Below, in pieces: positions 1 through 64,000 of a stretch of 64,000 nt of DNA (the first letter of the stretch is position 1; each line of letters begins with the position of its first letter). Made by a program: the position numbers and the translations under genes. The notes under the pieces are model-generated. The model saw only the letters and a program-made list of their open reading frames with translations. It made no database searches and was not told the DNA's origin. The stretch spans positions 928,001 through 992,000 of the forward strand of contig CBDEFM010000002.1 of NCBI GenBank assembly GCA_965237415.1. Reading direction: 5' to 3'. This stretch comes from Alphaproteobacteria bacterium. Its GTDB lineage: Bacteria; Pseudomonadota; Alphaproteobacteria; UBA828.

Positions 1-1277
1 GATGGCCGGCAGGCCGCTGACGTTGTGCGGCATCGTGAAGACGATCTCGGGCATCAAGAGCTCGTAGTTGAATTTTTCGAATGTCAGCGACATGTCATAG
101 TAACCGACCCTGTGAGGCGGGTTGGGCATGGTCGGAGTGATGACCACGTCAAAGGGCTGGCAGTCTTCGGCGATGGTCCAGCCAAACACGTGCATCGCCT
201 CGATGTCCTGGGCAAGGGATGGCGCACTCATTCGCTCTCCGTGCTCGACCATCTCCTGGATCACGTTACCCAGCTCGCCCTTCTTCGGCGGGCGTCCCAA
301 CGTCGGCTCCAAGCTGCGGATGCTGGCCGCCGTCGCCGCGCAAGCAATGCGCGAAAGATCTCAGCGAGCGCGTCAAAGTCGAAACCGTACGCTAACTCCT
401 CTATCTCGTGGCCCAGCGACGCGCACAGCTTGGCCGCATTATTCGCCGCCGCCACACATTCCGGATGAACCGGCCGTCCGTTGGCGGCATTCGTGATCAG
501 CGCCATCTTGAGGCGCCCGGGATCCTTGCCAACTTCGTCCAAGAACGGCACTTCGGGCCGCGTGTACGCGTGTACGTCGCCGGGCACGGCATACTGGGTC
601 AGATCGTGATAGGCCGCCTGGTCGCGCACGCTTAGCGACACACAACCCTCGACGACACAGCCGTACCACATGTCCGCGTAGAGCGGCGCCGTCGTGGTAC
701 GGCCGCGCGACTGCTTGAGCCCGACCAGGCCGTTATTCGAGGCGGGGATGCGTGTCGATCCTCCGCCGTCGTTGGCGGTCGCCAAGGGCAGAATACGGGC
801 TCCGACGGCAGCGCCCGACCCGCCGCTGGATCCGCCCGGCGTGTGGTCAGGATTCCACGGATTACGCGCCGCCGGGTGGATCGGTGGCTCGGACGCGGCA
901 CAATAGCCGAACTCGGGCGTGACGGTCTTCGCCAGGCGGATGAAGCCACCCTCGGCGATGCGCTGCGCAACGATGCTGTCGTCCTCCGAGATGAAGTCCT
1001 GGAGGTAGCGACAGCCTCCTGTCAGCGGAAGGCCCCGGTATGCCGTCAATATATCCTTGAGGAGTAGTGGAACTCCGGTAAACCGCCCGTCAGGAAGCGG
1101 TCGCTCGGCGGCCGCGCGCGCCGCATCATAGTTCTTGAACATCACGCAGTTGAGCTCGGAATTAACGCGCTCAATCCGCTCTATGGCTGCTTCTACCAGC
1201 TCGATCGGCTTCACTTCCTTGCGTTTCACGAGATCGGCCAGACCCAATGCATCGTATTGTCCGAGTTCAATGCTCAT
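1..1277 (-). pseudogene. Amidase-signature family amidase, frameshifted near 345, runs off window start
   Basis: GVPLLLKD, GGSSGGS and [11 protein letters not shown] motifs. The C-terminal part (AATAASIRSLEPTLGR...MPHNVSGLPAI) continues in another frame. Confidence 0.8.
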
Positions 1278-1469
1278 GCAAGCCCTCCCCTTGGGCCGAC
1301 CACGGCCCCATGTAGCCACCCCCGACACGTCGACAAAGAGTCGCCGGACGAATGACTGGCCCGTCGCGGCGCCGGCGCAGTTCACGCTCCCCGCCGTCGC
1401 GGCGCGCGCCGCACCAGCAGAACAAGCCCGTAGAGCATCGCCTCCTGGCCATTCTATGTTGTGTTGCGC

Positions 1470-2612
1470 TCAGTAATCCGGTTCACCCAACAGGGCGGCG
1501 TTGAAGCCGAGCTCGGACGTCCTCGGTGACCAAAAGTCGATCGCATAGATGTCCGGGACAACGCCCGGCGAGATTGTGTTGCAACCTGCTGCAAAATTCC
1601 GTCGCCGTGCCGGTTTCGCACAGCTTGACGTTTTCATGTGTGACTTCCAAACCCCAGGGAACCAAATTTGTGTTTGGTACTTCTTTGCCGTCGAGAATAT
1701 CCACCACCAGCTTGAAGGTATAGGACACCGTCCACAGCCCTGAACCGATCGAGTTACCTCTCTTGCCGAGCGCGCCCTCGACACCCGAATCGGCGGGCAG
1801 CATCTGCAAGCGGTTGCCGTTGGCCGATTCGCCCGCGCACGGGACAATCGGATTGTCGGGCCACCAGCCGTCCTCGACCTGCATCTGCGACAGCGTATAG
1901 CAGCCGGTTTGCGCCACAATACCGTCGATCTCGCCCCACCCATGGGTTGCCAGGAACTCGCGCATCTTGAGCCGAGCCTCCGAGTGGCTCCACGAGCCCA
2001 CCAGCTGACCGAGCACGTTGACCTCGGGATACTTGGCGACGGTCTGCACAAAACCCTTATGATGGTTCTCGCTGTAAGACACGCCTGGCACGCCGGTGAT
2101 GGCGACGATGTTGCCCTTCCCGCCCATCTCATCGATCACCCACTGGGTCCGGTGCGCGCCGAGCCCAACTCCATCGATCTTGACGATATAGGCGCAGGGT
2201 TCGGTCACACCATTGACCACCGCCACCACGACGCCCTCGCCGCAAGCGTTGCGGATCACGCCATTGAGCGCGGTGGCGAGATCGGAAAGGCAAAAATAGC
2301 GTCCGCGCCAGCCTGAACCATCGCGTTCATTTGCTGGATTTGCCGAGCCGCGTTGGCCCCAGAAGCCTGGACCCTAAGCTCAACGCGGTCGCGATAAGGC
2401 GCCGTCTTCAACATCGCGACGGCCGTGTTCATTGCTTCGGTCTGCCAGGCGTTGCCGACATAGCTCATGCTGTAATAGATAAGGTATTTGCCGTCCTTGG
2501 TCTTGGCGTCAGCGGATCCCGGCGAAAAACCGAGTCCCAGCGCGGCCGCCAGAACGGCGATGAACATGAACCGCATTACCCACGCGATCGATGAAGGTTT
2601 CATGGCTTTCAC
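1470..2612 (-). pseudogene. Sugar-type (RbsB-like) ABC substrate-binding protein split by two single-base frameshifts (~2275, ~1595)
   Basis: Signal peptide and NAWQTEAMN / QIQQMNAMVQAGADAI in ORF 2256..2612. Continues in 1483..2259, then in the 1470..2132 frame (FAAGCNTISPG...). Confidence 0.75.
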
Positions 2613-2715
2613 CCTCCCATTTTGTAAAGTCCTAGGCGAGCTATTCGCGTCTTTCCGATGATAATAGCGTAGCGGCTGCGCGATGGCAACGCCGGTACTG
2701 ATCTGGTGTCGCTAG

Positions 2716-2840
2716 TCACCTGAATCTGAAGTTCGCCACATAAAGACAACTATATTGCACGACCACATTCTTCGACAATAGAGCGACTTAGTGTGACGAC
2801 ACTGCCAATTGAAAATGATCTCAACTTCAGTGTCAGGTGA
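2716..2840 (+). mobile_element. 125-bp MITE, copy 1, flanked by CTAG
   Basis: 18-bp imperfect TIR TCACCTGAATCTGAAGTT / AACTTCAGTGTCAGGTGA. CTAG at 2712-2715 and 2841-2844. AT-rich and non-coding. Confidence 0.9.
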
Positions 2841-2913
2841 CTAGCACATGATGTGTCCGGTTTAGGTAGCACACGAGTTGTCCGGTTTGGTGTCTCCGTG
2901 GGGAGGGACCGCG

Positions 2914-4098
2914 ATGAGCCGGACGACGTTGCTACAGGAACGCAGGATGCAGACGTTTCAGAATGTGCTGGGGCACTGGCAGGCACGACGCCTGTCTGCG
3001 CTGGAGGCGGCGGAGATGCTGGGGATGAGCGAGCGGAGCTTCCGCCGCTACCGGCGCCGCTACGAGGACGATGGCCTCGACGGATTGTTCGACCGAAGGC
3101 TCGACAAGGCGTCCGCGCGCCGCGTGCCGGCCGACCGGATCGAATGGGTGCTCGAGCAGTACCGAACCCGCCATACGGGCTGGACGGTCAAGCACTTCCA
3201 CGACCATCTCTGCGCCCACCATGGCTTCGCCTGGAGCTACACCTGGACCAAGACCACCTTGCAGCGCGCAGGCCTGGTGTCCAAGGCACCCAGGCGCGGC
3301 GCCCACCGTCGCCGGCGCCCGCGCAAGCCCTGCGTCGGCATGATGCTCCATCAGGACGGCTCACGCCATGAGTGGCTGGCCGGCCAGGCGGCGTGCGACC
3401 TGATCGTCACCATGGACGACGCCACCAGCGAGATCTATTCGGCCTTCCTGGTCGAGGAGGAAGGCACCGCGTCCACCTTCCGGGCGCTGAAGCAGGTGTT
3501 CACCGACAAGGGGATGCCCAGCAGCCTCTACACCGACCGTGGCAGCCACTACTTCCACACCCCCGAGGCAGGCGGCAAGGTCGCCAAGGATCAACACACC
3601 CAGGTCGGCCGCGCCCTCCATCAGCTCGGCATCGAGCACATCGCTGCCTATTCGCCCGAGGCCCGCGGCCGCTCCGAGCGCGCCTTCGGCACCCTCCAGG
3701 ACCGCCTCGTCAAGGAACTGGCGCTGGCGGGGATCGCGACGGTCAAAGCCGCCGACCGCTTCATCGCAGACACCTACCTGCCCGACCACAATCGCCGCTT
3801 CGCCACCCCGCCCGAACTCGAAGACAGCGCCTTCGTGCCCCTCGAACACCCCGGCCAGATCGACGACATCCTCTGTCGCCGCACAGACCGCACGGTCGCC
3901 CGCGACAACACCGTGCGCTACGAAAGGCGCGTCCTCCAGATCCCCGCTACCCCGGCCAGACACCACTACGTCAAGGCCACGGTCCGGGTCCATGAGTATC
4001 CGGACGGAACCCTCGCCCTCTTCCACGGGCCCCGATGCCTCGCCCGCTACACCGCCAACGGCGAGCCCATCGAAACCCCAACCCGGCAGGCCGCGTGA
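2914..4098 (+). CDS. DDE transposase (ISNCY/IS1202, IS481-related fold)
   Basis: N-terminal HTH; HQDGSRH, MDDATS, YTDRGS and GRSERAFGTLQDRL motifs; GGAGG RBS before ATG 2914. Confidence 0.92.
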   Translation: MSRTTLLQERRMQTFQNVLGHWQARRLSALEAAEMLGMSERSFRRYRRRYEDDGLDGLFDRRLDKASARRVPADRIEWVLEQYRTRHTGWTVKHFHDHLCAHHGFAWSYTWTKTTLQRAGLVSKAPRRGAHRRRRPRKPCVGMMLHQDGSRHEWLAGQAACDLIVTMDDATSEIYSAFLVEEEGTASTFRALKQVFTDKGMPSSLYTDRGSHYFHTPEAGGKVAKDQHTQVGRALHQLGIEHIAAYSPEARGRSERAFGTLQDRLVKELALAGIATVKAADRFIADTYLPDHNRRFATPPELEDSAFVPLEHPGQIDDILCRRTDRTVARDNTVRYERRVLQIPATPARHHYVKATVRVHEYPDGTLALFHGPRCLARYTANGEPIETPTRQAA

Positions 4099-4122
4099 GA
4101 CGCTTCGACGCGACCGGCCGGC

Positions 4123-4175
4123 GCCCTGTGGACAAGTGGACAGCCGCTCCGCGCCTGACCACTTGTCCACAGGGC
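4123..4175. repeat. 17-bp perfect inverted repeat in the IS subterminal region
   Basis: GCCCTGTGGACAAGTGG ... CCACTTGTCCACAGGGC; also present in IS copy 2. Confidence 0.85.
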
Positions 4176-4238
4176 AAACCGCAACAACAGAAGCGGACAT
4201 ATGATGTGCTACGAAAACCGGACAAATACACTTGCTAG

Positions 4239-4363
4239 TCACCTGAATCTAAAGTGCGCCACATAAAGACAACTATATTGCACGACCACATTCTTCGACA
4301 ATAGAGCGACTTAGTGTGACGACACTGCCAATTGATAATGATCTCAACTTCAGTGTCAGGTGA
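4239..4363 (+). mobile_element. 125-bp MITE, copy 2, flanked by CTAG
   Basis: Direct repeat of 2716..2840 with 3 substitutions seen; CTAG at 4235-4238 and 4364-4367. Confidence 0.9.
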
Positions 4364-4471
4364 CTAGCGTCAAGCGGCGCAAATTCGATCGAAAATTTGA
4401 TTTTGACAGGGGGGCGCCAAACTGGCATTGGCGACGGCCACGATAGTTCCAAGAAGAAGGGAGGCACGGGC

Positions 4472-4806
4472 GTGGCAAAGCGGGAATGGGGCGCCAAGCA
4501 CACGTGTATGAGTTGCGGCGTGAAATTCTACGACTTGCATCGAAATCCGATCACTTGCCCCAAGTGCGGCACCGAGGCCGAGGTGGAAACCGCGCGGCCG
4601 AACCGGCGGCGCCCGTCGGCGCAGCCGGCACCGGCGCAACCCGCCAACGAGGAGTGATCCCGGTCGCTGCGGACGAGACTGACGACGACGACACCGATGA
4701 GATGATCGACGACATAGACGATGACGACGATCTGGTTGAGGACATTGACGACACGGAGGCGGCTCATCCCGAGCTTGACCCAGGGCAGGCGGTCCCTAAT
4801 TCTTGA
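4472..4806 (+). CDS. TIGR02300 / FYDLN-acid family protein, apparent 1-nt frameshift at ~4655
   Basis: AKREWGAKHTCMSCGVKFYDLHRNPITCPKCG; the acidic tail is in another frame. Confidence 0.75.
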
Positions 4807-4872
4807 TTCACCTTGCGTCGTGTGCGGCGGAGCGCCTAGGGTCTAGCCTGCCGCGCGGCGCGCCGGAATTGC

Positions 4873-4948
<76 letters not shown>

Positions 4949-4973
4949 TTCCGGCCGCAGAGGTAGCGAGACC

Positions 4974-5663
4974 GTGAGCGCGCAAAAAAGCATCCTGATC
5001 GTCGATGACGACCAGGCGTTGCGCCAGTCCCTCGCCGAACAGCTTCACATGTATGAGGAGTTCGCGGCGAGCGAGGCTGCGACCGGGCGCGCGGCCCTCG
5101 ATGCCGTCAAGACCGGCCGCTTCGACCTCATCCTGCTGGACATCGGCCTGCCGGATATGGATGGCCGGGAGATCTGCAAGCTGCTGCGCCGGAGCGGAAT
5201 CGCCGTACCGATCATCATGCTGACCGCCGCCGATAGCGAGGCGGACACCATCCTCGGCCTCGATTCGGGCGCTAACGACTACGTCACCAAGCCCTTCCGC
5301 CTCGGCGCGTTGCTCGCGCGCATCCGCGCTCAGCTCCGACAGCACGAGCACAGCGAGGACGCGACCTTCACGATCGGGCAATACACCTTCAAGCCCGCAT
5401 CGAAGCTCCTGGTCCGGCCGAACGGTACCGGCAAGATTCGCCTGACGGAGAAGGAAGCGGCGATCCTCAAGTACCTCTATCGCGCGCGCGATCGGGTCAT
5501 CTCCCGCGAGGTGCTGTTGAGCGAGGTGTGGGGCTACAACGCCAACGTCGCAACCCACACGCTGGAAACGCACATCTATCGACTGCGCCAGAAGATCGAG
5601 CCCGAGCCCTCCGACCCCCGCCTGCTGGTGACCGAGGGCGGCGGTTACCGGCTGGTGTCGTAG
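4974..5663 (+). CDS. OmpR/PhoB family response regulator
   Basis: ILIVDDD, LLDIGLPDMDG, GANDYVTKPF; winged-helix tail HTLETHIYRLRQKIE. Confidence 0.93.
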   Translation: MSAQKSILIVDDDQALRQSLAEQLHMYEEFAASEAATGRAALDAVKTGRFDLILLDIGLPDMDGREICKLLRRSGIAVPIIMLTAADSEADTILGLDSGANDYVTKPFRLGALLARIRAQLRQHEHSEDATFTIGQYTFKPASKLLVRPNGTGKIRLTEKEAAILKYLYRARDRVISREVLLSEVWGYNANVATHTLETHIYRLRQKIEPEPSDPRLLVTEGGGYRLVS

Positions 5664-5687
5664 ACGCGAGGCCGCCGGCGGTGGCAG

Positions 5688-6488
5688 CTACTGTGTATCG
5701 ACGAGAAAATCCCTGAGCGCATCGAGGGTCTGATCGGGCTCCTCGTCGAGCATGATATGACCGGCGCCCGGGATCACCACCGTGGTCGAAGCGGCCAACA
5801 TCCGGGCGAGCGCGTGCCCGCGCTTCGCCGGTGTCATCAGATCGCGCGCGCCGATGACCACCAATACCGGACACGCCACCGCCGCGGCAGCTGCCTCGCC
5901 GCCCTCGTAGCCGTTGGTCGCGACCAGATCGGTGTGTAGGACGCCGGGACTTGCACGTTCGAGGGTGCGGAGTCCGCCCCCGGTCATCCAAAGCCCCGGC
6001 ATGCGATGGCCGCCAAAGTGGGCGCGCCGGCCGTAGCCCCATCCGGTGAGCAACTCCAGTGCATGGTGATCGTCCTCGGCCGCCTTGCCGAGCAGCAGGT
6101 CGTTGACGGGGATCGCGGGGGCGGCGCCGAGCAGCGCGAGCTTACGGACACGCGCGCCGTGGCGCGCCGCGGCCTCCAACGCGACCAGAGCGCCCATGCT
6201 GTGGCCGACCAGGTTGGCCTGGTCGACCTCCACCGCATCCAGGAGCGCCACGAGCCAGTCCGCCATCTCCGGAATCGAGCCCCGCGGCTGCCCCTGCGAG
6301 AGGCCATGGCCGGGCAGGTCGACCGCCAGCACGCTGCCGCCATGCCAGGCGAAATAGCGCGCCTGGAGCTTCCAGACCGTGTGATCGAAGGCGGCGCCGT
6401 GCACGAAGACGGTGACCGGCAGGCTGGGATCGAACGCCCGGCCACCAGTGGCGGCGAAGACGCGCAAGCCGTCTACGCGAAACTCCAC
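5688..6488 (-). CDS. Alpha/beta hydrolase
   Basis: FVHGA, DLPGHG, GHSMG nucleophile elbow, GAGH. Confidence 0.9.
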   Translation of the reverse strand: MEFRVDGLRVFAATGGRAFDPSLPVTVFVHGAAFDHTVWKLQARYFAWHGGSVLAVDLPGHGLSQGQPRGSIPEMADWLVALLDAVEVDQANLVGHSMGALVALEAAARHGARVRKLALLGAAPAIPVNDLLLGKAAEDDHHALELLTGWGYGRRAHFGGHRMPGLWMTGGGLRTLERASPGVLHTDLVATNGYEGGEAAAAAVACPVLVVIGARDLMTPAKRGHALARMLAASTTVVIPGAGHIMLDEEPDQTLDALRDFLVDTQ

Positions 6489-6490
6489 GG

Positions 6491-7798
6491 CTAGCGTCCT
6501 TTCGCCGCCCGCGTGGCCGCCCTGAGGCCGCGTTCGAGATCGGCGATCAGATCGTCCGGGTCCTCCAGCCCGATGGAGAGCCGCACCATGTCCTCGCCCA
6601 CGCCCGCGGCCTCTAGCGCTGCGGCGTCCATCTGCTGATGGGTGGTGCTCGCGGGGTGGATCACGAGGCTCTTGGCGTCACCGACGTTGGCGAGGTGCGA
6701 GAGCAGCTCGACCGCCTCGATGAAGGCCCGCCCTGCCTCACGGCCGCCCTTCACGCCGAAGCAGAAGATCGCGCCCGAGCCCTCCGGCAACAAGATCTTC
6801 GCGCGCTCGTGGTCGGGGTGGGAGGGAAGCTCCGGGTAGCTCACCCACGAGACGCCATCGTGGCCGTCGAGAAAGGCGACGATCTTGCGCGCGTTTTCGA
6901 CGTGACGCGCCATGCGGACCGGCAGGCTCTCCACGCCCTGGAGGATGTGGAAGGCATTGGTGGGGCTCATGCACGCGCCGAAGTCCCGCAGGCCCTCCGC
7001 GCGTGCGCGTGCGATGAACGCCGCGGGCCCGAACTCCTCGGCGAAGTCGATGCCGTGATAGCCGGCATAGGGTTCGGTCAGCGTCGGGAAGAGGCCGGAG
7101 GCCTCCCAGTCGAAGGTCCCGGCATCGACGATGACGCCGCCGATGGCCACCCCGTGCCCGCCCAGGAACTTGGTCGCCGAATGCATGACGATGTCGCAGC
7201 CGAGCTCGAACGGGCGGCAGAGGCAGGGGGTGGCGAAGGTGCTGTCGATCATCAGCGGAACGCCGGCGTCATGGGCGATGGTGGCGACCGCCGGCATGTC
7301 CATGATTTCGAGGCCGGGATTGCCCAGCGTCTCGCCGAATACGAGGCGCGTTTCTGGGCGGATCGCCTGGCGAAACCCGTCGGTGTCGCGGGGATCGACG
7401 AAGGTCGTTTTGATCCCGAAGCGCGGCAGGGTGTGGGTGAAGAGGTTGTGGCTGCCACCGTATATCGAGGCGGAGGAGACAATGTGCCCGCCCGCATCCA
7501 TCAGTGTCGCCACCGCGAGATGGAGCGCCGCTTGCCCACTCGCCGTGCAGACCGCGCCGACGCCCCCTTCCAGCGCCGCGATCCGTTCTTCCAGCACCGC
7601 GACCGTGGGGTTCGAAATGCGCGAGTAGATATGGCCGGCGCGTTCGAGGTTGAAGAGCGAGGCCGCCTGCTCGGTGTCGTCGAAGACGTAGGAGGTGGTC
7701 TGATAGATCGGCACCGCGCGCGCGCCGGTCGTCGGGTCCGGCTTCTGGCCGGCATGCAGGCTCAGCGTGTCGCGCTTGAAAGCCAGTGGGTCAGCCAT
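6491..7798 (-). CDS. metY: O-acetylhomoserine aminocarboxypropyltransferase (Cys/Met PLP family)
   Basis: PIYQTTSY, YSRISNPT, HSATKFLGGHG, HLANVGDAKSLVIHPASTTH. Confidence 0.9.
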   Translation of the reverse strand: MADPLAFKRDTLSLHAGQKPDPTTGARAVPIYQTTSYVFDDTEQAASLFNLERAGHIYSRISNPTVAVLEERIAALEGGVGAVCTASGQAALHLAVATLMDAGGHIVSSASIYGGSHNLFTHTLPRFGIKTTFVDPRDTDGFRQAIRPETRLVFGETLGNPGLEIMDMPAVATIAHDAGVPLMIDSTFATPCLCRPFELGCDIVMHSATKFLGGHGVAIGGVIVDAGTFDWEASGLFPTLTEPYAGYHGIDFAEEFGPAAFIARARAEGLRDFGACMSPTNAFHILQGVESLPVRMARHVENARKIVAFLDGHDGVSWVSYPELPSHPDHERAKILLPEGSGAIFCFGVKGGREAGRAFIEAVELLSHLANVGDAKSLVIHPASTTHQQMDAAALEAAGVGEDMVRLSIGLEDPDDLIADLERGLRAATRAAKGR

Positions 7799-7881
7799 CG
7801 CCTCTCTCCCCGGCGCACCGATTCAGCACGGGGCGCCGTGCGCCGCGAGGCTCCGCCATCCGTGTTACGATCGCAAGCGTC

Positions 7882-8055
7882 ATGACGACCAAGCGTCGAA
7901 AGGGTAAGCTGGACGCGCCCAGCGCCGGCAAGCGCACCGACCGCGAAGGCCGCCTCGCCGCCGCCCTGCGGGAGAACCTGCGGCGGCGTAAGCGCCAGAA
8001 AAGCGCGCGCAAGGCCGCCGCACCGACGCCGGTAAGAGACGGCGACGGCGCATAA
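7882..8055 (+). CDS. Small basic hypothetical protein (57 aa)
   Basis: RLAAALRENLRRRKRQ motif, recalled from small alphaproteobacterial proteins; fills an otherwise empty gap. Confidence 0.6.
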   Translation: MTTKRRKGKLDAPSAGKRTDREGRLAAALRENLRRRKRQKSARKAAAPTPVRDGDGA

Positions 8056-8085
8056 GCCGGGCGCAAGGAAGCGGCAACGCGCCGC

Positions 8086-8832
8086 TCAGAGCATGACGTC
8101 GCCCGAGTTGGGCCCAAGGGTCTGGCCGACGTAGATGGCCCCGCCGGGGCCGGCGAGGAAGGCCACGGTCTCGGCGATCTCCCACGCTTCGCCGAACCGC
8201 CCCAGGGGCAGTTCCGCGGCCTTCATCTCTTTCCACTCGTCGGAGATGTCATCGAGGATCGGCGTGTTGCAGGGGCCGGGGCCGATGGCGTTGACGCGCA
8301 CGCCGCGGCTCGAGACTTCCAGCGCGAGCGACTTGGTGAGCCCGATGACGCCGGCCTTCGCCGCCGCGTAGTGGGCCATTTGGAAGGCTCCCTTGTGGCC
8401 GAGCTGCGAGGCGGTGTTGATGATCACGCCCTCGCCCTTCTCCAGCATCGGGCCGAGCGCCTCGCGGTCACAGAGGAAGACGCCGCGCAGAAGCACCGCC
8501 ACCATGCGATCGAAGTCCTCCGTCTTCATCTCGACGAATGGGGACAGCCGGGCGTAGCCGGCATTGGCGAAGAGCAACGTGCAGTCGCCGAAGGCCTCGC
8601 GGCAGGCCGCGAACATGGCCTTCACGTCGGCCTCGTTGGAGACATCGCCGCCGATCGCTTCTGCCCGACCGTTGCCTTCCCGCACTTTGTTTGCCGTACG
8701 CTGAGCGTTCTCCTCGTTGATGTCCTGGCAGAAGATCGGCATCCCCTCCCGCGCGAGCCTGAGCGCAGTGGCCTCTCCAAATCCGCTGCCGGCACCTGTG
8801 ATCACAGCGATGTGGTCCTGCATCTCGATCAT
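8086..8832 (-). CDS. SDR family oxidoreductase
   Basis: TGAGSGFG, NAG, YAAAK; ATGA overlap with purB. Confidence 0.92.
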   Translation of the reverse strand: MIEMQDHIAVITGAGSGFGEATALRLAREGMPIFCQDINEENAQRTANKVREGNGRAEAIGGDVSNEADVKAMFAACREAFGDCTLLFANAGYARLSPFVEMKTEDFDRMVAVLLRGVFLCDREALGPMLEKGEGVIINTASQLGHKGAFQMAHYAAAKAGVIGLTKSLALEVSSRGVRVNAIGPGPCNTPILDDISDEWKEMKAAELPLGRFGEAWEIAETVAFLAGPGGAIYVGQTLGPNSGDVML

Positions 8833-10184
8833 GACCGTCCACTTCCCTCTTTGTCGGTTGAGTCATCCGTCGAGCGCCCGAAGACGCGCTCGAAAATCGT
8901 ATCGACGTGCTTGAGGTAAGGCTCGGGCGCAAACAGCGCGGCGAGCGCAGCGCGATCGAGCACGGCCGCGACCCGCTCGTCGGCCGCAAGCGCCGCTTCG
9001 AAATCGCCGCCGCCTTCCCAGACCTCCAGCGCGATCTTCTGCACGGTGGCGTAGGCGTCCTCGCGGGACATCCCACGCTCGATCAGCGCCAGCAGGACCC
9101 GCTGGCTGTGCACGAGCCCGCCTCGGCTGTCGAGATTGCGCCGCATGGCCGCCTCGTCGACCACGAGGCCGTCGACGACCGAGGCGAGCCTGGTCAGCGC
9201 AAAATCCAGCGCAATGGTCGCATCCGGCGCGAACACGCGCTCGACCGCTGAATGGCTGATGTCACGCTCGTGCCAGAGCGCGATGTTCTCCAGCGCCGGC
9301 ACCACCGACGCCCGTACGATGCGGGCGAGGCCGGTCAGATTCTCGCTCAGGATGGGGTTCTTCTTGTGGGGCATGGCGGACGAGCCCTTCTGCCCCTTGC
9401 CGAAGGCTTCAGCCGCCTCCCCCACCTCGCTTCGCTGCAAATGCCGAATCTCCACCGCCAGCCGCTCGATCGCGCCGGCGATGACGCCGAGCACGGCGAA
9501 ATACATGGCGTGGCGATCGCGCGGGATGACCTGGGTCGAGACCGGCTCCGGCGTGAGTCCCAGCGCCTCCGCGACATGCGCCTCGACCGCCGGGTCGACG
9601 CTCGCGAAGGTACCGACCGGCCCCGATATGGCGCAGGTCGCGATCTCGCGACGCGCCGCTTTCAACCGGTCTGCGGCGCGGGAGAACTCCGCGTAGTGGC
9701 CGGCGAGCTTGAGCCCGAAGCTCGTCGGCTCGGCATGGACGCCGTGGCTGCGGCCGACGCAGAGCGTCCGCTTGTGCTCGAACGCGCGTCGCTTGAGCGC
9801 TGCGGCCACGGCGCTGACGCCCTCCTCCAGCAGGGCGCCGGCCCGGTCGAGCTGCACCGCGAAGCCGGTGTCGAGAACATCGGACGAGGTGAGGCCCTGG
9901 TGTATGAAGCGCGCCTCCGGCCCCACATGGTTCGCGAGGTTGGTGAGGAAGGCGATCACGTCGTGGCGGGTCTCGCGCTCGATCGCGTCGATTTTCGCGG
10001 GATCGACGAGTGCCGCTTGGTGCGCACGCATCGCGCGGTCGAGCACTTCCGCCGCCACCTGCGGCGCCTGGCCGAGCGCGACCTGGGCATCGAGCGCATG
10101 GCGCTCAATCTCCAGCCAGATGGCGAAGCGGGTCTCAGGTGCCCAGACCGCGGCCATCTCCGGACGTGAATAACGCGGGATCAT
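8829..10184 (-). CDS. purB: Adenylosuccinate lyase
   Basis: MIPRYSRPEM, HQGLTSSD, GSSAMPHKKNP, LWHERDISHS. Confidence 0.97.
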   Translation of the reverse strand: MIPRYSRPEMAAVWAPETRFAIWLEIERHALDAQVALGQAPQVAAEVLDRAMRAHQAALVDPAKIDAIERETRHDVIAFLTNLANHVGPEARFIHQGLTSSDVLDTGFAVQLDRAGALLEEGVSAVAAALKRRAFEHKRTLCVGRSHGVHAEPTSFGLKLAGHYAEFSRAADRLKAARREIATCAISGPVGTFASVDPAVEAHVAEALGLTPEPVSTQVIPRDRHAMYFAVLGVIAGAIERLAVEIRHLQRSEVGEAAEAFGKGQKGSSAMPHKKNPILSENLTGLARIVRASVVPALENIALWHERDISHSAVERVFAPDATIALDFALTRLASVVDGLVVDEAAMRRNLDSRGGLVHSQRVLLALIERGMSREDAYATVQKIALEVWEGGGDFEAALAADERVAAVLDRAALAALFAPEPYLKHVDTIFERVFGRSTDDSTDKEGSGRS

Positions 10185-10236
10185 GGGATATCGCGGCGGG
10201 GGATCGACCCTCTCCTCACGTGCCGGCGGCAGGGCT

Positions 10237-10310
10237 TGGCTGGGGCGCCAGGATTCGAACCTGGGATCACGGGACCAAAACCCGTTGCCTTGCCGCTTGG
10301 CTACGCCCCA
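10237..10310 (-). tRNA. tRNA-Gln(TTG)
   Basis: Reverse complement TGGGGCGTAGCCAAGCGG...TT-TTG-GT...GGTTCGAATCCTGGCGCCCCAGCCA. Confidence 0.96.
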
Positions 10311-10358
10311 GGCGGGGCGGCTTTTAGCACGGCGCGAAGCGGCGCGGAAGCGAGCGGC

Positions 10359-10829
10359 TCAGCCTAGTTCCTCGTGGAAGAAGCGCAGACGGTTGGCGGC
10401 GATGCGGCCGAAACGGATCGCCTGCCTGCGGCGGAGCCCCGTGGCCATGGGCTCAAGCGGCGCCTCCCGCCTGATCTCGGCGCCGAAACGGTCGGCAACG
10501 ATCGCGCCGACGCTTGCCGGCAACACGTCGAGCGGGAACTCGCTGCCCACGGCGAAGTAGAGCCTGTCGCAATGGCTGCGGTAGTCCTCCCACTTGGCAT
10601 CGGCGCGAAAATCGGCGAGCCCGCTCTTGATCTCGACGATGGTAAAGCGGCCCTTGCCGTCTTGCCCCAACACGTCCGCCCGCCGGCCCGAGCCGAGCGG
10701 CACCTCGACGAGAGGGCACACACCCATGGAGTCGAGCAGCCGGCAGACGCCGCGTGCCAGACCCTCGGCCCGGCCCTCCGCGACGCAGGGGCGCGCGAGG
10801 TCGAGAGCAAGCTGAGCCGTCGTAGCCAT
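10359..10829 (-). CDS. mmcB: MmcB family (DUF1052) DNA repair nuclease-like protein
   Basis: EVPLGSGRRADV, IVEIKS..DFRAD.KW..Y...CDRLYFAV. Confidence 0.88.
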   Translation of the reverse strand: MATTAQLALDLARPCVAEGRAEGLARGVCRLLDSMGVCPLVEVPLGSGRRADVLGQDGKGRFTIVEIKSGLADFRADAKWEDYRSHCDRLYFAVGSEFPLDVLPASVGAIVADRFGAEIRREAPLEPMATGLRRRQAIRFGRIAANRLRFFHEELG

Positions 10830-10918
10830 CGGAGTGGAGACGGAGACGGACATGAACATCACGGCCTCTGTTAACCCGATGTTCCCAGTTTAGTCCAATT
10901 CGCCCGCTTCTGCCCATC

Positions 10919-13316
10919 TCAGATGGTGCTGGGAAAAGCGAAGGGTTTCGGATTCAAGAAACTCCTGAGCACGTTTGAGGTGATGACGGCCACATGATTG
11001 TTGTAGCCGTTCCAGGCCATGCTCCCGGCCCACGCAATCGAGCCCGTCGAGAACACGGCGCCGCCGTTGGCGGTCTCGAAGAACACCATGTCGCTGCGGA
11101 TAATGTCTGCCTCGGTTCCACCCGGGCCCGGAACCGGATCGAGCATGTCTTCCGGCGTCATGAGATAGACATCGGTATATCGCTCCGACGACGCCAGAAC
11201 GAGCACGTGCTCGGGCGTGCCGAGCGCGTGATCGACCGCGTCAAGCTCCAGGCCTGCGGCGCCACCTCCGCTCAAGCCAAAATCGCCGATAATCTCGTCC
11301 TCCACGCCTTCGAAAACGAAGGCGGCCCTGGGATCCCGGCTGGCCTGCATACGACGATAGGGCGCGGAAATGTCGAAACCCTGCGAAACCATGCCGATCC
11401 CGACCAAGCGGTTGGGCGGCCGCCCGTTGCGGCGCCAAAGGCCCGTGTATTCGCCCGTGAAGCTCGCGAAGAATTCGCCGGGCAACGGCGAGAAAGCGCG
11501 AATGCCATCCTCGGATTTTCGGCACTCGATGACGCCGGGTAGCTCTGGATGGAACGAGATCCGCCAATAGAATCCATTCCCACCCAAATACATGAGCCGC
11601 CCGCCCCGATGGACGTAGGCTTCGAGCGCGTCAAGCATCGAGGCGCTGTGATACTCGGGATGAGAGCCGGTCAGCACGACCCGGTAGTCCTCGATCAGAG
11701 ACAATCCTTCGCGGTGCAGATCCTCATCGGTAATGACGTCGAAGCGTTCGCCGCAGTGTTCGAGCCAACCCAGGATGTGCGTATCGGCGTTGAACTGCCA
11801 TACGTTGGAACCGGCACCCCCCCAGGGCCCCAACGATCTTGGGCTGCATGTCGACGACGGGCCGCAAGCGCGAGCTGTAGAATACGCCCGACCCGTCGTT
11901 GTGAACGTCGTAGAAGCAAAGGCCGAGCTCCGGGTGCTCCTGCATGAACAGGTCATGTTTCTTATGCTCCAGGAGCCTCCCGACCACGATCTCCGCTTCC
12001 GGTACGTCCAATGCGATGCGGTTGTTGGCGTACGCCATGTAGCTTGCCGTCGGCAGCAGGAAGGCAGCGGACGCCGTCGGCCCCTCTCGCGGCGGAAGCA
12101 CCGCGAGAGGTACGTAGAACTCGTCCTCCGCCGCGTGAAGACGCACCGCGTACAAACCGCTGCGAATCCCGTTCGGAATCTCAAACGAAAAATCGGTGTC
12201 CCAGCCGGCGTCATAGAGATCGTCGTCATGAAAGTGGACGGCTGCGTAGCGTTCAGGCGTTTGAACCCAGCAGAACGCGTCCCCGCCTCCATTTTGTCCT
12301 GTCACGCCACGTGTCGGGAGGTTGACCAGGACGCCATGCAGGTGCCGGGGCGAGACATCGACCATGCGATCGGTGGAAATGCCAATCGAGAAGTCCCACG
12401 CGGCGACCAGATCCACGTCACGCGCGCTCCCGGACTGTGCATCCAACTTGGCGATCATGTCCTCGGGTTCTAGTCATCTGGCACTGACGTTGAGATCATT
12501 ATAGATTAGCAGTGCTGCCACACTAAGTCGCTCTATTGTCGAAGAAGTTAGTCGTTCAACATAGTTAGCTTTATGTGGCGAACTTCAGATTCAGGTGACT
12601 AGGACGGAAGCGTAAAGCGAAGGCCGTTCCAGCCGGCCGTTGAAGTGGCGTTCCGCCGATCGATCCATGGCCGGACGAGCGGCTACGGTCATCGGCGCCG
12701 CGACGTCTGAGGGAACAGCGGAACACCGTCCCTCACGGGTCACAATTGCTGCGTCTGCCGGCAGGGGATGCGGCGCGAGGCGGCGTTGCGTGACAATCAT
12801 CCGGCCGTCCTCGGCGCACAGGCTCGCCGCCACCAGATACCATCGTTGCGCAAGCAGCGGTTCCTCGGTCGACACCGAGGACGCCTCTGCACCGCCGAAA
12901 TCAACAGAAAATTCGAGGGCGCCAGCCTCGTTCAGAAAGAGTTCGAATCCTGCGCCCGTCAGGGGATCGCGTCGCGCGAGGACCGTCTGCGGCCCGTCAC
13001 CCGGCATTGTCGGCCAGATCGCCGCGAACACCGTGAATGTGGAAAGAGCTCGGAACGCCGCGTTGTCTTCGACAATGCCGTAGGAACCCGGATGAAGGGG
13101 CTGGAAACGTCCCTCGAAGGGACCTCCAAGGTCCAGATCGACAGCGTCTTCGCGATAGCCAGGACCCTGCGGATTGATATCTCCCTGAATGATGCGGACC
13201 AGTTCGGCTTCGTAGCGGTTCAGCCCCTCACAGCTCACCTTGATCTCGACCGCTTCGCCGGGTCTCCCGCTCAGCCGGTCGGCGTAGGCCAAAATCCTCA
13301 CTTTCGCATCCCCCAC
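10919..13316 (-). pseudogene. N,N-dimethylformamidase large subunit-like, interrupted by a MITE and a +1 frameshift at ~11820
   Basis: Three collinear pieces: LamG-like N-terminal part; IAK...TASYMAYAN...FYDVHNDGSG; and WQFNAD...GSHPEY...YLGGNGFYW...GGAVFSTGSI. Confidence 0.85.
12474..12598 (-). mobile_element. 125-bp MITE, copy 3 (diverged, inverted)
   Basis: CTAG at 12470-12473 and 12599-12602; same TIR. Excision restores the reading ...SV-LEPED-MIAK. Confidence 0.9.
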
Positions 13317-13405
13317 TGCTGCCCTGCGCTCCCAAGCATCACCCGTCTCCAACCGGTATCCCGCGGTTCATGCGGGATTGGCCCGCAAGTCCGCTGCATC
13401 GGGCG

Positions 13406-13723
13406 CTATAGCGACAGGGTCTCACCCGTGTGCGCCTCCCAACGCAGCTTGAACACCGTCTACTCCGCCTCCTTGAGACTATGAAACTGGTGGCCAGGAA
13501 CGATTTTGATGGGGTCCCCACGCTTGGCCGGCATCTTCCCGAGCCGCCAGCATTGAAAGGGCTCGTCAACCACCAGCACGTATTTTCCAGGCCCAGGTCC
13601 GCCGCGCATTGCGTTGAGAACCCGCTGCAACCCGGGGCTGTGAAACCAGTTGTCCGCGTCGAGATTGCGCTTGAATTCTGCGGCGTAAACCTTGTCTGCC
13701 TCGGTGATGCGGTATCGGTTCAT
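13406..13723 (-). pseudogene. DMFase small-subunit-like protein with an internal TAG
   Basis: HSPGLQRVLNAMRG...GKYVLV...PFQCWRL...EAE*TVFKLRWEAHTG; the stop at 13460-13462 sits where Trp is expected. Confidence 0.7.
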
Positions 13724-13862
13724 GGCTCCACGCTGACCACCGTGTTCGCACCCTGTCACGCATCGCCCCCTCGTTGAACGCCTTGTGGCCGCAACATGGG
13801 GGCGGACGCTATTCTCCCGTTTTGCCGCCCATGATACCGTGATTGCATGTTGGGCATGAGCC

Positions 13863-16685
13863 ATGAGCGACGTTGAACTCTCCTACCTCTCGGCAACGGA
13901 GGCGGCCGCTCTCATCCGCGACGGCTCGCTCTCGCCCGTCGCGTTGGTGACGAACGCGCTGGAGCGCATCGAGGAGGTCAACCCCACGCTCAACTGCTTC
14001 TGCTTCACCTACCCGTCGGAAGCCATCGAGCGGGCACGAGAGGCGGAGCGGGCGATTGCGGCGGGTGATGCTGTGGGCCCGCTGCATGGGGTGCCGATCG
14101 CCATCAAGGACCTCACGCCCACCAAGGGCAAGACCACGACCTTCGGCTCCTACGCCTACAAGGATTGGGTGCCCGACTACGACGCGCTCGTGGTGCAGCG
14201 AACCTGTCAACGACTTTGACACCGTCGTGCGATTTACGGCAGTCTCTCCTGTTGTGGATGTGTCAGGTGGATTGATCCAGACCGCTTTGGGAAGCGGCAG
14301 GGGTTTGGGGATGCCGCGAACGAAGCGCTCAGGATGATGGTTCCAGGCGGCGCGCAGGGTCTGTTCACGTTGTTGCAGCACGGTGTGGGCACGGCCGTGA
14401 TGGACGTCATCGGGGGTGAGCATGGCGATTCCGCCATGGCGGTGCTCGGTGTTGTACCAAGGGAAGAACGACTGGCAGAAGGCGATGGCGGCGTGGATAT
14501 CGTCGAATCGCCCAGGGAAGCCGACACTGGGCCTCGGAGAAGGGGTTGTGGGGAATCAGCACGTGTGACCGAGGTCGGCGAATCCGTGCGCCCCGCCGGA
14601 GTGCGGATCACACGCGATGCCCGGGAGGATCAGCGTTGCGGCGAGGGCGGAGTTCTCCCTCTCGCGACCATCCAGCCGACCACGTAGCGGCTGAAGATGT
14701 CGAGCAAGACGTAGAGGTAGAAGTAGGTCCAGCGTGTCGGTGCCAGCAGTCGAGTGATGTCCCAGGACCACGTCTGGTTCGGCGCGGTGGCCACCAGCTC
14801 GGGCTTGCTGTAGGGAGGATGTTCGAGCTGATTGCGCCGCTCTCGCACCGGCTGATTCGCGGCCAGGATCCGATACATCGTGCGCTCCGAGCACAGGTAC
14901 TGGCCTTCATCGAGTAGCGTGGCGACGACCTCGGCGGGCGCGCGGTCGACGAAGCGAGGGGAGGCGAGCACGTTGAGAACATGCTCGCGTTCGGACTCGC
15001 ACAGCGCCCGGGCGGGCGGCTGGTGCCCGGGAACCTTGTGACGACGGTAGAAGGTGGTCCGTGACACACCCAGCGCTCGGCAGCGGGCCACACCGACCGT
15101 GAGGGCCCTTGGGCCGCCATCAGCAGTCCGTCGCTGAGGTTGAATCCCTCAGCCCGCAACTTTTCCCTGGACATCCAGGATGGTATGCGCGGTGTGCAAC
15201 TCCTTCTCCAGCCGCGCCACTTTCGCCTCGAGCTCGCGCACCTTCGCGCTGAGCGGGTTATGCTCGGCAGGCTTGGCGCCGCGCTTGTTCGGGGTCAGGC
15301 CCCGCAACGAGCCTTGACGACGCGCTTTGCGCCAAGCCGACAGGTGGGAGGTGTACAACCCTTCCCGGCGAAGCAGCCGTCCGACCTCGCCGGGCTGCGT
15401 GCAGCGGTCGGCCTCCTCTAGGATTCGCAGTCACTCGGCGGTGAACTGGCGCCGCTTCGGCTTGGACCTCGGGGTCCGGCGCCGGCCTCGCGCCGCTCGC
15501 TCGGGCTCGCCGCTCCGATCCCCAGAGCCCGAGCGTCTCCTGGATTTGTGACCATCGGTTCTCATCTCCACCGCCCCACAGCAAGGGGTGCGTCTCATCG
15601 ATGTTGGCGCAGCGCCTGTGCGGTGCCGGCGCTATCATGGTGGGCAAGACGACGACGCCCGAGTTCGCTTTTTCCAGTCTCACCGACAGCCCGTTGTGGG
15701 GAATCACCCGCAATCCGTGGAACCCGGATCACACGCCGGGAGGATCGTCGGGCGGCTCCGCGGCCGCGGTGGTCGCCGGTTGTGTGCCGCTCGCGGAAGG
15801 CTCCGACGCCGGCGGCTCGGTGCGAATTCCGGCGTCCCACAGCGGCTGCGTGGGGCTGAAGCCGAGCTCCGGCCGGATCCCCTTCGAGTTCCTTCCGACC
15901 CAGTACGACTACATGTGCTGCCACGGTCCTCTCTCACGGACCGTGGCGGACGCCGCGATGTTCCTGGATTTGTGCCAGGGGCCGGACGAGCGCGACATCA
16001 ACACGCTCTCGCCGGCACTCTCGGTCGCCATTCCGCCGCCGCCCGATGTGCGCGGCATGCGCCTCGCCTTGTCGGTCGACCTCGCTACTACCGCATCGAC
16101 CCGGATGTCGAGGCGAACACCCGCGCAGCCGCCGCTGCCCTCGCTGAGGCGGGGGCGGAGATCGAGCCCGTCGAACTCGGCTGGTCCAGAGCCTTCAACG
16201 ACGCATGGTGGGCCTATTGGGCCGTGTTCGGGGCCACGCACTTCGGCCAGCATCTCGAGCGCTGGAAGGACAAGATGCACCCCTCCGTCGTCGCGTCGAT
16301 GGAGGAGGGCCACAAGATGAGCGCGGTCGATCTCATGAAGACCGAGACGGTCTACACCGAGGCCTGGAACGCGCTGCGTCCCATCCTCGAACGCTGCGAC
16401 GCTCTGCTGTGCCCGACCGAGTCCATCCCGGCGCCCACGGTCGACTACGACGAGCTCGGCTCCATGACCGACGACGCCGACGGCCGTCACCTGAGCATGG
16501 ACATGACCATGCAGTTCAACGCGCTCAAGCTGCCGGCGCTCTCGGTTCCTTCAGGATTCTCTTCGCAGGGGCTGCCCACGGGCCTGCAGATCGCGGGCCG
16601 CCGCTTCGATGACCTGACGGTGCTCCGCATCGGCGCCGCGCTCGAGGAGGCGCGCCCGTGGCGTCAACATCGCCCGACTCTGTGA
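13863..16685 (+). pseudogene. Amidase interrupted by an IS3-like remnant, plus a frameshift at ~16085
   Basis: GPLHGVPIAIKD...DALVVQR / LCGAGAIMVGKTTTPEF...GGSSGGS...GLPTGLQI, joined across 14201..15608. Confidence 0.87.
14201..15608 (-). mobile_element. Degenerate IS3-family element (orfA/orfB remnants)
   Basis: YTSHLSAWRK (orfA); PNQTWSWDIT...LDIFSRYVVGW, NPFSEAQ, WYNTEHRHGGI (orfB); flanked by a GCAGCG direct repeat (14195-14200, 15609-15614). Confidence 0.82.
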
Positions 16686-16773
16686 AGTACGGAGAATCGT
16701 GCGCGCCGCAACACAGCACACCACGCACATCTGCGTGAAACCACAGACCGGTAATCATGAAGGGGAGGCTTCC

Positions 16774-18363
16774 ATGATTCGATCTCTGTTGTGACCCATC
16801 GTCGTGACCGTAGCCGCCGCCGGCTTCGCGGGGGCCGTTTTCGCCTCGGACCATGCCCGGGCCGAGAGCACCTTTGTCTACGGGATGCCCGCCGATCACA
16901 GCATTCTCGATCCGCACGTGACCTGCGGCTGGATGGCCAAGATGGTGAACTACCAGATCTACGAGGCTCTGGTGGAAATCGATCTCCAAAGCGCCGACTG
17001 GCCGACAAAGCTCAAGGGGCAGCTCGCCGAGTCATGAGAGATCTCTGACGACGGCGTCGAGTACACGTTTCACCTGCGCAAGGGCGTGAATTTCCACGAT
17101 GGCACGCCCTTCAATGCCGATGCCGTCAAGTACAACTTCGACCGCTTCCTCAACAAGGACGCACCCCACTTCAACGAGACCGCCCACGCCTACATGGACT
17201 TCATCCGCTTCGTAGGCGACATCAAGTCCGTCGACGTCGTCGACGAGTTCACTGTCAAGATTACCCTCAACGGACCCAATTACGAGTTTCTCCGCACAGG
17301 GATGGAAGACTGCCCGCAGATGTATATCGTCAGCCCGACGGCGATCGAGACCTTTGGCAACGAGGGTATCCCTCTCAACCCCATCGGCACCGGTCCCTTC
17401 AAGTTTGTCGAGCGCGACCCGACCGTGAGCACGACCCTCGAGCGCAACGACGACTACTGGGGCGAGAACGCCAAAGTGGATCGTCTTATCTTCCGTATTC
17501 TGGAAGACCCTGCCACCCGGGTGAATGCACTGCTCGCTGGCGAGGTGCATGCCATCCAGGATCCGCCTTGGGACGAAATCGAGAGCATCGTCGAGGAAGG
17601 CTTCGTGGTGACCAAGAACGAGAATGCGCCGACGTTCTGGTACCTCTCCTTCAACATGAGAAACCCGGTGATGCAGGACGTGCGTATTCGCAAGGCGATC
17701 AACTATGCCATCAACAGAGACGCGATGGCCGAGCGGATTCTGCGCGGCTACGGAAAACCCGCCTACGGCATGTTGAACGCCGGCACCTATGCCTACGACC
17801 CGAACTTCGTGAGCTACTCCTATGATCCTGACAAGGCGCGAGAGCTCCTGGCGGAAGCCGGCCATGCCGACGGCCTGGATCTGGACTTCGATGTCATGAT
17901 CTACGGCACCGGCGAGCTCATGGAGAAGTGGATCCAGCGCGATCTGAAGAAGGTCGGAATCAACCTCGCTCTCAACAAGATGGAGTGGCTCGCCTACCTC
18001 GACAAGTGGGTTGCGGGCATGCCGGACGAGCTCCACATAAACGAGATTCTGTGGGGCGAGCAGGTGCCACGCTGGACCGCATTCAACTACCGCTGCGACC
18101 GGGTGCCGCCCCGTGGCAACAACATCGGATGGTATTGCAACGAAGAGATGGATGTCCTCTTCCAGCAGGCGCTGGAGACGGCCGATGAAAGTGAACGCGC
18201 CGCGCTCTATCAGCAGGCCGATTCCTGGATCATGCTCAACGATCCACCCAACGCGCCCATCTACCATTACTTCAACCCCATTGCGCTGCACCCGTCGGTC
18301 ACGGGGTTTGTCAACGCACCGGCCAACTGGTGGGATTTCTCCAGGGTCGAATTCAAGGAATAG
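16774..18363 (+). pseudogene. Peptide/nickel (family 5) ABC substrate-binding protein with two in-frame TGA stops (16792, 17035)
   Basis: [61 protein letters not shown]. Confidence 0.85.
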
Positions 18364-18408
18364 GGCAGATGTCCGCCTAACGTGAATCGGTGTGCGACCC
18401 GTTGCAAT

Positions 18409-18441
18409 GAAGCCCCCTCGTTGCGTGAACGAGGGGGCTTC
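18409..18441 (+). terminator. Stem-loop downstream of the SBP gene
   Basis: GAAGCCCCCTCGTT / AACGAGGGGGCTTC, 14-bp perfect stem followed by GCTTT. Confidence 0.7.
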
Positions 18442-18571
18442 GCTTTGTCTGCCGACCACTGTCTCGGCGGTCGCGCTCATCGGTAAGCGGACCAGTATGC
18501 TGCGCTGCGCCGCGCCGCACCTGCGATGGTGGCGGTGCCAACACCTCGATTCAGCGCGAGTCTGTAGGCCG

Positions 18572-19735
18572 ATGCTGCGCTTCATCATCGGTCGGGTCCT
18601 CCTCATCGTCCCGGTCCTGTTCGGGGTCTCCATCATCGTCTTCATGCTCGTTCAGCTCGCTCCCGGCGACGTGACCTCGACGTTGCTCGGGCCCATGGGC
18701 TCGGAGAACGCCAAGAAGGTGCTGAGGGCGGAGATGGGCCTCGACCGCCCCCTTCCGGTCCAATACGATAAGTGGCTGGCCGCCGTGGTGCAGGGCGATT
18801 TCGGCACGTCATGGGTTCACAAGCGCCCGGTGTCCGAAATCATCTTTCCGAAGTTCGTGAACACCGCGCTGCTTGCCGGCTCGGCCGCGATTCTCGCTTA
18901 CGTGCTCGGCTTCTCGTCCGGCCTGTTCGCCGCGGCCAAGTCGGGAACACTCTACGATCGGTCCATCACGGCGCTCGTACTCATCGCCGGTAGCATTCCG
19001 CTCTACTGGGGCGGGCTGGTGCTGGTTCTGCTTTTCTCTCTGACCTGGCGGTGGCTGCCGGCCACGGGGATGACGAAGATCGTCGTCGGCGGCGGCGTGC
19101 TCGACGTGCTCGAGCATCTTGTGCTCCCCGCGGTGGCCGCATCGCTTCCCTCGGCGGCGCTCATCTCGCGGATCACGCGCGCCACCATGATCGAAATCCT
19201 GAGCCAGAACTACATCCGCGTTGCACGCGCCAAGGGCCTGCGTCGCGCGATCATCCTGCGCAGACATGCGCTCCGAAACGCCTTGCCGCCCATCGTCACC
19301 GTGGGTGGCATGGAGCTCGGCTATCTTCTCGGCGGTGTCGTTCTCATCGAGGTGGTGTTCGCGTGGCCGGGTCTGGGCTTCGTGGTCTACAACGCGATTA
19401 TCGGGCGCGACCTGCCAACGGTTCAGGGAGCCGTGCTGATCCTGGCGCTTGCCTTCGTTCTCATCAATCTGACCGTTGACGTGCTGAACGCCTATCTGCA
19501 CCCCTACACACAAGCGTTGATACAGGCGATACCGGTGGCGCAGCCGGGCGCCAAGTCCGTGATCGAGATGGGCGCTCTCCAGGGCGACGTACCCAGCCCG
19601 ATCAACCCCCCACGGGGCTGCTCGTTCCACACGCGCTGTCCCCACGCCATGGAGCGCTGCCGGCAGGAGCAACCCCCTCTGCTCGGCGTGGGCTCCGGCC
19701 GCAAGGTTGCCTGCTTCCTGCACGACGCCTCTTGA
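18572..19735 (+). pseudogene. DppB-like permease fused in frame to the C-terminal tail of a DppF-like ATPase (deletion product)
   Basis: YIRVARAKGL, IEVVFAWPG, DLPTVQG, followed directly by HPYTQAL...PSPINPPRGCSFHTRCP...VACFL. Confidence 0.8.
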
Positions 19736-19766
19736 GTGCGAAATCGACGATCCCTGCATGCTCGGA

Positions 19767-21023
19767 TTATCGAGGGCCTGATGGCTCTCTATCGGGCGGC
19801 GGCCCGGAGGCCAGACGCCGACGCTGCACCATGAAGAAGACGTAGCCCAGCAACGCCATCGATCCCATCGCGAGGAACGCGAACCCCCAGGCGGTCGCCG
19901 CGCCCAACGGCGCGGCACGGTCGAGAACCACGCCCACCAGCGCCGGCGCGAACAGCGATCCGCCGAACCCCAGTGTCGAATGCACCGCAAGCGTTGCGCC
20001 GCGATGACCCACCGGGGACGAGGCGACGGCTCCCGCGGTCAGAGCCGCCGAATCGGCCTGGATGGCGGCCGCATAGACCAGGCAAAGGAACACCACCGCG
20101 GCGAAGGGCAGTGGCGAAGAAAAGCCGGTCACGGCGCTGAGCGCGAACGTCGCCAGCATCACCCATGTGATCAGGCGCGCGCGTCCGACGCGCAATGCCA
20201 GCTCCGCGCCGCCGATGCTCGAAACCACGGCGATGAGCGAGGTCAGGGTGGCGAAGAGCGTGGCGTCGAGTTCGAGGGCGCCGCCGCTGCCCAGGCAGAA
20301 TACGAGGAACGGCACGATCCAGGAGCGCATGGCGAACAGCTCGGCCCCGTGGCCGGCATAGGCAACGATGTAGCCCATCGTCTCCCGCGAGCGCAGAACC
20401 GGGCGGAAGTCCAGCACGTGCCTGCGCTCCTCGGCAGGCGCTTCCGGCGCCCGCGGTGCCACCAGCATCACGACGGCGACGACGCTGAGGACCGGTCCGG
20501 CGGCCGCGAACAGGAAAGCGCCGCGCCACCCGAACCACTCCAGCGCACCGCCCGCGAGCGCGTAGGAGACCGCAGTGCCTATGCTGAAGGAGGCCGTGTA
20601 GAAGGCCACCGCACGCGCCTGCCGTGCCTGCGACAGGCGGTCGGTGAGCACCTTGAGGCCCGGCATGTAGCATCCGGCGAGGCCGGCACCGGCCATTACG
20701 CGCCACGGCAACGCGGACCAGAATCCCGCCGCCAGGAAGGACATGCCGATCAAAGCCCCGGCGGAGAGCAGCGCGCCCAGAATGAAGACATGGCGGGCAT
20801 CGACCCGGTCGGTCATCGCGGTGAGGAAGGGGACCGCGAGGACGTAGCCGCCGAAAAACGCACCCGAGAGCCAGCCGGCCGTAGCGTTATTCATGTCCCA
20901 GGCCGGCTGAAGCACCGGCAGCAGCGACCAGTAGGTCGCAAAGCCGGTCATCGCGAACACTTCGGCCAGACACAGTGCGGCGATCAAGGCCCGAGGCCGC
21001 CGCAGTATGGCCTGCGCGATCAC
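19767..21023 (-). CDS. MFS transporter
   Basis: About 12 hydrophobic segments, TDRVDARHV motif A-like, AGCYMPGLK. Confidence 0.9.
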   Translation of the reverse strand: MIAQAILRRPRALIAALCLAEVFAMTGFATYWSLLPVLQPAWDMNNATAGWLSGAFFGGYVLAVPFLTAMTDRVDARHVFILGALLSAGALIGMSFLAAGFWSALPWRVMAGAGLAGCYMPGLKVLTDRLSQARQARAVAFYTASFSIGTAVSYALAGGALEWFGWRGAFLFAAAGPVLSVVAVVMLVAPRAPEAPAEERRHVLDFRPVLRSRETMGYIVAYAGHGAELFAMRSWIVPFLVFCLGSGGALELDATLFATLTSLIAVVSSIGGAELALRVGRARLITWVMLATFALSAVTGFSSPLPFAAVVFLCLVYAAAIQADSAALTAGAVASSPVGHRGATLAVHSTLGFGGSLFAPALVGVVLDRAAPLGAATAWGFAFLAMGSMALLGYVFFMVQRRRLASGPPPDREPSGPR

Positions 21024-21160
21024 GGCGCCCGGTCCGTCGTACCGCAGTGCGAAAGGGACATCGAGGGCGAGCCGCGGGGCCGGGCACACGCGGCGAAGCT
21101 CTGTGAGAGCCGGTCAATCGTCCACAGGCTGAGCCCCCGTTGCGAATTCCTGGCCGGCAC

Positions 21161-41400: not shown

Positions 41401-41876
41401 AGGGCGCGCGCGGCCTCGACCTGACCGTCCAGGAGGAGCCGCCCGACCGGGCCGGCTGGCCCGCCCGTGAGCGCCAACAATCCCTCCGCCCGCGCGGCCA
41501 CCTCGTCCAAGGTGACGAGGGGCCGCCCGCCGGCGCCGCCCTGGATAAAGGCTTCGCTGGTCAGCGCCGTGAGGTTGCGATAGCCGGCTTCGTCCTGCGC
41601 GAGCAGCAGCAGCCACGATACCGCGCGGCTCTGTTGGCCGGGTTGGTCGGTGCGCGTGCCGATCGCGAGGTCGCAGCCGATGATGGGCTGCACGCCCCCC
41701 TCGCTGCACGCCTCCGAGAATGCCAGCGCACCGAACATGTTGCCGCGATCGGCGATGGCGCAGGCTGGCATTCGCCAGTCGCGGCACGTCTCGACGAGCT
41801 CGTCGAGCCTGACCGCACCCTCCAGCAGCGAATAGGCGGAGCGGACCCGAAGGTGGACGAAATCGGTGTGGGCCAT
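38403..41876 (-). CDS. dnaE: DNA polymerase III alpha subunit
   Basis: FVHL...YSLLEG PHP domain, GPGRGSGAGS, SMPDFDIDF, GYGFNKSH. Confidence 0.98.
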   Translation of the reverse strand: MAHTDFVHLRVRSAYSLLEGAVRLDELVETCRDWRMPACAIADRGNMFGALAFSEACSEGGVQPIIGCDLAIGTRTDQPGQQSRAVSWLLLLAQDEAGYRNLTALTSEAFIQGGAGGRPLVTLDEVAARAEGLLALTGGPAGPVGRLLLDGQVEAARALLARLGEIFPDRLYVELMRHGLAEEEQIEAHLIELADKLDLPLVATNDVYFLRSEMHEAHDVLLCVAQNSHVEDENRRRLTPRHFFRPAEEMRALFADVPEAVDNTVVIARRCAVMAPVRKPILPAFTTAGDTSEAETLRAEAKEGLERRLEAEVYRDDMDSAACGAAAAAYRERLAYELGVIIEMQFAGYFLIVADIVRWARGEGIPVGPGRGSGAGSVVAWALTVTDLDPLRFGLLFERFLNPERVSMPDFDIDFCPERRDEVIDYVCRRYGKDRVAQIITFGKLQARAVLRDVGRVLGLGYGRVDRLCKLVPYNPANPVTLQQALDTEPRLATERDNDSTIARLIEISLQLEGLYRHASTHAAGIVIGDRPLSELVPLYRDPRSEMPATQFSMKYAEMSGLVKFDLLGLKTLTVLDDASEILREAGVEIDLASVPLDDEATYEMLGRGTAMGVFQLESAGMRDALRSLKPDCIEDIIALVALYRPGPMDNIPRYIACKHGREKPDYLHPKLTGILKETFGVIIYQEQVMEIAKVLAGYSLGGADLLRRAMGKKIKAEMDAQRETFVKGALANDVARADASRIFDLVAKFAGYGFNKSHAAAYALVAYQTAYLKANHPVEFLAASMSLEINNVDRLELFRRELERLGIPLLPPDINASRATFSVEQLADGTKAIRYALGAIRNVGVQAMTALADERAESGPYRDPFDFAGRIDPHQINRRQIENLAKAGAFDSLTSNRRQLADGAEVLLAFSSAARLSCTQASLFDDTDATLAPRPSLPEQEDWDLNERLAAEQEAVGFYLSAHPLDSYVDALKGLSVTPSAQVAQQLASGVTRFRLAGVVLSVRERGPGSRRYAFIQLSDPSGSYEVAAFRETYGDGRGVLEPGKPVLVTAQARMEGEDVKLSAQSFDDLDARLSRNLTGLAVHVHHTDVLAPLSAILAKRQEGSGRIAIFVETGDAVTVEIELPTAYALSPSLSAEIGGLGGVSDVRELPAVRPV

Positions 41877-42059
41877 GGCGATGCCAACTCGAATCGATGC
41901 AGGACGCGGACGGCCGATAGATGCCACACGCCAGCGCGGCCGTCACGCTTCGCCGTGGCGAGCGCGGAACGCTATGAAACAAAGACGCAACGGAGATGGC
42001 TCTAAGAGCCGCGCTTTGCTAGGATCGCCGATCTGCCGATTGAATTGGGGCCCAGCGAC

Positions 42060-42710
42060 ATGGACGAGCACGGACAAGGACAGACTTATCGGGAAGAGAC
42101 CGCCCTGCGCGAGACCATGGGCGAGACCATGGAAATCTCGGAGAAGAAGTGCATCCCCTCGCTGGACAAGCACTGCAAGGCGTTCATCGAGCGCTCGCCC
42201 TTCCTCTGCATCGGCACCAGCCGCTCTGGCGGCCGCGCCGACGTGTCGCCGCGCGGCGACCCGCCCGGTTTCGTCCAGATTCTGGACGACAGCACGCTCT
42301 TCATTCCGGATCGGCCCGGCAACAACCGGCTCGATACGATGACCAACATCATCGAGAACCCGAATGTCGGCCTGCTCTTCCTGGTCCCCGGATTCGACGA
42401 CACGCTGCGCGTGAACGGCAAGGCGACGATCATCCGGGACGATGCGTTGGCACAGGCCACCGCGGTCAATGGCAAGGAGCCGAAGGTAGGCATCAAGGTC
42501 GAAGTCCAGGAGGCATTCCTGCACTGCGCCAAGGCGTTCAAGCGCTCGCGGCTCTGGGACGAAGAGAGCAAGCAGGACCGCCGCGAACTGCCATCGCTTG
42601 GCCGGATAATCCTGGAGCAGACGGCTCCGCCGGAAGAGCCGCCAACGGAAGAGACGGTCAAGGAGACCGACGAGTTCGTCGAGGAGAACTATCGCACCGA
42701 GCTCTATTAG
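42060..42710 (+). CDS. Pyridoxamine 5'-phosphate oxidase-like FMN-binding protein
   Basis: DVSPRGDPPGFV, PDRPGNNRLD, LRVNG, FLHCAKAFKRS. Confidence 0.87.
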   Translation: MDEHGQGQTYREETALRETMGETMEISEKKCIPSLDKHCKAFIERSPFLCIGTSRSGGRADVSPRGDPPGFVQILDDSTLFIPDRPGNNRLDTMTNIIENPNVGLLFLVPGFDDTLRVNGKATIIRDDALAQATAVNGKEPKVGIKVEVQEAFLHCAKAFKRSRLWDEESKQDRRELPSLGRIILEQTAPPEEPPTEETVKETDEFVEENYRTELY

Positions 42711-42774
42711 CCCGGAACCGAGACTCCGGCCTCACCGGCGCCGCGCGGTGCACGCCAGCAGCAGGAGCTTCGCC

Positions 42775-43317
42775 ATGATGGAACGGATCGACGTCACCCC
42801 CGAGTATATGGAGAGCGAGCGCGTCGCGCGCTTCAAGGACCTGAAGTCGAGCGCTCATGCGTTCGTCGATGCGCTGATCCCGGGCTATGAGCGGGACATT
42901 TACAACATCATCGGCCGCGGCGTGGTCGAGGATAAGGAGCTCAAGCCGCCGATCACCGACAACCGCGACTTCAATGTCGGCCTGATCAAGGCGGAGCCCG
43001 GCAAGGGCGCTTCGCTGCACATTCACGAGACCAACGAGGTGTTCATCCCGCTGACCGGCAAGTGGGGCATCTACTGGCAGAACAGCGACGGCCAGCGCCA
43101 CGAGGTCGTGCTCGAGCCTTACGACACCGTATCGGTTCCCATCGGCGCGAGTCGGGGCTTCCGCAACGCGGGCGACGGGACAGCGCTCATGCTCGCCGTG
43201 GTGGGCGGCACCGATCCGGGCAAGGTTCACTGGCCCGAGGAGACGATCGAGGAAGGGCAGCGCCACGGCATCGGCCTCGACGAAAACGGCGACCTCGTGC
43301 GGCTCGAAGAAACCTGA
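42775..43317 (+). CDS. Cupin domain protein
   Basis: LHIHETNEVF, SVPIGASRGFRN. Confidence 0.85.
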   Translation: MMERIDVTPEYMESERVARFKDLKSSAHAFVDALIPGYERDIYNIIGRGVVEDKELKPPITDNRDFNVGLIKAEPGKGASLHIHETNEVFIPLTGKWGIYWQNSDGQRHEVVLEPYDTVSVPIGASRGFRNAGDGTALMLAVVGGTDPGKVHWPEETIEEGQRHGIGLDENGDLVRLEET

Positions 43318-43340
43318 TCGGTAGACCGGTAACGTGTGTG

Positions 43341-43369
43341 GCGGCGGGGCGCTGATGTATCCCCGCCGC
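43341..43369 (+). terminator. GC hairpin after the cupin gene; IS insertion site
   Basis: GCGGCGGGG / CCCCGCCGC 9-bp stem. Confidence 0.5.
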
Positions 43370-44777
43370 TGTCGCTAGCAAGTGTATTTGTCCGGTTTTC
43401 GTAGCACATCATATGTCCGCTTCTGTTGTTGCGGTTTGCCCTGTGGACAAGTGGTCAGGCGCGGAGCGGCTGTCCACTTGTCCACAGGGCGCCGGCCGGT
43501 CGCGTCGAAGCGTCTCACGCGGCCTGCCGGGTTGGGGTTTCGATGGGCTCGCCGTTGGCGGTGTAGCGGGCGAGGCATCGGGGCCCGTGGAAGAGGGCGA
43601 GGGTTCCGTCCGGATACTCATGGACCCGGACCGTGGCCTTGACGTAGTGGTGTCTGGCCGGGGTAGCGGGGATCTGGAGGACGCGCCTTTCGTAGCGCAC
43701 GGTGTTGTCGCGGGCGACCGTGCGGTCTGTGCGGCGACAGAGGATGTCGTCGATCTGGCCGGGGTGTTCGAGGGGCACGAAGGCGCTGTCTTCGAGTTCG
43801 GGCGGGGTGGCGAAGCGGCGATTGTGGTCGGGCAGGTAGGTGTCTGCGATGAAGCGGTCGGCGGCTTTGACCGTCGCGATCCCCGCCAGCGCCAGTTCCT
43901 TGACGAGGCGGTCCTGGAGGGTGCCGAAGGCGCGCTCGGAGCGGCCGCGGGCCTCGGGCGAATAGGCAGCGATGTGCTCGATGCCGAGCTGATGGAGGGC
44001 GCGGCCGACCTGGGTGTGTTGATCCTTGGCGACCTTGCCGCCTGCCTCGGGGGTGTGGAAGTAGTGGCTGCCACGGTCGGTGTAGAGGCTGCTGGGCATC
44101 CCCTTGTCGGTGAACACCTGCTTCAGCGCCCGGAAGGTGGACGCGGTGCCTTCCTCCTCGACCAGGAAGGCCGAATAGATCTCTGAGGTGGCGTCGTCCA
44201 TGGTGACGATCAGGTCGCACGCCGCCTGGCCGGCCAGCCACTCATGGCGTGAGCCGTCCTGATGGAGCATCATGCCGACGCAGGGCTTGCGCGGGCGCCG
44301 GCGACGGTGGGCGCCGCGCCTGGGTGCCTTGGACACCAGGCCTGCGCGCTGCAAGGTGGTCTTGGTCCAGGTGTAGCTCCAGGCGAAGCCATGGTGGGCG
44401 CAGAGATGGTCGTGGAAGTGCTTGACCGTCCAGCCCGTATGGCGGGTTCGGTACTGCTCGAGCACCCATTCGATCCGGTCGGCCGGCACGCGGCGCGCGG
44501 ACGCCTTGTCGAGCCTTCGGTCGAACAATCCGTCGAGGCCATCGTCCTCGTAGCGGCGCCGGTAGCGGCGGAAGCTCCGCTCGCTCATCCCCAGCATCTC
44601 CGCCGCCTCCAGCGCAGACAGGCGTCGTGCCTGCCAGTGCCCCAGCACATTCTGAAACGTCTGCATCCTGCGTTCCTGTAGCAACGTCGTCCGGCTCATC
44701 GCGGTCCCTCCCCACGGAGACACCAAACCGGACAACTCGTGTGCTACCTAAACCGGACACATCATGTGCTAGCGACA
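43370..44777 (-). mobile_element. IS1202-family-like insertion sequence, copy 2 (intact, 1408 bp, 17-bp target duplication)
   Basis: Ends TGTCGCTAGCA...TGCTAGCGACA; TGATGTATCCCCGCCGC at 43353-43369 and 44778-44794. Confidence 0.93.
43515..44699 (-). CDS. DDE transposase, same protein as 2914..4098
   Basis: Identical translation in the ORF track. Confidence 0.93.
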   Translation of the reverse strand: MSRTTLLQERRMQTFQNVLGHWQARRLSALEAAEMLGMSERSFRRYRRRYEDDGLDGLFDRRLDKASARRVPADRIEWVLEQYRTRHTGWTVKHFHDHLCAHHGFAWSYTWTKTTLQRAGLVSKAPRRGAHRRRRPRKPCVGMMLHQDGSRHEWLAGQAACDLIVTMDDATSEIYSAFLVEEEGTASTFRALKQVFTDKGMPSSLYTDRGSHYFHTPEAGGKVAKDQHTQVGRALHQLGIEHIAAYSPEARGRSERAFGTLQDRLVKELALAGIATVKAADRFIADTYLPDHNRRFATPPELEDSAFVPLEHPGQIDDILCRRTDRTVARDNTVRYERRVLQIPATPARHHYVKATVRVHEYPDGTLALFHGPRCLARYTANGEPIETPTRQAA

Positions 44778-44794
44778 TGATGTATCCCCGCCGC

Positions 44795-44825
44795 TTGACA
44801 GCCTGTAACCACGCGGTAATGTCGC
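44795..44825 (+). promoter_or_regulatory. Putative sigma70 promoter of rpmG
   Basis: Perfect TTGACA at 44795-44800; -10 region degenerate. Confidence 0.4.
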
Positions 44826-44861
44826 CGCGTCCGTGACACTAGCAAGAGCCGAGCGTATCCG

Positions 44862-45029
44862 ATGGCCAAGGCCAACAGCATCATCATCAAGCTCGTCAGC
44901 TCGGCGGGCACGGGGTTCTACTACACGACGCGCAAGAACCCGCGCGGTCAGACCGAAAAGCTTTCGCTCCGTAAGTTCGACCCCGTGGCCCGCAAGCACG
45001 TGATCTTCAAGGAAGCGAAGATCAAGTAG
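44862..45029 (+). CDS. rpmG: 50S ribosomal protein L33 (missing from the ORF track)
   Basis: Manual translation [55 protein letters not shown]. Confidence 0.97.
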
Positions 45030-45046
45030 AACCCGCAGGATCCGTC

Positions 45047-45532
45047 ATGCCATACGGGCGGCAACGCCGGCGCGCCGGCGTTGCAATCTCGGTCGCGTTA
45101 GCCGTGGGCCTGCTTCAGTCGCTCGTCCTCGCACCGGCTGCGGCGCGGGCGGATATGCAGGCCGGTTGGCAAGCGTACACGGCCGGCGACTACGAGACGG
45201 CGATCAGGGAATGGCAGCCGCTCGCCGAAGACGGCGACTATCAGGCCGCGTACGCGCTCGGCATGGCGTTTCAGATCAAAGGGGAGACCGCGAGCGCGGT
45301 GCCCTGGTACGAGCAGGCGGCCAGCGCCGGACTGGCCGAGGCGCAGATCCTGCTCGGTACGATCTATGCGCGGGGCAACGATGTGCCCCGCGACCTGGTG
45401 CGCGCGTACGCCTGGCTCTACCGGGCAGTCGAGAAGAACAGCCCGAATGCCCAGCTCATCCTCGAGTCCGTCGCGGGCCTGATGACCCCTGAAGAGATCG
45501 AGGCGGCGAAGGCGCTCAGCGCGACGCTTTAG
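45047..45532 (+). CDS. Secreted Sel1/TPR repeat protein
   Basis: Signal peptide; A..GDYETAIREWQPLAE.G, AQILLG.IY..G..VPRD..RAYAW. Confidence 0.85.
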   Translation: MPYGRQRRRAGVAISVALAVGLLQSLVLAPAAARADMQAGWQAYTAGDYETAIREWQPLAEDGDYQAAYALGMAFQIKGETASAVPWYEQAASAGLAEAQILLGTIYARGNDVPRDLVRAYAWLYRAVEKNSPNAQLILESVAGLMTPEEIEAAKALSATL

Positions 45533-45850
45533 CGCTCGCTTTCCCTGCCGGTGCGGGCCCCTGACGGCTCCACCCCTTTCCCCGCATTCACGCTTTGCGA
45601 CGTCCCGAACGTGCTCGGCACTTGTGCGTTTTGGCAGCCGGTGGCCATCGATGCTATCCTGATTTGCGCCGACCGCGTCGAGAGTTGGCGGCGGTCGAGG
45701 CGCGGCGGAGAAGAAGAACGAGGCCACGTGCCGCACGGCGGCGACAATGCCGCCTGGGAGCACAAAGCATAGGAAGCGCGCACCCATCTCGAAGACATCT
45801 CGCGCTTACGCGGCCAAGGCCCGCGTCGGTGCGCATAGAGGGGAGAAGAC

Positions 45851-46897
45851 ATGATGGCAGCGAAGTTGCACAGAATGGCGTTGTCGGCGCTCGTAGCGAT
45901 CGGCCTGGCCGCAGTCGTCACCGGCGCACAGGCGCAGGAGATCGACACGATCGCGGTGCTGGTGCCTGAGCAGGGCACCGACTACGGCTGGAACCAGCAG
46001 GGCGTCGATGCGGCCAGGGCGGTCGGCGAGGCCATGGGACTCGAGGTGATTGCGGCCGAGGGCCTCGGCTACGGCGACGTGCGCCCGACGCTGCGCGAGC
46101 TTGCGGCGGAAGGCGCCGACCTGATGATCGCCCATGCCAGCGGCTACAACTCCGCCGCGCCGGAAGTCGCAAACGATACCAAGGTCGCGGTCGCGATCGT
46201 CGACGATCCCAACGCCGCGACGCCGGGCCTCGTCGCCGACTACACGGTGAGCGGGCATCAGGGCGCCTATCTCGCCGGCATGCTGGCGGCGCAGCTCTCG
46301 CGCACGGGCACGCTCGGCATCGTCGTCTCCGGCGAGCCGCCGTCGTGGAACTCGCAGTCCGCCGGCTTCGCCATGGGGGCCCGGGCGGCCAATGCCGACG
46401 TGAGTCTCGTCTACGCGGTGATCGGGCCGGCGGCCTATGCCGACGCGGCCGGCGGCAAGCGGGTCACGGAAGCAGTGATCGCCGCCGGCGCCGACATCGT
46501 CTTCGGCCAGGGCGACGGCTCCACCTTCGGCATGCTCCAGGCGGTCGAGACGGTGCCGGCCACAGACGGCGGCAAGGTGCTCTTCATCGACGTGATCGGC
46601 GACAAGACCGAGATCGACAAGGGGCATCTGCTCTCGTCGGTGGTCTGGAACCTGGTGCCGGTCTACACCGCGATGGTCGAGGACCTGAAGAGCGGCGCGT
46701 TCGGCACAGTGAACTATGCCATCCAGCTCGCCGATGACTCGGTACAGCTGCTGCGCACCGCGCACATCTCAGACGAGATGTGGAGTGGGCTGATGGATGC
46801 CCGGGCCAAGATCGTCGCGGGCGAGATCGAGGTGCCCGCGGTTTGGGAGGCCACGGACGTGCGCGCGATGATGTCGTCGGTCGAGGCGACTGAGTAG
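45851..46897 (+). CDS. BMP-family ABC substrate-binding protein (putative vitamin B6 transporter)
   Basis: DYGWNQQG, AHASGY, GAYLAG, GADIVFGQG; in an operon with a pyridoxolactonase. Confidence 0.85.
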   Translation: MMAAKLHRMALSALVAIGLAAVVTGAQAQEIDTIAVLVPEQGTDYGWNQQGVDAARAVGEAMGLEVIAAEGLGYGDVRPTLRELAAEGADLMIAHASGYNSAAPEVANDTKVAVAIVDDPNAATPGLVADYTVSGHQGAYLAGMLAAQLSRTGTLGIVVSGEPPSWNSQSAGFAMGARAANADVSLVYAVIGPAAYADAAGGKRVTEAVIAAGADIVFGQGDGSTFGMLQAVETVPATDGGKVLFIDVIGDKTEIDKGHLLSSVVWNLVPVYTAMVEDLKSGAFGTVNYAIQLADDSVQLLRTAHISDEMWSGLMDARAKIVAGEIEVPAVWEATDVRAMMSSVEATE

Positions 46898-47019
46898 CGC
46901 ACGTAGAGAGCGCGGGCGGCGCCCGACGGCGGAGAGGCTCCGCACGCCGGGCGTCCCTGCCTCGTTTCCCGCGGCCGCCGCGGCGCCGCCCTAGCTGACC
47001 GGGAGCACGTGGCCTGACC

Positions 47020-48597
47020 ATGGCGTCCCGTCCTCTTGAGCGTGTCGCCGAAACGACCGAACCGGTCGTCGTGCTGCGGGATATCACGAAGCGCTTCCCC
47101 GGAGTCGTTGCCAACGACGAAATTTCGCTCGCCGTCTACCCGGGGGAGGTTCACGCGCTGCTCGGCGAGAACGGCGCCGGCAAGTCGACGCTGATCTCGA
47201 TTCTCTCGGGCATGCAGCGCCCGGATACGGGCACGATTGAGATTCGCGGCCGCGAGACCCGAATCGCGAGCCCGCGCACCGCGCTCGACCACGGCATCGG
47301 CACCGTCTATCAGCATCCGACACTGGTGCCGTCCTTGACCGTGCTCGAGAACCTGATGCTGGGTGCCTCGTGGCGTGCCCCCATGAACCGGACGGCGACC
47401 CGCGCAAGGCTGAGCGAGATCACCGCGTTGCTCGGCATCGCTCTGCCGGAGGACGCGCCGCTCGGCTCGCTCTCGCTCGGCCAGCAGCAGCTCGCCGAAA
47501 TCGTCAAGGCGCTCTGGCGGGGCGAGAGCGTGCTGATTCTCGACGAGGCGACCTCGATGCTCACGCCCCAGGGCGTCGAGGATCTGGGCCGGGTCATCGG
47601 GCGGCTGCGCGACGCCGGAATCGCCGTCCTCTTCATCACCCACAAGCTGCACGAGGCGGTGAGCTTCGGCGATCGGGTCACGGTGCTCCGGCAGGGACGC
47701 AAGGTCGGCTCCCTCGCGCCGGAAACGCTCGCCGGGCTCGCGCCGCAGGAGGCGATCGACCATATCGTCGATCTCATGTTCGGCGCTGCGGCCGACGGGA
47801 CTGTGCCGGAACGGAGCCGCGCAGGGCGGGAGGCCGCGCCGGGCAAACGTGTGGCGATCGAGGTGAACGGCCTCCGCCCGGCTGGCAGCCCGGCAGCGGC
47901 CGGCGATGGCGGTGTGAGCTTCGCGGTACGTGAGGGAGAAATCTTCGGAATCGCGGGCGTGGACGGCAACGGCCAGAAACAGCTTGCCGAGGCGATCGCC
48001 GGGCAGCGCCCCGCCGACGCCGGCAGCATCGTGCTCGACGGCGAGGCGATCGAGGGGCTGAGCGTGCGCCAGCGCCAGCACGCGGGCCTGCGCTACGTCA
48101 CCGACGACCGGCTCGGCGAGGGCACGGTGTCCGCCTTCCCGGTCGGCCTCAACCTGCTGTTGAAGCGCATCGGCGACGCGCCGTTCTGGCGCCACGGGAT
48201 CATCCGCAACGCCGAGGTTGAACGCCACGCGCGCGCGCTCATCGCCGAGCACGATGTCCGCGTGCCGGGTCCCGGAACCCCGCTGGGCCACCTCTCCGGC
48301 GGCAACGTGCAGAAGGCTCTGCTCGCCCGCGAGCTCGACAACCAGCCCATGGCCGTCATCTACAACAAGCCGACCTACGGGCTCGACCTGAACAATATCC
48401 GCCGCGCCCGGCTGGCGATCTGCGCGCGCGCCGACCAGGGGGTCGCGACGATCCTGATTTCGACCGACCTGGACGAGATCCTCGAGCTTGCGGACCGCAT
48501 CGGGGTCATGCTCGACGGCCGCATGGTCGGCATCGTGGAGAATGACGGCGACGCGGCGCGCCGGGTCGGCGAGCTCATGATCGGAGTCGGCACCTAG
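47020..48597 (+). CDS. ABC ATP-binding protein (two-domain, CUT2 type)
   Basis: GENGAGKST, ILDEATS, LSGGNVQK. Confidence 0.93.
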   Translation: MASRPLERVAETTEPVVVLRDITKRFPGVVANDEISLAVYPGEVHALLGENGAGKSTLISILSGMQRPDTGTIEIRGRETRIASPRTALDHGIGTVYQHPTLVPSLTVLENLMLGASWRAPMNRTATRARLSEITALLGIALPEDAPLGSLSLGQQQLAEIVKALWRGESVLILDEATSMLTPQGVEDLGRVIGRLRDAGIAVLFITHKLHEAVSFGDRVTVLRQGRKVGSLAPETLAGLAPQEAIDHIVDLMFGAAADGTVPERSRAGREAAPGKRVAIEVNGLRPAGSPAAAGDGGVSFAVREGEIFGIAGVDGNGQKQLAEAIAGQRPADAGSIVLDGEAIEGLSVRQRQHAGLRYVTDDRLGEGTVSAFPVGLNLLLKRIGDAPFWRHGIIRNAEVERHARALIAEHDVRVPGPGTPLGHLSGGNVQKALLARELDNQPMAVIYNKPTYGLDLNNIRRARLAICARADQGVATILISTDLDEILELADRIGVMLDGRMVGIVENDGDAARRVGELMIGVGT

Positions 48598-48610
48598 CCC
48601 CGAAACCGCG

Positions 48611-49696
48611 ATGACGCAGGCGCCGACGGCACATGACGAGCGGCCCGCACCCAGCGTGACTGCGCTGCGTCGCTGGGCCGCGCCGGTCGCGACGGCGCTG
48701 TTGCCGATCGTGCTTGCGCTTGGCGTCGGCGCGCTGATCCTGCTGACTCTCGGCACCGATCCCGGTGCCTTCTACTACAACATCATCCGGCGCGGCCTGC
48801 TGAGCTGGATCGGTTTGCAGGACACGATCACCCGCTGCGCGCCGTTGCTCCTGCTCGGCGCGAGCCTGATCGTCGCCTTCCGCGCAGGCCTCTGGAACCT
48901 CGGTGTCGACGGGCAGTTCCTGCTCGCCGCCGTGATCGCCGCCGCGCTTGCGCCGGCTCTCGTCACGGTACTGCCGGTCTGGCTCGTGCTGCCCCTGGTG
49001 ATGGTTGTGGCGATGGCCGTGGGTGCCGTCTGGTCTCTGGTGCCGGCGGTGCTCAAGGCCTACCACGGCGTCAACGAGATCGTGACCACGCTGATGATGA
49101 GTTTCTTGGGCATCAGCGCGGCGAACGTCCTCATCAAGCTGCCCTTCGACGATCCCACCACCACCGTGCCGCAGACCGAGACCCTCGCGACCGACGACCG
49201 GCTGCCGCGACTCTTCGGCAGCACGATCAATGTCGGGGTGATCGTCGGCCTCGCGGTGATCCTTTTCATCCACTGGCTGATGACGCGGACGGCGTTCGGC
49301 CTGCGTCTGCGCGTCGTCGGCGCGAACCCGCGGGCGGCGGTGCACGTAGGGCTCCCGCTTGGCGCATTGATGGTTGCGGTGTTCGCGCTCAGCGCCGGCC
49401 TCGCGGGCCTCGCCGGTGCGGTCGAAATTCTCGGCGTCTGGGGCAATGTGCGGGCCGACTGGAACCCGGCCTACGGCCTGATGATCATCCCGCTCGTCTT
49501 CCTCGCCCGCTTCAACGGCATCGCCGTGATCGGCTTCGTTTTCTTCTTCGCCGTGCTCTCCATCGGCGGCGAGACCGCGTCGCGCAAGGCGGGGCTCCCC
49601 AACTACTTCATTCTGGTGCTGGTCGCGCTCATGCTGATCTTCCTGGCGCTGACCGAGTGGCTGGGCCAACGCCGCCAGATGGCAACGCGGGACTGA
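48611..49696 (+). CDS. ABC permease
   Basis: AFRAGLWNLGVDGQ, NEIVTTLM, GLRLRVVGANP. Confidence 0.9.
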   Translation: MTQAPTAHDERPAPSVTALRRWAAPVATALLPIVLALGVGALILLTLGTDPGAFYYNIIRRGLLSWIGLQDTITRCAPLLLLGASLIVAFRAGLWNLGVDGQFLLAAVIAAALAPALVTVLPVWLVLPLVMVVAMAVGAVWSLVPAVLKAYHGVNEIVTTLMMSFLGISAANVLIKLPFDDPTTTVPQTETLATDDRLPRLFGSTINVGVIVGLAVILFIHWLMTRTAFGLRLRVVGANPRAAVHVGLPLGALMVAVFALSAGLAGLAGAVEILGVWGNVRADWNPAYGLMIIPLVFLARFNGIAVIGFVFFFAVLSIGGETASRKAGLPNYFILVLVALMLIFLALTEWLGQRRQMATRD

Positions 49697-49702
49697 CCGG
49701 CC

Positions 49703-50641
49703 ATGTCGCAGGGCCTGCTCAGCGACGCATTCCTGATCTCGCTGATTGCGGGCGCGGTCGCGGCCGGCCTGCCGCTGCTGCTCGCGGGGCTTGGCGAGCA
49801 GGTATCGGAGAAGGCGGGCGTCCTCAATATCGGCATCGAAGGGATGATGCTGTTCGGCGCCTACGCCGGCTTCGCCACCGCTTTCGGCACGAATTCGCTC
49901 TGGCTCGGCTTCCTCGCGGGCGCGGCGGCTGGCCTCGTGATGGCGATGCTGATGGCGCTTTTCTGCGTCCGCCTGGGGCTCAACCAGATCGTGATCGGGA
50001 TCGCCCTCACCCTCGGCGCGGACGGCATCACCGCCCTCCTCCACCACGTGCAGTTCAGCCGCACCTATCCGCGATTGCCACGGGTCGAGACCCTGGACAT
50101 TCCCGGGCTGAGCGAAATCCCGATCATCGGGCCCAGCCTCTTCTCCCGGCACCCGATGGTCTACATCGCGATCATTCTGGTCGTGGCGCTCGCCCTGCTT
50201 TTCCGCAGCACGAACGTGGGGCTCAACCTCCAGGCCGCCGGCGACAAGCCCGACGCGCTCGACGCGGCCGGGATCAGCGTGACCGCGACTCGCACGTGGT
50301 CGGTGCTCTTCACGGGCGTCATGGCGGGGATGGGCGGCGCCTACATGGCGATGGTCGGAGCCGGAATCTTCGTCCCCTTCATGACCGGCGGCGCCGGCTT
50401 CATCGCCATCGTGCTGGCCATGCTGGCGCGGGGGCGGCCGATCTGGGTGTTGATCGGCGCCGTCCTCTTCGGCGCGAGCCTCTCGCTCACCACTGCGCTG
50501 CAAGTGGGCGGCGTCAATGTGCCGACCGACGTCGTGCAGATGCTGCCCTTCCTCATGGTCATGATCGTGCTGGTGATATTCGCCCGGCGGGCGAGCCTGC
50601 CGGCGGCGCTCGGCCTGCCCTACGTGCGGGGGCAGCGTTAG
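49703..50641 (+). CDS. ABC permease
   Basis: SEKAGVLNIGIEGMM, GFIAIVL, MLPF, PAALGLPY. Confidence 0.9.
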   Translation: MSQGLLSDAFLISLIAGAVAAGLPLLLAGLGEQVSEKAGVLNIGIEGMMLFGAYAGFATAFGTNSLWLGFLAGAAAGLVMAMLMALFCVRLGLNQIVIGIALTLGADGITALLHHVQFSRTYPRLPRVETLDIPGLSEIPIIGPSLFSRHPMVYIAIILVVALALLFRSTNVGLNLQAAGDKPDALDAAGISVTATRTWSVLFTGVMAGMGGAYMAMVGAGIFVPFMTGGAGFIAIVLAMLARGRPIWVLIGAVLFGASLSLTTALQVGGVNVPTDVVQMLPFLMVMIVLVIFARRASLPAALGLPYVRGQR

Positions 50642-50671
50642 ACTGGCCAGAGCAAGAGTGGGAGCGAGGCC

Positions 50672-51489
50672 ATGAAAGAGACGCGGGTCTACATTCTCGA
50701 CGGCGGCACACTGGTGATCGACGGCTTCCATATTACTGGAACCGGGGGCCGGCGGGTGAGGTGCGCTTCCCCGTCTACAGCGTGCTGATCGATCACGCCG
50801 ACGGGCTCTATCTCTTCGACACCGGCTTCGACTGCGACCACGTGAATGCGGTGCTGCCCTTCGAGAAGCCGCTGCAATCCGAGAAGCAGACCCTGCTGGG
50901 CGCGCTCGCGCTCGCCGGCTACCGGCCGCAGGACATCGACTACGTCGTCAACTCGCACTACCACTTCGACCATTGCGGCGGGAACCGCCACCTGCGCGAG
51001 GCCTGCACCGTCTGCCACGCGCTCGAATTCGCCCAGTGCAAGGCGCCCGCGCCCTTCGAGATGCTGGGCTACTCCGACATGAGCTTCCACGCCGACCTCT
51101 ATCGTGAGCGGCTCGCGCAAGAGGGACGCGCCGTACCGGATGATCCCGAGAGCGACATCTGGACTCCGCGGGTCGAGCTCGTCAGCGGCGATCAGGAAAT
51201 CGCCAAGGGTATGCAATTGATCGAGACGCCGGGCCACACGGCGGGCCACTACAGCCTGCTTGTCGAGCTTGCCGGGCGGCGGCCGATGCTCTTCACCGCC
51301 GATGCGGCGTACACGCGCAAGGGATTGGAGCAGGAGATCATCCCGAGCTTCCACCTGGACCCGGTGAAGGCCGTCGCCTCGATGAAGCGGCTCAAGGACG
51401 TGGCAGTCGAGCGGGATGCGGAAATCTTCGTCGGCCACGACGGCGACGCCTTCGCCGGCTACGCCACCGCGCCCGCCTACTACAGTTAG
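50672..51489 (+). CDS. 4-pyridoxolactonase-like MBL-fold lactonase, apparent 1-nt frameshift at ~50733
   Basis: MKETRVYILDGGTLVIDGFH, then in another frame YWNRGPAGEVRFPVY...LPFEKP...SHYHFDHCGGN...TPGHT; closely resembles the Mesorhizobium enzyme as I recall it. Confidence 0.8.
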
Positions 51490-51494
51490 CCCGC

Positions 51495-51845
51495 ATATCT
51501 CACCGGGATCATGGTCCAATTCCCTCTTCCGTCTCGGGCAGAGCAACAAATTTTAAAGCGGGATTCGCCGGGATTAAGTGGGATTAACTGGGATAAGTGG
51601 GATTAGGTGGGATTCCATGGGGCAAAGTCGCGCACGCCCGAGGCGCGCGCGCCTGTAGGTCACGCGTGCGTCACATAGGGTCGTGCGCGCGGAATGGGAT
51701 CGCGCGCGCCCGCCCCTGATCCCGCCCGCGGCGGTCCGCTCGCACACGCTCTTCATCGCGTGATCCTGACGCAGAAGGGGCGCGCCCTGCATCGCACCAT
51801 GGTCCGGGGAATCGGGAATGGAGCGGCCCGGGCCGTCGTGAGAAG
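51495..51845. repeat. Intergenic repeat family member C, with 6 phased GGGAT units
   Basis: Collinear similarity to 21161..21595. Confidence 0.75.
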
Positions 51846-51851
51846 ACGGGG

Positions 51852-52612
51852 CTAGAGGCTGCCGTCGATCAGCGCCCGGCCGAAGAAATCGACGACGCGC
51901 AGGTAATGCGTGTTCTGGGCTTCGGGTAGCAACACGTGACCCTCGCCCTTGTAGATGTGGACTTCCGGCCTACGCCCGGCAGCGCGCAGCCGCTTCGCAA
52001 GGCGCTGCGTGCGGTCGGCACCCCAAACGGCATCCTGCTCGCCGTGGCTGATGAACAAGGGGCCGTCGTACCGCGCTCGATCTCGATCTGTGAGCCAGGT
52101 GCGAGCGCGTCGGACTCGCCGCGCCAGCGCCATGCGCGTTCGGTCGGCTTCAGCGGCAAGAGGATGCCCGTTCGGACTTTTCTGGCACTGAACGCCCCGA
52201 CAATGGTGTCGGATGGGGCGTGGACGGCGGCGGCATCCGGCAGCCCGATACTGCCATCGCGAGCCATGAGGCTGGTGACGAGAAGGGCGTGTTCGGCGCC
52301 TCTCGACGTCCCGTACAAACCGACCTGTCCGCTCGTGATGCCGCTCTCCCGCATCCAGATCAGCATGGATTCGGTTTGGTCGAGATCGACGTCGAGAATG
52401 TCGCCCGCGTGCCAGGCGTCCCCACCGCGACTGTACCCCGGCGCGATGGTGCAAAACCCGCTGCCGGCCATGAGAAGGGCTACCCACTGGGACCAGCCGG
52501 CGCGACTTCCCTCGCTGCCGTGAAGAACAACGATACCCGGACATATGGCGCCGATCGGGACATATAGTTGATGCCCCCTCGGACCCTGCTCAATTTCAAT
52601 GTCGAATGCCAC
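51852..52612 (-). pseudogene. Alpha/beta hydrolase (BAAT / dienelactone hydrolase-like), frameshift at ~52072
   Basis: LHGSEG, GTSRGAE; C-terminal YDGPLFISHGEQD...YKGEGH in another frame. Confidence 0.72.
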
Positions 52613-52890
52613 GCGGGGTGCTATTCAAGAGAACCGAGCCATCACCGTTCGAGTTCGACGATAGCCCTAACACAGTTGGTTTACCATCGAATGCCGGCGA
52701 TTTCCGTCGTGGCGGAGGCGGCCAGCCGAACGGCGCTGATGACGCCTGCCTCCCGCCGCTCGTTGGAGCGCGACGATCTCCCGCTCGCCGTCGAGCTCGA
52801 CAGATACCTTATCGAGACGATGTCGGCGAATCGGGCGGAGCCATCATCAAGCAACGCCTGAAACCCGTCGGTCCGCCGGCGCGTCGCCCC

Positions 52891-54519
52891 TCAGTTCGTC
52901 GGAAGTTCGTGATCCCGAAACATCTCGCGCAGGCGCGATTTCTGCACCTTGCCGGTGGCGGTCAGCGGCAGCTCGTCGACCAGCACCACGTCGTCGGGCA
53001 GCCACCACTTCGCCACCTTGCCGGCGAGATAGGCGTTAATAGTGTCCCGATCCGGGCTGCGGCCGTCGCGCGGCACGACGACCATGAGCGGCCGCTCCTC
53101 CCACTTCGGATGGAAAACGCCGATGACGGCCGCCTGCTTCACGTCCGGGTGCCCCATCGCCGCGTTCTCGAGATCGATCGAGCTGATCCACTCGCCGCCC
53201 GACTTGATCACGTCCTTGTTGCGGTCGGTGATGCGCATGAAGCCGTGCTCATCGAGAGTGGCGACATCGCCGGTGGGGAACCAGCCGTCCTCGTCGAGCC
53301 GGTCGCCGCCCTCGCCCTTGAAGTAGCCGCTGGCCGCCCAGTTGCCGCGCACCCACATGTCGCCAAATGTCTTGCCGTCACGCGGGACACTCCCGCCGTC
53401 CTCGCCTGTGATCTTGAGTTCGAGGCCGAACTGCACGCGGCCCTGCTGGCTGAGCACCGCCTGCCGCTCTTCGGCGGAGAGCGCGTCGATGGCGGGTGTC
53501 GCCGTCGCCAAGGTGCCGAGCGGCGAGGTCTCGGTCATGCCCCAGAGCTGGTGCACCGTCACCCCGTAGGGATCGGCCAGCCGCTCGATCATCGAGCGCG
53601 GCACCGCCGAGCCGCCGATGGCGACCCGCTCCAGGCTGTCCACCTTCTTGCCGGTCTCGTCGAGATGGTCGATCAGCATGGTGAACACAGTGGGCACGCC
53701 GAGCGCGAAGGTCACTCCCTCGCCTTCGATCAGCTCCTGCAGGCTCTGCCCGTCCAGCTTCGTGCCGGGGAGCACCATGCCTGAGCCGGTGAGGCAGCCG
53801 AGATAGGGCAGCGACCAGGCGTTGCCGTGATACATCGGCGCGATCGGCATGATCACGTCGTGCGCCGAGATGCCCATGGCGCTGTTCTGGCAGGCGGCCA
53901 TGGCGTGCAGCAGGGTCGAGCGGTGGCTGTAGAGCACGCCCTTGGGATTGCCCGTCGTGCCCGAGGTGTAGCAGAGCGACGACGCGGCGCGCTCGTCGAA
54001 GAGAGGCCACGCATAGTCCTCGCTCTCGCCCGCCAACAGTGTCTCGTAGCAGAGGACGTTGGGCTGCGCGCTCGCGGGCATGTGCTCTTCGTCGGTCATC
54101 ACGATCACATGCTCGACCGTGGTCAGCTGATCTGCGATCCGCTCCACCAGCTCGACGAAGGTGAGGTCGACGAACAGCACCCGGTCCTCGGCGTGGTTGA
54201 TGATGTAGACGATCTGCTCAGTGAAGAGCCGGGGGTTCACGGTGTGCAGCACGGCGCCCATGCCCGAGACGCCGTAAAAAAGTTCCAGGTGGCGGTAGCC
54301 GTTCCAGGCGAGCGTGCCGACCCGGTCGCCGTGCCCGATGCCGAGCCGTGCCATGACGTTGGCGACGCGCCTCGCCCGGCGCTCGCATTCGGCGTAGCCG
54401 TAGCGGTGAATCGGCCCCTCGACGGTGCGCGAGACCACTTGGCGGTCGCCGTGATACTCCGCCGCATAGCGGATCAGCGACGAGATCATCAACGGGATCT
54501 CCTGCATCAGACCCTGCAT
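52891..54519 (-). CDS. Medium/long-chain acyl-CoA ligase (DmdB/AlkK-like)
   Basis: [33 protein letters not shown]. Confidence 0.92.
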
Positions 54520-54684
54520 GGCTCCTCCTCTCACTCGGTCGGCCGGGGCCGCGCCCCTGCGCCATTATCGGCCGCCGCGGCGCCGGTCGAAAGACTTTCG
54601 CGTCTGCGGCTGATATTCTCGCCAAGCGCGCTGGACGCGGCATTCGTCCTGGCTGCGGTGTGAGAGACCGGGGAGGAGAGGATC

Positions 54685-55452
54685 GTGAGACTGGAGGGAA
54701 AGACTGCGCTTGTCACTGGGGGTTCCTCAGGCATCGGCGAGGCGATCGCGCTGAGATTCGCCGCCGAGGGAGCGCGGATCGCCGTCGCCGGCTCCTCGAG
54801 TCTGGCCAAGGCTCAGGGCGTTGTGGACAAAATCGAAGCGGCGGGCGGAGCGGCCCAGGCCTTTGTCGCCGACGTGCGCGATGTGAACGCGGTCAAGTCA
54901 TTGGTTGCCGACGTGAAGGCGGCCTTCGGGCGCATCGACATCCTGGTCAACTCGGCCGGCATCTTCGAGCCCAATTTCATCGGCGAGACGACCGAGAGCC
55001 AGTACGACGAGATGATGGACATCAACGTCAAGGGCTCCTTCTTCACCATCAACGAGGTCGCGCCCATCATGATCGAGCAGGGCGGCGGCAAGATCGTCAA
55101 CCTCTCGTCGGTGACGGGGATCATGGGGTTCAAGACCTTCTCCGTCTATTGCGCGACGAAGGCGGCGATCAACCTTCTCACCCGCTCGCTGGCGCTGGAG
55201 CTCAGCCCCCACAACATCGCGGTGAACGCGATCCTTCCCGGCAACACGGCGACGCCGATGAACGAGAAGATTCGCACCGAGCCGCAGTTCAAGGAGATGC
55301 TGGAGGGCATGAGCGCGGTGACGCCAAGCACGCGGACCTATTCGGATGCCGACGACATGGCCTCTGCCGCGCTCTTCCTCTGCTCCGAGGACGGCCGTGC
55401 CGCCCACGGTTCGCTCATGCTGCTCGACGAGGGCATCTCCTGCGGCGTCTGA
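54685..55452 (+). CDS. SDR family oxidoreductase
   Basis: TGGSSGIG, NSAG, YCATK. Confidence 0.92.
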   Translation: MRLEGKTALVTGGSSGIGEAIALRFAAEGARIAVAGSSSLAKAQGVVDKIEAAGGAAQAFVADVRDVNAVKSLVADVKAAFGRIDILVNSAGIFEPNFIGETTESQYDEMMDINVKGSFFTINEVAPIMIEQGGGKIVNLSSVTGIMGFKTFSVYCATKAAINLLTRSLALELSPHNIAVNAILPGNTATPMNEKIRTEPQFKEMLEGMSAVTPSTRTYSDADDMASAALFLCSEDGRAAHGSLMLLDEGISCGV

Positions 55453-55462
55453 GCGCCCGGCC

Positions 55463-56071
55463 GTGAATGCGCCTGCGGAGGAAGCCGTTCCGGCGGGCAA
55501 GCTGCGCTCGGTGGTGACTCATCTCGCGATGGAGGCGCTGCCGACGCAGGCGCTCCCTCCCCCGCCGGCGCCCGGCATGGCCATCGCCCGCCGGCAAGCC
55601 ATGTCGGCCGCCGATTACCTGCGTCTCTACCACGCGATCGGCGATGACTGGCTCTGGTGGAGCCGGTTGACGATGGACGAGCCCACGCTCACCGTCCATC
55701 TCGCGGAGGACGAGATGGAGGTCTATGTGGCGGAGGCCGACGGCGAAGAGATCGGCCTCATCGAGCTGAACCTACGGACATCGCCGGATATCGAGCTGCG
55801 TTACCTGGGCGTCATTCCCTCCCGGATCGGCACCGGGCTCGGCGGCTGGCTGCTCGCCTATGCGATCGCCGCCGCCTCGCGCCACCGGCCGCGCCGTATG
55901 ATCCTCAACACCTGCTCCCTGGATCACCCCGGTACCCTCGCCTTCTACCAGCGACACGGCTTCGCCATCACGCATAGCGAAGTCGAGATCGTCGACGACC
56001 CCAGGCTCGTCGGTCTCCTGCCCCGCGATGCGGCACCCCATGTTCCCTTGGCACGCCCAGCCGATGGCTGA
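55463..56071 (+). CDS. GNAT family acetyltransferase
   Basis: IGTGLGGWLL motif A; NTCSLDHP..L.FYQRHGF. Confidence 0.85.
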   Translation: MNAPAEEAVPAGKLRSVVTHLAMEALPTQALPPPPAPGMAIARRQAMSAADYLRLYHAIGDDWLWWSRLTMDEPTLTVHLAEDEMEVYVAEADGEEIGLIELNLRTSPDIELRYLGVIPSRIGTGLGGWLLAYAIAAASRHRPRRMILNTCSLDHPGTLAFYQRHGFAITHSEVEIVDDPRLVGLLPRDAAPHVPLARPADG

Positions 56072-56126
56072 TTGGGCGTCTGAGCGCCGCTTGTCGCCCA
56101 CAGCCTCCACTCGCTAGATTGGGCCT

Positions 56127-56918
56127 ATGACTGACACGAAAAGCGACGCGGCCGCACAGGCCATCTGGAAGGCCTGGAGCGGCCATCACCTGATCGACGG
56201 CCTGCCCGAGGCGTGCCGCCCAAGCACGACCGCCGAGGGCTACGCGGTGCAGGAGGCGCTCGCGCGCCTCGCCGGCGCGCAGCCGGTCGGCTGGAAGATC
56301 GCGGCCACGAGCGCGGCGGGCCAGAAGCATATCGGCGTGGACGGCCCCCTCGCCGGGCGCCTGTGGGAGAGCAAGCTCCACCAGAGCGGCACGAAGCTTC
56401 CGGCCGGCCACCTCCACATGGCGGTGGTCGAGGCGGAGTTCGCGTTCCGCTTAGGCCGGGACCTCCCTGGCGGCAACGGCGACTACTCTGTGGAGGCGGT
56501 GATGGATGCAGTGGCGGCGCTCCATCCGGCCATCGAGATTCCGGATTCGCGCTTCAGCGACTTCACGGTCGTGGGCGCCGCCCAGCTCATCGCCGACAAC
56601 GGCTGTACCGAATACTGCGTGCTCGGGCCGGAGGCGCCGGCAGGCTGGCGCGACATCGACCTCGCCGCCCATCCGGTCGTCGTCTCCATCGATGGCGAGG
56701 AGGCCGTCACCGGCAAGGGCGCGAACGCCCTCGGCGACCCGCGCATCGCGCTCACCTGGCTCGCGAACGACCGTGTCCGCCACGGTGTGCCGCTCGCAGC
56801 CGGCGACGTCATCATCACCGGCACCTGCATCGTGCCGGCGCCGATTGCGCACAAGAAGCACGTGCGCGCCGACTTCGGGGCGCTCGGATCGGTCGAGGTG
56901 GCGCTGGCTTCGTTCTAG
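56127..56918 (+). CDS. 2-keto-4-pentenoate hydratase-like (FAH family)
   Basis: GWKIAATS, VEAEFAF, IEIPDSR, IADN, GDVIITGT. Confidence 0.88.
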   Translation: MTDTKSDAAAQAIWKAWSGHHLIDGLPEACRPSTTAEGYAVQEALARLAGAQPVGWKIAATSAAGQKHIGVDGPLAGRLWESKLHQSGTKLPAGHLHMAVVEAEFAFRLGRDLPGGNGDYSVEAVMDAVAALHPAIEIPDSRFSDFTVVGAAQLIADNGCTEYCVLGPEAPAGWRDIDLAAHPVVVSIDGEEAVTGKGANALGDPRIALTWLANDRVRHGVPLAAGDVIITGTCIVPAPIAHKKHVRADFGALGSVEVALASF

Positions 56919-57162
56919 CCGGGGTCCGTTCCAGCGGGCGCAGGCCGGCGGGCGCCGACGAGCCAGCCGAACAAGAGCGTCGCCAAGGCGCGATCGTCGG
57001 TCATGCTCATGCTTCGATTGTTCCCGAATTACCGAAATACACTTGTGACGCCTTTGTTGCGATTGCGTGACACCCCTTCCTCTTGCGCGTTCAGGACACC
57101 CGGTTTGACCCCCGCCCGCGGCGGTGAATAATCGGCGACGATCCAACCGGCAGGAGCACGCG

Positions 57163-59202
57163 GTGGGCCGACTGGCGACCGATATCGGCGGGACCTTTAC
57201 CGACCTCGTCTACTTCGATGAGGAGACCGGCGCGCTCAGCGTCGCCAAGGCTCTCAGCACGCCGGACGATCTCACGCGGGGCGTGCTGGATACCATCGAC
57301 CAGGCCGGGCTCGATGCGGGCGCCGTGGACTACTTCGTCCATGGCGGCACGACGGTGATCAACGCGATCACCGAGCGGACAGGCGCGAAGACCGCGTTGG
57401 TCACCACCGAGGGCTTTCGGGATGTGCTGGAGATCGCGCGCGGCAACCGCCCCGATCTCTACAATCTGCGCTACCGCAAGGAAGTCCCCTTCGTGCCGCG
57501 CCGGCTGCGCTTCGAGGTGCGCGAGCGGGTCGACGCCAAGGGCCGGGTCCGCGTGCCGCTGCATCTCGAAGACCTGGACCGCGTGATCGAGGTGTGCAGG
57601 GCCGAGGCGGTGGAGGCCATCGCCATCCAGTTCCTCCACTCCTACGCCGCGCCCGAACACGAGGAGAAAACCGCGGCCTATCTGCGGCAGCGACTCAATG
57701 GCGTCGCAGTCACCGCCTCCCACGAGATCACGCGCGAGTGGCGCGAGTACGAGCGTGCGAACACGGCCGTGCTCAACGCCTACGTGCAGCCCATCGTGCA
57801 ACGCTACTTCGACACGCTGGAGGCCGGCCTCGACGCCCTCTCCCTCGACTGCCCGATGATGGCGATGCAGTCGAACGGCGGGACCACGAGCTTCGGCTGG
57901 GCCAGGGAGCACCCGATCACGCTGCTGGAATCGGGCCCGGCGGCGGGCGTCAACGGTGCCGCCCTGATCGGGCGCCTCTGCAACGAGCCCAATGTGATCT
58001 ATCTCGACATCGGCGGCACGACAGCCAAGTGCTCCACCATCGAGGACGGCGAGCCCAAGATCACCACCGACTACCGGCTCGAAGCGACGCGCATCCGCTA
58101 CGGCTATCCGGTGCGGGTCCCGGTAATCGACATCGTTGAGATCGGCGCGGGCGGCGGCTCGATCGCCTGGTTCGACGAGGGCGGCACGCTCTGCGTGGGC
58201 CCCCGCAGCGCCGGTGCCGATCCCGGCCCCGCGTGCTATGGACGCGGCGGCAGCGAGCCCACCGTGACCGACGCCAAGCTCATCACCGGCGTGCTGAATC
58301 CTGCGAACTTCGCGGGTGGGCGGCTCTTGCTCGACATCGACCGCGCCCGCACCGCCATGGGCAAGGTCGCCGATGGCCTTGGCTGCAGCGTCGACGAAGC
58401 GGCGGTCGCCGTGATTCGCCTGGTCGATGCCAACATGATCAACGCGCTCAAGCTGGTGTCGATCCAGCGGGGCCACGACCCGCGCGACTTCGCGTTGATG
58501 GTGGGCGGCGGCGGCGGCGCCATGCACGGCGCGAGCCTCGGCCGCGAGCTCGGCGTGAAGGAGATCGCCGTGCCGCGCTTCCCCGGCCTCTTTTCGGCCT
58601 GGGGAATGCTGGCGACCGCGCCCCGCCGGGACTTCATGCGCACAGCGCTACAGCGCGCCGAGTCTCTCGAAATCGCTGACGTGCGCACCCTCTTCGCCGA
58701 GCTGCGCGAGGAGGCGGAACGCTATTTCCACTCGGAAGGCGGGCACGATACGTTCACCAGCGCCTGCCACATCGACATGCGCTATGCCGGTCAGGAGCAC
58801 GCGGTGACGGTGCCGATCGACCTCGACCGGACGACCCGCGACTCGCTCCTCGACTCATTCCACGCTGCGCACGAGCGCGCCTACACCTTCCGCCTCGCGG
58901 ACACGCCGGTCGAGCTTGTCACCTTCCGCCTCACCGCCACCGCCGACGTCGCCCGGCCGGAGCTTACGCCTTGGGCTGCGGAGGGCCGCTCCGCCCAAGC
59001 GGCGGCGCGCGGTATACGCTCGGTCGATTTCGGCGAGGAAGGCCGTCACGAGACCCGTGTCTACGACCGCGATCTGCTGCCGCCGGGATTCGAGGCGGAC
59101 GGTCCGGTCATCGTCGAGGAGCCGTCATCGACGACGCTGGTGTGCCCCGGCCAGCGCGTGCGGGTCGACGATCTGGGGTTTCTCAGGATTACCGAGACGT
59201 GA
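57163..59202 (+). CDS. Hydantoinase/oxoprolinase subunit A (HyuA-like)
   Basis: DIGGTFTD, SGPAAG, DIGGTT, GAGGGSIA, SAGADPGPACY. Confidence 0.92.
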   Translation: MGRLATDIGGTFTDLVYFDEETGALSVAKALSTPDDLTRGVLDTIDQAGLDAGAVDYFVHGGTTVINAITERTGAKTALVTTEGFRDVLEIARGNRPDLYNLRYRKEVPFVPRRLRFEVRERVDAKGRVRVPLHLEDLDRVIEVCRAEAVEAIAIQFLHSYAAPEHEEKTAAYLRQRLNGVAVTASHEITREWREYERANTAVLNAYVQPIVQRYFDTLEAGLDALSLDCPMMAMQSNGGTTSFGWAREHPITLLESGPAAGVNGAALIGRLCNEPNVIYLDIGGTTAKCSTIEDGEPKITTDYRLEATRIRYGYPVRVPVIDIVEIGAGGGSIAWFDEGGTLCVGPRSAGADPGPACYGRGGSEPTVTDAKLITGVLNPANFAGGRLLLDIDRARTAMGKVADGLGCSVDEAAVAVIRLVDANMINALKLVSIQRGHDPRDFALMVGGGGGAMHGASLGRELGVKEIAVPRFPGLFSAWGMLATAPRRDFMRTALQRAESLEIADVRTLFAELREEAERYFHSEGGHDTFTSACHIDMRYAGQEHAVTVPIDLDRTTRDSLLDSFHAAHERAYTFRLADTPVELVTFRLTATADVARPELTPWAAEGRSAQAAARGIRSVDFGEEGRHETRVYDRDLLPPGFEADGPVIVEEPSSTTLVCPGQRVRVDDLGFLRITET

Positions 59203-59227
59203 ACCGTCAGTGACCGACCCTGCCGGC

Positions 59228-60223
59228 ATGCGGGCCATGGTTTATCGCGGCGGCGGCCGTCCGCTCGCCATGGAGGAGAGGCCTGTTCCCGAGCCCGGCG
59301 CGGGCGAAGTTCTGGTCCGGGTTTCGGCCTGCGGTGTCTGCCGCACCGATCTCCACGTGGTGGACGGCGACCTCACCGAGCCCCGGCTTCCGGTCGTGCC
59401 GGGGCACGAGGTGGTGGGACGCATCGCGGCCCTCGGCGCCGGCGTCGAGCGGTTCCGCGAGGGCGAGCGCGTCGGCATCCCCTGGCTCGGCTGGACCTGC
59501 GGCACCTGCCGCTATTGTCGGAGCGGGCGGGAGAACCTGTGCCCGGACGCGCTCTTCACCGGCTACACGCGGGACGGCGGCTATGGCGACTACTGCATCG
59601 CCGACGAGCGCTACTGCCTGCCCGTGGGCGGCGACCGGAGCGATGCCGAGGCGGCACCGCTGCTCTGCGCCGGGCTCATCGGATACCGCGCGCTCTCGAT
59701 GGCGGGCAATGGCGAGCGCCTCGGCCTCTACGGCTTCGGCGCGGCGGCCCACATCATCGCCCAGGTCGCGCGCACCCAAGGCCGGCGGGTGTTCGCCTTC
59801 GTCCGGCCGGGCGACCGGGCGGCGATCGACTTTGCGCTCGGCCTCGGAGCCGAATGGGCCGGATCGTCTGACGAGGCGCCGCCGGAAGAACTCGACGCGG
59901 CGCTCCTGTTCGCGCCGGTCGGTGCCCTCGTGCCGGCAGCGCTCCGCGCGATCGCGCCCGGCGGCACCGTGGTCTGCGCCGGCATTCACATGAGCGACAT
60001 TCCCGCCTTCCCCTACGAGCTTCTCTGGCGGGAGCGAAGCATCGTCTCGGTCGCCAATCTCACGCGGCGCGACGGCGAAGAGTTCTTGGAACTCGCCGCG
60101 CGGACGGCGATCGAGATGCACGTCGAGCCCATGCCGCTTGCCGAGGCCAACACCGCCCTCGACCGCCTGCGCTCGGGCTGCCTCCAGGGCGCTGCCGTGC
60201 TCACGATGGACGAGCGCGTCTGA
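59228..60223 (+). CDS. Zinc-dependent alcohol dehydrogenase
   Basis: CGVCRTDLH, GHE, CGTCRYC...ENLC, GFGAAA. Confidence 0.92.
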   Translation: MRAMVYRGGGRPLAMEERPVPEPGAGEVLVRVSACGVCRTDLHVVDGDLTEPRLPVVPGHEVVGRIAALGAGVERFREGERVGIPWLGWTCGTCRYCRSGRENLCPDALFTGYTRDGGYGDYCIADERYCLPVGGDRSDAEAAPLLCAGLIGYRALSMAGNGERLGLYGFGAAAHIIAQVARTQGRRVFAFVRPGDRAAIDFALGLGAEWAGSSDEAPPEELDAALLFAPVGALVPAALRAIAPGGTVVCAGIHMSDIPAFPYELLWRERSIVSVANLTRRDGEEFLELAARTAIEMHVEPMPLAEANTALDRLRSGCLQGAAVLTMDERV

Positions 60224-60226
60224 AAC

Positions 60227-61102
60227 TCAGAGAGCGACCCCCATTTGGGCCATTACCGCCCGCGCGAGGTCGCTCTCAGGGTCGCGCAGCTGATCGGCCA
60301 TGGTGAAGTGATTGAAGCCGGGGAGCTCCAGCCGGCTGAGCGGATAACCCAACGCCTCCCACACCGCGGCCATGGCATCGGCCTGGCGCTCATATTCGTC
60401 GGACTCAATGTCGCCCGAGACCAGCATCAGCGGCGCAGCCACCGGGTAGCGCTGTGCAACGGGGCTGTTCCGCCGCGCTTCCGCCTCGTCCATGCCGACC
60501 TTGTCGTTGAGGTAGCAGAGCCGAATGGGCTCCAGGTCGTAGATACCCGAGATCGAAACCGCGCTCTTGACGAGGTCGGCAGGCAAGTCGGCACCGAAGC
60601 CCGGCCAGTCGGTCGCCAGCAGCATGGCAACGAGATGCCCGCCCGCCGACTGGCCGAGCGCGTGGATGCGGGCGGGATCGCCGCCGAAGGATGCGGCATT
60701 GCGCCAGACCCAGGCGGCAGCGGCGCGGTTCTGGCGCACGATCTCGTCCATCCGGTAGTCGGGGGCAAGGCCGTAATTGATGACGACGGTCGCCACCCCG
60801 TGAGGCCGGCAGCCTTCCGCCACGAAACTGTCGTGATGCTTGTCGAGCGAATACCAGTAGCCGCCGTGGATCATGATCAGGATCGGCGCTCCGGGATGCT
60901 CCGCCGGGAAGATGTCCAGCGTCTCGACGGGAAGATCGCCGTAGGGGACGTCCCGCGCGCCCGGCAGCGCTGCGCGGGTCTGCGCGCTCCAGGCCAGCCA
61001 GCGGTCGAAATAGTCGACATACTCGGGGATCCTCGCCCGGTTGTTGTACTGCGCGTCGAGCGCCGCCCGATCGTAGCCCCGATAGATCGCCTCTCCGCTC
61101 AT
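60227..61102 (-). CDS. Alpha/beta hydrolase (arylformamidase-like)
   Basis: HGGYW, GQSAGGH, SGIYDL, NHF. Confidence 0.87.
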   Translation of the reverse strand: MSGEAIYRGYDRAALDAQYNNRARIPEYVDYFDRWLAWSAQTRAALPGARDVPYGDLPVETLDIFPAEHPGAPILIMIHGGYWYSLDKHHDSFVAEGCRPHGVATVVINYGLAPDYRMDEIVRQNRAAAAWVWRNAASFGGDPARIHALGQSAGGHLVAMLLATDWPGFGADLPADLVKSAVSISGIYDLEPIRLCYLNDKVGMDEAEARRNSPVAQRYPVAAPLMLVSGDIESDEYERQADAMAAVWEALGYPLSRLELPGFNHFTMADQLRDPESDLARAVMAQMGVAL

Positions 61103-61220
61103 GCCGCCCTCCTGCCATCCGCGGGCACGGAGTGTACCCGGTTGGCGGCGAGGCCATCGACCGCGGCGGAGTGCCGCACTACATTAGGGACCACGAGAGT
61201 CGAGCGATTGGAGCGCGCCC

Positions 61221-61793
61221 ATGCAGCGCATAATCCGCACCGCGATCGCAGGCGCGGCCACCGTAGCGTTCGCCATCTTCCTTTGGACCGGGCTTCCCAC
61301 CGCGTGGGCCGCGGCCATCGGCGGCTCCTTCGAGCTGATCGACCACACCGGGCAGACGGTCACCGAGGAAAGCTTCGACGACCGCTATCTGCTGGTCTAT
61401 TTCGGCTACGCCTACTGCCCTGACATCTGCCCGACGGAACTGCTCATCATGGGCCAAGCCGTGGACGAACTCGGCGACCTCAGCGACGAGGTTCAGCCGC
61501 TCTTCGTCACGGTCGACCCGGCACGCGATACTGTGGCGGCGCTTGCCGAGTATGTGCCCGCGCTCCATCCCCGCCTGGTTGGCCTCACCGGAAGCGAAGA
61601 GCAGATCCACGACGCAGCCAAGGCCTACCGCGTGTATTTCCGGCTCAACGAGCCGGATGAAGACGGCGCCTATCTGGTCGACCACACGTCCTACATCTAT
61701 TTCATGGACCCGGACGGCGACTACTTGACCCACTTCGTCTTCGGCCAGGGGCCTGAGAAGATGGCAGAGGTCATGCGCAAGCACCTGGACTGA
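61221..61793 (+). CDS. SCO1/SenC family copper chaperone
   Basis: FGYAYCPDICP, TVDPARD, VDHT. Confidence 0.93.
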   Translation: MQRIIRTAIAGAATVAFAIFLWTGLPTAWAAAIGGSFELIDHTGQTVTEESFDDRYLLVYFGYAYCPDICPTELLIMGQAVDELGDLSDEVQPLFVTVDPARDTVAALAEYVPALHPRLVGLTGSEEQIHDAAKAYRVYFRLNEPDEDGAYLVDHTSYIYFMDPDGDYLTHFVFGQGPEKMAEVMRKHLD

Positions 61794-61815
61794 GCGGGCA
61801 GAGCTAGGCGGGCGA

Positions 61816-62964
61816 ATGGCGGATTCGGGAGACAGTGCCGCCACCATCGCCGCGGCGCGGGAGCGCGAGAAACGCCTGCGCTCGATAACCCGGACGGCAC
61901 CGGACGCCATCGTCATCATCGATGAGGCCGGCACCATCGATACGGTAAACCCGGCGGCGGAACGCCTCTTCGGCTATTCCGGCGCCGAGCTCGTCGGCCA
62001 GAATGTGAAGATCCTCATGCCCTCGCCCCATCGGGAAGCCCACGATTCCCACCTGGCCCGCTATCGCGAGACGGGCGAGAAGCGCGTCATCGGAATCGGC
62101 CGAGTCGTGGTCGGCAGGCGTAAGGACGGGACGACCTTCCCCGCGCGCCTCGCGATCGGGGAGATCGAGCTCGATCAGGGGCGGCTCTTCACCGGCTTCC
62201 TCCACGACATCACCGAGCGGGAGACCATCCAGCGGCGCGCCGGCATCCTCCAGCAGGAGCTCATGCACGCCTCCAGACTCTCTGCCATGGGCGAGATGGC
62301 GTCGGGGATCGCGCACGAGCTGAACCAGCCGCTGACGGCCGTCATGAACTACACGCGGGCAGCGCGGCGGCGGCTCGACCGTCCTGAAGCGGACCCCGCG
62401 CCCGTCGCAGACCTCGTCGACAAAGCCGGCAAGCAGGCGGAGCGGGCGGCAGAGATCATCAAGCGGCTGCGGCGCTTCATCAAGAAGGACGACAGTGGCC
62501 GCCGCCTCGAGCCCATCAACGCAGTTGTCGAAGAAGCCGCGGCGCTGGCGCTGATCGGTGCGAGCGACCGACACATCGAGTTGATCTTCTCCTTGGACGA
62601 CGCGCTCCCGCCTGTCCTGATGGATCGCATTGAGGTGCAGCAGGTCGTACTCAACATCCTGCGGAACGCCATCGAAGCGTTCGAAGGACATGGCGAGCGA
62701 AAGATCCGCATCTCGACCCAGGCGGTCGCACCTCAGCAGGTGCGGGTCGATATCCGGGACAACGGCCCCGGCCTCGCGCCGGGTATTGCAGACGACCCGT
62801 TCCGCCCCTTCCAGACCACCAAGGCGGACGGTATGGGCATCGGCCTCGCCATCAGCCGCACAATCATCATCGCCCACGGCGGCCGGCTCTGGGCCGAGAG
62901 CCCGCCGGACGGCGGCGCCGTCTTCCGCTTCTCGCTGCCGGCCGGAGGTAAATCCAATGGCTGA
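61816..62964 (+). CDS. fixL: FixL-like soluble heme-PAS histidine kinase
   Basis: MPSPHREAHD...RVIGIGRVVVGRRKDGTTFP, AHELNQPL, GMGIGL. Confidence 0.85.
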   Translation: MADSGDSAATIAAAREREKRLRSITRTAPDAIVIIDEAGTIDTVNPAAERLFGYSGAELVGQNVKILMPSPHREAHDSHLARYRETGEKRVIGIGRVVVGRRKDGTTFPARLAIGEIELDQGRLFTGFLHDITERETIQRRAGILQQELMHASRLSAMGEMASGIAHELNQPLTAVMNYTRAARRRLDRPEADPAPVADLVDKAGKQAERAAEIIKRLRRFIKKDDSGRRLEPINAVVEEAAALALIGASDRHIELIFSLDDALPPVLMDRIEVQQVVLNILRNAIEAFEGHGERKIRISTQAVAPQQVRVDIRDNGPGLAPGIADDPFRPFQTTKADGMGIGLAISRTIIIAHGGRLWAESPPDGGAVFRFSLPAGGKSNG

Positions 62965-63583
62965 CGGGGGCGTCGTGGTCGCGGTCATCGACGATGACGA
63001 CGCCGTGCGCGATTCGCTGGGCGCGCTGCTGGAGGCGGAGGGTTACGACGTGGACACTTACGCCTCGGGCCCGGCTTTCCTGGAGGCCCTGCCGGACGCC
63101 CTGCCTGCCTGCGCTCTCGTCGATGTGCGGATGCCGGAAATGGATGGGCTGGAGTTGCAGCGGAGGCTGGCGGACGCCGCACCGGCGCTGCCGGTCATCA
63201 TCATCACGGGTCACGGCGACATCGCGATGGCGGTCAGAGCGATCAAGGCCGGCGCCGTCGATTTCGTCGAAAAACCGTTCCCGGATCGCGCAATTTTGGA
63301 CGGTATCGCGCAGGCGCTCGCCTCGCGTGAGGAAGCGCTCAACCGCGAGACGCGGCGTCTCGACATCCACCGGCGACTCGACCGGCTGACGGCGCGGGAG
63401 CGCGAGGTCTTCGAACGGCTGGCTCGCGGAAGCTCGAACAAGGCCGCCGCCCGCGACCTGGGCATCAGTCCGCGCACTATCGAGGTGCACCGCGCGCGGA
63501 TCATGGAGAAACTGCAGGCGCGCAATCTCGCGCATCTCGTGCGCATGGCGGTGATCGCGCAGGTGAACATGGGCGATATCTAA
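62957..63583 (+). CDS. fixJ: FixJ-like response regulator
   Basis: IDDD, DVRMP, TGHGDI..AV.AIKAGAVDF.EKP, LuxR-type HTH ISPRTIEVHRA. Confidence 0.88.
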   Translation: MADGGVVVAVIDDDDAVRDSLGALLEAEGYDVDTYASGPAFLEALPDALPACALVDVRMPEMDGLELQRRLADAAPALPVIIITGHGDIAMAVRAIKAGAVDFVEKPFPDRAILDGIAQALASREEALNRETRRLDIHRRLDRLTAREREVFERLARGSSNKAAARDLGISPRTIEVHRARIMEKLQARNLAHLVRMAVIAQVNMGDI

Positions 63584-63641
63584 CCTTTCCGTTGCGCCGA
63601 TAGGCGCGGCACCGCCGCCAGAAGCTATGCCTGTCGCTCCC

Positions 63642-63657
63642 TAAGGGAATTCCCTTA
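63642..63657. promoter_or_regulatory. Palindromic putative FixJ-type operator upstream of fixK
   Basis: Perfect 16-bp palindrome TAAGGGAATTCCCTTA. Confidence 0.55.
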
Positions 63658-63743
63658 CGCAACCGCCCTAATTGCGCGGCAGGGCGAAAAACACGAATTA
63701 CCCGTCCGGGAGGCCCGCAACGGTCGCGGGAAGGAAACTTACG

Positions 63744-64000
63744 ATGAACGTCGCCGCTAACAATCGGGCGGTGTATCCGGCCAGCGCCGGAGAGCCGTCC
63801 GCCGGATTCGACCGGCTCGACAGAATCGGCGCGATCAGACATCTCGCGCCGCACGAAACGCTCGCCCTTGAAGGCGACTCTGCCAACCGCTTCCATCGGG
63901 TGCTCAGCGGCACCATTGCCGGCTACAAGGCAACGGCGGACGGGCGCCGGCAAATCGTCGCGTTCTTCTTCCCGGGCGATCTGGTGGGTCTCACTACCGG
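63744..64000 (+). CDS. fixK: Crp/Fnr family regulator (FixK-like), truncated by window end
   Basis: Manual translation ...EGDSANRFHRVLSGTIAGYKATADGRRQIVAFFFPGDLVG; follows fixLJ. Confidence 0.8.
   Translation, partial: MNVAANNRAVYPASAGEPSAGFDRLDRIGAIRHLAPHETLALEGDSANRFHRVLSGTIAGYKATADGRRQIVAFFFPGDLVGLTT

Follow-up and report, generated by a model that had tools for sequence, protein, structure and literature searches.

The segment at positions 2707-4372 of the window (the whole stretch of 64,000 nucleotides that was analysed) raises the question of how an insertion sequence (IS) with an intact transposase gene came to hold a MITE in the terminal repeat at each of its ends, and whether such insertions favor IS ends over other sites in the genome. 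Read from the assembly, the segment has the order TGTCG-CTAG-[125-bp MITE]-CTAG-IS-CTAG-[125-bp MITE]-CTAG-CGTCA and is composed, together with the elements used for comparison, of the following features (endB is the IS end upstream of the transposase gene, endA the end opposite to it; X and Y are the two IS copies defined below):

2707-2711, plus strand: outer 5 nt of the IS (TGTCG) at endB; the same TGTCG-CTAG terminus is found at intact copies
2712-2844, plus strand: left MITE (2716-2840) with both CTAGs (2712-2715 and 2841-2844)
2841-4238, plus strand: interior of the IS1202-family IS from CTAG to CTAG, 1398 bp, with 3 nt differences from the intact copy
2914-4098, plus strand: transposase gene, an intact open reading frame matching NF033594; 394/394 amino acids identical to the intact copy at 43370-44777
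4235-4367, plus strand: right MITE (4239-4363) with both CTAGs (the outer one at 4364-4367), in the same orientation as the left one
4368-4389, plus strand: 22-nt stretch starting with CGTCA, duplicated target of the X..Y insertion; exact repeat of C2:896913-896934
12470-12602 (C2:940470-940602), minus strand: third MITE of the window, 87% subfamily, in a non-IS CTAG
43370-44777, minus strand: intact reference IS, 1408 bp, with both end CTAGs free and a 17-bp duplication at 43353-43369 and 44778-44794

The lengths of this sandwich add up (1666 - 2x129 = 1408, the length of the intact IS copy, whose 17-bp duplication reads TGATGTATCCCCGCCGC). The left MITE severs the TGTCG tip from the remainder of the endB repeat; it is 100% identical to 17 further genomic copies and differs from the right MITE, which lies in direct orientation to it, at 3/125 positions. 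The transposase comprises 394 amino acids if translated from the ATG and 406 if translated from the upstream TTG at 2878. The first-pass annotation had thus described the structure correctly to the base, including the three differences between the equally oriented MITEs and the intact transposase reading frame. Its statement that this copy lacks the 17-bp duplication also holds: there is no matching target duplication on the two flanks, and the left-flank 17-mer occurs only once in the genome even if 3 mismatches are tolerated; the search that had been suggested, for the same 17-mer beside another IS end, accordingly yielded no second copy. Junctions of the type IS end/CTAG/MITE/CTAG/IS occur at 7 genomic places with different outer flanks and with three MITE sequence variants.

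Based on its sequence features, the host IS is assigned to the IS1202 (ISNCY) family, and within it to the subgroup with long target duplications. In a profile search, the transposase matched NF033594 (ISNCY) with 371 bits (cut-off 250); HTH_29/HTH_23 were detected above their cut-offs, and a match to rve remained, with 26 bits, below the cut-off of 32.6. The element ends in TGT...ACA (TGTCGCTAGCA... and ...TGCTAGCGACA) with imperfect terminal repeats, the first 11 nt of which are identical at both ends and are followed by the common block GTCCGGTTT; each repeat holds a CTAG at positions 6-9. Target duplications of 15-18 bp flank 5 copies (17, 17, 18 and 16 bp at four of them), one copy exhibits a duplication of 7 bp only, and relatives in other genomes have duplications of 15-17 bp. 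The assignment to the subgroup follows from these 15-18-bp duplications and the TGT...ACA ends, since both match the table in the available part of PMC10132070. According to the same part of that source, members of the subgroup possess Q, rather than K/R, as the seventh residue after the catalytic E; in the translation, read by eye, a Q is positioned 7 residues after the candidate catalytic E in SERAFGTLQ. The likeness to ISCARN53, ISCARN63 and ISTde1 was drawn from published descriptions rather than from sequence: as far as the available text of PMC10132070 describes them, these elements share with the IS studied here duplications of 16-17 bp, TGT...ACA ends and a transposase of about 400 amino acids, and they are 1327-1404 bp in length (Table 7 therein) compared with 1408 bp.

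As a separate observation, a GNCAA motif is present 17-22 nt outside one end of the IS. For the long-duplication subgroup, the available part of PMC10132070 states that no target was found; the motif differs in this respect, and insertion at a distance of 17 nt from GNCAA bears on the target question left open by that family-defining paper.

The MITE (125 bp, non-coding, 42% GC, 37 full genomic copies) carries the terminal repeats TCACCTGA...TCAGGTGA and folds into a long hairpin, as is expected for any element with inverted ends. Its terminal repeats agree with those of a resident IS of 1181 bp in 19/20 nt on the left and 17/17 nt on the right, the interiors being unrelated. This IS is present in 5 copies, and its 374-amino-acid reading frame, intact in 4/5, matches NF033545 (IS630) with 281 bits (cut-off 100). 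On the strength of the terminal repeats in common with a resident autonomous IS, the 125-bp element is classified as an IS630-family MITE, and the 18 identical copies in the genome suggest recent activity. Two other origins were considered: a derivation from the IS5 family, proposed from the 4-nt CTAG, was dropped once the IS630-family partner turned up, and C2:2255719-2256882 was rejected as parent, since it encodes an IS1595-family transposase and represents an old MITE copy with a nested IS1595-family IS and an 8-bp duplication on its flanks. CTAG is found on both sides of 36/37 full MITEs and of 5/5 copies of the IS630-family IS; the single exceptional MITE site reads ATAG...ATAG, which fits a 4-nt duplication or a changed end base. 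All sites of both elements contain TA, and at CTAG duplications of 2 nt and 4 nt look alike.

The missing target duplication of the sandwich copy is accounted for by its right flank. An exact second copy of the 22 nt from 4368 starts at C2:896913 and immediately adjoins the left side of a further IS copy (X, at C2:896934, 34 kb upstream; the sandwich copy is termed Y); the repeat amounts to 24 nt if the shared AG is counted, compared with the usual 16-17 nt. In a contig of the public run X13, the left flank of X runs straight into the right flank of the sandwich, i.e. the site is uninterrupted (empty). Because of the outer-end repeat and this empty site, the sandwich is regarded as forming the right arm of an insertion of 35.4 kb that is bracketed by IS copies; it is without a target duplication of its own because that duplication flanks the X..Y pair as a whole. 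The CGTCA found instead of the expected IS terminus CGACA is also present in the uninterrupted target, and both outer tips of the pair (TGTCA and CGTCA) are off consensus. X and Y are direct copies that bracket 32 kb of cargo (an ABC transporter, hydantoinase genes, a peptidase and three IS256-type transposases) and resemble composite transposons, in which two IS copies enclose cargo, the unit as a whole is flanked by a duplication and an unoccupied site exists elsewhere. The pair may have moved as one unit, or a circle with one IS may have recombined with a resident copy, as homologous recombination of this kind gives the same picture. A replacement of the right flank by MITE-by-MITE recombination, as had been put forward before, is not supported, given the pairing of this flank with the left flank of X and the empty site in X13.

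A contig of the same run also joins the left flank of the sandwich copy to a MITE-free IS end, which indicates that the left-end MITE arrived in place after the IS; at this end, the order of events is IS first and MITE second. The sequence that follows this left flank in run X1 does not occur in the source genome with up to 2 mismatches, so that no partner of the left flank was found. The idea of a mobile, MITE-bounded composite unit is not supported, and no sign of its movement was detected: the sandwich is a single case, it is bordered on the left by the IS terminus TGTCG, and the MITE arrived in place.

For the enrichment analysis, the MITEs were removed in silico, which resulted in 1818 genomic CTAG sites (19 in IS ends, 1799 elsewhere); the tetranucleotide is rare in this genome of 67% GC. 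Genome-wide, a MITE occupied 7/19 IS-end CTAGs versus 29/1799 of the others (Fisher 2.8e-8). The difference was retained if the comparison was confined to non-genic CTAGs outside IS ends (28/1531 occupied; 6.6e-8) and if local GC and genic class were adjusted for (likelihood-ratio p 1.2e-6); local GC as the cause of the bias was therefore rejected. Sequence context offered no explanation either: only 1/226 GCTAGC sites outside IS ends was occupied, neither GCTAGC nor longer contexts were preferred, and no extended target motif was detected in the 29 occupied non-IS CTAG sites. At an occupancy of about 37%, one doubly occupied copy is expected among the 8 two-ended copies, so the sandwich itself needs no special process.

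Such an excess could in principle arise with no targeting at all, if the MITE landed on CTAGs at random and survived where it was harmless, i.e. in IS ends and IS-rich islands. Indeed, only 1/268 CTAGs classed as inside genes was occupied, occupancy near IS copies (5-8%) was 3-5 times the genome mean, and a like argument was made for the RUP element beside pseudogenes in the available text of PMC3049150. Since the MITEs cluster in IS-rich islands (e.g. 6 copies within C2:3681352-3692163), part of the excess is regional, and measured against nearby CTAGs it is about 5-fold only (p 0.005 to 0.02). Nevertheless, the IS ends exceeded their own neighborhood (7/19 versus 3/46 CTAGs occupied within 5 kb, p 0.005, and 5/91 within 10 kb, 7e-4), and CTAGs in other multi-copy, presumably dispensable DNA were occupied in 1/35 cases. 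Furthermore, use of this CTAG recurs outside the source genome: two other species, G009 and G017, harbor relatives of the host IS (82-86%) whose endB CTAG is interrupted by a full-length IS630-family IS from a different lineage (1045 and 1053 bp). Survivorship or a regional effect as the whole explanation is, in consequence, considered unlikely.

Neither the context of 6-8 nt nor local GC nor neutrality alone thus explains the preference for IS ends, and because the excess survives the controls for coding, GC, neighborhood and repeat DNA, the proposal of the first-pass annotation that the MITE preferentially hits IS ends is supported. Taken together, the locus is probably a case of nested insertion, in which an IS630-type MITE has been recurrently and preferentially placed in the end CTAGs of an IS of the IS1202 family. 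As to the cause of the preference, our guess is that the IS end has some feature that is structural or bound by protein. Relative to the transposase gene, all 7 IS-end MITEs have one orientation, so that they point in opposite ways with respect to the two inverted repeats; this arrangement is not predicted by a model of simple sequence recognition.

The number of events behind the seven occupied ends (5 at endB, 2 at endA) has to be considered separately, as one or two MITE insertions might have been followed by transposition of the IS with the MITE inside its end, and seven would then overstate the events. Four of the endB MITEs are identical, all 5 share one orientation, and two MITE-bearing copies are flanked by intact 16-18-bp duplications around IS plus MITE, a picture that movement of the combined unit would produce as well. 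In three of the 5 endB insertions, the MITEs are identical and the IS copies differ from each other at only 15-22 nt; these are not provably independent, and only about 4 independent events are defensible. On the other hand, the IS at C2:2400805 shows at least 86 nt differences to every other copy, whereas its MITE is a 100% match to the master copy, with no difference instead of the expected 8 or so. The MITE-bearing IS copies form no clade, two copies devoid of the MITE (971370 and 357423, which differ from the sandwich copy at 3-4 nt) are nested within the MITE-bearing group, and the two endA MITEs belong to different subfamilies (87% and 98%). In X13, the left end of the sandwich is free of the MITE, and an end with 129 bp placed between its tip and its binding sites should no longer be recognized. 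Dissemination by transposition of pre-loaded IS copies is therefore judged very improbable as the origin of the pattern.

In two large contig collections, which perhaps do not include the source genome, the 26-nt MITE-IS junction had 0 matches. That the sandwich is an artefact of collapsed or mis-joined repeats in a metagenome-style assembly can be practically dismissed: the genome has a reported completeness of 96% and a contamination of 6%, and among the pieces listed from the short contigs of four other public runs none spans the MITE-IS junction, the breaks falling at repeat borders, but every junction exhibits the exact CTAG duplication of a real insertion, the seven junctions have seven different outer flanks, the unit of 1.67 kb is shorter than typical long reads, and equivalent nesting is present in two other assemblies.

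Nested transposons are common, and transposases of the IS630 family target the TA of CTAG and leave a CTAG on either side. IS630 itself is said to prefer the TA within 5'-CTAG-3', as reportedly described by Tenzen and Ohtsubo in 1991. This known preference accounts for the need of a CTAG; it does not account for the approximately 20-fold higher use of the IS-end CTAG relative to other CTAGs. For ISY100, a duplication of TA was shown (PMC2170065, in the part available). In the nested-insertion model, the IS630-family transposase would mobilize the MITE in trans, and the insertion would detach the 5-nt tip, where cleavage takes place, from that portion of the repeat to which the transposase binds, which would disable the end. 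A MITE-split IS is plausibly immobile, as predicted from this arrangement, despite its intact transposase gene.

Outside the source genome, the raw occupancy was 2/25 examined CTAG-bearing ends; of the 40 relatives searched, one further genome had the full MITE, in a single copy located outside IS ends, and two close IS relatives contain CGAG and CTAA in place of the end CTAG. A more far-reaching scenario, which we regard as possible but rather doubtful, is that IS630-family elements seek the terminal repeat of this IS1202 lineage through a feature beyond CTAG and cap its ends, and that escape by change of the CTAG results in an arms race. The feature sought could be DNA that is bent or bound by the resident transposase; the capping elements, namely the MITE and full-length ISs of two IS630 lineages, may act as parasites of a parasite that leave the transposase gene intact; and the IS lineage may escape by mutation of its CTAG, as in the CGAG and CTAA relatives.

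In the literature searched for MITE or IS630 insertion into IS terminal repeats, only one proposal was found, which concerns RUP of Streptococcus pneumoniae: RUP was suggested to prefer IS elements and thereby to limit them (Oggioni and Claverys 1999, as related in the available parts of PMC2229807 and PMC3049150). According to the available text of PMC3049150, this association had been drawn from a draft genome and was later not supported. RUP, with its partner IS630-Spn1, and the MITE described here are alike in their size of about 100 bp, IS630-family terminal repeats and insertion at TA. RUP, however, was reported in several IS families and their transposase genes and not at one nucleotide position; the present MITE, in contrast, occupies one tetranucleotide in the terminal repeat of one IS lineage and leaves the transposase gene intact, and its excess was tested against several controls. 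The locus therefore represents a sharper, testable case of a MITE policing insertion sequences, an idea that was raised for RUP and then doubted.

For genome annotation, the finding serves as a warning that the ends of an IS copy may be non-functional even though its transposase gene is intact. If the bias is real, the target choice of Tc1/mariner/IS630-type elements can be steered to the ends of another element, and such insertions would provide a natural route by which IS copies with intact genes turn immobile.

A read-through of the assembly over window positions 2580-4500 and 43300-44850 found the first-pass annotation's description of a MITE-IS-MITE sandwich to be correct base for base. 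The copies concerned are listed here (C2 denotes the window's own contig in the host assembly, plain coordinates count within the window):

43370-44777: intact IS copy of 1408 bp, reading TGTCG-CTAG-CA...TG-CTAG-CGACA, with a 17-bp duplication on either side
2707-4372: sandwich; the same IS, in which the CTAG of each end holds the 125-bp element (MITE) plus one extra CTAG (129 bp)
C2:896934-898332: IS copy X, in the same orientation as the sandwich, its far end carrying a MITE of the 87% subfamily

As that annotation had also stated, the two MITEs of the sandwich lie in direct orientation, differ at 3 positions and enclose an intact transposase ORF; its 394-aa product is identical to that of the intact copy, and the IS interiors differ by 3 nt.

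The IS transposase matches NCBIfam NF033594 (ISNCY) with 371 bits (cut-off 250). Based on its size, its TGT...ACA ends and its duplications of 15-18 bp, the IS is assigned to the long-duplication subgroup of the IS1202 family (subgroups as defined by Harmer et al. 2023, PMC10132070). The host assembly (4.75 Mb, 66.7% GC, two contigs), whose nearest named relatives in the public collection are MAGs of uncultured Alphaproteobacteria, contains nine IS copies with 1-105 nt pairwise differences; a more distant subfamily of the same genome (72-74% identity, 8 copies) has repeats without CTAG and copies without MITE. Two inverted copies of this related subfamily (C2:1667372-1668585 and C2:4028784-4029993), each situated just upstream of a tRNA gene, have swapped 16-nt flanking duplications, as expected for a recombination inverting the 2.36 Mb between them. 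The IS copy at C2:357423-358841 has an 11-bp internal insertion and a matching duplication of just 7 bp (CTCTGTG) versus 16-18 bp at the others. A further copy (C2:923903-925300) is truncated on the transposase-upstream side and broken near its other end by a different element that bears inverted repeats of its own, past which the displaced end is found with its CTAG free. IS copies with 97-99% identical transposases occur on contigs labelled as Phototrophicaceae and Dehalococcoidia MAGs of a different phylum (loci L012, L013, L023, L029), reflecting either recent transfer or mis-binned contigs.

The genome holds 37 full MITE copies, 36 with CTAG and one with ATAG on both sides. Five 1181-bp elements, each between two CTAGs, end in the same terminal repeats as the MITE and encode a 374-aa transposase (NF033545, IS630; 281 bits; ORF intact in 4/5); the two elements have their termini alone in common (19/20 nt left, 17/17 nt right). 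Because of these common repeats, the small element is classified by sequence as an IS630-family MITE, which the 374-aa transposase would mobilise in trans. IS630 elements reportedly prefer the TA in CTAG. A sixth element with MITE-like ends (C2:2255719-2256882) proved to be an old diverged MITE copy with a nested IS1595-family IS (313-aa transposase, NF033547; 8-bp duplication on both sides). At C2:3812542-3813725 and C2:3755569-3756882, IS630-family elements adjoin at a common CTAG, the pairs consisting of a MITE with a second IS630 lineage and of a MITE with the 1181-bp IS; since every insertion leaves a CTAG on either side, an occupied site can be targeted again.

CTAG is rare in this genome: base composition would predict 14,634 sites and a Markov estimate gives 5,570, yet just 1854 are present. 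After MITE removal, 1818 sites remained, 19 of them at IS ends, and 36 MITE sites were scored as occupied, the ATAG-flanked copy not being among them. The earlier suggestion that the MITE may preferentially hit IS ends is supported genome-wide: 7/19 IS ends were occupied compared with 29/1799 of all other CTAGs (Fisher 2.8e-8), the related IS copies among the 19 ends not being independent samples.

MITE occupancy of further CTAG classes (p versus IS ends; coding status from a crude codon-position GC test)
Non-genic CTAGs only: 28/1531 (6.6e-8)
CTAGs classed inside genes: 1/268
CTAGs within 2 kb of an IS end: 2/25 (0.02)
CTAGs within 5 kb of an IS end: 3/46 (0.005)
CTAGs within 10 kb of an IS end: 5/91 (7e-4)
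CTAGs in other multi-copy DNA: 1/35
GCTAGC outside IS ends: 1/226

The excess persisted after consideration of local GC and other covariates (likelihood-ratio p 1.2e-6), and no extended motif was present at the 29 other occupied sites. Relative to the genome-wide level, occupancy near IS ends is thus raised 3-5 fold, a regional effect, to which the IS end itself adds a further ~5-fold excess. At an occupancy of ~37% of ends, about one of 8 two-ended copies would be expected to be hit at both ends.

The MITE-bearing IS copies form no clade among the nine; the copy at C2:2400805 differs by at least 86 nt from all others, yet its MITE matches the master copy exactly. The two insertions at endA (the end opposite to endB, which lies upstream of the transposase gene) are of different MITE subfamilies, and one of those at endB is a 96% variant. 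At least four insertion events appear to have been independent; the three identical MITEs hosted by very similar IS copies are possibly, but not necessarily, so. Relative to the transposase gene, the 7 MITEs share one orientation (1 in 64 if orientation is random and events are independent, less rare if not), which is opposite with respect to the two inverted repeats, so a model in which the repeat sequence is simply recognised does not account for it.

An exact repeat of the 22 nt that follow the sandwich on its right (from 4368) adjoins the left side of copy X, at C2:896913. Copy X and the sandwich bracket 35.4 kb, including 32 kb of cargo (an ABC transporter, hydantoinase A and B, an M20 peptidase, a Cys/Met PLP enzyme, three IS256-type transposases and a truncated IS copy). 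In a contig of the public run X13, the left flank of X continues into the right flank of the sandwich without interruption. The sandwich therefore has no duplication of its own because it is the right arm of this IS pair; the MITE-by-MITE recombination suggested at first as a possible cause is not upheld. A second X13 contig joins the sandwich's left flank to a MITE-free IS end, i.e. the pre-MITE state, and contigs of three other runs (X1, X15, X16) depart from this flank exactly at the IS border; the order at the left end is IS first, MITE later. The CGTCA in place of the expected CGACA also occurs in the uninterrupted target, at a position immediately beyond the usual 16-nt duplication, and represents either an IS tip with one change or a duplication of 21-24 nt with the tip missing.

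A GNCAA motif, in many cases GTCAA (complementary to TTGAC), lies at a fixed distance, 17-22 nt outside endB, from the IS of this subgroup, as seen at window 44778-44800, C2:896913-896933 and loci L010, L011, L018, L019, L024, L036, L044, L072 and L073. Exact GTCAA at -23..-20 occurs on the transposase-upstream side in 6/28 distinct sites and on the other side in 1/28 (chance about 1e-9); at two copies the motif resembles the -35 box of a tRNA promoter. No target is reported for the long-duplication subgroup in the family paper (PMC10132070). At C2:3691480-3691510, and in a contig of run X16, two IS ends face each other 16-17 nt apart (CGACA-N16/17-TGTCG); this could be a circle-like junction or the result of a tandem insertion beside an existing end, for which that IS end supplied the target motif.

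Relatives of the IS were present in 12 of the 40 relatives searched. In the genome of another species (G009), a 1045-bp IS630-family IS of another lineage (22 full copies there) occupies the endB CTAG of an 86% relative, outside which the 17-bp duplication is intact; in a second species (G017), a 1053-bp relative of this IS630 sits in the same endB CTAG. Outside the host genome, 2/25 CTAG-bearing ends examined were occupied, a small count that supports end targeting in direction only. Two copies of an 84% IS relative in another MAG (L016, L017) carry CGAG and CTAA in place of CTAG, so that the IS630 target is lost at both ends by single changes.

The pairing of an IS630-family MITE with IS1202-family ends was not found described in the literature, as far as main texts, searched selectively, are concerned. 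The closest precedent is the pneumococcal RUP, an IS630-family MITE for which targeting of IS elements was proposed in 1999, a claim not upheld by later genome analyses according to the parts of the sources consulted (PMC2229807, PMC3049150). In contrast to RUP, the insertions described here are found at a single tetranucleotide within the terminal repeat of one IS lineage, they leave the transposase gene intact, and the excess stands up to several controls. The 129 bp placed between the 5-nt tip and the transposase-binding part of the repeat would abolish the function of the IS end.
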